Positions 1 through 64,000 of a DNA stretch of 64,000 bases are shown here, piece after piece. This stretch comes from Eledone cirrhosa (lineage: Eukaryota), in NCBI GenBank assembly GCA_964016885.1, contig OZ024747.1:32736001-32800000 (forward strand), given 5' to 3'. Made by a program: the position numbers and the translations under genes. The notes below the pieces were generated by a model that did not search any database, had not been told where the DNA came from, and saw only the letters and a list, made by a program, of their open reading frames with translations. The first letter of the stretch is position 1, and every line of letters begins with the position of its first letter.

Positions 1-645
1 TGGTTCATAGAGACGTTCTCTGGCAATGAACGAAAAAAACGAAGATAATACGTCATATGTGGAGCATTGAGAACAATAGCACGCAAAGACAAAACCACGT
101 AAATGGTATACCAGAAGTTGTAGACTAAAATTCTAACTTGGAGACCGAATGAATCTCCGCTTCAGAGTTAAGAACAAAGTAGCAATAGAAATAAATACAC
201 GCTCCACATATGATGTATTATCTTCGTTTTTTTCGTTCATTGCCAGAGAACGTCTCTATGAACCACCTAAGAGAACATTAGTCTACGACCTCTTTTATAC
301 CATAAACGTTGTTCTGTCTTTGCGCGTAATTGTTTTTCACCGCTCCTATTAATGACGTATTATATTCGTTTTTTCCCGTTCTTTGCCAGCGAACGTTTCG
401 ACGAACCAAAGTATCGTCTTCCTGTCTTCCTCCGGTTGTAACGTTTTTTTGAAATATCCACTTCTGCGTTTACAGATTGACTTTGTTAGTTTCAGAAGAT
501 CCCGTTAAGAGTGAAAGCAGCGATTCTTTGCTTAAACTTTAATCTGTTATTTTAATAAATATTTGCTCTACGGTTCTTATATATTTGATATATATTTATC
601 CTTATCGAGCCCTCTTTGGATTTTAGTCTTCAAATGTATTATTAT

Positions 646-650
<5 letters not shown>
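1..650 (+). mobile_element. Penelope-like element 3' tail remnant (family A) with internal inverted repeat (1-65 vs 201-265), ending in (TA)n
   Basis: 201-560 is the reverse complement of 9830-10185. The 560-650 tail recurs at 51481, 53097 and in part at 11100. The same family carries a GIY-YIG fragment at 10797-11090. Confidence 0.7.
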
Positions 651-727
<77 letters not shown>

Positions 728-780
728 TTTATCTATTGCAAGCAGGGATAAGCGGACGTAAAATGATGATGATGATGATG

Positions 781-837
<57 letters not shown>

Positions 838-886
838 CAGACGTAAAATAAGAAAATTATAAAATTAACTTACTTACTAAAAAATC

Positions 887-969
887 ACTTCCAACTAATT
901 AGTTTCTCGAATGGAGTAAATATATTTTCCGAAGAAACACATAGAAAATCATTCCGTCATCAGGAAAGT
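887..969 (-). ncRNA. Type-I hammerhead ribozyme motif (family B, inverted copy)
   Basis: Reverse complement of 1032-1114. Confidence 0.7.
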
Positions 970-1031
970 CTTTTTCCGTATAGGTTTCCAGGCATAGCGA
1001 GGACACTGCCTGGAGACCTATACGGAAAAAG

Positions 1032-1114
1032 ACTTTCCTGATGACGGAATGATTTTCTATGTGTTTCTTCGGAAAATATATTTACTCCATTCGAGAAACT
1101 AATTAGTTGGAAGT
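1032..1114 (+). ncRNA. Type-I hammerhead ribozyme motif (family B)
   Basis: actttc-CTGATGA-cggaatg...cattcga-GAAA-ctaattag-tt-ggaagt. Stem I actttc/ggaagt, palindromic stem III, GUU triplet. Confidence 0.75.
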
Positions 1115-1556
1115 GATTTTTTAGTAAGTAAGTTAATTTTATAATTTTCTTATTTTACGTCTCTCATATTATTGTTCTGCAACCCCATGCATTGAACCAC
1201 ATTGTTAATAAGACAAAACCTATATATTTGCTAGCATTGATGTGCATCTGTGTGTATATAAATGTTACTAGATATAAATTCCTTATAATTATCTCCAATT
1301 CATTTGTCGAGCAATATTTGGCCATGACTGCTACTATGGTAGTAAGCTGGCCGCTGTCTTAATAACCACTCGCTTTCCACTGATTGACCTCGATGTCACG
1401 TGATTGATTCTTTTTGAATTTGCCACAGACGAGGAGGCAGTGATTTTCTCAATGGCTTGGAATCCAGTCCACGCTTTGCTATTTCCATTCCACTGAATTA
1501 TTTTTTTAATAAGTTTCCAGTGTCCTCGCTATGCCTGGAGACCTATACGGAAAAAG

Positions 1557-1638
1557 ACTTTCCTGATGACGGAATGATTTCCATGTTTTTCTTCGGAAAA
1601 TATATTTACTCCATTCCAGAAACTAATTAGTTGGAAGT
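1557..1638 (+). ncRNA. Type-I hammerhead ribozyme motif (family B, second unit)
   Basis: Same layout as 1032-1114, with stem II ggaatg/cattcc. It lies 525 nt downstream of the first. Confidence 0.75.
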
Positions 1639-1804
1639 GATTTTTTAGTAAGTAAGTTAATTTTATGATTTTCTTATTTTACGTCTCTCATATTATTGTT
1701 CTGCAACCCCATGCATTGAACCACATTGTTAATAAGACAAAACCTATATATTTGCTAGCATTGATGTGCATCTGTGTGTATATAAATGTTACTAGATATA
1801 AATT

Positions 1805-1842
<38 letters not shown>

Positions 1843-1941
1843 GAAGTATTTCCGTCGGAAAGGTACAGGAAAAAAGAGTGATCTATGTAGGCTACAGAGC
1901 TTATTAGTTATCCGTCAGTTCTCCCCCTTGCTTCTGCTGGA

Positions 1942-1959
1942 CACCACCAGAGGGCGTTA
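1942..1959 (+). promoter_or_regulatory. CTCF-like motif CACCACCAGAGGGCGTTA
   Basis: Close match to the CTCF core CCASYAGRKGGC, inside a short insert between TA tracts. Confidence 0.3.
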
Positions 1960-2096
1960 GCCCCGGTGTTTGCATAACTACGGCTTCCTAAACCCGTATC
2001 TCTTTACAAATACCAAATTTCTATACATATTGTATGAAGCTATACTTGAAGCGAAATCTTATTTATTCTCTTATATATATATATATATATATATAT

Positions 2097-2298
2097 TGTT
2101 ATACTTTGGGAGGGTCATGCCGCCAATAAGAAACACACGCACCAGTTGCTTTCACTTCAATTTAATTTATTAAATATTTATAAATTTACAAATTTATAAA
2201 TTTCTGGTTGGTTGGTTGGTTCCACAACCAAAGTATAACAATATCGGTTTCAACACACGATTTCAGATAAAGAATCTTGCTAAACAAATTCAGAAACG

Positions 2299-2300
<2 letters not shown>
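2097..2300. mobile_element. Mini inverted remnant of the Nematis/Neptune-like PLE tail (family C) in (TA)n
   Basis: 2097-2230 matches 37099-37230. 2230-2300 matches 38385-38458. Confidence 0.7.
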
Positions 2301-2343
<43 letters not shown>

Positions 2344-2731
2344 TGTGTGTGTGTGTGTGTGTGTGTGGATGTATGTGTGTGTGGTTGTATGTGTGTATAG
2401 GTATGAGTGTGTATGTGGTTGATGCTTTATATACTTATGTAAGAATGTACGTATAGATGCGCACGTGTATTTCTATGTGTGTGTACATAGCCTCACTTTC
2501 ATTTTTAATAGATATTTCAAATCATATATCCAAAACATATTTCAGTCGATGAACGAACTGTTTGTTTCTGTAAGGATCGTCTAATCGCCTGAAACCTCCG
2601 GTAATGGAATAATTATATTGTGTTGTTTATTATGCAATTAAATGTAAACGTATATCATTATAATCATCATGGTTTGTACATACCCTTTTCTATGCTTGCT
2701 GGGATATATGTATACATATTTATCTGTGTGC

Positions 2732-2849
<118 letters not shown>

Positions 2850-3689
2850 CGTGAGAATTAAATATCAAATTCTTTTCTTGAACATTTTTTGAAAAGCTCT
2901 TGTATAACATTTGATATTAATTATGTTTCCTGATCTTTCCTTTTAATTAGCTGATACTTCCCAATTCAACCAATCTAAAATCTCTGACTTCAACTTACAA
3001 TTATTTCATGCTCACTCTCTTTTATTTTCTTTCTCCTATTCTCTCTCTCTTTCTCTGTCATTTTCAATTACCAGTTTCCTTAGTATCTTTATTTGTGTGT
3101 CAGCAAATAAAAACATATTACCAATCATTATAAGTGGTTTAATTAATTAACTATTTACTATTCCAATACTCTATGTTCAAGACACACAAATATAACAAAT
3201 ATATAAGAAATATCAGATGTCACATGTCTAAACAACATTATAAAATCTCGCGTCATTAATGATAATTTGGAAGATAAAATAACGAAAATAAAATAAAATA
3301 ACGTTCATACTTTTTCACTTATATGAAAAATGAAGCAGTATTAATTAAACTACTCATATTTCTTTCCTTTCTTGAGTCCTTTAACTTTTGATGGAGTCGT
3401 AGGAGCATCTTCTTGACATACAGCATTTCTGGGTAATTTTTAAACCTGGCGGAGCCATCCCTTTCCAGGGCTGAATACGATAAATTTATTCCAGAGAAGG
3501 AGAGAGGAGGCGAGAAAGAGATATACAGGACAAATCAATTCCAATATTAGACTGGTACTCTGCCAGATGCCCTTACGATTCCATTAGGAGATAAGGACCT
3601 ATGCTACCTATCAGTTGTTATCATCTAGTCTTTTTAGGGGTGATTAGGGCTATATTATCTCATGTGCCCTTTCAGTATCAGTTGTGCAT

Positions 3690-3797
3690 TGGACAACGTG
3701 CTTTGTGGTATATAGTTATGGCTGTTTATGTTCTGAGTTCAAATCCCGCCGAAGTTAGCTTTTCCTTTCATCCTTAAGAAGTTGATAAAATAAAGTT
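3690..3797 (+). mobile_element. tRNA-derived SINE, partial
   Basis: B-box gagttcaaatccc followed by the cctttcatcct...gataaaataaag tail shared with the other copies. Confidence 0.7.
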
Positions 3798-4002
3798 TAT
3801 TAATCAATATTTGGCTGGTGCTTATAGATACCCGTCAGCGTGTAGAAAATCTTAACCACTCTATCTGTATCTCTCTCAGCACACACACTCTCTCTTTCTG
3901 TATATATGGTAGTTGAAGTGGTGGCGGCGATATATCGGAAGTATAGAAATTTGAAACTTTGAAAAGAAGACAATTTTAAATAAGCAATAACATTATTTAT
4001 AT

Positions 4003-4099
4003 TAAATTTAATTTAGTACATAAATTATGTAATATTCATTCATTATTTATTCAAAGTAATGAATGAATATTACATAATTTATGTACTAAATTAAATTTA
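4003..4099. repeat. Perfect AT-rich hairpin, 43-bp arms, 11-nt loop
   Basis: 4003-4045 is the reverse complement of 4057-4099. Confidence 0.85.
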
Positions 4100-4285
4100 G
4101 GTCGGTGGTTTGGCTGTATCGGTAGAGCATCAGACACCATGCTTTGCAGCATAGTTATGGCCCCTTTGCGTTCTGAGTTCAAATCCACCGAGGTTAACTC
4201 TGCCTTTCATCCTTACGAGGTCGATAAAATAAAGTACCAGTGGTGCACTGGGGTAATCGTTGGCCTTGTACCAAAAGTAGAAACT
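4100..4285 (+). mobile_element. tRNA-derived SINE (octopus-type)
   Basis: A-box-like tggctgtatcgg, B-box gagttcaaatcc, conserved 3' gcctttcatccttacg..gtcgataaaataaagtaccagt. Confidence 0.85.
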
Positions 4286-4343
4286 AGGGATGGTAGATTG
4301 GCAGTATCGATAGAGGTCCCGTACTCCTTACTTTATTATAGTT

Positions 4344-4380
<37 letters not shown>

Positions 4381-4391
4381 ATATATATATA

Positions 4392-4880
4392 TGGGATAAC
4401 AAGTTATCATTTTAGGTAATCCAGTTAGAGGTTGTGAGTACTCTGCACTATGGATAGTTTTATCGTACGGCGTTGTTTGACTCAATAAGAGGTTTCTTTA
4501 GTTAGATAGCGAGTTTGCGAGAATTCTCTTGTAGGTTATTTTTGGAGTAATAATAGTGAAAGAGTGGAGAATAACGTGGTCGGCTGTACACAAAGGGTTT
4601 TATTTCAAGTATTAACAATTGTTTCATTGATCAGGTGAGTCTAAAGGCCGCTAATCACTCAAAATTGCCTCACTCGACCTTAAATACAGTGTATGTCACT
4701 GATCAAATACAGTATTCTGATGATTTGATCACAGGCACACACTGTATTTAAGGTCGAGTGACGCAATTTTGAGTGATTAGCGGCCTTTACACTCACCTGA
4801 TCATTGAAACAATTGTTAATACAGTAAATAAAACTCTTTTTGTACAGCCGACCATGTTATTCTTCACTCTTTCACTACTA
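4392..4880. mobile_element. Inverted-repeat element in (TA)n with a hammerhead (arms about 4552-4692 and 4739-4878)
   Basis: The arms are diverged reverse complements and TA tracts flank both ends. Confidence 0.75.
4712..4822 (+). ncRNA. Type-I hammerhead motif with about 80-nt stem II region
   Basis: gtatt-CTGATGA-tttgatca...tgatcatt-GAAA-caattg-tt-aatac. Confidence 0.7.
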
Positions 4881-4958
<78 letters not shown>

Positions 4959-4963
<5 letters not shown>

Positions 4964-7125
4964 ATACTTGGGGAGGGTCATATTTGTGTAATAATATTGC
5001 CAGAATTAATAACAGAACACACTCACTGTTTGGTTGGTTTTCGCTTCTGTGTCTTTTATATCGGTTAATTTAATTTATTCGGTTCTCAATGTTACCATTG
5101 ACTGACCAACGGTAAAAAATACAGATACAATATAGACACAAACACATATATATAGTCTAACAAAGTTCTTTCGTTGCACATCTGCAACATCGTCAGTGTT
5201 GCTATTATGTTTCCTCCTGTTGCATTGTATGCTTACGCCATCTTTATTAAGTCTGTTTATTTATTTATTTATTTGTTTATTTTTTTGTCTTCTCTGCGCA
5301 TGCGTTTGCGTGTGTGTATAGTGTTTTGTTTGATGTGTGTTCTTGTTTGGGTGACTGTGTATTGGTTAATGTATTCTATCTTAGTTTACTAGCGTGTGTT
5401 TATATGTGTTTGTTGTTATTGTGCTTGTGTATGTATTTATTTATTTATTTATTTATACTTCTCTTAGGTCAGTGTTGTTTGTTTGGGTGTTGTTGTTATT
5501 CCATTCATTTTTTCTGTTTAGCCTTGGCCTTCTAAGTTTTATTCGGCTGGCCTCTCTGATTTGCCTATCTGCTGGGTCATTTCTATGTTTAGATATTATT
5601 CTAACTTCTATGTTGTCTATGTTACCGTTGTGTTGTTGTCTAGCATGTTCGTATAGTACTGAACTGTTTTTCGTCCTTTTAGTTCCCCCCAGTGTTGGTC
5701 TATCCTTTCACCTATGCTACGAGCTGTCTCGCCTATGTATGTTGTTGTCATGTTTCTGCAAGTACCCTCTGTACATCTTATGCTATAGACTACGTTTCTA
5801 GTTTTACAGTTTATCCGGGGGTTTACTCTACATATGATACATTTCCTATTAGTATAGTGGGTTTTCTTAAAAGGGTAGGTTTTGCTGATCAGGGATTTTA
5901 TGGTGGTTCCTGGCTTTTCTACCACCTTAATGTTTAAGTGGGTCTTTCTCAGGACCTTTCTACACTGGTTAGCTAATTTCTGTCCAGGGGTAGCGTCCAC
6001 AAACATGACACTCTGGTATCTCTTGTTGTCGTACCATGAGGTGGCTTTCCCTATCTTATGTCTAGTCCTATCTAAGCTATTCCATGATTTGCTCCTGTAT
6101 AATGGGCAAATTTCTTTCATGTCTAGTTTTATGAGGGTCTTATACTTCTCCGTGGGTCCTACGTATACTCTGATTCTGTCTCTTTGGTTGTAGCCAGAGA
6201 GCTGCATGCGGTTGATGAAGTGTTGGATGTGTCTTTCCATTTCTGTTGGGTCACACATGCGGTACACGTTCTTCATCACTCGTACCAAGTCTCCGATCAG
6301 AATATTAAACTTAGCACTACTGGACATTGCTGAGTTTTTGAGTATCAGGTATTTGGAGGCCATGGGTTTAGCATAGTGTGAGTGGAGAATTTGGGCTCTC
6401 TCGTCTATAGCGTTAATCCAGAGTTCCGTGTCTAATACAGGTAGTCTACTGTTAGGGTGTTTGGAAGGGTAGTCGATAGTTACAGTTATACTCTGGTGTA
6501 TGGAATTAGCTATCTTCTGGTTGCTTTCCATTGTGCCACGTTCTAAATCAAACTTGTTAGTGCTCTCTTGTGGGGATGTCTTTATTACTATATTGATGTC
6601 GTCTACGTAACGAGAGTACGTGATGAGGTCTATGGAGCTCTCATCAAGGAGATCTTTGAGTCTCCTTTCCCACCATACCATAAACAGGTTGGCAACGTCA
6701 CCAGCTATGCTGACGCCAATGGCTGTTCCCCCATTTTGGGTGTAGATCTTCTCGTTGAACTTGAATATGTGACCCTTTAGGGTAGTTTTGATACTAGCCC
6801 CTATTGCATGTGCGACCATTTTTCTTATCTGATCATTGATTTTGGGGGTCCGTATAGCTTTGGTCCACCCAATCCACCTTCCCATGGGAGTCTTTTTAGC
6901 CATTGAGGTTATGGTGGGGGTCTACCTCTTATGGGTCTACTGGGGAAGAAACGTCTAAGGTCATGGCTGTCTAGGTAGTCAGTGTCGAAGGTAAGTCTAA
7001 GTAGGAGGCCCAGTTCGTCTGTGTCGATGTCGCAGAACTCCACCTCACTCTCAATGATCATCTCCACACATTTTTCCACAGAAAAATCAATGTTAATGGA
7101 TGGGTATAGTGATACCACATCCATG
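4959..7125 (-). mobile_element. Penelope-like retroelement (Nematis/Neptune-like), 5'-truncated and frameshifted; RT plus GIY-YIG endonuclease
   Basis: SMDVVSLYPSI (RT motif A), GTAIG, YSRYVDDI, LPVLD, then CIIC..NCKTRNVVYSIRC..YIGETARSIGERIDQH. The 3' tail ends in (TA)n. Confidence 0.9.
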
Positions 7126-7179
7126 CTGCTATTATGCAGTTGGATAGGTTCCTGTTTTTGTTGCACGCACTGATTCTGC

Positions 7180-7650
7180 GGAGGAGGTCTCGCAAATAAG
7201 GTGTGGGAATTCAAGGATAAAAACATCCCTTTCTCTATCAATTGGTCTATTTTAGACCATTCGAGAGAGTACCAAAGGGGCACAAAGAATTGTTCTTTGT
7301 GTACCACTGAAAAATTTAGGATTTTACAAAACTTGAAAGCCACTTCAACTTGCCTGAACCCCAAGACCGAGATCTTCAGATGTTATCCTCACCTGAAATC
7401 ACATCTGATCTGTAACTGGATTGACATTCCAACGATGACTCAACCACCTTGAACTTCTTCTCTGCTCTCTACGCCTTACATCCACTACGATTTTTTTACC
7501 TTCTGAACTCACTTTCTGTACGCTTATATTCTTTTTCTCCCTTATCTCCCCTTATATTTAAACCTTTTCCTATGTCATTTATTTTCCTTATTCCCACCAA
7601 CTTTCTACCTTACCCTTTACATACCCACCTTTTTTATTTCTAGATATTTA
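7180..7650 (+). mobile_element. Naiad-type PLE endonuclease C-terminal fragment plus 3' UTR
   Basis: WEFKDKNIPFSINWSIL..CSLCTTEK..LNPKTEIFRCYPH. Homologous to 40090-40350. Confidence 0.75.
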
Positions 7651-7675
7651 TATCTGTGTGTGTGTATTGCGTATA

Positions 7676-7720
<45 letters not shown>

Positions 7721-7812
7721 TATATATGTATGTATGTGTATATATAATTATATATATCTGTATGTATATGTATGTGTGTATATAATTGTATTTTATATGC
7801 TTCTGTTGTATT

Positions 7813-7856
<44 letters not shown>

Positions 7857-7858
<2 letters not shown>

Positions 7859-9139
7859 ATGAAATATAACAATCAAAGAACTGTTCAAAACATTATTGTG
7901 CTTACAGCTGTTTCCTCCAAACCGAGGTTTGGATTCTTCGGAGCAATTTATTAATGCATGGACAGTTATATGACCTCCTTTTCAGCCGAGAGACATACCA
8001 ATACATATTCAAACATTGATACATATTCAAACATTGTGGGTCAACATTCATTACAGAATTTAGAGTGGCAGTACACACTTCGAGATTACATTTATATTAA
8101 TAGGTACAATCAAAAATCAAAGATATAGGTTAAAGTACAACATGAAGATAAGTGGTTATATAGTGCAAATGTTATATGTGTGGCACGCATGTGCGTCTTG
8201 TTTATATAGTGGCTAGATATGGAAACCCCAGAGTTACCTCCCCGCATGCATTAACTCCCCTTAGCCACACACACTCTTCCGGTATTCAATGGCGTTTCTC
8301 GAAACGTAACAACCTCCTGTATCGAACTAAAGAACACCAGACTACGATCTCTAACTGGATTGTCGTGGATTATGTGAAAGGCATATAATCGAAATATACA
8401 CTCCCTTGACCATGAAAATGCCGAAGTACATGAATTACTTGACATCCCTGCGCTGTGCATCTCCAATACTTATAACACTTTTAATGCTTGCACTATCTTT
8501 AATGCTTATAACATTTCTCCACACACAGACTACATCAATCATATAAAGACTTTGCCACCAGATCTACCAACCTAACACTCTTATTTACCTACCTAAGTGC
8601 CTCTACCACACATATCTCTCTGCCACACTATATAAACAAGACGCACATGCGTGCCACACATATAACATTTGCACTATATAACCACTTATCTTCATGTTGT
8701 ACTTTAACCTATATCTTTGATTTTTGATTGTACCTATTAATATAAATGTAATCTCGAAGTGTGTACTGCCACTCTAAATTCTGTAATGAATGTTGACCCA
8801 CAATGTTTGAATATGTATCAATGTTTGAATATGTATTGGTATGTCTCTCGGCTGAAAAGGAGGTCATATAACTGTCCATGCATTAATAAATTGCTCCGAA
8901 GAATCCAAACCTCGGTTTGGAGGAAACAGCTGTAAGCACAATAATGTTTTGAACAGTTCTTTGATTCTTATATTTCATATAACTGCTCTGTAAATCATCT
9001 GATGTTTTTACATTGAGCTACTTAACTTACTGGTAATAAGGTAGTAATACATTACTGCCTACCACTATTTAGGGTGTGTGTAAAATACTTACAACTGCTT
9101 AAGGTTTTGTGTTTACATAACCATAAATAGTATAACTAA

Positions 9140-9145
<6 letters not shown>
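7857..9145. mobile_element. Non-coding inverted-repeat element (family D): near-identical arms of about 355 bp (7857-8210, 8626-8980), tail to 9145, in (TA)n
   Basis: The arms are reverse complements. The tail recurs reverse-complemented at 54777-54910 and 53049-53085. Confidence 0.85.
8892..8938 (+). ncRNA. Hammerhead-like motif with variant core CCGAAGA (mirror copy 7899-7945 on the minus strand)
   Basis: tgct-CCGAAGA-atccaaacc-tc-ggtttggag-GAAA-cagctg-ta-agca. Confidence 0.6.
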
Positions 9146-9207
<62 letters not shown>

Positions 9208-9428
9208 ATATTTGTGTGTGTGTATTTTTATTAAGGTGGTGACGTAACTTTTTGTAGATATATGTGGGTGTGTGTATATGTGTAATTTTATATAATTGTT
9301 TGTGTGTATATATATAATAGCCTTAGAAACGGCTTGAGCTCTGCCGTCGTGGTCATACTTTTTCCTATATGTATATATATATATGTATATGTATGTATAT
9401 GTATGTATATATGTGTGTATATGTATGG

Positions 9429-9468
<40 letters not shown>

Positions 9469-9474
9469 GTGTGC

Positions 9475-9505
<31 letters not shown>

Positions 9506-9766
9506 TATATTGTATATGTATATATGAATGTGTATGTATATGCATAATTACATACAGTGTTCTAAGGCTTATTTTCATTGATCATTTGCTCCAGGAACTT
9601 GTTGAGTGCTCTAAATTAGCTATAAACATTTATACCCTTTTCTAATTATTTATTTATTTATTATTTGTCTTATTCCCAACTATTTCTTTACCCCTTTCAT
9701 ATTTTTATTTTTATATATATATATATAATATTTATGTATTTTCTTATATATATATATGTGTGTGTG

Positions 9767-9829
<63 letters not shown>

Positions 9830-9833
<4 letters not shown>

Positions 9834-11141
9834 TAAAATAACAGATTAAAGTTTAAGCAAAGAATCGCTGCTTTCACCCTTAACGGGATCTTCTGAAACT
9901 AACAAAGTCAATCTGTAAACGCAGAACTGGATATTTAAAAAAACGTTGCAACCGGAGGAAGACAGGAAGACGATACTTTGGTTCGTGATAACGTTCGCTG
10001 GCAAAGAACGGGAAAAAACGATTAATACGTCATTAATAGGATCGGTGAAAACCAATTACGCGCAAAGACAGACCCACGTTTATGGTATAAAAGAGGTCGT
10101 AGACTAATGTTCTCTTAGGTGGTGCATAGAGACGTTCTCTGGCAATGAACGAAAAAACGAAGATAATAAGTCAAATGTGGAGCGTAGAGAACAATAGCAC
10201 GCAAAGACAAAATCACGTAAATGGTAAGCAGAGGAGACCAAATGAATCTCCGCTACAGAGTTAAGAACAAAGTAAATAAATACAATACAGAAGTAATAGA
10301 AACAAATAAATACATACACGCAAACAGATACGTACATACACAAGCATACGCAAAACCTTACCATAGGTATACAAAACCACGCACATATAAATATGTGTGT
10401 GTGTCTATGCTTGTGTAAAAATAAATAAATAATTATATAAACGTATATAAGTAAATAAATACGTATATAACAAGCGCACACACATACCTACATATAAATA
10501 CACGAATGTTCGGAGACGTAAGTCAACTAAAACAAGAAGTACACACACACCCACCATACGTACGAACCTGCATACTCACGCAGACGCAAAATTCCCGTAT
10601 ACACATAGCCAAACCCTAAATACCAGAATATGTAAAAATGATACGCCATAACAGTCAAATATACGTACGAGAAGGTATACATACCTTCACAAAACATACG
10701 GCTAATATATACTTACCTATGCAAATAAGTAAAGGAATAAACAAACATATACTTAGCTCCCACATTAAGACGTAGAATATCCACGTATAGATCGTGCTAT
10801 CCGTTAGGGTATAACGTGGGGCTGTAATACAGGAAAGTTTTGTGCAATTTATGTTTACAAGCCGAAATTGCCTCAGATTTTTTGTTTAAGATGTGGTTTG
10901 TGGCGTAGAGTATTTCCAGGGCCTCAGCGCCGCAGAGGTCACATGGTCTTTTATTTCCGTTATACGATCTAGCCCTAGCTAGGATCTCCCAGTGTAACTT
11001 ATATTGGGTGTGGTTGTCTTTTAGACTCCAGATATAAGCTGAAAGTGACGTCATATTCCTTCTAAGAGGGTAACGAAAAGAATGGGTATGCAGGTAAATA
11101 TCGAGCCCTCTTTGGATTTTAGTCTTCAATTTTATTATTAT

Positions 11142-11146
<5 letters not shown>
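9830..11146 (-). mobile_element. Naiad-type PLE remnant (family A): endonuclease C-terminus, long 3' tail and a short inverted tail at 11100-11146
   Basis: LSAYIWSLKD..LHWEIL..CDLCGAEALEI..LNKKSEAISACKH. Both ends abut (TA)n. Confidence 0.8.
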
Positions 11147-11207
<61 letters not shown>

Positions 11208-11726
11208 ATATATATATATTTAAGAGTCAAACAAGGTTCAATGAATACATCTAAGAATGAGTTTTACACACATACATGTGTGTGTATGTATTTATATGTA
11301 TGTGTGTGTGTATATGTATGTATATATGTGTGTATATATATAAATATATATATCTGTGTGTGTATGTATGTGTATGTGATGTGTATATGTATATGTATGT
11401 GTGTGTGTGTATGTATTTATTTTTATGTACATATATATGTGTATGTGCAATTGTGTGTATTGCTTACCACGTGTGTTTTTTCATTTATTTGTTGCCTGTA
11501 CCGCTGTCAACTTTATAATAATTTTTACATTTATTTTTATTCTTATGTGACGGTATTTTTATTATTATATTTTTCTCATAATTAATTGTGTGTGTGCGTA
11601 TGTAGGTGTGTGTACATATATCTATATTTGTGTATGCGTATGTATGCGTGTATATATGTGTGTATGTGTGTGTATGTACGTGTGTATATATGTATGATTA
11701 TGTGTATGTATATATATATATATATA

Positions 11727-11764
<38 letters not shown>

Positions 11765-12186
11765 AAGACAGGGGGGAAGAAAAAATGGCTTCACTTGTGC
11801 TTTCAACAAATTTATTTTCTTCACAAAATCCAAAAATAATTTTTATCCGGATTAGAAAAAAAATGTTTTCTTAAAAAAAATTATTTTATAAATTAAGTTA
11901 GGTTTTAGGAGTTCTTGGTTAACGTAGGAGGTATTGTTTCGTTTTTAGAACGACCTTTCACGCTGAGGTGCGCTTGTCAAACTGATGTGTATGTGGTGTG
12001 TTGTTCTATATATATAGGGATTTAACATGTCTGTGGTGTGGTGGGTTTTTTTTTTCCTCCTCCTTTTAATAAGTGTATGGGTGTAGGTGTGTTGAAAAAG
12101 TGTTAATAGCAGTAATGAGTTGAGACGGTGAGTAGGGTTGCGTGGGGAGAAGTGTAGCAAGTGCGGCCTGCCCCGGTCATTCTCGA

Positions 12187-13930
12187 GAGGAACCAAATAG
12201 GCAAACTAACAACAAAGTACCAAAACAACCTAACACCAAAAGAAGTAGATTACCTAACCAACTTCGAAATGAAAACCAGCAATTTCTATGGATTACCAAA
12301 AATTCATAAATCCATAGAAATCCAAAACAACATAAAAGGGAAAAATACATCATACATCGAAGCCCCAAAACCGACAGACTTAAAATTACGCCCGATTATT
12401 GCTGGCCCAGCCTCATGCACACAACGTCTTAGCAACCTATTAGACATCATACTCAAACCCCTATGTAAAAAAGTTCCAAGCTACATCAGAGATGATATGT
12501 AATTTCTTAACTATATCCCCCAAAAAGTACACCAGGATACAAACCTAGTAAGTTTTGATGTAATAAGCCTGTGCACTTACATCCCACACGACCTAGGGAT
12601 TGAAGCTGTGAACTTCTGGATTACAAAACACTCAAGTCACATTTCAGAAAGATTCCCCAAAGAATTCATCTTGGAAGGACTTAAATTAGTATTGGAAAAC
12701 AACCACTTCCTCTTGGACAACGAACTTTATCTACAAATAAAAGGAACAGCCATGGGTACCAAAGTGGCCCCTACATATGCAACGCTCGTTATGGGTCACT
12801 TAGAGGCAAAATTATATTCCCAACTACAGATAACATTCAGTCACGACTTCGCCTTCTACATTAATAAAAACTGGAAACGTTACCTAGATGACTGTTTCAT
12901 CTTCTGGAACAGAAGCCAAACAGACCTACAAAAATTTTATTCGATCTTAAACAGGCTTCATGAAGCTATACAATTCACTATGGAATGTAACGAAAAGGAA
13001 CTGCCCTTTCTAGATATCCTCATCATTAAAGAAGGGGAAAATATCATAACGGACCTATTTTGCAAACCCACTGACACACACCAATACTTAAATGTCCGGT
13101 CAGCACACCCCTCACATACGAAAAGGAACATTCCCTTCAATATGGCAAGGCGCATCTGCACTATAGCAACACACCCCGTACTACAAGAAAAAAGATTATG
13201 TGACCTGAAAAAATTCCTTAAAAAACAAGAATACCCGATGAAACTCATCAACGCAGCCATCTCCAAGGCTAAGAACATCCCAATAACAACACTGAGAAAA
13301 CCAAACCCACAACATAAAAAAGCAAACCCTGCTATCTCTTTTGTCATCACTCACAACCCAGGGAACATCAACATTGTGAAAATTGCTAAGCAGTATCTCC
13401 CGATTCTACAGCAATCTACCAAAATGAATGCACTCTTAAAAAACACACAGATAATTTATAGCAGACGCCAAGCACCCAACCTTAAAATACTAATTACCAA
13501 GGCAAAATTTACGACCAACATGGAACCAATGCAAGTGACGAAATGCGGGAACCCTAGATGTGGAACCTGTGAACTCATCGAAGAGGGCAAACAGTTGTCC
13601 TTCAAAAACCATGATAATTTCAAGGTCAATGCAAACATGAACTGCAAAACGAAAAACCTAATATATTGCGCAACATGTCCACAGTGTAAAGAGTATTACA
13701 TTGGGGAAACCGGAACAGGATTACATGATAGAGTCCGGGTACATAAACAACAAATTAAAGACCCCACAGTCAGAAATACCACATGTAGCGCACACTTTGC
13801 ATCATGCGAGAAGGGAAAATTCACAATCTTCCCTTTCTTCAAGATATGGTCGGATAACGAACATTCCGCAGATATAAAGAAGAATTCTTCATTGAAAAAT
13901 TTAAACCACTACTGAACATGAAAAAATGAA
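12187..13930 (+). pseudogene. PLE reverse transcriptase plus GIY-YIG endonuclease; stop at 12500-12502 and a late frameshift
   Basis: FYGLPKIHK, LRPII, GTAMG, WKRYLDDCF, LPFLD, linker CGNPRCGTC, NLIYCATCPQC..YIGET..RVRVH..SAHF (CCHH type). Confidence 0.92.
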
Positions 13931-14329
13931 TTAACACTCGGAGGTAAAATTCCATTTCACTACCCCCCCCCCCTCTTCTTATGTGTACACATGAATATCT
14001 GAGTGAACGGTGAGACACACACATATATGTGTGTAGGTATGTATGGATGTATGTACGTGTGGGTATATATGTATGTGGGTGTCTGTATGTGTGTGTGTAT
14101 ATATATGTATATATATATATATATGTATGTATGTGTATGTTTGTGTATATATATATATGTATATGTAGGAGGTGAGTTTTATTGTAGTACAATAAAGCAA
14201 TGCAGATATCGGATAAGAAGCACTCTACAGTTTGTAGGACTGGAGTATACATAATATATAAGAACAATGTGTTGATTTAAAACTGAATTATCCACAAGTG
14301 TTTTTTAGCCTTCATATCATGTCCTCCTG

Positions 14330-14396
14330 TTTTATCTGATGAAAACACAAATATTATTGCATGATGATATTTGTTTTTGAAATGCGCATAATAAAA
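14330..14396 (+). ncRNA. Type-I hammerhead ribozyme in the PLE 3' region
   Basis: ttttat-CTGATGA-aaacacaaatat...atatttgttttt-GAAA-tgcgca-ta-ataaaa. Confidence 0.8.
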
Positions 14397-14428
14397 TACA
14401 TGGAACTCCTTTAACCATCTTTTGTTCT

Positions 14429-14434
<6 letters not shown>

Positions 14435-14483
<49 letters not shown>

Positions 14484-14613
14484 TGTATGTTTATATGTGT
14501 GTGTATGTATATGTATGTATCTATATATATGTGTGTGTGTATGTATGTGCATATATGTATATATGTGTGTATGTTTCTGTATGTGTATATGTATGTATGT
14601 AGATGTATGTATA

Positions 14614-14682
<69 letters not shown>

Positions 14683-14708
14683 ATATGTGTCTTTATGTGC
14701 TTGTGTGT

Positions 14709-14758
<50 letters not shown>

Positions 14759-14866
14759 ATGTATGTGTATGTATATATATGTATATGTATATATATATAT
14801 AAATATATATATGTATGTATGTATATGTATATGTATATATGTATGTGTGTATGTATGTACTTGTAT

Positions 14867-14926
<60 letters not shown>

Positions 14927-15220
14927 GTGTGTGTGTATGTGTGCGTGTATGGATATATATGTATATTTAGTTATGTATCTTTATGTGTGTATATGTATGT
15001 ATATGTATGTATGTATATATATATATACCCATGTGGAGGTATGAGTACATATTTGTGTGTGTACGTATGTGTATATGTGTTTTTATATGTGTCTTTATAT
15101 GTTTTTGTGTATGTATGTGGATGTATATGTACATGGGTGTGTGATTGATGGTGTGTGCCTATATATACCTACATATGCCCATGTGTGTATGTACGTATAT
15201 GCGCACATATGTGTGTGTTG
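14435..15220. repeat. Compound (TA)/(TG)/(TATG) microsatellite
   Basis: Direct inspection. It explains the overlapping YIYV-type ORFs. Confidence 0.95.
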
Positions 15221-15696
15221 AACAAAGGACTAATTTTGGGATGGACGTAGAAAAATTCTTCAGAAAAAAATAATTGTTTACAAACTTGGCAGGTGCGATT
15301 TGCCTGTGACCATTCTCAACACAAAGGAATCCCCTGAATAATGGAATTTTTCGAGAATGACCGGGGCAGGCCGCTCTTGCTACACTTCTCCCCACCTCAA
15401 CACTACTCACCGTCTCAACTCGTTACTGCTATTAACACTTTTTCAACACACCTACACCTCAGCGTGAAAGGTCGTTCTAAAAACGAAACAATACCTCCTA
15501 CGTTAACCAAGAACTCCTAAAACCTAACTTAATTTATAAAATAATTTTTTTTAAGAAAACATTTTTTTTTCTAATCCGGAAAAAAACTCTTTTGGGATTT
15601 CGTGAAGAAAATAAATTTGTTGAAAGCACAAGTGAAGCCATTTTTTCTTCCCCCCTGTCTTAATATACCTAACTGTACCAAGGATTACACACATTT

Positions 15697-15727
<31 letters not shown>

Positions 15728-16077
15728 CATGTGTGTGTGTATGTGTGTGTTTATGTATGTATGGATATGTTGATATATATGTGTGTATGTAGATGTATAT
15801 GTATGTGTATTTGTATGTGTCTGTATATGTGTATGTATATATATGTGTATGTATATATGTGTGTGTATGTAATTGTGTGTGTGTGTGCATGTGTGTTTAT
15901 TTTTCCTTTCCTTCTTCCTTTTCCAGCCACACTTTCATATAGATTATATTTTTGTTTTTAAAATCCAATGTCAATAAATACACCAGCATCTTTTCATTCT
16001 GATGATTGAAAGCAAAATTTGTTTGCTTTCAAGAAACCACTGGTAAATGAAATAATTGCCTTATGTTGTTTATTACA

Positions 16078-16154
<77 letters not shown>

Positions 16155-16879
16155 CGAAACCAGACAGACAGATTTCTGATTTCTGAAAGGCTACATGAAT
16201 TCCTAAATACTTTGAACCTATCTCAGTCATCCATAGATTATTTCTCCTCTCCTGCAGGTATCCGCCTTCCTCAATTTTAAAATGTCCTGTTCACATCGTC
16301 ATTATTATTGTTGTTATTATCACTGGCTGTGCCACAACTTGTATACTTTGACATTGTTTTTAGAAATAAACCACATTGGTCATTATGTTTCTCTCTCTGC
16401 GAAAGTCATTCTTGACTCCTGTCATCACCACCCTCTTCTCTTATACATTCATTTCGATGTTTATAGAGTTAGGTTACGCATATTTGCCTTGTCCAATATG
16501 CCTACTTGCACCGGCTTATTTCTCTCAAATCTCGTATGATGATATACAGCGTGACCGGCTTATTTCCCTTAAATCTCCTGAGATGATATACGCCGTGATG
16601 GCTACCTATCTCCCTCCCACCCCGACTCACCACCATAAGCTATTCGACCAATCAAACCACAACCCATCATCAGCTCCAACATACACTGCCACTACTACTA
16701 CTAGTACTACCACTGCATTCCTAGCCCTTACAAGTGCCAACAAACTCAGCCATTACTACTACTGTCCTTCTAGCCCTGCACTAAATAATTATTTTACTGA
16801 TATCTATGGATGAGCTGAGGATAAATGGAACAACCCCGAATTAATAAATGAATATGAATCCGCGAGTCACCAAGCAGCC

Positions 16880-17125
16880 ATGCGAAGCTTTATTCAAGAG
16901 ACAGGAAGCAGCCCCCCCCCCCCGCCCGGCGAAAATTCACACCATCCTACAATTGAGGGCAGATGTCCAAAACTCCGAGTTGGAACCATCAATGTAAGCA
17001 CAATGAAAGGCAGAGCAGGAGAAATTGTAGAGATACTAGAGCGAAAGGAAATTGATGTATGCTGTGTGCAAGAGACTAGATGGAGAGGAGAGTCTGCTAG
17101 AGTCCTTGTAGGAAAAAGTCAGTAT
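16880..17125 (+). mobile_element. 5' fragment of an RTE LINE (start of the AP endonuclease)
   Basis: LRVGTINVSTMKGRAGEIVEILERKEIDVCCVQETRW. It is cut off at a following inverted-repeat insert. Confidence 0.8.
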
Positions 17126-17335
17126 ACATGAATGTATGTATAGTATATTTGGCAATATATCGTATGTTTAATTAAAAACATTTTGAAGACTTTGCGCTAT
17201 CATTTTAAAGTAGTCCCTTTGCCGAAAAAAGAAGTAAGTGACATAGTCACTACTTTAAAATGTTAGCGCAAGGTCTTCAAAATATTATTAATTAAACATA
17301 CGGTATATTGCCAAATATACTATACATGTATTTAT
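17126..17335. mobile_element. Short inverted-repeat insert related to the 23783-24477 family
   Basis: Arms about 17128-17210 and 17253-17330. Shares gtcactactttaaa...gcgcaaggtcttc with 24070-24150. Confidence 0.6.
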
Positions 17336-17572
17336 ATATATATAAATGGAAAAAATGAAACGAAATTTCATTTCTCACTCTTAGTACGGCTGTTACTTAA
17401 ATATAAGTATGTATACGTACATCTGTTAGAACACGAAAAGTGTGAAACAACAGAATGTTCACTTTTCGTGTTCTAACATATATGCCTAACATCTTCATAA
17501 ATTTTTCGGGGATAGCCGTGGTGGTGGTGATCGTATGTCATTGGCTAATTTTCAACCAATCAGAGTAAGTGT

Positions 17573-17640
<68 letters not shown>

Positions 17641-19045
17641 ACACTTACTCTGATTGGTTGTGGTTACCTCCGATTCAACCCGGAATAACGTATATATATA
17701 TATATATATATATATATACTATTCCCCCTCTCTCTATATATATCTTACGCTTTCGCTTTACACTCCTCCCCTTCAATAACACATTTCCCCATCTCTATAT
17801 ATCTCTTCCACTGTTACTTACGCCTGTTTCTCTCTATCTGTTCCGTCTCTATATATATATCTCTCTTACTCTTTCGCTTTGCACTCCTCCCCTTCAATAC
17901 CATCTCTCCCCCTCTCTATATATTTGTTACTCTATCGCTGCACGCTCCTCTCCTTCAATATATCAATTACACACGCTTTACACTCCTTTATCCCCAGCGC
18001 CCCTATATATACACCCCCCTCCCGCATCTATATTTTAATGTTCCGTTGCACCGTGAATATATGTGTCTATATATATATATACATATATATTGTATTTACA
18101 CATTCATGTATGTGTATACACACTCATGTATGTATATACACTGGTTTTATGTGTGTATTGTAAATTTGTACTGTTAAAACACGAAACTAACATTCGATTG
18201 ACACTTTGATTACCTGTACAGGCAATAGTTATTAGAATGCTGTTGAAGTGTGTATATATTTTTGGGGGACATCCTGTATATACACACATTATATATAATA
18301 CAATAAACAGATAAATACACACATATATATATGAGCTTATTTAATTATAAATATTGTGAATTTTTAACTCAGTTCAATTATATATATAAATGGCTTCTAC
18401 AGGACTAGAACTGTTTCATTCGAAAGAAATCATCATAATATTGAGAGGGGGGACTAGATAAAATATTTCAAATCAAATGTGTATAAGTTATAAGTTAAAA
18501 TGTATAAATAGAGACGATAGTGGAGGTATATCTGTTTAGTGGAACAGTAGACGATAGAATTAAATACAGACGAGAATCTCCCTTTAATGAAACAGCAGAC
18601 GATAGAATTAAGGCAATTTAAATTTTAAGCATTTGCATTTCATCGTTACGGGGTCGATAAAATAAAGTACCAGTAATACACTGTCACTATAAGTAGACGA
18701 CTTTCAAATTGAATTGTTGGTTCCATTTCTTTAGTATTTTCAATTGTAGTTATCTACTTAAAAAGCGTTACACGGTTAGAGACATAATTGGTAAGTTATA
18801 TCTTCCCTATTAAACCATTGCATTATTTCGCCTACAATAGAACAAAAATGAAATGTTCTTTAAAGAAACAGGAATATAACTTTATAAAAAAAAAAGTTGC
18901 ATCCGCTTCTTTTATCATTGATAATTTTTTCGTTTTAATATTAATTGTTTTTTGTAGTTGTTTATATTAAAAATCTTACTGTAATATTTACTTAAACGAA
19001 GGCAGACATCTAAACTTATAGATTAATCTTGAGCGAAGGACTAGA

Positions 19046-19131
<86 letters not shown>

Positions 19132-19134
<3 letters not shown>

Positions 19135-19432
19135 GAAGAATGATAACATTTCAAGCAAAGAGTTTAATTAGGTAATGACTTACAAATTTGTTTCAGTATA
19201 TATTTAATATAATATTAATATATTTTGTAATATTATTAACTAATTATTATAATTAGCGCTTCAGGCTTTGTCTATATACTGAAACAAATTTGTAAGTCAT
19301 TACCTAATTAAACTCTTTGCTTGAAATTTTATCACTCTTCGTTTTGAATTTCTCCTAAGTATTCAATACTCTGTTGAGAAATACATTTTACATAAACAGT
19401 CTTTGTACCATTTATACGGTATTAATTACTTA

Positions 19433-19437
<5 letters not shown>
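19132..19437. mobile_element. Short inverted-repeat insert in (TA)n (arms 19132-19201 and 19276-19343)
   Basis: The arms are reverse complements. It retains the 3' half of a hammerhead-like motif, GAAA-caaatttg-ta. Confidence 0.6.
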
Positions 19438-19505
<68 letters not shown>

Positions 19506-19671
19506 CGTATGATTAGAACTGTGTTTATTATTAATATTTTAATGGATTTAATGAAAAATTTTAGGTGTTCATATATATATTCTAAAACTGCGCGAAATCG
19601 TGAATCCGCGATAGTTGAACCGCCAAGTAGCGAGGTATCACTGTATATATGTTTAAATATATAGTGTAGCT

Positions 19672-20136
19672 GTGATGTATCTCGCGAGTGAATCGAGACC
19701 TGTCACTGATTTTGGTGTCCCCACTGCCGATGTGAATGAGCAACGCTGCACTTGTGAATTGGGTCTTGATGTTGCAGGCAGTTCATATACTTACAATGAT
19801 GCGGTCCCACAAGCTTGTTCACATTCCTGTGCTAATAATCTAGATGGGCGTATTAAATTGGATGTGAAAGCAGCTTACCGGATGCGGAATCGGGAGAAGT
19901 TGAGACAAAAACAGGCCGATTATAGAGCTGTGAATTTTGCTAAATTAACACAAAAACAGGCCAAGTATAGATGTTCAAAACGGTATGAGTTGGCAAACAA
20001 GCAGGCCAAGTATAGATCTGCAAATTCAGCTATTATATCTCAAAAGCAAGCCGAGCGTAGAGCTTCTAAACGTACCGAGTTGGCTAAAGAGCAGACCAAG
20101 TACAGATCTGCAAATATCTTATTGCACAAACAATAA
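19672..20136 (+). CDS. Unassigned 154-aa ORF with 15-aa (45-nt) basic repeats KQA(K/D)YR; possibly a transposon-derived fragment
   Basis: Non-microsatellite ORF containing five periodic repeats. No recognisable domain. Confidence 0.3.
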   Translation: MMYLASESRPVTDFGVPTADVNEQRCTCELGLDVAGSSYTYNDAVPQACSHSCANNLDGRIKLDVKAAYRMRNREKLRQKQADYRAVNFAKLTQKQAKYRCSKRYELANKQAKYRSANSAIISQKQAERRASKRTELAKEQTKYRSANILLHKQ

Positions 20137-20159
20137 TTCTGCACAAATGTTGCTCCATT

Positions 20160-20345
20160 ATTTTGGCAGTATTGGTAGAGGTTCGGATGCCATGCTTTCC
20201 AGCATAGTTACGTCCCTTTACGATCTGAGTTCCAATCCTGCCGAGGTTGACTTTGCCTTTCATCCTTACGGGGTAGATAAAATAAAGTACCAGTAATGCA
20301 CTGGGTAATTTGCTGGCCTTGTGCCTAAAGTAGAAACAATTATTA
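20160..20345 (+). mobile_element. tRNA-derived SINE
   Basis: Same family as 42624-42810. Confidence 0.85.
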
Positions 20346-20527
20346 GATCTAATGTTGCAACGATACAGTTAAATGTTGTCTGTGTATTTTAAAAAAGATT
20401 TGCTTATAATCTTTTCAAATTTCATTACGCCAATGATTCAAGCTCAAATTGACATTATCTAAAAAATTGTACAAACAGCGGTGGATTAGCAGTAGTGAAC
20501 AGATAAATCAGTCAATTTATTAAGATT

Positions 20528-21182
20528 GACTTGGCATCAATCAGCAAGACCTTCATTAGCTGCTCTCCAGCCATCTATTTAAAGCTGTATACATCTATGG
20601 TACGAATACACTTGGAGTTCGCGTCATCAGTCTGGAACCCCTATCTTGCTCAGAACATTGACCTCCTGGAAACTGTTCAGAGACATGCAACCAAGCGCAT
20701 ACCCTCCATCAGACACCTACCATACCCTGAATATTTTGCTTCCCTCTGGCAATGGACTTGGTAAACACCCACAAAGTTATTAACCATCCGACCAACAACA
20801 ACCCCGAACACCTTTTTGATCTCCATGTGTCTAACACGTGGACATGCCTACAAAGTCAGAAAACAACACAGCTCCCATGACTTTAGGAAATATTTCTTCA
20901 TGCTCAGAGTTGCTGAAGGATGGAACAAACTTCCTGCATCAGTTGTTAGCTGATGACACACTGCATCCTTTAAAACCATCATACATTCCGAAATACACCA
21001 AAACTACACCTGATGTCCCCCTTCCATACACATGCACATATGTGTATATCATGACTCATGCACTGTTCTTTTTTCCTGACGTTTTTATATTACCCTATGT
21101 ATTATATATGCACTTTTGATGAGTTGTAGTGCACCTCAGCATTGTACACAATATTTTCATTATTACTATCATTATTATTATT
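20528..21182 (+). mobile_element. CR1/L2-group LINE 3' fragment with (ATT)n tail
   Basis: LYTSMVRIHLEFASSVWNPY..LETVQRHATKRIP, followed by RGH..K..FF..RV..WNKLP-like remnants. Confidence 0.8.
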
Positions 21183-21651
21183 ACACTCATTGATCCATTT
21201 TGCACTAACTCTGCATCAAGCACCCTCACCTAAATATTAACCAATCAAGGATCCAATACAGCTATCTGTTGGATGAGTATTGTATAGTGCCAAAAACGAA
21301 ACCAATCAGTTTAGCAGAAAGTTTCCAGACAAGAAACACGCATATTTTGCTATCCTCAAACACGTTTACACATGGCATGAAATATAACTAATCCGAGATG
21401 GCTAGGTTTCATCTTCTAACTGGATATACGAAATCCATTATGTCTTGACAACAACATGAGGTAACATTATGTTATTCACAGACACACTTTGTACACTGTT
21501 CCATATCAGAATGTATTTCCTTCGTCACATTCACAAACAGTATTGAAAATATGTTCTTCGGCAAATAAAAATGTTTTGTTCATAATATTTCAACTAGCGA
21601 TTGCTCTACTCCACGCACGACCACCATAAATTAATGACCAGCTCAACACAA

Positions 21652-21822
21652 GTATTGGTAGAGCGTCAGACACCATGCTTTGCAGTATTGTTATGGTCCT
21701 TTGCATTCTAAGTTCAAATCCTGCCGAGGTTAACTTCGACTTTCATACTTACTAATTCGATAAAATAAAGTACCAGTAATGGACTGCCGTAATGGATTTG
21801 TGCCGAAAAATAGAAACACTAT
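21652..21822 (+). mobile_element. tRNA-derived SINE, diverged
   Basis: gttcaaatcctgccgagg...gataaaataaagtaccagt. Confidence 0.8.
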
Positions 21823-22375
21823 TAATGTGCAATAAGAGCAAAATATAACGACATTGCTCAATTATTTTATCTAATGTTGTAATAACACAAGGAAATGTTG
21901 TTTGTGTATTTTTTTTTATATTTGCTCATAGGCTTTTACAATTTCGCTCAGCCAACAACTATTAAAAAGTGAGTTGCTTAAGATAACAATTTAATCACAA
22001 ATTGTTGCTATCTTTTAATACACTCCAACAAGTCATCAAATTATGTACAATAAAAACAAATCTTATTAATTTGCTCAGGGAATATAAAGAAAATGTATAT
22101 ACACTGATAATTGCAATTGTATGTAAATATTTTGTTTTTGTATTGTTTATTTTATGTTTTCTATTATGTATAATATATTGATTTAATATTGATTGTTTTT
22201 TGTAGTTGTTTATATTAAAAGTCTGAAAATATTTTTATACATCTTACACTAATATTTATAAGATAATTTATAATAACAATTACATAATCTAATTACATTA
22301 CAACGATAATTTATTATTAATATATATCCTCTTTAACTAGAGTTATTACAAGCGTTGCCTTAAAAAAATATTAAA

Positions 22376-23331
22376 CTAGACATGAAAAATGCGCAAGCTC
22401 AAAAGTGCCACAGAATGTTATAATAAACCTTCAAAAGTGTGGGACTAGAGTTGTTGCTAAAAAATATTGTAATCATTATATATCGTACATTCTGTGGCAT
22501 CCTTTATAAAAATAGCTTAAACCAACGAAGCCTTTATTTTTACGCTATTTCACTTAGTTAATTCTTAGAGTGTAACATATAAAAATAAATACATCTATGT
22601 TTAATGTAATAACAGCTATAAATAATTACGTAATATTATTATCATATACTCATAGTAACAAAATAATTGTGTTGAAAATTAATATGATGCTTATATGAAC
22701 GATCAAATCTATAATGATAATTTCTTAAATATACTAATAGTAAAATAATTTAGTTATCTATTGTTACATTTTCATAGAACTATAATATTAACAATCGTAT
22801 TGCATTATCAAATTTTTATCACTACAAACTTTCATATTGGAATTACCTTAAGCCACTTATTATTACTTCGCTTTCGTACTTTTACAGCTGTAGATATTGC
22901 GCTGTATCTTATATCTAATATCAATATCTCATGGTAATTTGCATGCAGTGTAAAATAGGTTTATTAATAACTTTAATAAGAAATGTATTATACAGGGCTG
23001 CGGAGTCGGCCAAAAATTGACTGGCTCCAACTCAGGATCCGATATTCCCTTATTTCCTAAATTTCAGCTCCGCAGCTCTGTTATTATATTAATTAATTTA
23101 TTTTATAGTTGTAAATCATATTTTTATATGTTACACTCTAAGAATTAACTAAGTGAAATAGCGTAAAAATAAAGGCTTCGTTGGTTTAAGCTATTTTTAT
23201 AAAGGATGCCACAGAATGTACGATATATAATGATTACAATATTTTTTAGCAACAACTCTAGTCCCACACTTTTGAAGGTTTATTATAACATTCTGTGGCA
23301 CTTTTGAGCTTGCGCATTTTTCATGTCTAGT
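22376..23331. repeat. Inverted repeat with arms of about 215 bp (22376-22587, 23120-23331)
   Basis: Near-identical reverse-complement arms around an AT-rich spacer. Confidence 0.85.
22993..23080. mobile_element. 88-bp hAT-type MITE
   Basis: TIRs cagggctgcggag and ctccgcagctctg. The 8-bp flanks gtattata and ttattata look like a TSD with one mismatch. Confidence 0.7.
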
Positions 23332-23782
23332 ACATATATGTATACGACGTACAGTAGTATGTATATATATACATGCACACATATATATATGTATGTATGG
23401 ATTTACCGCTTTCGGTGCGCCCGGCCGATTAACTCACTCGATATACAAATTAGGCTGCTCAGTCGTTATGCATAAGGAAAGTATATACCTTCAGACGTTC
23501 AATCATCTGGCAGGAAGGTATACGGTTCTGACGATAGCTAATAAGCTTGAAACTAGTACATGGTTCCTTTGTCAGTGTTGAACAAAGGGCAACGATGGTT
23601 TCTAAACACTGTACGGCTTAATTCGGGATGATTGTTTACAAACAAACAGAGCATTATAATAAATGTTCGGTAAATCAATATGTACATATATATATGTGTG
23701 CATGTATGAATATATATACATACTACTGTACGTCTGTGTATATATATGTATGTACGTATACATACTTATATATATATATATA

Positions 23783-24473
23783 TTTGAAAATTAGAATTGG
23801 TGCTCTGAAATAGCGATATATATATGAATGTAAATATAGTGTATTTTGCAATACACTGTATTTTCAATTTCTGCCTGATCGGCAACCGCTCTATATAATC
23901 AGTTCCTGATTATTACTAGAATTCTATAAGAATCAAACATTCATGATTTTCAGCAAACAGGTGGAGTACTTGGCTTTGATAAGTACCAATCAGTACGAAA
24001 CAGAGCTCTGTCAGCTTTATCTCTGTCAGCTTTATCCCTGTTTGCTGAAGATATAAAGTAAGTGAGACTGTCACTACTCTAAAACAATAGCGTAAGGTCT
24101 TCGAAATGCTTTTAATTAAGCATACAGTGTATTGCAAAATACACTATATATACATTCATATATATATAGCTATTTCTGAGTGCCAATTCTAATTTTCAAT
24201 TTCTGCCTGACCGGCAACCGCTCTGTATAATCAGTTCCTGATTATTACTAGAATTCTATAAAAATTCAAACATTCATGATTTTCAGCAAACAGGTGGAGT
24301 ACTTGGCTTTGATAAGTACCAATCAGTACGAAAGAGAGCTCAGTCAGCTTTATCTCCCCTGTTTGCTGAAAATTTAAAGTAAGTGAGACTGTCACTACTT
24401 TAAACAATAGCGTAAGGTCTTCGAAATGCTTTTAATTAAGCATACAGTGTATTGCAAAATACACTATATATAC

Positions 24474-24477
<4 letters not shown>
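23783..24477 (+). mobile_element. Non-coding partial-tandem element (332-nt period) with a short inverted 5' arm, in (TA)n
   Basis: ctgcctga occurs at 23871 and 24203. 23785-23850 is the reverse complement of 24133-24198. Confidence 0.75.
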
Positions 24478-24536
<59 letters not shown>

Positions 24537-25139
24537 AAGTATGTCCATAGAATCATTTGATAAAATATATACATTATTTCCTTTCCCAATCAGCATAATC
24601 AACCACACAAAAAAAAAACCCAATTAAACATGGGTATAATATTAAAAGACACTTATGAAGAAATAATAGATGAATAAACGTCAGCTATCTATCCGCGATC
24701 AACAGCTATAGAATATTTACCCAGCATTTCTAATAGCACGTAGAAATCGATTAAATATATCGTCAACCATACACAATTAGGTATAAAATCAAAGTTAGAA
24801 GAAAAAATGTATATAAACATACCAAAATTATGTTTCTACCCCATGTGGTTTCATTCGCTTTTTGGAAATATCCGATCAAGGATAAATTCACGAGTTTCGA
24901 AATCATCAGGAAACAAACTCACTTGGACGAAGATTTTTCTTAAATGATACCCGCCAGAAACAAATTCAAAATAGCTAAGAACTGTGACGTGGCAGTGGTC
25001 AAGTCAGAAAGAATGTGATTGGTGCCTTACAGCGAGTGGCTGGTTGCTAGAAAGCGCAGCCTAATACTGCCTAAATTGCATCTCAACCATATGGGAGATT
25101 ATCAAATGTAAAGATTTACATATACATAAACTAGACAAA

Positions 25140-25197
<58 letters not shown>

Positions 25198-25449
25198 TTT
25201 TGCCAACCATTCACGATGTGGCTCAATGACGAATTAATTAATGAAATAATCAACAATAAGAGCAATGTACAATAAAGTGTGTCCATAGAATCATTTGATA
25301 AAATATATACATTATTTCCGCTCACAATCAGCATAATGAACCACACAACCACACAAAAAAACAATTAAACAAGGCTATGAGATTAAAAGGTGTAACAATT
25401 GTTCTCGGTATGGGGAACTAACTGTTGTGTTCCTACTACTATATATCTA

Positions 25450-25587
<138 letters not shown>

Positions 25588-25670
25588 TATAGTAGTAGAA
25601 ACACAACAGTTAAATCACCATACCGAGAACAATTGTTACACCTTGCGGATCATCGGCTATATATATTGAT

Positions 25671-25718
<48 letters not shown>

Positions 25719-25769
25719 ATTGTATTGTGTTATTTATTACATTATATATATATGTGTGTGTGTGTGTAC

Positions 25770-25821
<52 letters not shown>

Positions 25822-25849
25822 GTACACACACACACACATATATATATAT

Positions 25850-26126
25850 AATGTAATAAATAACACAATACAATTATTCCATTTACCAAAGGTTTCACGA
25901 AGACAGGCGAGCTCAACAGAGACGACCGATATCGTTCATCAAAAAGGAAAATTTTAATATGCTAACGTGGAAGATGGACGTTAAACGATGATGATGATGA
26001 TATGAGATTAATTTAAAAAAACAATTGAAAGCGAGGCTGAAATAAAATAAGAAAATAAGAAAATAAAATAACGGGAAAAATAAAGACACACTGAAACAGA
26101 ATGTAACGTTAGGGGATAAAATAAAT

Positions 26127-26130
<4 letters not shown>
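25850..26130 (-). mobile_element. Family H remnant with a degenerate hammerhead (25878-25948)
   Basis: Reverse-complement homologue of 51010-51260. The core reads TTGATGA...GAAA-cctttgg-ta. Confidence 0.6.
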
Positions 26131-26161
<31 letters not shown>

Positions 26162-26169
26162 TACATATA

Positions 26170-29100
26170 TACACACCCCTCTACAAAATCCTAGTTCAGT
26201 GCCTCAAAAGTGGAGCACCGGTCACCCTGGCTCTCTAATAGCTATGGTAGCGGGACTCAATGTCCTGGCAGATTTTACCATGCCTCACAGGTATCAGACT
26301 ATTGGTCCTAGAGATGATTCATCATATTCTATAGTCAAAATCTAGCTAAACTGAAGAGGTACCAGCCTGCCCGCCCAGCCAGTGGGATGGCGTCATCTTA
26401 TGAAGAAAAGGGCCTCAGTACCCTGCGCGTCAATCGGGCCACTCCACGACGGCGGAATGCAACCCGAGCGACGAGAGGCTGTTAAGAATCACAGGTTCCC
26501 GAAGTCCGCCAAGGAACAGGACTAACCTTGCCATATGCACCAACAACTGCAGGTCTTTGGCAGGGGGCAATGGCTGAACCACCTAATGGAGAAGAAGAAG
26601 ATCAGGTGCGACCTGTTAGGGCTGTGCGAGACCCGCCAGAAGAAGGAGGCGAATTCACGATGGCAAGATTGATGCGCCTTGAGACTCGGGAAAGCAGAGG
26701 GTGCCAGATCGATCGGAGGTATACAGTTCATCGTAAGCAAGGAATGGACTTCGAAGGTCGCTTCTTGCCAGTTCATATCGTCACGGATTGGTGTACTGAA
26801 CGTGAACTATCTCAGGGAAAGCCACGCTCAAGATCGTCCAGACAGACCTACGCTTCCACAAGTGCCTGCGACAACGATGAGGCGGAAGAATTCTATCGCC
26901 AGCTAGACAAAGTGCTAGTTGTGAAGTCCACGTACACTGTCGTGATGGGAGACTTCAACGCAAAGGTCGGACAGGGACAACAAGGGAAGAGTATGCCGGA
27001 AGATTCGGCCTAGGGGAGCGAAATAAGAGAGCAGAGCGTCTGATCACCATGGCGGGGGCGAGACGGCTCTACATCGGAGGCAGCCTATTCAGGAAGAGGA
27101 GGGAGAATAGATGGACCTGGGTATCGCCAAATTCTGAGCACCGAAACGAGATTAACTACATCTTGGTCGACAAGCGACGCATACTGCAGGACGTCTCCGT
27201 CATAACGCCATTCAACACTAGGAGTGATCATCGTCTGGTGAGGGCGAGGATCGTCATCGACCGGACGAGGGAGAAGAAGGCGTTGCATTTGGCGTCGAAG
27301 GGAGAACGCGTCCGGGTCTTCAACGAGGCGCAGCTGCGGGAGGCCATTATGCAGGAAAAGTGGCGTCAAGGAGACGGCATAGACGCTGACTACGACTCAC
27401 TGATAGGGAAACTGAGGGAGTGCTTGGGAAGGGATGAGGGTGTGTGCCCGAGGGAACGGAGGGGCAGAGTCTCGGAGGAAACTATGAAGTTGCTTGAGAA
27501 GGAGAAGAATATGAAGAGGACACCTGAAGATCACCTCGAGTGTTCCCTTCTCAGCAGAGTGATACGTCAACAACTGAAGAGAGACTTCGAGGCATACCGG
27601 GTGGAGAATCTCCTAAAGGCCGCAAAGGAAAAGAAGAGCCTCAAGAAATGCGAGAGGGACATGACAATGTACAGATCGGAGGTGACGACCCTGAAAAACA
27701 CAGCTGGAATACCGGTCAGCGACAAGAGTGAGGTGGAAAAGGTTTGCGAAGACTTCTACACTAAGCTCTTCAAGTCTGCCGGGAATGTGCAGTCGTTGCC
27801 GTCACTCCAACAAGAAGAAAATGTGCCACACATCCTTGTCGGTGAGGTCGAGAGAGCTGTCGGCTTGATGAAAAGCGGAAAGGCGCCAGGGAAAGACAGC
27901 ATAACATCGGGGGTGTTGGAGTCAGGTGGAGAGCAGCTCTGGAAAATCCTCGCCGAGCGATTCACACACTATCTGGTCGAGGGAAGAATACCCTCGCAGT
28001 AGAAAGAGTCGAATACTATCCTGCTATACAAGAAGGGCGATAGAGAAGATCTGAGGAACTACCGACCCATATGCCTGCTGTTCACGAAGATAATCCTGAA
28101 CAGGTTATCACGTCATCTGGACGAACAGCAATCGAGAGAGCAAGCCGGCTTCCGGAAAAACTATAGCACGATGGACCACATATTTACTCTGACACAACTG
28201 CTTGAGCGAGCAAAAGAGTACAAGATGCCTCTTTGTGTCGCGTTCGTAGACTACGAGAAGGCCTTCGACAGCGTCGAAATCAACGCAGTGCTGAACTCGC
28301 TGCAGAGGCATCTGAACTTGCTGCGCATATATTCCGTGATGACGTCCCTCACGCTGGACTTCTGTCTGACGACTTCGCTCCTGGTGTGCTCTCTCAACGA
28401 GATTCCTAGCATTGATCTCTCCATGGCTCTTTGAGCCGTTACCAGCCTCTGCTCTTCTCTCTTCGTTGTAGCCCAAGTTTCACTGTCATATAACATTGCA
28501 GGTAAAACTGTGCTATTGAAGAGGTTGGCGCGGGTGTTCTTGTCCAACCTCCCCTTGAGCACATCCCTTATGCCGTTGAACGCCTTCCACCCGGCCCTTA
28601 CTCTCCGCGAGATTCTCCCTCTCAATGTCTCGGCGCATGTTCACTTCTTGTCCCAGGTAGACATATTCCTCCACCTCCTCTAGTTCATCACCGCCAACCA
28701 CCATTCGACCTGTTGGTACGTTGTCGGACCACATGAACTTCGTTTTCATGCGGTTCATCTTGAGGCTTACTGCAGAGCCTTTGATGTCGAGCTCTGTCAG
28801 CATGGTCTGAAACTGATCCGTGGTTTCAGCGATGAGTACGATGTCATCAGCGAAACGGAGGTGAGTAAGTATCTCGCCGTTGATGTTGACACCGCCTTGC
28901 CAGTCAATGCCTCTGATGATCTGCTCGAGACACGCGGTGAAAAGTTTTGGAGAGATCGTATCTCGCTGCTTCACTCCCTTCTCGGCGCAATACGTTCAAC
29001 TGCTCAGGCAGGCGGGTTCCGGATGCTCTATCGACATAGCTCTGCTGTCATCACCTGTACGAGTGCCGGTCGAGAAGGGAGGGAAGCAACGAGATACGAT

Positions 29101-29961
29101 CTCTCCAAAACTTTTCACCGCGTGTCTCGAGCAGATCATCAGAGGCATTGACTGGCAAGGCGGTGTCAACATCAACGGCGAGATACTTACCCACCTACGT
29201 TTCGCTGATGATATCGTACTCATCGCTGAAACCACGGATCAGTTTCAGACCATGCTGACGAAGCTCGACATCAAAAGCTCTGCAGTAAGCCTCAAGATGA
29301 ACCGCATGAAAACGAAGTTCATGTGGTCCGACAACGTACCAACAGGTCGAATGGTGGTTGGCGGTGATGAACTAGAGGAGGTGGAGGAATACGTCTACCT
29401 GAGACAAGAAGTGAACATGCGCCGAGACATTGAGAGGATGGAAGGCGTTCAACGGCATAAGGGATGTGCTCAAGGGGAGGTTGGACAAGAACACCCGCGC
29501 CAACCTCTTCAATAGCACAGTTTTACCTGCAATGTTATATGACAGTGAAACATGGGCTACAACGAAGAGAGAAGAGCAGAGGCTGGTAACGGCCCAAAGA
29601 GCCATGGAGAGATCAATGCTAGGAATCTCGTTGAGAGAGCACACCAGGAGCGAAGTCGTCAGACAGAAGTCCAGCGTGAGGGACGTCATCACGGAATATA
29701 TGCGCAGCAAGTTCAGATGTGCTAGACACGTCGCTCGGTTCACCGATAATCGGTGGACCCGCGCAGTTGCCGAGTGGTACCCGCGCGAGCGGAAACGACT
29801 ACTCGGAAGGCCTCCACGAGGGTGGAGTTACGATTTTAAGAATACGATTGGGACTACATGGATGAGGAAAGCACGATCCAGAGAGGAATGGACGGCGTGC
29901 TGTGACCAGCGGCGCTGAATGGACGTCCGACAGACTGGTCGGTCAAGGTGATCAAGGTGAT
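26170..29961 (+). mobile_element. RTE-clade LINE, near full length and frameshifted, with an internal inverted duplication (about 28307-28978)
   Basis: APE motifs VMGDFNAK, EINYILV and SDHRLV; RT motifs QAGFR, FVDYEKAFDS and LRFADD; C-terminal RPP..W; tail caaggtgat x2. Confidence 0.92.
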
Positions 29962-30385
29962 ATACACACCTACCCCCACACACACACATATATATATATA
30001 TACGTACACAGATATATACATATATACACAGTTATATACATATATATACATATATATAAAAATATATATACATATATTAAGTGTAAGGAATTCTTTTACA
30101 ATGGAATTAGCTCGAAAGGAAATATTCCTGAGCCGTGTATAAAAGTAATATATATGAGTAATATATATGATGAAACAGATACCAACATATCTGTATTTAT
30201 ATTGCAAAAGAAAGTTAGCCAGACTGAAGAATATTAATTATTTTACCACAGTTCGTCCACATCGATTTAAAATAATAATAATAATAAATCGACAAAAACT
30301 AGCTGTGCCGCCAAATGGCTATGATGTTTATACATATTTAAATTTCAAAGTCAAACCTGTTCAGTAGATAAGTTTAAACCTCAAA

Positions 30386-30456
30386 ATCCAAACATGTTTC
30401 GAGATGGATACGTGTATAAGTGTAGGAATATCTTGCCACTGCTCTCCTCAGTAAAC
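30386..30456 (-). ncRNA. Hammerhead motif (30 kb/41 kb family)
   Basis: Reverse complement of 30978-31048. Confidence 0.6.
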
Positions 30457-30977
30457 ATCCAGAGACAATTGATAAGCTTCACTTCTAAATAATTTAAAAG
30501 ACTGTGTGACGCACATGGGTTCACAGATTCAGGCTAGTCTCATAACCGGGCTGCTAGAAATAACAGTCGTATATATGAGGCGAATTTTAGCTCGACGAAG
30601 AGCCGTTATATTAAGTGTAAGGAATTCTTTTACAATGGAATTAGCTCGAAAGGAAATATTCCTGAGCCGTGTATAAAAGTAATATATATGAGTAATATAT
30701 ATGATGAAACAGATACCAACATATCTGTATTTATATTGCAAAAGAAAGTTAGCCAGACTGAAGAATATTAATTATTTTACCACAGTTCGTCCACATCGAT
30801 TTAAAATAATAATAATAATAAATCGACAAAAACTAGCTGTGCCGCCAAATGGCTATGATGTTTATTCATATTTAAATTTCAAAGTCAAACCTGTTCAGTA
30901 GATAAGTTTAAACCTCAAAATCCAAACATGTTTCTTTTAAATTATTTAGAAGTGAAGCTTATCAATTGTCTCTGGAT

Positions 30978-31048
30978 GTTTACTGAGGAGAGCAGTGGCA
31001 AGATATTCCTACACTTATACACGTATCCATCTCGAAACATGTTTGGAT
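30978..31048 (+). ncRNA. Hammerhead motif (30 kb/41 kb family)
   Basis: gttta-CTGAGGA-gag...ctc-GAAA-catg-tt-tggat. Stem I relies on G-U wobbles. Confidence 0.6.
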
Positions 31049-31313
31049 TTTAAGGTTTAAACTTATCTACTGAACAGGTTTGACTTTGAAATTTAAATAT
31101 GTATAAACATCATAGCCATTTGGCGGCACAGCTAGTTTTTGTCGATTTATTATTATTATTATTTTAAATCGATGTGGACGAACTGTGGTAAAATAATTAA
31201 TATTCTTCAGTCTGGCTAACTTTCTTTTGCAATATAAATACAGATATGTTGGTATCTGTTTCATCATATATATTACTCATATATATTACTTTTATATACA
31301 TATATATATATAT

Positions 31314-32532
31314 GAGAAAGTGACTTCCTTGTTCGATCATCTTACCAAAAGCTTAACATTATTTGTCTAAGGAGGCCGATAAAATAAAGTACCAGTAATG
31401 TACTGGGTAATTGCTGGCCTTGTGCCAAAAGTAGAAACAATTATTTGTCTAAGCAGACAGTACTTGATTTAGGAGTTGCAGAAACCCAAATGCTGGATTT
31501 TACCAACATTCCAGGGGTCGGGGTATAATTTTCAATCATATTTTATTTGTTTGACCCGAATTACTTGGTCGTTTCTATTGCTGTGCGGATAATGGTTTAA
31601 CCATCGTCTCAGTGTGTTTGGCCTTTTAACTTATGTTGAAGCTCTAGTTCACTAGCTTCTATGGAGCGCTTGCCACACATCTCGGAAGTTGTTTTTCGCT
31701 AATTTCCAATAGCCGAAATACGATTATCACTCATTTATATTTGTATTAATCTCCAGAGTCTAGCTATTGACCAGTTAATTTTCTTGATTTTTTTTTAGTT
31801 AATTCTATTGACTGATGAATAGCTTTTGTTAATTTTAAAACCATTCTGTTGAGAACTTAATTCGTTTTGTTATATTTTGCAATTTTGCAATAATAACACA
31901 CATACTGAATTCATCCGCCAAAACTAAGGGTTGCCCCCTTATCGAGCCCCACGTGGGTTTTGATAACGGTCAGTCCTTCGCTTGGCACTTGAACTAAAAG
32001 CCTGTTGAGAAAGTGACTTCCTTGTTCGATCATCTTACCAAAGGCTTAACGAATTGGCATTATCGGTAGAGGGTCGGACGCCATGCTTTGGCATATAGAG
32101 TTACGGCCCTTGCCATTCTGAGTTCAAATCCAGCCGGGGTTAACTTGGCCTTTCATCCTTACGGGGTCGATAAAATAAAGTACCAGTAATCTACTGGGTA
32201 ATTGCTGGCCTTGTGCCAAAAGTAGAAACAATTATTTGTCTAAGCAGACAGAACTTGATTTAGGAGTTGCAGAAACCCAAATGCTGGATTTTACCAACTT
32301 TCCAGGAGTTCGGGTATAATTTTCAATCATATTTTATTTGTTTGACCCGAATTACTTTGTCGTTTCTATGGCTGTGTGGATAATGGTTTAACCATCGTCT
32401 CAGTGTGTTTGGCCTTTTAACTTATGTTGAAGCTCTAGTTCACTAGCTTCTATGGAGCGCTTGTCACACATCTCGGAAGTTGTTTTTCTCTAATTTCCAA
32501 TAGCCGAAATACGATTCTCGCTAATTTATATT

Positions 32533-32537
<5 letters not shown>
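31314..32537 (+). repeat. Partial tandem duplication (693-nt offset) containing a SINE, in (TA)n
   Basis: gagaaagtgacttcc occurs at 31314 and 32007. The SINE is full at 32053-32235 and only its 3' part is present at 31370-31445. Confidence 0.8.
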
Positions 32538-32572
<35 letters not shown>

Positions 32573-32681
32573 GTCGCATATATGTTATAGAATACTATTA
32601 GCTTCTCGCTAAAACAATCTCTATACCTTTCATTTATATATATATATATATTTTTTTTTCTTATATCAAAGTTTAATGGGC

Positions 32682-32806
32682 TTCCACTGATGATTTATAA
32701 ACGCCCACCTAAATATATTCTTACATGAATGTATATTAGGCTTCTACATAAACTGGAAATATTCTCCGAATTTGTAGAAAACTTATAATGAAACAATTGT
32801 TTGGAA
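32682..32806 (+). ncRNA. Type-I hammerhead with about 96-nt branched stem II
   Basis: ttcca-CTGATGA-tttataa...ttataat-GAAA-caattg-tt-tggaa. Confidence 0.75.
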
Positions 32807-33675
32807 AGAGAGATATATTTTAACTTTAATTATATCTCATAAAATAATACAACTGGCTTTTCCACATAATACATATTGTTAGCACCCCAAACACTTTAAT
32901 TGGGTTTATATTAAAATATAACCTAATGTTTGTTGAGTGAGATGGTTACCAGTCAGAGATTAGCTTTAAACTATCTCTGTTATTGTATTAATATTTTACT
33001 CTTGATTGGCCAGAGGTGTTTATTTCCAGGTACCTTATAAATTTGACTTTCCGTATTTATTACTGTTGTGCGATATTGTGGTTTTTATTGGTTGTAACTT
33101 CTCTGTTTTTTAGCCTAAGAAAAAATATATATGCCTATGTATATAATTACATGCATACATTTATTTTTTTTAATTAATTGAGTTCTTTACACGAGGAATT
33201 GATATTAGTTTTGAAATAACTAATTAACCCGCGTGTGTTTTATATTTTACTCTTAATTCGGCCGGAGATTTACATTCCCATTTGCACTTTAAAGCATAAC
33301 TTTCCGTATTTACTACGGTTACGAGATGCGGTTTCTTATTCAGGTACAACCTCTGATTTAGCCGAAGAAAATATCTATATGCGTGTGTAATTTATACACG
33401 CATATATTTATTTTTTTAATTGAGTTCTTAACACGTTGGATTGATAATGTTTTCGAAAAAACTGTTTAACCCGCGTGTATATTATTTGTTTTCCTCCTTT
33501 CGTGGATCGTGGTTGTCTCCCCTTCTCGCTTAGTGACGCTATAATACTTCCTCAGTCAAAAACTGCTGGAATTTCAAATTTGCCGGTCACTCGATGCGGG
33601 AAGGAGCAACTTAACAGACACGATTTTTAACTACGGTAAGAACATTTTTTTTTCTTATATCAAAGTTTAATGGGC

Positions 33676-33800
33676 TTCCACTGATGATTTATAAACGCCC
33701 ACCTAAATATATTCTTACATGAATGTATATTAGGCTTCTACATAAACTGGAAATATTCTCCGAATTTGTAGAAAACTTATAATGAAACAATTGTTTGGAA
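33676..33800 (+). ncRNA. Type-I hammerhead with about 96-nt branched stem II (second copy)
   Basis: Same sequence as 32682-32806. Confidence 0.75.
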
Positions 33801-34194
33801 AGAGAGATATATTTTAACTTTAATTATATCTCATAAAATAATACAACTGGCTTTTCCACATAATACATATTGTTAGCACCCCAAACACTTAAATTGGGTT
33901 TATATCAAAATATAACCTAATGTTTGTTGAGTGAGATGGTTACCAGTCAGAGATTAGCTTTAAACTATCTCTGTTATTGTATTAATTATATATATATATA
34001 TATAAAGAAAAAAAGGTGAAATTGAAAATGCAACTGGACTCTTATTTTAAAAAAAATATATATATTTATTTGGTTTCTTTACCGGTTTCGCAGTTCTTCT
34101 GCTTTCCAAAAGTAGAGTTGAGATGGAGGGTCTGTGGTTTTTCTCACATCTGGTTGGTCTTTGAATGTTACTTGTTTTATATGTAAAAAAAGTG

Positions 34195-34795
34195 GCTCGA
34201 AACGCTCTAATTGTGGAACCTGCACTCACCTCATTGAAGGCAACACGTATACATTTAAATCAGGACAAAATTTTGCTGTAAAAAATCACTTCACTTGCTC
34301 ATCAAAAAATCTAATTTATGTCATTAAATGTAAAGGATGCAATGAAGATTATATAGGACAAACTAAACTCACACTCAGAAACAGAATGACAGTTCATCGC
34401 CAACAATTACGAGATCCAACCACGAGACAGATACCATTAAGCGCATATCTAGACATATGCGCAAGTAATAAGACACCCAAATTCCAAGTCTTGCCATTTT
34501 ACCTTTGCGCTGACAATACAACAGAACAAATACGAATAAATAAGGAAAATATGTTTATTCAAAAATATAGACCAGCATTAAATATGGTTTAATATATATT
34601 ATGTCAACACCATAACATGCTAACCATCCAAACAGACACATACACACACACATAACAACTGCTACTTTCGAAAATAAAAATCCGAACTAAATAAAACTTA
34701 ACATACGTTTGCGCTGACAATACAACAGAACAAATACAAATAAGTAAGGAAAATATGTTCATTCGAAAATATTCCTACTAACGGAATCATTTTCC

Positions 34796-34873
<78 letters not shown>

Positions 34874-36020
34874 ATATATATATATATTCTCTTCCATCTT
34901 AACATGCTACCCATACTCCCACACACACATAACACCCATACACAAACATACCCCCCACACACACAAATCTATCCCCCATTTCTACAAATAGAATCACTTT
35001 CCTACACACATATATACACACACACAAACAATATATATACGCCCCATCTTAACATACTCTCACACACATACACACACATAACACCCATATACACACACAC
35101 ACACACACAACTCCCTCCCCCATTTCTACTAATAGAATCATCTTCCTATACACACACACACAAGCACACAAATAAACATACATATCTTTACTTTCTTTAT
35201 TTCAATAGAAAATCGGAATTCTGACGCCACAGAGAACTAACCATATTCACTGAACCAGAACAATTCTCCCATCCCATTTCTCTTGACCATTATCTTTGCT
35301 TGTCATAAAATTCTCTAAAAAGGCTACAGAATAAATTTCCAAATACAGGCGCGAAATTTAATGAAAACTTGTTCACGTGACAGCCTTAATTTCATTTATA
35401 ACCAATCAAATTACGTTTATTAAAAAAAGTCTTCGTGAGCCCCTTTTTTTTAAGTAAAAAGAAATTCAAACACTCATATATAAAAAAAAACAACCTGAGA
35501 CCCCTCCCCCCCTTGTTTGAAGAACTTTGTAACGCGAATTGGCGCGAAATTTATTATAATTATTGACCAACCAATCAAATTACTTCTCTAAAAACCTGGC
35601 GTTTCGAGCCACTTTTTTCCATATAAAACAAGTAACATTCAAAGACCAATATCTCTAATATTTTTAGAAGTGGAAGGATCACTAATTTCTCAACAACTAC
35701 TAAGGAGCAGAGAAAAGAGTGGACTTCACTTAATCAGATATTGCGGAACATTCTCCAAAACTGTCTAGTTGTTACCAGGCGATTGCCCAATATAGGTCTG
35801 TTATTTTTCTTAATTTAATATTTAAAATTAAGTCTGACAAACCATATTGCTGTAGTTAGTATTTGTTCCCCTAGCAAACTTGGTCCTTACGATTCGAACA
35901 CATGTATGTTTATATTAGTGTTCATCTCTCTTGTTTATTCAATTATATTGTACAACTCGGAAAAGCTTTTTTCTTAGAGCTATTTAATTGTAAGAGACTA
36001 CTCTGAGTTTCTAACTCACT
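34195..36020 (+). mobile_element. Neptune-type PLE 3' remnant: GIY-YIG endonuclease (to 34592) and 3' UTR with a degenerate hammerhead at 35692-35773
   Basis: NCGTC..FTCSSKNLIYVIKCKGC..YIGQT..RMTVH..E..FI....PALN. aacaacta/tagttgtt stem I encloses CTAAGGA...CAAAA. The 3' boundary is approximate. Confidence 0.8.
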
Positions 36021-36301
36021 ATTTATATATATACATATATATATATACACACACACGCACATATATATATATAATAGGGTATAAGTATCGTATAAGAAGC
36101 AGAGAGATACAGAGAGGTGCGATACAGATTACTAAATACCAATAGCCGAAGCGGACTGTGCTCAATGCTTGGGTTAGCAGAGTTGAATATGAGGGAAGAT
36201 TTAATATTTAGTATATTGTTCAAGCCGAGCAGGAATAAGCAAATGAATGAATGAAGGATTTACAAATGAATGAATGAAGGATTTACAAGTTCATTATATA
36301 A

Positions 36302-36340
36302 CTCTTACACATGTTTCGCCCATACGGGCTCGTCAGAGAA
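36302..36340 (-). ncRNA. Minimal type-I hammerhead
   Basis: The minus strand reads ttct-CTGACGA-gccc-gtat-gggc-GAAA-catgtg-ta-agag. Confidence 0.75.
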
Positions 36341-36653
36341 ATAATTGATTATATAATGTCATCAACAAGTATTAATACTGTTGAGAATCATATTCCCAAT
36401 TTAACGTCTCCTTGCATGGTAGGCGAAACAAATCACAACAATGGCGTCGGTGAAAGGGGCATAATCCAATAGAGGGGGTAACTGCATGGTGTTAGGCAGT
36501 AAATTACCCTAAAATATCTTTAGTATTCCCTAGCTGAAGAGATGGTTTAGTAGGGCGAGCGGAACTCGGTGGCTGCAATTAATAACCGTTTCAGCCCGAC
36601 TATTAATGAGTTCATGGAGTGAGTTCACTGTATATATATATATATATATATAT

Positions 36654-36783
36654 ATTGCTTTTGACAACGGCTGATGATATACACGTAGGTAAATATATTC
36701 CTTATTTGATATTTTGTAACTACCGTTACATAGATCGATAACGAAATATGCGAAATATCACCTGGAAACGATCGTAAAGCAGT
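36654..36783 (+). ncRNA. Degenerate long-stem-II hammerhead, homologue of 44251-44398
   Basis: attgctt-TTGACAA-...-GAAA-cgatcg-ta-aagcagt. The core is mutated. Confidence 0.5.
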
Positions 36784-37039
36784 GAAGTATATTCCTAATG
36801 ACTTGAATTTTTATTTCATTGTTTCAACTTATATATATATATATATATATAAAAGCACATTTCAAGGTCAGGTTATTGACTTAATATATGTATCCATCTG
36901 ACCAGACAGCCGAAAAAAACAAAATATATTACGGTATAAAAATATACAAAAATATAAACACACGCACGGACACACGCGCAACCCGTACATAAGGTACTGG
37001 TGTAAAAAAATACATATAATTACATAAAAGCATATAAAT

Positions 37040-37103
<64 letters not shown>

Positions 37104-37249
37104 ATACTTTGGGAGGGTCATGTTGCCAATAAGAAACACACGCACCAGTTGCTTTCACTTCAATTTATTATAATATATTTATAAATTTAGGAATTTATAA
37201 ATTTCCGGTTGGTTGTCTGGTTCCACAACCAGATGATTGTTTATATATT

Positions 37250-37292
37250 GTCAAAGTTCTTTCGTCACACGTTCTGTGACCTCTTCAGTGAC
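37250..37292 (-). ncRNA. Minimal type-I hammerhead (family C, inverted arm)
   Basis: Reverse complement of 38203-38245. Confidence 0.75.
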
Positions 37293-38202
37293 TGGGCATT
37301 CTTTTCTTTGTTTTTGTGCCTCTCCTTTGTTCTGTCCTACGCCATCTTGTTTTTGTGTGTGTGTTGTGTGCTTAGTTTGCGCATGTGTTACATCCGGGTG
37401 TCTGTGTGTTTATATTCGTTTATTTATTTGTTTATTTACATGTTATTGGTTGGTTGTTTGTTCTATGTGCGTGTGTGTTTTCATAATGTTCATCGATACA
37501 ACCCCTAGAAGTGAATTAGCTTACAAATTTAGAAGGGCCCTAGATAAACATAAACTCAATATTAAGATAGTAGAAAGATCAGGTACCTCCATAAAAACAC
37601 TTAATAGCAATACATACCGTTTTCAAGACCTTCCTGTATAGATAAGAAATGTATAATCTGTAAATTAAGCCCCCATATTAACTGTAAAACTAGAAATGTA
37701 GTATATAGCATAAGATGTACTGAAGGACAATGTAGAGATAAGAATATAGTGTACATAGGTGAGACAGCTCGTAGTATAGTGGAACGGATAAATGAACACT
37801 GGCGAGACCTTCAAGATAGTAAAGAATCATATGTACTCTACCAACATGCTAAAATAGAACATAAGGGTAAATTAGAGAACATAGAAATAAAAATCGAATC
37901 TACACACAGAAAAGACGCAATATTTAGACAAATCACAGAGGCAATAAACATAAATGAATTACAAACGAAATTAAATAGAAAACATGAATGAAACAGCAAC
38001 ATCACAACTTACAATTAAGGACAAAATGAAAACACACACGCACATAGAACAAACAATCAACCAGTAACATGTAAATAAACAAATAAATAAATGAATATAA
38101 ACACACACAGACACCCGGATGTAAGACATGCGCAAACTAAGCACACAACACACACACACAAAAACAAGATGGCATAAGACAGAACAAAGGAAAGAATCCC
38201 CA

Positions 38203-38245
38203 GTCACTGAAGAGGTCACAGAATGTGTGACGAAAGAACTTTGAC
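38203..38245 (+). ncRNA. Minimal type-I hammerhead (family C)
   Basis: gtca-CTGAAGA-ggtcac...gtgac-GAAA-gaac-tt-tgac. Confidence 0.78.
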
Positions 38246-38499
38246 AATATATAAACAATCATCTGGTTGTGGAACCAACCAACCAACCGGAAATTTATAA
38301 ATTCCTAAATTTATAAATTTATTATAATAAATTGAAGTGAAAGCAACTGGTGCATGTGTTTCTTATTGGCAACATGACCATCCCAAAGTATAAATATATC
38401 GGTTTCAACACACGTTTTCAGATAAAGAATCTTGCTAAACAAATTCAGAAACGAAATATACATATATATATATACACACACATAGACATACATACATAG

Positions 38500-38609
<110 letters not shown>

Positions 38610-40660
38610 CCACACCTTTACGAAGTTAATAACCATTGATACAACCAACTTCTAACGGATAGTATCACTACTACATATCAAAAAGCTAATATACCTATAA
38701 TATCATATATAAGGAGGCTAAATTTATAGCTAGTAAATTAAAAGTAGATAACCGAACTGAAAGAATATATTACACATAAAGACCATAAATCAGACTTTAA
38801 TAACCGACCTTGTTGTAGACTTATTAACACTGCTAAATCAGAAATTGGTGTTGCTAGTAAAAAAAATCTTAAGAAATATAATCTTTCAAATAAGAGCTAA
38901 AACAGAATTATTCCAATGGTTAAACACTTCCTCTGTTATATCTTGGTTTAATAATATACACGGGAAAGGTAAGTGTAGTTTTACCCAATTTGATATAGTA
39001 GATTTATACCCGTCTATTACTCACTCTTTATTAGCTTAAACTTTAGATTTCGTTAGACAATTTATTAATATATCCAATTTAGAGGAGGATGTTATTTTAC
39101 ATGCTAGGAAAACGCTACTTTTCGCTAAAGAAGAAACTTGGGTAAAAAGATCAAACCCAGAAAACCCTTTTGATGTTTCTATGGGTTCTTTTGATAGTGC
39201 CGACGTGTGCGATTTAGTTGGATTATTTCTCCTCCACACTCTTAAAGAGAAATTTCCCAGCCATACTATCGGTTTATACAGAGAAGTTGGATTGGCAGTC
39301 CCTCATGCCACCAATGGCCATAATCTTGACAAATTCCGTAAAGATTTAATTAAAAATATTTCTAACCTAAACCTTAAAATTACTGTAGATAGTAACCTAA
39401 CTAATACTAACTTACGCGGTATCAATATTGACCTACTTACTGTTTCTTTCAAACCCTACCATAAACCTAACGAAAATATAAAATATATACACAACGAGTC
39501 TTGTCATTCTCCTATAGTATTTAAAAACCTTATTCCTAATAGTAGTCGTAGGATATCTACCATATCTTCTTCTGTAGACATTTTTTTATAAAGCAGCCCC
39601 TTATTATAATAAGGCTCTTAAAAATAGCGGTTTCAACAAACAAATCGAATATATGGGTTCTCTTCCTACTACCACTAAACACGGTAATAGGAAAAGAAAA
39701 ATAATATGGTTTACTCCACCTTTCCCATTAACAGTTAAATCTAATTTAGGCAGAAAATTCCTCGAACATTTAGACACACATTTCCCCCAACTACATAGAT
39801 ATAATAAGATCTTTAATAGAAATGTAGTTAAAATTAGCTACTGTTGCTGTCCATCCATGAAATCTCAGAGTACCAACACGAATATCAATAAAGGAAATCC
39901 AGAATCTAGTTGCAGAAACGCTGAAGAGTGCCTTTTACAGGGCAAATACGAAATCGATCGTATACGAGGCTAAATTAACACCTATTGACAATAACCAACC
40001 AGCCATGAGTGAGCGATATGTGGGTATGACGCAAGATATATTCAAACTCATATACTACGCACCCAGATAAAAGGAACACTACGGCGCCGGTAAATAAAGT
40101 GTGGGAGTTAAAAGAACGTTGGGTTCCATATTTGATTGGTTGGTCCATTTTAGACTACTCAAAGAATATCAGAAAGGCACAAAAAAATGTTCTTTGTGAA
40201 TAACCGAAAAATACAGAATCCTGCAAATTTGATATCTCCTAATACTCGCCTCAATTCTAAACTGAGATCTTCAGAAGTTGTCCACACATGAAATCACAAC
40301 TTCTTTCCAGCTGGTATAATATACCTTTGGACATTCAACCACCCTGAACTTCCTCCTATTACGAATTAACTCTTCCACTCACTCTCCTGGTCTCTTTATG
40401 AACGCATACATTTAACTACAACCATTACATACAATAAACACCCACTTATTTATTATAGTTATATCCCCTTTGTCATACCTTTAGCACACACACACCGACC
40501 GTTTTCATTCTTTCCACCTTTCATAACTTATTAGAGACTTTGAACACTTCTTCCTTTTTAACCTTTAACCATACTTTTATCTACAACCACAACTCACAAA
40601 AAAACACTCATATATCCACTTTAATCACATGTCCTTTGCCATACCCTTAACACACACATA
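38610..40660 (+). mobile_element. Naiad-type PLE, decayed RT plus endonuclease
   Basis: KDHK..CRLIN..KSEIG, QFDIVDLYPSI, MGSFDSADVCDLVG, GLYR(EV)GL, PYHKPN, RKRKIIWFTPPF, KISYCC, CRNAEECLLQG. Confidence 0.88.
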
Positions 40661-40766
40661 TTTATGTATGTATGTATATATGTATGTATTTATGTATATA
40701 TGTGTGTATGAATGTGCATGTCTATAAATGTGTATGTATATGTTCTGCATGTACGTAAGTGTGCAA

Positions 40767-40852
<86 letters not shown>

Positions 40853-41149
40853 TGGTAGCTAAGATGTTTCCATAGGCGGTATGCCGGTTGAGCACTTTAC
40901 AGAGTATGATAAAATAGAAAACGAAAAATCAGACTTCGTTCAATTTCTGTGCATATTGTTAATTGTGATTTTATTTGATATATCATATCTACATGCACAT
41001 ATATTTGAGTATAATATCAATATACACACTACACACGCTAGGAGGAAACAAGTTTTCCTGCTAGTATAGATAATTAATTATATAAACATATACAGCACAC
41101 AATGCGTACATAAACACATATAAATATATACACGCATACACATATTCAT

Positions 41150-41191
<42 letters not shown>

Positions 41192-41195
<4 letters not shown>

Positions 41196-42538
41196 TAATA
41201 TGTATGTGATGAAACACAGATACCAACACATCTGTATATATATTGCGAAAGAAAAATTTAGCCAGATTGAAGTATACTAATTATTATACTACAGTTTGTC
41301 CATATCGATTTAAAATAATAAATCAATGGAGACGAACTGTATTGGCAAAAGGCCGTGATGTTTAGACACATTTAAATTTCAAAATCAAACCTGTTCCGTA
41401 GATAAGTTTAGACTTTAAGATCCAAATATGTTTCGAGTTAAATAAGTGTAGGAATATCAAGTCCCGCACTCCTCAGTAAACATCCAGAGACAAATTGATA
41501 TGCTTCACTTCTAAATAATTTAAAAGACTGCGTGGCGCACATGGCTTTACAGTATCTAACTAGTCTCATAACCGTACTGCTAGAAATAACAGTCGTGTAT
41601 ATGAGGTGGCTTTGCAGCTCAAACTAGGAGCAGATTAAAATTAATAAGGTAATGAATTCTTTTACAATGGAATCAGCTCGAATGAGGAAAAAATATATCC
41701 CATGAGCAGTGTATAAATTAATATGTATGTGATGAAACACAGATACCAACACATCTGTATATATATATTGCGAAAGAAAAATTTAGCCAGATTGAAGTAT
41801 ACTAATTATTATACTACAGTTTGTCCATATCGATTTAAAATAATAAATCAACGGAGACGAACTGTATTGGCAAAAGGCCGTGATGTTTAGACACATTTAA
41901 ATTTCAAAATCAAACCTGTTCCGTAGATAAGTTTAGACTTTAAGATCCAAATATGTTTCGAGTTAAATAAGTGTAGGAATATCAAGTCCCGCTCTCCTCA
42001 GTAAACATCCAGAGACAAATTGATATGCTTCACTTCTAAATAATTTAAAAGACTGCGTGGCGCACATGGCTTTACAGTATCTAACTAGTCTCATAACCGT
42101 ACTGCTAGAAATAACAGTCGTGTATATGAGGCGGCTTTGCAGCTCAAACTAGGAGCAGATTAAAATTAATAAGGTAATGAATTCTTTTACAATGGAATCA
42201 GCTCGAATGAGGAAAAAATATATCCCATGAGCAGTGTATAAATTAATATGTATGTGATGAAACACAGATACCAACACATCTGTATATATATATTGCGAAA
42301 GAAAAATTTAGCCAGATTGAAGTATGCTAATTATTATACTACAGTTTGTCCATATCGATTTAAAATAATAAATCAACGGAGACGAACTGTATTGGCAAAA
42401 GGCCGTGATGTTTAGACACATTTAAATTTCAAAATCAAACCTGTTCCGTAGATAAGTTTAGACTTTAAGATCCAAATATGTTTCGAGTTAAATAAGTGTA
42501 GGAATATCAAGTCCCGCACTCCTCAGTAAACATCCAGA
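41192..42538 (-). mobile_element. Tandem array of about 2.6 copies of a 525-nt non-coding unit, each with a hammerhead motif (41420-41481, 41945-42006, 42470-42531), in (TA)n
   Basis: The units are near-identical. The minus strand reads gttta-CTGAGGA-g(a/t)g...ctc-GAAA-cata-tt-tggat. Diverged relative of 30073-31298. Confidence 0.85.
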
Positions 42539-42623
42539 TTATTAATATATATATATATATATATATAAATATTAAAACAATGAAATTAAACACAAAACTG
42601 TTAATTCATAATGAAACTCATTA

Positions 42624-42810
42624 CGGTGGATTGGCAGTATCGGTAGAGGGTCGGACGCCATGCTTTCCAGCATAGTTACCTCCCTTTACGATCTGAGTTC
42701 AAATCCCGCCGAGGTTGACTTTGCCTTTCATCCTTACGGGGTCGATAAAATAAAGTACCAGTAATGCACTGGGTAATTGCTGGCCTTGTGCCTAAAGTAG
42801 AAACAATTAT
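42624..42810 (+). mobile_element. tRNA-derived SINE inserted in the left arm, splitting hammerhead stem I
   Basis: A-box tggcagtatcgg and B-box gagttcaaatccc. It is absent from the right arm. Confidence 0.9.
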
Positions 42811-43780
42811 TTTACGATCGTTTCTGGGGGTAGTTCCTGCATGTTCATTCAATTATTGATCTATGTAAAACATATTACGAAATATCATAGTAAGAAAAAG
42901 ATACATACGTCTTCACGACCCGCCGTCTTCAGAAATAATGAGTTTTGTTTATTGAAGAATACAAAAAAACATACATATGAATAAGTAAGGTTTTATAACC
43001 AGGTTGAAATTGACCAATTGCAAGAATGGATAGAGGCAGTATAGATACTTAAAGTTGGTGGTAGTAGATGAATAAATAGGCCATATATACAAACGGTTGT
43101 AATTGTAGAATAAAAGATAATTGCCCCTTGCTTAATTAATAATATAGTATATAAATGTGTAATCACCACAAAGGACTCTAATCAATCCTATATAGGATCC
43201 ACTTCTAATCCATTTAAATCGAGATTTTATGCACACACCCACAGTTTCCGAAACACAAAATTAGCTAATACCTCTTCTTTAGCAGAAGTAGTTAATAATT
43301 GTAAAAAGAGGAATATTAAATATAACCTAACTTGGAAGATTCTTACGGGAGCTATTTCTTATCAGGGTAATAGAAAGGAGTGCGGACTGTGTTCCCAAGA
43401 AATTTTTGAAATTACTAAATCAAAGGACACTCTATTAAATAAAAGACAAGAATTAATTTTAGTATGTAACCATAAAATTAGAAGGACATTCAAATATTAT
43501 AAATACAACTAAACAAATATAGAAAATGATATAGGTGAATAAATGTGTGAGTATATGTGTGTGTGAATATGTATATCTGTGTGTGTATATGTATGTATAT
43601 GCATGGGTGTATGCCTATATATAGACATGTGTGAGTGTACATGTATATGTACGTATGAATATAGTAAGTGTATGTGTGTGCATGTGTATATATATATGTG
43701 TATATATGTGTGTCAGTATACGTGTGTATATGTATATATGTGTACATATATGCGTATGTAGATCTATGTACACACACAAA

Positions 43781-43842
<62 letters not shown>

Positions 43843-44250
43843 CACATTTTCTGCTACTAGAATTAATCCATAGATTTAATCCTATATCTCATCCCTATAA
43901 CTGTTTTAAGTAATGAACTATAATTAACACTATATATTACATTATTTTCAATAGTCTAACAAAATGTTTAACTAATATCCTATTAAACCTCCTTTTCCTC
44001 CACCGTAATCTTCTTGGACCATCAACACTTTTATATACAATATGTCTAAATTCATTTACACTAGCAACTTTCATTTCTTTTCTTAAAAGACATTTGATAC
44101 CTTATCCACTGATGGCCCATTTATTCATCTACTACCACCAACTTTAAGGATCTATACTGCCCCTTTCCATTCTTGACATTGGTCAATTTCAACCTGGTTA
44201 TAAAACCTTACTTATTCATGTGTATGTTTTTTTGTATTCTTCAATAAACA

Positions 44251-44398
44251 AAACTCATTATTTCTGAAGACGGCGGGTAGTAAAGGCGTATGTATTTTTT
44301 TCTTACTATGATATTTTGTAATATGTTTTACATAGATCAATAATTGAATGAACATACATGGAACTACCCCCCAGAAACGATCGTAAAATAATGAGTTT
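44251..44398 (+). ncRNA. Type-I hammerhead with 13-bp stem I and about 103-nt stem II region (mirror copy 42806-42945 on the minus strand)
   Basis: aaactcattattt-CTGAAGA-cggcgggtagt...actaccccca-GAAA-cgatcg-ta-aaataatgagttt. Confidence 0.82.
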
Positions 44399-44597
44399 CA
44401 CTATGAATAAACAGTTTTGTGTTTAATTTCATTGTTTTAATATTTCTATTTTGACTCTGTATCCAATTGAATTATATCGTTGAAAATTTTGTTTTTTAAA
44501 CTTTGCTTCACATCTTCTACATACGGATTACATTAAGTTCTTCATACGGTTTAGACCCTATCATTGATTGGTAGATTCATCTGTGTATAAATATATA

Positions 44598-47500
44598 TCA
44601 TCATCATCATCATCATCATTTCACGTCCGCTTTTCTCTGCTTGCAAGGGTGGCACACGCCCTATTCAGCACAGCATCTCTCCACTTGTCATGGTCCTTCG
44701 TCATCTCCTCCGTGAGCTTCAGCGACCTGAGGTCTGCTCTCACCACCTCCGCCCAGGTTTTTCGTGGTTTTCCTCTAGTGCGTTTTCCTTCTACTGGGAT
44801 TTCTTGGCACTTCTTTACCCAGCGGTCATCCTCCATGCGCATCACATGTCCATACCATCGTAGTCTTCTCTCCCGCACACTACAGCTTATCCCTCTTATA
44901 CACAGTTTCTCTCTAAACGCATCTATGCTTGGTCGTTTACGCACATTGACATTGCGCATCCAACGGAGCATGCTTGCTTCATTTATCTCCAGCCGTCGCA
45001 TACCCTCTGCAGTTGCAGTCCATGTCCCACTACCATGCAGCATCGCGGATCTCACACAGGCATCCTATGACAGGCCTTTCTTACGCAGGGAGAAAGCCTT
45101 CTTTGTCAACAGAGGAAGCAGCTCCCTAAACTTCTTCCAAGCCGTCGTTATTCTAGATACTATGGCCTCAGAACACACCCTCCCATACTAATATGATCAG
45201 CTAGGTACCGGAAGCTATCAACCACTTCTATAGAACCCACTTGCATTTGCGACTTCTACTGTCAAATTTCCCTGTACATCTACTGCATGCGTAGTTTTCC
45301 CTATCTGTTAGTTTGCCTGCTATCCCACTACATCTCCTGCGTACCCAAGATCTGCATTGTGTACATTTTATAGAATTTATGCCAGTTCCTTTTCTACATA
45401 TCGAACATGGCCTTTTCCCTGATGGAATCAGAGTTTTGTCCTCTTTTCTACTCATCAACACTTTTGTCTTACCTATGTTCAGTCTCAGACCCCTTGATTC
45501 CAACTGCTGTTTCCATAGCCAGAATTTCTTCTCTAGTTCCTCTACTGAGTCTGCTATAAGAACCAGATCATCAGCATAGAGAGGTTCCCATGGGCAGCCA
45601 GTCTTAAACTCCTCTGTAATGGCTTGGAGGACTATAATGAAGAAGATCGGACTGAGGACCCAACCTTTATGCACTCCTACTTGTATCTGGAATTCCTCAC
45701 TAAACTCCATTCCTACTCTCACTTTACTGACAGCACCTCTGTACAAAGCTTGCATTGTCCTCTACAGTTAGTTTCCTTAAGTACCACCAAATGACGGATC
45801 GGGATACCCTATCAACGGCCTTCTCTAGGTCAACAAAAGTTAAATATAATAGCTTATTCTTCTCTAAGAACCTCTTCTGTAGTTGCCTCCCTAAGAAGAG
45901 GGCAACTGTTGTACATTTCCCAAGCACAAAACCAAACTGTATCTTATCTAATTTGGCCCTTTCTATAATTAGTTGCGCTTATATTCTCTCTGCCACTTTC
46001 ATAACCTGATCCATCAGCTTTATACCCCTATAACTGCTCCTCTCCAGAGCATCCCCTTTACTTTTGTAGCAATTTATGAGAATACTGTTGCACCAATCTT
46101 TGGTTATGACACCACCATATATAGCCTGATTGATGATGCGTGCAAACATTTTAGTGCCTACGTCCCCTGATGCCTTCGTCATCTCAGCAACTATCCCCGA
46201 TGGTCCAGCAGCCTTACCATTTTTCATTTCCTTAATTGCCTCTTGGTCCCATAGTTGTCAATCTCAATAGCTGGTCCCTCTGTCGGGTCTACTAGGGGTA
46301 ATTTCTCTCTCTCCCATTCGTTCTCTACTAAGTACACCAGCATCACACCTATCTCCAACAACATCCTGATTTATACTGACACACTGCCTTGCAATGTGGA
46401 ATACCGCATGTCTCTGATCTTCCCATCGCAGAACATTGGGAAACCTCCTACTCTCAGTCTCCCTGCGTAATTAAGTACACCTGACGTCTAGCTTCTCTGT
46501 TAGCATTCCATGCTAGTCCTTTGTCTATAATGGCCTTATCTACCGCGCTGTTCCACCATCAGGTCATTCTCTATCTGGTCGGAGCTCTGGTCCAGCCACA
46601 AGTTTCTTCAGTAACCTGCAGTAAGTTGTCACGTAAGAAATTCCAGTTATCATCTGTCATAGGATTCTAAATTGTCTTCTTTTTCCTCATACAAATCTTG
46701 AAGGGCTTTCCTAAATTTATATTTTAGTGAAAGGTCTTTTAGCATCCAGACCTTTCTTTTCTACACCTTCCTGTATGTCTCATTTTGTCTCTTGCTTACT
46801 GAGATATCACTAACGACTAACCTATGCTGTGGGGTACATGTTTCTCCAGGATATGCCTTAGTATTTGACACTATCTGTCTGTATCGCTGCCTAACTAGCA
46901 AGAAGTCAATCCGGCTGATGTGCTCGCCTGATTTGTATGTTATTAAGTGGTTGGCAGGTTTCTGGAAGTTAGTGCTGCAAATGGTTAGTTCAGTTGCATC
47001 ACAAAATTAAAGAAGCCTCACTCCTTCTTCGTTTCTTGAACCGTAACCATGACCAACATGTACCCCAGTGTATCCATCCTGGAACTGTCCAACATAACCA
47101 TTGAAGTCCCCTGCTAGCATAATGATGTCTCCGTCCTCTGTCCTTGTGGCTGTTTGTAAAAGTTGCTCGTAAAAGCAGTCTTTCTCTTCTTTACCTAGGC
47201 CTGCCTGGGGAGCATAGCCAGAGATGATTGTCAGTAGTCTCTTGCCTACAACTAACCTAAGCTTAATTATTCTGTTACTACCTCTATTGACTTATCGGTC
47301 CATCTCTCAGCCAGTAAAATGCGTACCCCATCTAACCGATCATCCTTACCCACCCAGAAAAGCTTATAACAAAGATGTTTGCTTGCGATTAGTTTTGCTG
47401 AGGCATCACTCCATCTCACCTCTTGCACTCAGCACACATCCACATGCCTTCTCTCCAGCATCTTTACAATCTCACCAGATCTACCTGTTAGAGTGCCAAC

Positions 47501-48245
47501 ATTAAGTGTGGCAACTCTGAGATGCGACGTCTTCATATTCTTGTTCTTGTTCCTATTGTGCGATTGCTTGATGACGGTCAGGGGTTCTCGCACATGGCCG
47601 CACCAGCTACCCCACTACTGTGCGCAGCCTTAACGTGGTTAGTGTCATTGCTGTTTACGCAGTTGTTGTTGTTGTACGATTGCTTGAAGACGGTCGGGGG
47701 GTTCTCGCACATGGCCACACTAGCCACACCACTAACATGCGCAACCCTAATATGGTTAGTGTTATTGTTGTTTACACAGTTGTTTCAATTCTCTTCTGTT
47801 GTGTTCATAGATTTTGGCATTAATATATACTGGTTGGAAGGCCCTTTCTAATACTAGCACCACTTTACAGCATGGACTGGGTGCTTTTATCCATGCCACC
47901 AGCACTAGAGAGGTTGTCCTACTGGACTTATGGGCCCTCTCCAACCCCCCATTTTACAACATGGACTAGGTGCTTTTATTCGTGCCACCAGCACTAGGGA
48001 AGGTGTCTTACTGGACTTAAGGCACTTCTCTACCCCGCACCAATTTATTTGTAGAGGTAGCTCTCCTATACAGGTTGGCTACGCTACGGATTTCAGAGCC
48101 TCCGCGCCGTCCTGTGTCAGCGCTGAGCGGAACTTGGTTTAACTTGCTATGTGCACGAGTGTTTAGCATACAATGACAGGCATGCATACCGGAAGTTGAT
48201 ACATATAGGTTGAGTGGGAGGGATGAGAAATGGCGATTTCCTAGC
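44598..48245 (-). mobile_element. RTE-clade LINE, near full length and heavily frameshifted, with PHD-like insert and (GAT)n tail
   Basis: KNGKAAGP, FVDLEKA, YADD, RRLRWYGHV, RGKPRKTW; APE remnants at 46800-47520; (tca)n at 44598-44618. The 5' end is approximate. Confidence 0.9.
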
Positions 48246-48312
48246 CTCTGTTATCCTAAACACGGCTATTCTATATGAGCAATTTTCCGTTACGAATATA
48301 CGCACATACACA

Positions 48313-48357
<45 letters not shown>

Positions 48358-48546
48358 CAGCTATATAAATACAAACAGACATTAGTACATATATCTATAT
48401 ATATATAAATAAACATCGAAAGAAGGAAATTGACAATTTTTTCACTTATCTTCTCTACGCCGAATTATCAGTCTAATATATATATATATATTAGCCTTCA
48501 AATTTATTATTATTACTATATATATATATGTATGTATGTGTGTGTG

Positions 48547-48600
<54 letters not shown>

Positions 48601-49682
48601 TAGTGGTGGAACACTGGAAGGTAATATCCGTAGTGGTAGAGCACTCAGTCCAAGGGACGAGTTAGGTAGAAGTGGTTACACAACAGTTAGTTGACCATAC
48701 CGAGATCAATTGTTTCACCTTAGCGGATCCTCAGCTCGGAATGGGCATGGTTATAGGAACAGGAAGGACAACCGTACGAACGCGCATGCACAGAAACCCA
48801 GTCACTTCACACAGGCAATACTAGACTGCGTGCGGGAGGTGTAAGGGAGATAACTGCGAAAGTCCGAAAAGTTTTTAGGTTGAAAATAAAATTACAAGGA
48901 ATCAGTCCGGAGCCTTGTAGTTTTGCAATAGGTGTTTGGCGACGTGTGAAAAATTCACTTCTCGTTTTTAGGCAATCACTATTGCGTAATCTCTTTAGAA
49001 TAGTTATTCGTTCGTCAATACATAAGCCACACGTCGGATTTCCCCTTGCGTATGGCTTGGACTTAGTGATGGCTTTTCATTGAATGGAGTAGTCTATACT
49101 TGAGTCCTTGAGGGACCATACGTGGCTCGCGAGTTTCGTGGATGAACGTCTGTGCGGGTACCTGAAGGTAGACTGGTGGTTCAGCAAACGTTCCTTGAAT
49201 CGGCCCTCCGCCATGCCCACATAGGATTTGACCTCCTGTGGTTCGTTTGGTCGGTTGGAAGTGACCACACCTTCATAGATTACAGCTGGTGTGTTGCATT
49301 GCTGTTGAAAGGGGCAAGCTTCAGGCTTACGGCAAGAGCACCCTGGTGGGGTGTTGCTCCTAGGGCTGCTGGTGATGTAGGCCTCCATGTTCTTTCGCAG
49401 GAGTATCCTAGTTTAACTTTGTGTCGTTTAAAGATGGAGCGGTATTTATGACCTATGGGGTGTCTATCTAAGAGGGCTACAAATTTTTGTCTAAGTGGTA
49501 TTTATGACCTATGGGGTCTAAGTGTCTATCTAAGAGGGCTACAAATTTTTGAAAAAAACTTTTCAAAAAATTTTTGGAAAAAAATTTGTAACCCTCTTAG
49601 ATAGACACTTCCCCATAGGTCATAAATACCGCTCCATCTTTAAACGACACAAAGTTAAACTAGGATACTCCTGCGAAAGAAC

Positions 49683-50180
49683 ATGAAGGCCTACATCACC
49701 AGCAGCCCTAGGAGCAACACCCCACCAGGGTGCTCTTGCCGTAAGCCTGAAGCTTGCCCCTTTCAACAGCAATGCAACACACCAGCTGTAATCTATGAAG
49801 GTGTGGTCACTTCCAACCGACCAAACGAACCACAGGAGGTCAAATCCTATGTGGGCATGGCGGAGGGCCGATTCAAGGAACGTTTGCTGAACCACCAGTC
49901 TACCTTCAGGTATTCGCACAGACGTTCATCCACGAAACTCGCGAGCCACGTATGGTCCCTCAAGGACTCAAGTATAGACTACTCCATTCAATGGAAAGCC
50001 ATCACTAAGTCCAAGCCATACGCAAGGGGAAATCCGACGTGTGGCTTATGTATTGACAAACGAATAACTATTCTAAAGAGATTACGCAATAGTGATTGCC
50101 TAAACACGAGAAGTGAATTTTTCACACGTTGTCCACACGTCGCCAAACACCTATTGCATAACTACAAGGCTCCGGACTGA
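49683..50180 (+). pseudogene. Naiad-type GIY-YIG endonuclease domain (RT missing)
   Basis: CSCRKPEACPFQQQC..VIYEG..YVGMAEGRFKERLLNH..LASHVWSLK..CGLC..LNTRSE..CPH. Confidence 0.85.
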
Positions 50181-50342
50181 TTCCTTGTAATTTTATTTTC
50201 AACCTAAAAACTTTTCGGACTTTCGCAGTTATCTCCCATACACCTCTCGCACGCAGTCTAGTATTGCCTGTGTGAAGTAACCGGGTTTCTGCGCATGCGC
50301 GTTCGTACGGTTGTCCTTCCTGTTCCTATAACCATGCCCTTT

Positions 50343-50382
50343 CCGAGCTGAGGATCCGCTAAGGGGAAACAATTGTTCTCGG
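50343..50382 (+). ncRNA. Minimal type-I hammerhead (mutated mirror copy 48700-48739; decayed pieces at 25383-25658)
   Basis: ccgag-CTGAGGA-tcc-gctaa-ggg-GAAA-caattg-tt-ctcgg. Confidence 0.82.
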
Positions 50383-50429
50383 TATGGTGAACTAACTGTT
50401 GTGTAAACATTTCAATATATATATATATA

Positions 50430-50955
50430 TAATAAGGGTTGACTGACCCAGCATATTTATCAATGCCAGTACCGGTTGTATCTCAGCGCACTCAATGGAC
50501 AATGTAAGATACATTACCAGAGTATACACATAGTTATTTGCCTCAACACAACACACGTAAAACGGGTGCCTATAAGGTTCCCGGACTCGAGTTTCTGCCT
50601 CACTAATGCAGCAGTAAGGTGCACTACACCATCTGTCTGCATATATTATGCAACAATGCACAATCGGCTTATGCGGCTTCATCAGCGGGTATCGCTTAAT
50701 CAATAACCAATCGATCGACAGAATCCAAACACCGGCCCAAGCCGGTCATGACTGTTTGTGACAACCGACACGGTAAAGCGATTAGCAACTGGCAACCGAT
50801 AGGACTCTATCTCACCACTAGCCACTGATTTACAAATTTTACGTGGGGACGGGAAGCTAAAAAGAATCAATCTTTAGTTCCTGTCAGAAGCACTCAGCCA
50901 ACGTGTCTCACACACAAATTATCAAGGGGTGAAAAGATGGCTATTAGAATCGCAC
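50430..50955 (-). mobile_element. Non-coding hammerhead element (family G) in (TA)n
   Basis: Diverged reverse-complement homologue of 55990-56480. Confidence 0.75.
50580..50689 (-). ncRNA. Type-I hammerhead with about 83-nt structured stem II (family G)
   Basis: The minus strand reads cccg-CTGATGA-agcc...ggca-GAAA-ctcgag-tc-cggg. Confidence 0.78.
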
Positions 50956-51164
50956 ATATATATATATATGTGTGGGTGTATATGTATGTGTGTCTGTGTA
51001 TATATGTCTGTATTTATTTTTACCCCCTAACCTTACATTCTGTTTCAGTGTTTATATATTTTTCCCGTTATTCTATTATTTTTATTTTATTATTTTATTT
51101 CAGCCTCGCTTACAATTGTAATAGCCTTTGTTTTTAAAATCATATCTTACGTCCATATTAAATT

Positions 51165-51235
51165 TTCATTCTGATGAGCGAGTTCAGACGTCTGTGTTGA
51201 GCTCGCCTGTCTTCGTGAAACCTTTTGTAAATGGA
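51165..51235 (+). ncRNA. Type-I hammerhead (family H)
   Basis: ttcatt-CTGATGA-gcga...tcgt-GAAA-ccttttg-ta-aatgga. Decayed homologues lie at about 2540-2610 and 25878-25948. Confidence 0.7.
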
Positions 51236-51469
51236 ATAATTGTGTTATTTATTACATAATTAAATAACTCTGTAGTATCAATACAGCACTCTCCCTTCCT
51301 TTACACTTTATACGGAAATACTACATATATATATATTTATTTATTAAAATAACAGATTAAAGTTTAAGCAAAGTATAGCTGCTTTCACCTGTAACGGGAT
51401 CTCCTGAAACTCTTCAGAAGATCCTGTTAAGGGTAAAAGCAGCGATTCTTTGCTTAAACTTTAATCTGT

Positions 51470-54810
<3,341 letters not shown>

Positions 54811-54924
54811 CAAAAACCTTATGCAGTTATATGTATTTTTTATATATACAAACCCTAAATAGTGGTAGGCAGTAATGTATTACTACCTTATTACCAGTAA
54901 GTTATATTTCATATATATATATAT

Positions 54925-55650
54925 ATGAAAAACAAGGGGAGAAGAATACTGCATGGTTGCACATGGATTACATATTATAAAATTAGTCCCTCATCAGTGA
55001 TTTGCCAACCATCATTGGTATTTCATCGCATTAAAAATCAGATACTTCAGGTTGGTGCGAGCAATAACTAAAATAAGCTATTGGGACAAGTGAAACGCGT
55101 AAAGCGAGTGAGACAAGTAAACAACAGAAGGAAAAGCAAACCGAAGGTTGGAAAACAGCAAGCCACATGATAGTTATCCGATCAGCATAAGCTGGGTGAA
55201 TTCCATGAGCAGTCAGAGAAGCAGACCGTACGCCGTGAATGCGGTGTGAGAAAGAAGGAACCCAACTACTAGAGAACGGGAGGAAGTGAGAAGGGGAGAA
55301 ACAGAGAGAGAGTGAGTGGAAGTGCGAGGAGGAGGTCAGTCAAGAGAAAAAGTGTAACTGACAGAGAGGGCGAAAGAAGGTAAGAGAAACAGAGAGAACG
55401 GGGGAGCAGTAAGAGAGAAAGAGAGAAAGAGATAATCGCAGTTTAGGTAAATATATATGAAAAACAAGGGGAGAAGAATACTGCATGGTTGCACATGGAT
55501 TACATATTATAAAATTATTCCCTCATCAGTGATTTGCCAACCATCATTTGTATTTCATCGCATTAAAAATCAGATACCTCAGGTTGGTGCGAGCAATAAC
55601 TAAAATAAGCTATTGGGACAAGTGAAATGCGTAAAGCGAGTGAGACAAAT
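54925..55650. mobile_element. Non-coding partial-tandem element: direct repeats of about 190 bp, 532-nt period, in (TA)n
   Basis: gaaaaacaagggg occurs at 54927 and 55459. Each repeat has CTGATGA on the minus strand, but the rest of a hammerhead is not clearly intact. Confidence 0.7.
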
Positions 55651-55664
55651 ATATATATATATAT

Positions 55665-56480
55665 AAGGTAAACAATTTTTCACCTTTTTTTTAATTGTTT
55701 TGTTTTGATATTTGCTCTAATTGCTGCTATTAATTTTCTCTCTCACCACTTATTGAATCATTTAAGTTGTGAAATAGACTGGTTTACACACGTGGCTGTC
55801 ACTAACCCTCGTGCTACTTTATGTCACTGATGCTGATATGTAATGTCCGATAAAGGTTCTAGGCACTACCACTGTTACTGTCGCTATCCTATTGCCATGA
55901 GACTTGGAGACTAGAGCTGAATGCTACCATTCTACTATACAACGATGTGGGACTGCTTTTTCTAATAACCAAATTTTCACTATCTTATTAATTTATGTTT
56001 GAGACACGTTGACTGGGGGTTTTTGACGGGAGCTGAAACATTTGTTTTCTAATCTCCTGCCACCACTTAAATTTGTAAATCGGTGGCCGATCGGGGGACA
56101 GAATTGTATCAGATTCCAGTTGCTAATCACTTTATGTGACGGCCGTCAGAAACAGTCATAGCCGGCATGGACTGGAGTTGAATTCTGTCGATCGATTGGT
56201 TATTGATTAGGCGATACCCGCTGATGAAGCCACATACGCCGATTATGCATTGTTGCACAGGTTATGCAGACAGAGGGTGCAATGCACCCTACTGCTGCAT
56301 TAAGTGTCGCCGAAACTCCAGTCCGGGAACTTATATAGGCACCCGTTTTACGTGTGTTGTATTGAAGCGAATAACTATGTGTATATTCTGGGAATGTATC
56401 CTACATTATCTATTGAGTACGCTGAGATACAACCAGTCCTGGCATTGATAAATATGCTGGGTCCGTCAACTCCTTATTAT
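55665..56480 (+). mobile_element. Non-coding hammerhead element (family G) in (TA)n
   Basis: Homologous to 50430-50955 and flanked by TA tracts. Confidence 0.7.
56217..56327 (+). ncRNA. Type-I hammerhead with about 84-nt structured stem II, GUC site (family G)
   Basis: cccg-CTGATGA-agcc...gtcgcc-GAAA-ctccag-tc-cggg. Confidence 0.75.
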
Positions 56481-56486
56481 ATATAC

Positions 56487-56525
<39 letters not shown>

Positions 56526-56579
56526 GATATAGATATATATATAGATATATATATATATATATAAAAGCATATAGACAAT

Positions 56580-56861
56580 ATGCCCCCACACCCCCACCGC
56601 AAGGTGGTCGTGGAGGTGCCACGGCAAAAAAGCACCCAGGCCCACACTGTAAAGTGGACGTGTAGGCGCCACGAAAAAGCACCCAGCACTCACTGTAAAT
56701 GAGGTTGGTGTTAGGACGGGCATCCAGCTGTAGAAATCAAGCCAAATCAGTTCCTGTATGAGCAAGGAATGGTCAGCCGACCAGACACTGCCCACAACAG
56801 GACAACCCGTCTAACCCATGCTAGCGTGGAAGAACGGACGTAAAACGATGATGATGATGAT
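56580..56861 (+). mobile_element. RTE 3' UTR fragment or RTE-dependent SINE with (GAT)n tail
   Basis: Homologous to 60300-60635 (ggttggtgttagga.gggcatcca.ctgtag...aacccatgc.agcgtgg...gatgatgat). Confidence 0.75.
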
Positions 56862-57510
56862 AATAAAAGTATGTGTCCTTTATGTAATTAATACATACAG
56901 GGATACAAGTATAGTCCGTATGCCAGTGTTATTCAATAGCAAGTTAATAAATTAACAAGCCAGAACATAAAATCTAAGGAGTGTAAACACAGAAAATATC
57001 TTACCTAGATAAATGCCACAATGGCGCCTAGCATTCTATTGTAATATTTTACGGAGAAAAAGAAATCCTTTGTTATTTTTTCACTGAGCTTTCCTCTCCA
57101 CATGGACTACCAACATTAAACATGCAGCCTTATAACCTAATCTTCCTTAATCTTCCTGCAACCAAAAAAATCATTATTTTAAAGAACCTTTCTGCTAAAA
57201 TACAAAAACCAAACACTATTAAAGGGACCAAAAAAGAAAAAAAAAGTAAATGAAAAGCATAAAAAGAAATAAGAATCAAGCAACGAGGGAAAGGAAGTTG
57301 AGGAGGGACAAACACTACACCCCAGTCTGAATGTTGCCTCAGCTATGTCTTGCAGACAAAATTCATTGATTCTAAAAGAGGAATAAATAGTTCTTTTACA
57401 TGCTTCAACTAGATTGTATCAGCAATGGAAAGACCAATGGAAACATTGTTTCTTTGCTCTGATTTGACAAGTTCCACACCACTATATGTAAATAAATTAC
57501 CATATATATA

Positions 57511-60500
57511 TTGCGTACGCACCCCAATCCGGACTGCCCGGCACTATAAAAGACAGATTCTATGAGACACTGATGCTAACTACCTCCCAAATATCCGACA
57601 GTGACTATATAATTATCGCAGGCGACCTAAATGGTCACGTTGGACAACATTGTGACGGCTACGATGAAATCCATGGAGGCTATGGGTTTGGTACTAGAAA
57701 TGAGGAAGGCTCCAGAATCCTGGAATTCTGTGATGCAAATAACCTAACTATCTGTAACACTAACTTCAAAAAACGTGACAATCACCTGATCACCTATAGA
57801 TCCGGGGAACACACAAGCCAGGTAGATTATATCCTTACCAGAAGACGTGACAGAGTGTCTGTTGTAAACACTAAATCCCTCCCCCATGAAGAATGCACCT
57901 CCCAACATAGACTGATAATTAGCGACCTCATAGTCAGGACGAGACGTACTCGACAGCAGAAGAGGACTATCCTCAGGAGAAAAATATGGAAGCTAAAGGA
58001 CCCCACAGCCAGGAATAAATTTCAAAGCATATTACTTGATGCTTTCGACAGTAAGGAAGAACATTTAGAGTCGGACAATATAGAGGGAGAGTGGGAATTT
58101 CTGAAAGCAAACCTGCTGTTGGCGACAGACGAAGTCTGTGGCTGGAGCAGGCCTGTAGGCAGGAGGAGAGTAACATGGTGGTGGAACAGTAAGGTGGAGG
58201 GGTCAATTAAGGCCAAAAAGCAGGCTTGGAAAGTATGGCGGGATGGGGGAAGTAGAGAAGACTATCAAGTGGCCAGGAGGGAAACTAGGAGACAAGTGTA
58301 CTTAGCAAGAAGGGAAGCTGAGGAAAGAAAGTTCAAGCATGTTCTACAACGCGATGACCAAAAACGTGAGGTGTTCAGGATTGCTAGGCAATGCGTCAAG
58401 GAAAACCGTGATATTGTCGGGGAGAAGTGTGTACTAAACGACGATGGCACACTTGCCATCACCGACGCTGATAAGAAGGTAGCTTGGAAGTGTCACTATG
58501 AAAGGCTACTAAATGAGGAGAATAAATGGGAGAAAGACAGTCTCCCCCATATCGACCCAATAGAGGGACCAGCAGTGTTAGTCGAGGGGAGTATAATAAG
58601 TAAGGCAATCAAGGATATGAAGACGGGTAAGGCGGCTGGGCCTTCGGAAATAGTTGCTGAGATGCTGAAGGCATCTGGCACGGTGGGACACACAATGGTC
58701 ACCCGCATAGTTAACCAAGTCGTACAGAATGGGGTTGTTCCGAAGGACTGGCATAGCAGCATCATCGTTAACTGTTATAAGGGTAAAGGAGACGCCCTAG
58801 ATAGGAGTAACTATAGAGGCATTAAATTAATCGACCAGGTCATGAAGGTCACGGAAAAAGTAATAGCGCAACTAATCAGAGAGAGAATTGACCTAGATGA
58901 AATGCAGTTCGGGTTTGTGTCAGGCAAAAGTACCACAGACGCTCTTTTCATAGTACGACAACTACAGGAGAAGTACCTAGCTAAAGGTAAACCCCTCTAC
59001 TTAGCTTTTGTCGACTTGGAGAAAGCCTTCGACAGAGTCCCCCGCTCCATTATCTGGTGGGCTCTTAGAAAACTAGGCGTTGACGAATGGCTTGTGAGGG
59101 CTATACAAGCCATGTATAAAGAAACAGTCAGCAAGGTTAGAATTAACAACGAATATAGTGAAGAGTTTAGCGTAAAAGTTGGCGTCCATCAGGGCTCTGT
59201 TCTCAGCCCACTACTATTTATTATTGCCCTTCAGGCTATAACAGAGGAGTTCAAGACAGGCTGCCCATGGGAACTCCTATACGCAGACGACCTGACACTC
59301 ATAGCGGAATCAATGGCCGAGCTAGAGAAGAAATTCCAAACATGGAAGCACGGCCTAGAGTCAAAAGGACTTAAAATTAACCTGGCTAAGACCAAAGTAC
59401 TAGTTTGTAGGAAAGAAAACAAGGCGGCGGTCCCTTCTGGGAAATGGTCGTGCTCGGTGTGTAGGAAAGGCGTAGGTAGAAACTCCATTTTATGTCCTAA
59501 ATGCAAAGTATGGGTGCATAAAAGATGTAGTGGGATCACAGGTAAGCTAACTAAGAACATAGATTTTACATGTGGCCGGTGTTCTGGTGCAATAAGTAGC
59601 AGCAAGTGCCCACAAAATACTAGCTCTTTCAATTGCGCAGAGGGTTCTATAGAAATAGTGGACAGCTTCCGTTAACTGGGCGATAAAATCAGCAGTGGGG
59701 GTGGGTGCTCTGAAAGTACTGTAGCTAGAGTCAGAACTGGTTGGAAAAAGTTCAGAGAGCTTATACCACTATTAGCTGCTAAAAGGTTCTCCCTAAAAAT
59801 GAAAGGCAGGTTGTACGATGCCTGCATACGAACAGCAATGCTGCATGGCAGTGAGACCTGGGCATTGTGTGCAGAGGATATACGCAGACTAGAGAGGAAC
59901 GAAGCTTGCATGCTCCGCTGGATGTGTAACAGTAATATACGTGAACGGCAAAGCATAAACGAACTAAGGAAAAAATTAGAGATAAGAGGGATCAGATGCT
60001 GTTTACTCGAGAGAAGACTACGTTGGTATGGACATGTGATGCGCATGAAAGTCGATAGCTGTATAACAAAGTGCAGGGCAATAAAGATAGACGGTAGTCA
60101 CGGAATAGGCAGACCTAGAAAAACCTGGGACGAGCTGATAAACTCCGACATCACACACTTACACCTCTCCAAGACAATGTCACTGGACCGAGACCTTTGG
60201 CGGTACTCAGTAACAGAGAAAACCCGCCTTACCTAAATATATAGTAAAACCTACTCCAGCCAGTAGGCATCTCTAACAAAATACACCCCGTCCCACCACC
60301 ACCACCCCCACCCCATCCACACCACCCCGTTCTATGTAAAGGTATGTTGGTGCCGCGCCATCGAGGCCGAAACAAATGAGATCGTGTAGGTGTCACGACA
60401 AAAAAACACACAGTCCACGCTGTAATGTGGCCGTGTAGGCAACACGGTAAAAACCTCCCAGACCCACACTGTAAATGTGGTTGGTGTTAGGAAGGGCATC

Positions 60501-60635
60501 CAACTGTAGAAAACCTGCCAGACAGTTCTATGCGAGCAAGACAATTACTCTTGCCTCAAGTGGGACTACCCCCGTCCAAACCCATGCAAGCGTGGAACAC
60601 GGACGTTAAACGTTGATGATGATGATGATGATGAT
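57511..60635 (+). mobile_element. RTE-clade LINE, 5'-truncated within the endonuclease, otherwise nearly intact, with (GAT)n tail
   Basis: One reading frame runs 57573-60236 with a single TAA at 59673-59675, followed by the 3' UTR and tail. Confidence 0.95.
57573..60236 (+). pseudogene. RTE ORF: AP endonuclease, reverse transcriptase, PHD-like finger, C-terminal domain
   Basis: AGDLNGHVG, QVDYIL, SQHRL, QFGF, FVDLEKAFDRV, GVHQGSVLSP, LLYADD, CSVC..CPKC..HKRC..CGRC, RLRWYGHV. Confidence 0.95.
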
Positions 60636-60899
60636 ATTCGAATATAAGCCAGGGAATATGTGACCAAAAAATTGGTAGTAAAATGGGAAGTTGGCTTATA
60701 TACCTCATCTAAACAATGTTTTGATTAGCTGCCTTGGTTTATAAATGGGGTTTGGAATTTTGCTTATTTCTTAGACATAAGAAATGGGGGGGGGGGGGGG
60801 CTCAGCTTATATTTGGATCGTTTTATATTTGAGTATATATGGTATTTCTATCTACACTTTGTTTCAAAAAGTTTAACTTCTTAGACATGCTTAGAAATC

Positions 60900-61335
60900 A
60901 TCACCATTATCATTGGTTTTACATTCATTTTTCCACATTTGCTTGGGTTGGATGACTCCTTCTCAGCATAGCATCTCTCCACTCAACACATTTCTTTGTC
61001 ATCTCCTCTGTGAATCTCAGTAATTTGAGGTCAGCTCTCACTCCCTCTGCCCAGTTCTTTCTCAGTTTACCTCTATTGTGGCTTCCTTGCACTGGCATTT
61101 CCTGGCACTTCTTCACCCAGCGATCATCATCCATGCACATCATGTGTCCATACCAATGCAGTCTTCTCTCTTGCACACCGCGGATTCCTCTTAAACCCAG
61201 TTCCTCCCTCAGTTCATCCAAGCTCTGCCTTTCTCTCAAACATTGCACATCCAATGAAGCATGGCTGTTTCATTTCTCTCCAGTCTAAATATTACTTCTG
61301 CAGTCATTGCCCATGTTTCACTGCCATACAGCATC
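60900..61335 (-). mobile_element. RTE LINE 3' fragment
   Basis: RRLHWYGHM..RGKLRKNW. Related to 44621-45055. Confidence 0.85.
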
Positions 61336-62377
61336 ACCTGGTAGTGAAACATGGGCAGTGACTGCAGAAGAAATGTGATGTTATAAATTTATATAAATAA
61401 TATAGCATGTTCTTATATTCCCAATGAATTTGATATAACAACTGAGCAGTAAAGCCTTTATCTTGTGTATTTATAATTGCAATTTTAAAGTGAAGTTGTA
61501 ATTCCAGCAACTGATTCAAAATTCCATCCACAACAAGATCTGTTGATAACCATTTAGATGTTCAAATATTTAGCAATTTTCACTGCTTTCTTTTCATTAA
61601 TAGCAAAGTATGAATGATTAGAAATTAGTTGTCTGATTGAAGCATGGGGAAATTTCTTACAAGGAATATGTTTTTACTGAGGGAAACTTTGTATTTCTAG
61701 GGAGACATTCAGTACAAGTTATGTATACTAGCAAGTGCAAAGAATCACATGCAAACACATACACACACACTCATACACACATACACACACACACATACAC
61801 ATTTACGCACACTCACACATACACACACATATATATATACACACACATCGACTCACATACTCATACACATACTCACACAAACTTACACTCATACACAGGC
61901 ACTGATACACATAGAATTACACACAGATACATACACACACACAAATCTAAACATAAATAATGAGGGAATTTCATCTTCTAATTTCTGACTGACACCATTG
62001 TTAACAATGAGGGAAATGAGTGAGGTCTCAAATGGAATGGCATTTCCTTACTAGATATTTTCTACGTCTGTCCTTCCCAAACTCAACCTCACTGAACTTA
62101 GAATAACCCTTAATAAAACCTATTTCCAGCACTGGTTAACTCCTACCATGATACTGGTATTATCAGTTTCAATGGTTAATAGATTTTTCATATTTCTTTA
62201 TTTTCCATCAACTTTATTTTTCAAAGTGTCTTTAACTCCATTTGCATCACACTTTTCTAAAACTATAAAATTAAGATAAATCTGCGTAATGTTTTTTGTA
62301 ATATATAAACCTCACACCATAATTATACACACGATCTTAGTCCAAGGGAAGTAACTCTTGTGTTTGTGTCAACAGAT

Positions 62378-62680
62378 GGAGATATCAGCTTAGTTGTTTG
62401 AACGTTGGGCTCTCAAGTGTGAAGTTGTGAGTTTGATTCCTGGACCAGGCAGTGCATTGTGTCCTTCAGCAAGACACTATATTTCACATTGTTCCACTTC
62501 ACTCAGCTGGAAAGAGGGAATTGTGATGTCCCTGGATGCAAAGCTGTGTTGGCCGTTATCTTTTCCTTGGACAACATCAGTTGTATGATGAGGGAATACT
62601 GGTATGCATGCATGACTACTTGTCATTCACAAAATCACCTGATGAAATTGCCTAAGTCTTGTATCATGATTGGATGATGA
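62378..62680 (+). mobile_element. Second tRNA-derived SINE family, diverged
   Basis: B-box-like gagtttgattcc followed by ttgtgtccttcagcaagacact, a core typical of metazoan SINEs. Confidence 0.55.
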
Positions 62681-63479
62681 AACTGGGCCATTGAAATATG
62701 TATAGTGTTTCTGCAAAATTAAAAGTTTAAAGGAAGCTTCCAGTCTGGCCATTTGTTGTTTTTAATGTTATTTATTCTTTATCATTAACATTAATATGAA
62801 AAATAATAATTACATATAATTATTACAAATTTTTGTACCTGATTTTTTTTTTAGAGAAGGGCCTCAAATTTGATATAGGTGAGTACCTCGATAGGTGACA
62901 GTCCAGCCCTGGTAAAGTTAAATGTTACTGTCTTTAAAAAAAGGTTCTCATTTTAAAATATACTTTATGATATAGAAAAAAGACACAATGATCATAATTG
63001 GAATGTCTTTGATTATATGATTGGGCCTGAATTGGTGCTAAATAACAACAACAATACTTTGAAGTAGAATAGAAAGTAAAACGCTGTTTAAAGACTGTTT
63101 CATCTTTATATACATTTTCAGAATGTCTAATCTGTTAGTTACTTTTGTGTGTCTGCTTAAATTTACTTATCTCTTCCACATTGAAAATTTGTTTGAATTC
63201 TGTCTTGCAGTTTAATATTTATATAAAATGAAATACTTGTTGTTAAGTAAATGCATGCACTGTCTCTTTATTCATTTAGTTTGGCAGGCAGATGTCATAT
63301 TTACTTAAAAAGATTTAACGCCTTCTGTCTGAAATACCAAATAGGAACCAATAGTTTTTCCCTGTATTGATTTCTTGCTTTATGAAATATGCAAAGGAAG
63401 TAGAAAGGTAGAAAAATAGAAAGATGAAAAGAAAAGAAAATAAGAAGAGGAAAGAGAAATAATAAGAAATGGGTGTAAT

Positions 63480-63650
63480 AATAATAATAATAATAATAAT
63501 GATGATGATGATTACTGATTTAGGCACAAGGCCATCAATTTTGGGGAAATTTAGGTAAATCAACCGCAGTTCATTACTGGTTCTTTATTTCATTGGCCTC
63601 GTAAGGATGAAAGGCAAAGCTAACCTCAGCAGGATTTGAACTTAGAATGT
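63480..63650 (-). mobile_element. tRNA-derived SINE, diverged, with (ATT)n tail
   Basis: The minus strand reads gttcaaatcctgctgagg..gcctttcatccttacg. Confidence 0.75.
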
Positions 63651-64000
63651 ATAATAAAAACAACAACAATAATAATATTTGATGAAGATTATGATGCTGT
63701 CAATGATGATGATTTCTTTGATTTGCCACAGGAGTGATGGTGGGGAAGATATAATAATGCAGAATTATAAAACAGTGGAGGTTTTCATAAAATCAATTAT
63801 GAAATAAAAATTCGTAGAAGAAAACAACAGTATTCAAAAGGAATAGGAAGACAGTCACATGAAAACAATCAAGGAACCTGATAGATCCTGGATTATCCTC
63901 TCTACTAAGAACAGTGCCCTCAACCTGTTGCATTCCTCAGCCTACAAGAACTTACTGAAAGTAAACCAATTCACTCTGGACATTTTCGCTACTTTTATTT

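Follow-up and report, generated by a model that had tools for sequence, protein, structure and literature searches.

Hammerhead ribozymes of metazoan Penelope-like elements (PLEs) have been described as type I motifs with a CUGANGA/GAAA core, a short stem I and a palindromic stem III for cleavage in dimers, located in the pseudo-LTRs of the elements and split, within each genome, into numerous sequence families (Cervera and de la Pena 2014, PMC4209133). The hammerheads of Eledone cirrhosa analyzed here share all these traits. They differ by their stem II: a helix II of 6-8 bp is termed large in that account, whereas here stem II spans 50-116 nt, is predicted to form a three-way junction in two families, and comes in some cases with a predicted pseudoknot to the flank. 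With the hammerheads of Hydra-clade PLEs (Craig et al. 2021, PMC8557442), they have in common U-U at the base of stem II, GUU or GUA triplets and (TA)n targets, but stem II is 11-26 nt in that clade (about 23 nt in Hydra-1_oBim), and far longer here. PLE stems above the usual length are already in print in the same paper: the hammerhead of PLE-X1_sMoe, from a spike moss, has a 9-bp stem and a 35-nt loop (~53 nt) and is flagged as deviating, and eight Naiads are annotated with an "HHR_half_core", the half cores being 35-50 nt apart. Both are single cases of about half the length reported here, and the account given in that paper does not extend to their structure or covariation. Its core-only hammerhead search used a 7-17-nt spacer.

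Animal non-LTR retrozymes offer a further likeness, as they are tandem arrays of non-coding units that each carry a single type I hammerhead (PMC7229834; bioRxiv 10.64898/2026.07.22.740005). According to Li et al. (2026, bioRxiv 10.64898/2026.07.22.740005), retrozymes measuring 51-972 bp originate from the ends of PLEs; the ~1-kb unit described below is at the top of that range, with a stem II far longer than those reported for retrozymes. In axolotl, too, U-U is known at the stem II base of the retrozyme hammerhead (Cervera and de la Pena 2020, PMC7229834; Li et al. 2026).

About 40% of hammerheads are reported to be stabilised by pseudoknots, among them a Watson-Crick pseudoknot between stems I and II that replaces loop-loop contacts, like the one predicted here (Perreault 2011, PMC3088659). 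Those described there are mostly prokaryotic and have a very short stem II, whereas here a long stem II holds the pairing strand, in its junction or in an internal loop. In the rodent discontinuous Clec2 hammerhead, the insertion lies in stem I. This ribozyme is also a natural hammerhead split by a large insertion, but it occupies a single locus, in a host mRNA 3' UTR, unlike the repeats studied here (Weinberg et al. 2019, PMC6765202). Long stem II is not mentioned in the parts covered of the reviews PMC6765202, PMC6155905, PMC6466107 and PMC8490949, and no published account of PLE or retrozyme hammerheads that we found describes a stem II that is branched or 80-116 nt long; cases may be present in Lunse 2017 and in the supplements of Perreault, Cervera and the bioRxiv preprint.

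The locus lies in a stretch of 64,000 nucleotides (contig OZ024747.1 of assembly GCA_964016885.1, 3.0 Gb), hereafter called the window, which has 35% GC and is rich in (TA)n tracts and in PLE and LINE fragments. A complete type I hammerhead motif, with three helices around the core, an open-ended stem I and a U16.1-H17 triplet, was found at 32682-32806 (+). Its parts, and those of the repeat that carries it, are the following.

32650-33643 (+): one 994-bp non-coding tandem unit, 5'-truncated beside a (TA)n tract
32677-32681 (+): TGGGC, 5' strand of the predicted pseudoknot, predicted to pair with 32703-32707
32682-32686 (+): stem I, 5' strand TTCCA, pairing with TGGAA at 32802-32806 (5 bp)
32687-32693 (+): catalytic core, its first half: CUGAUGA (CTGATGA)
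32694-32789 (+): stem II spacer, 96 nt, with U at both ends (positions 10.1 and 11.1)
32694-32700 (+): U10.1 and 5' arm TTATAA of the stem II basal helix, pairing with 32783-32788; U11.1 is 32789
32703-32707 (+): junction strand GCCCA, 3' strand of the predicted pseudoknot
32708-32740 (+): inner hairpin 1, 13 bp with one bulge (arms 32708-20/32727-40)
32742-32779 (+): inner hairpin 2, made of TTCTACA/TGTAGAA (32742-48/32773-79), an internal loop and a GGA/TCC helix
32790-32801 (+): GAAA (32790-93), palindromic stem III ACAATTGT (C-AATT-G) and GUU triplet; predicted cut after 32801
33644-33986 (+): 3' terminal repeat, or pseudo-LTR, with (TA)n behind it; contains the second identical hammerhead
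33676-33800 (+): second hammerhead, identical to the focal copy, its dimer partner in a tandem transcript

An earlier note, made from the letters of the window, had placed the two core halves about 96 nt apart with two inner hairpins between them. The gap is exactly 96 nt, from 32694 to 32789, and both hairpins were found as given. Stem II of the focal copy is predicted to consist of a 6-bp basal helix (TTATAA/TTATAA), a short single strand and the two hairpins, i.e. a three-way junction. The insert folds with a z-score of -4.75, and equal stability was reached in none of 200 shuffles. The stem III palindrome has a predicted self-duplex energy of -6.4 kcal/mol. By inspection of the alignment of subfamily copies, a T-A pair of stem I is changed to C-G in subfamily D. 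A possible intron donor, GTAAG, before the motif was considered and rejected, as this same subfamily does not keep it.

The focal motif stands at the start of a 343-bp direct repeat, whose two copies are 99.4% identical and spaced by 994 bp, and which closes a ~1-kb unit with a longest Met ORF of 32 aa. Dispersed copies are 99-100% identical (best 40 of 1,039 candidates); copies have a common 3' end and a variable 5' end, form tandem arrays and sit in microsatellite targets. Of 24 unit spacings, 23 measured 963-1000 bp and one 720 bp. The unit holds an internal 250-bp duplication, 74% identical (32988-33243 / 33239-33485), present as a single copy in the 720-bp subfamily units. A pattern covering the whole clan gave 3,676 matches, a lower bound on copies, against 3 for the control. 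The focal repeat thus has the architecture of a non-autonomous PLE, or non-LTR retrozyme.

In 73 of 106 copies, the first (TA)4+ tract lay 180-199 nt beyond the predicted cut. Since copies end about 190 nt past an intact ribozyme, the template would have been uncut or circular RNA, with an internal start of the reverse transcriptase (RT). No autonomous partner with the focal 3' end was found by blastn of the unit against the examined loci, which returned clan members and short low-complexity matches only. Four of 113 focal-clan copies do follow Hydra-type ORFs (at L108, L144, L149 and L289); these look like nested insertions and were rejected as partners, with slightly less certainty for L149, which has no long TA tract. 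Judging from the U-U stem II base, the odd and even palindromes and the (TA)n targets, the mobilising RT is likely of Hydra type.

The structure of the insert was analyzed on an alignment of 18 natural copies picked across subfamilies. Its helices were paired in 93.3% of the cells, compared with 86.0% in shuffles and 24-51% in slid controls. Two-sided changes were present in 6 of 23 insert pairs, a count that is not above that of shuffles (191 of 500), and most of those in hairpin 1 sit on a single lineage split. The inserts do show covariation across copies, which the earlier note had proposed as a check. Hairpin 1 is 88.7% paired and shows compensatory change in 5 of its 13 pairs, whereas the outer helix of hairpin 2 is without covariation: six of its seven pairs never vary, so that TTCTACA/TGTAGAA is conserved yet uninformative on pairing. 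The inner helix of hairpin 2 shows one A-U to U-A change. The TAA that follows the outer helix is also invariant while hairpin 1 diverges, and the invariance of both was also seen in searches whose patterns had left them free. The TTATAA/TTATAA basal helix, in contrast, was imposed by these patterns, so its invariance is no evidence. When subfamily substitutions were placed randomly on the focal insert (gaps left out, rows not independent), random folds beat the natural one in 0, 0, 1, 7, 12, 14, 27 and 81 of 400 cases for the eight copies. The two-hairpin junction was predicted for 8 of 9 natural representatives of the clan. The focal insert is best read as a structurally selected, tolerated extension.

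A further element of structure, absent from the earlier note, involves the flank. The sequence TGGGC immediately 5' of stem I can base-pair with GCCCA, located shortly after the basal helix, and this pseudoknot was predicted independently by RNAalifold and RNAfold. In the focal clan alignment, 87.8% of its cells are paired, with no two-sided change; the family at 1032 has equal geometry, with one G-C to A-U two-sided change. Flank complementarity over 20 families averaged 9.7, with permuted pairs at 8.76 +/- 0.48 (10 of 300), and it was absent from the 44251, 50580 and 4712 families. This excess is only modest, and a pseudoknot general to all families was rejected. In the focal clan, the predicted pseudoknot would likely link stems I and II, a role normally played by loop-loop contacts. 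The hammerhead fold computed without it has -20.0 kcal/mol, compared with -29.0 kcal/mol for the predicted minimum; being 9 kcal/mol above that minimum, it is not expected to cleave efficiently without help.

We consider it fairly probable, from the sequences and the predicted folds, that this type I hammerhead in a PLE-like terminal repeat carries its 96-nt stem II as a selected extension, likely serving mainly to help the ribozyme fold. The two hairpins would close the weak basal helix and present the short strand that pairs with the 5' flank, instead of making a loop-loop contact. In a tandem transcript, two copies would be joined through the 8-nt stem III palindrome and cut after GUU, either at a slow rate or assisted by the element protein, and the unit-length RNA pieces may circularise. 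The PLE RT, acting in trans on RNA that is uncut or circular, would start about 190 nt beyond the cut site, which would yield the more-than-unit, 5'-truncated copies. An internal RT start has been reported for a lizard PLE, and a protein-assisted PLE hammerhead has been reported as well (PMC11167929).

The same observations can be turned another way. The earlier note had suggested a protein-binding, RT-recruiting or regulatory module, whereas what was found here speaks in the first place for folding. The insert might mainly be a handle by which the PLE RT-endonuclease, or a host protein, recruits the RNA in trans and/or switches cleavage, a tentative idea with a real but minor chance of being right. 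The invariant sequence of hairpin 2 and of the TAA behind it, next to a diverging hairpin 1, fits binding better than pure folding, although in a young clan such invariance can reflect mere recency. The motif is about 190 nt from the inferred RT start, and a PLE hammerhead is reported to require its protein to cleave (PMC11167929). However, the insert clusters have no common sequence or shape, and a close Hydra-type element in the window, at 50348, manages with an 11-nt stem II. An aid to folding and a protein handle are compatible, and both can be true.

Constraint was also assessed in the catalytic core. With the core left free in the pattern, CTGANGA was kept in 94 of the first 100 of 2,006 focal-clan matches; N7 was T in 62 of these, A in 24 and C in 8, the six deviants were scattered, and at the subfamily level core variation is confined to N7. 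With the 3' half left free, GAAA was kept in 99 of the first 100 copies listed. Among these first 100, the stem III palindrome is swapped whole, with AATT, GATC, GGCC or an odd form of 5 nt at its centre, and N17 takes U, C or A but in no case G. Positions 10.1 and 11.1, which are 95 nt apart, co-vary between U-U and G-C: genome-wide, we counted 166 G-C, 47 G-U, 11 U-C and at least 916 U-U pairs (0 in reversed controls), and 166 of the 177 cases of C11.1 had G10.1. At this place the canonical pair is G-C, and U-U is a natural variant that is tolerated (Perreault 2011, PMC3088659). At the level of sequence, this coupling is the strongest evidence that both halves form one ribozyme fold, and the combination of a free N7, G10.1-C11.1, N17 other than G and a kept palindrome is exactly the pattern of catalytic constraint. 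The predicted hammerhead likely still cuts.

This pattern is hard to reconcile with a hammerhead silent in vivo, whose core and stems would persist through recent descent or as a structural element of an RNP, and whose insert would be neutral filler needing only to stay folded. We regard such silence as quite improbable, even though stem I is weak, the basal helix holds A-U pairs only, U-U at 10.1/11.1 and GUU prevail in the largest subfamilies, and the hammerhead fold is not the predicted minimum. Published data point the same way as these weaknesses: PLE insertion in vitro did not need cleavage (PMC11167929), and eight of nine Xenopus retrozyme dimers did not cleave (bioRxiv 10.64898/2026.07.22.740005).

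How often such long stems occur was estimated with two descriptors. The strict one gave 26 matches in 664 kb, with 0 in eight shuffles and 0 on reversed sequence. The relaxed one gave 80 matches in a 1,264-kb sample, composed of the window and 120 stretches of ten kb, of which 40 flank the window; the shuffle mean was at most 0.1 per bin (10 shuffles) and the reversed control gave 0. Eight matches belonging to the 42001/30983 family were dropped from the count, leaving 72 hammerheads. Stem II was at least 46 nt in 38 of these 72 and exceeded 60 nt in 24 of them, shares that are upper estimates because the relaxed descriptor misses some short motifs (38207, 5196). The 24 hammerheads above 60 nt fall in eight sequence clusters. 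Chance pairing of CTGANGA with a distant GAAA in AT-rich repeat DNA is hardly credible as an explanation: both words are short and common, and the 42001/30983 family was indeed first assigned to a distant GAAA, but the shuffled and reversed controls are near zero, there is long-range covariation, and for the focal clan the 10.1/11.1 coupling refutes it.

The family in question (42001/41476/42526/30983/30451) was rejected as a case of 89-98-nt stem II, since it folds with a 35-44-nt stem II and a long stem III. It corresponds to a ~525-bp tandem repeat at 41380-42540 (-), 30350-30460 (-) and 30970-31110 (+), in which the stem III hairpin is ~65 nt long; cleavage as a monomer is thus possible on structural grounds, unlike in most animal PLE hammerheads.

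The prediction that standard covariance models would miss long-stem hammerheads held for Rfam: at the gathering threshold it has no match in the 64-kb window, and at E<=10 no hammerhead model matched in 32600-32900. In the E-value run on the whole window, the best 150 of 404 rows were all of the microsatellite-driven miRNA type. As the window's short hammerheads likewise escape Rfam at the gathering threshold, the miss is not specific to long ones and is rather a limit of the models.

The window holds several other hammerhead families with a long stem II.

887-969 (-): further copy of the 1032 family
1032-1114 (+): hammerhead, 50-nt unbranched stem II, predicted flank pseudoknot
1557-1638 (+): further copy of the 1032 family
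4712-4822 (+): hammerhead, 82-nt stem II; 410 pattern matches, controls 0; insert fold z = -0.62
42804-42945 (-): inverted copy of the 44251 hammerhead, 101 nt, a typical 5' inverted PLE fragment
43114-43512 (+): endonuclease fragment (C-terminal GIY-YIG) from the 44251 element, with 66% identity to P0001, whose clade it joins (99/99)
44251-44398 (+): hammerhead, 103-nt unbranched stem II, part of the terminal repeat in a PLE family of Hydra type
50580-50689 (-): hammerhead, stem II of 83 nt with two hairpins; 459 pattern matches for the family, controls 0
56217-56327 (+): member of the 50580 family, 84-nt stem II, with a point change in its stem III palindrome

The earlier note had given the spacings of these motifs, called their stems branched, and seen in them one expanded class recurring in unrelated families. 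The spacings stand (103 nt at 44251, 83 at 50580, 84 at 56217, 82 at 4712 and 50 at 1032). Branching is restricted to part of the families. The two-hairpin fold was predicted for 112 of 113 focal-clan copies and 28 of 29 copies of the 50580/56217 family, but for none of the 73 copies of the 44251 family or the 15 of the 1032 family, which are predicted to be single rods with internal loops; with one copy out of two, the 4712 family is ambiguous. Several sequence families with genuine hammerhead-type motifs are indeed present, yet they do not make one branched class, as inserts have no common sequence across clusters. Nor are all families unrelated, as those of 4712 and L192 share insert motifs by eye. 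Stem II takes the form of rods of 50, 61, 72, 90 and 101-116 nt and of branches of 83 and 96 nt. Its far end points away from the active site, and families have likely lengthened it separately.

The 1032 family, organized in ~550-bp tandem units, gave 8,507 pattern matches (controls 0) and shows two-sided changes in 9 of 23 pairs overall. The 44251 family gave 8,751 matches (controls 0) and includes an element with a 6.6-7.1-kb unit and an intact 813-aa ORF, in which RT is followed by a GIY-YIG endonuclease at the C-terminus, with a hammerhead in both pseudo-LTRs. The CNCR..C..PL..C linker and the (TA)n target are both present. By eye, the SLKNIP start and the CNCR-x-C-PLxG-C linker of its protein are as in the Hydra rows of PMC8557442, where Hydra-clade elements are 1-3 kb long, compared with 6.6-7.1 kb here. 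P0001 has no Pfam match. Naiad identity, considered in view of the widely spaced half cores of Naiads, was rejected for this family, because the endonuclease of P0001, as of the elements here, is C-terminal, whereas that of Naiads is N-terminal. At L272:4425-8176, the autonomous 44251-family element contains a 3' region of ~3.7 kb packed with (TA)/(TG) microsatellites, much longer than in the Hydra elements described by Craig et al. 2021; in older relatives this region is 0.7-1.4 kb.

In a tree of endonucleases (41 rows), the 44251 family forms one clade; the tree cannot count independent stem II expansions, as most of its rows have no reliably linked hammerhead. Long stem II was also found after Hydra-type endonuclease ends at L050 and L192. 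A separate family with a U3-A8 core (UUGAAAA), a U-U base and a 72-nt stem II, which escapes CTGANGA-based scans, has 246 pattern matches (seen at L289:5407-5495 (-), G000:C1:127375406-127375494). A Hydra-type ORF lies upstream of it, and the endonuclease of this ORF is the sister of the one in the 81-nt L192 family.

More hammerhead motifs, with 11-50-nt stem II, are present at 14336, 15999, 24909, 38207/37288, 50348/48734, 36336, 51171 and 5196, and stem II lengths form a continuum across the window. We take these motifs to belong to Neptune-, Poseidon- and Hydra-like fragments, an assignment made by motif. Inverted retroelement insertions have produced long near-perfect inverted repeats at 48669-50413, 28309-29719, 4550-4881 and 832-1169. 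Two RTE-type LINE ORFs with endonuclease and RT lie at 57492-60236 (+), nearly intact with one stop, and at 26881-29918. A 3.2-kb (TA)n-rich tract with a short flank is duplicated in tandem at 51474-54777.

Going by these sequences, long stem II is a recurrent property of PLE hammerheads in the Eledone cirrhosa genome, and not one shared module. The long-stem hammerhead is apparently a structural variant of the known PLE/retrozyme hammerhead, real, selected and abundant, and undescribed at such size. A bolder proposal, which we think unlikely, would make stem II an evolvable port that repeatedly gained 50-116-nt structured domains binding RT and gating cleavage, forming a large hidden class in invertebrate genomes; the "hammerhead-less" Naiads would then carry such hammerheads unseen, as published descriptors capped the spacer at 7-17 nt.

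Censuses of hammerheads depend on descriptors and models made for a short stem II. In our sample, which is close to random, a third of the detected motifs (an upper estimate) exceed 60 nt in stem II; the long-stem families total more than 20,000 pattern matches, and one of them belongs to an intact, recently amplified PLE. If long-stem hammerheads cleave, published counts, and claims of hammerhead-free PLE clades, would need re-checking. The subfamily series, with its U-U or G-C base, three palindromes and three triplets on one scaffold, would then be a natural mutant panel, bearing on what PLE hammerheads do and on how the element protein assists them.
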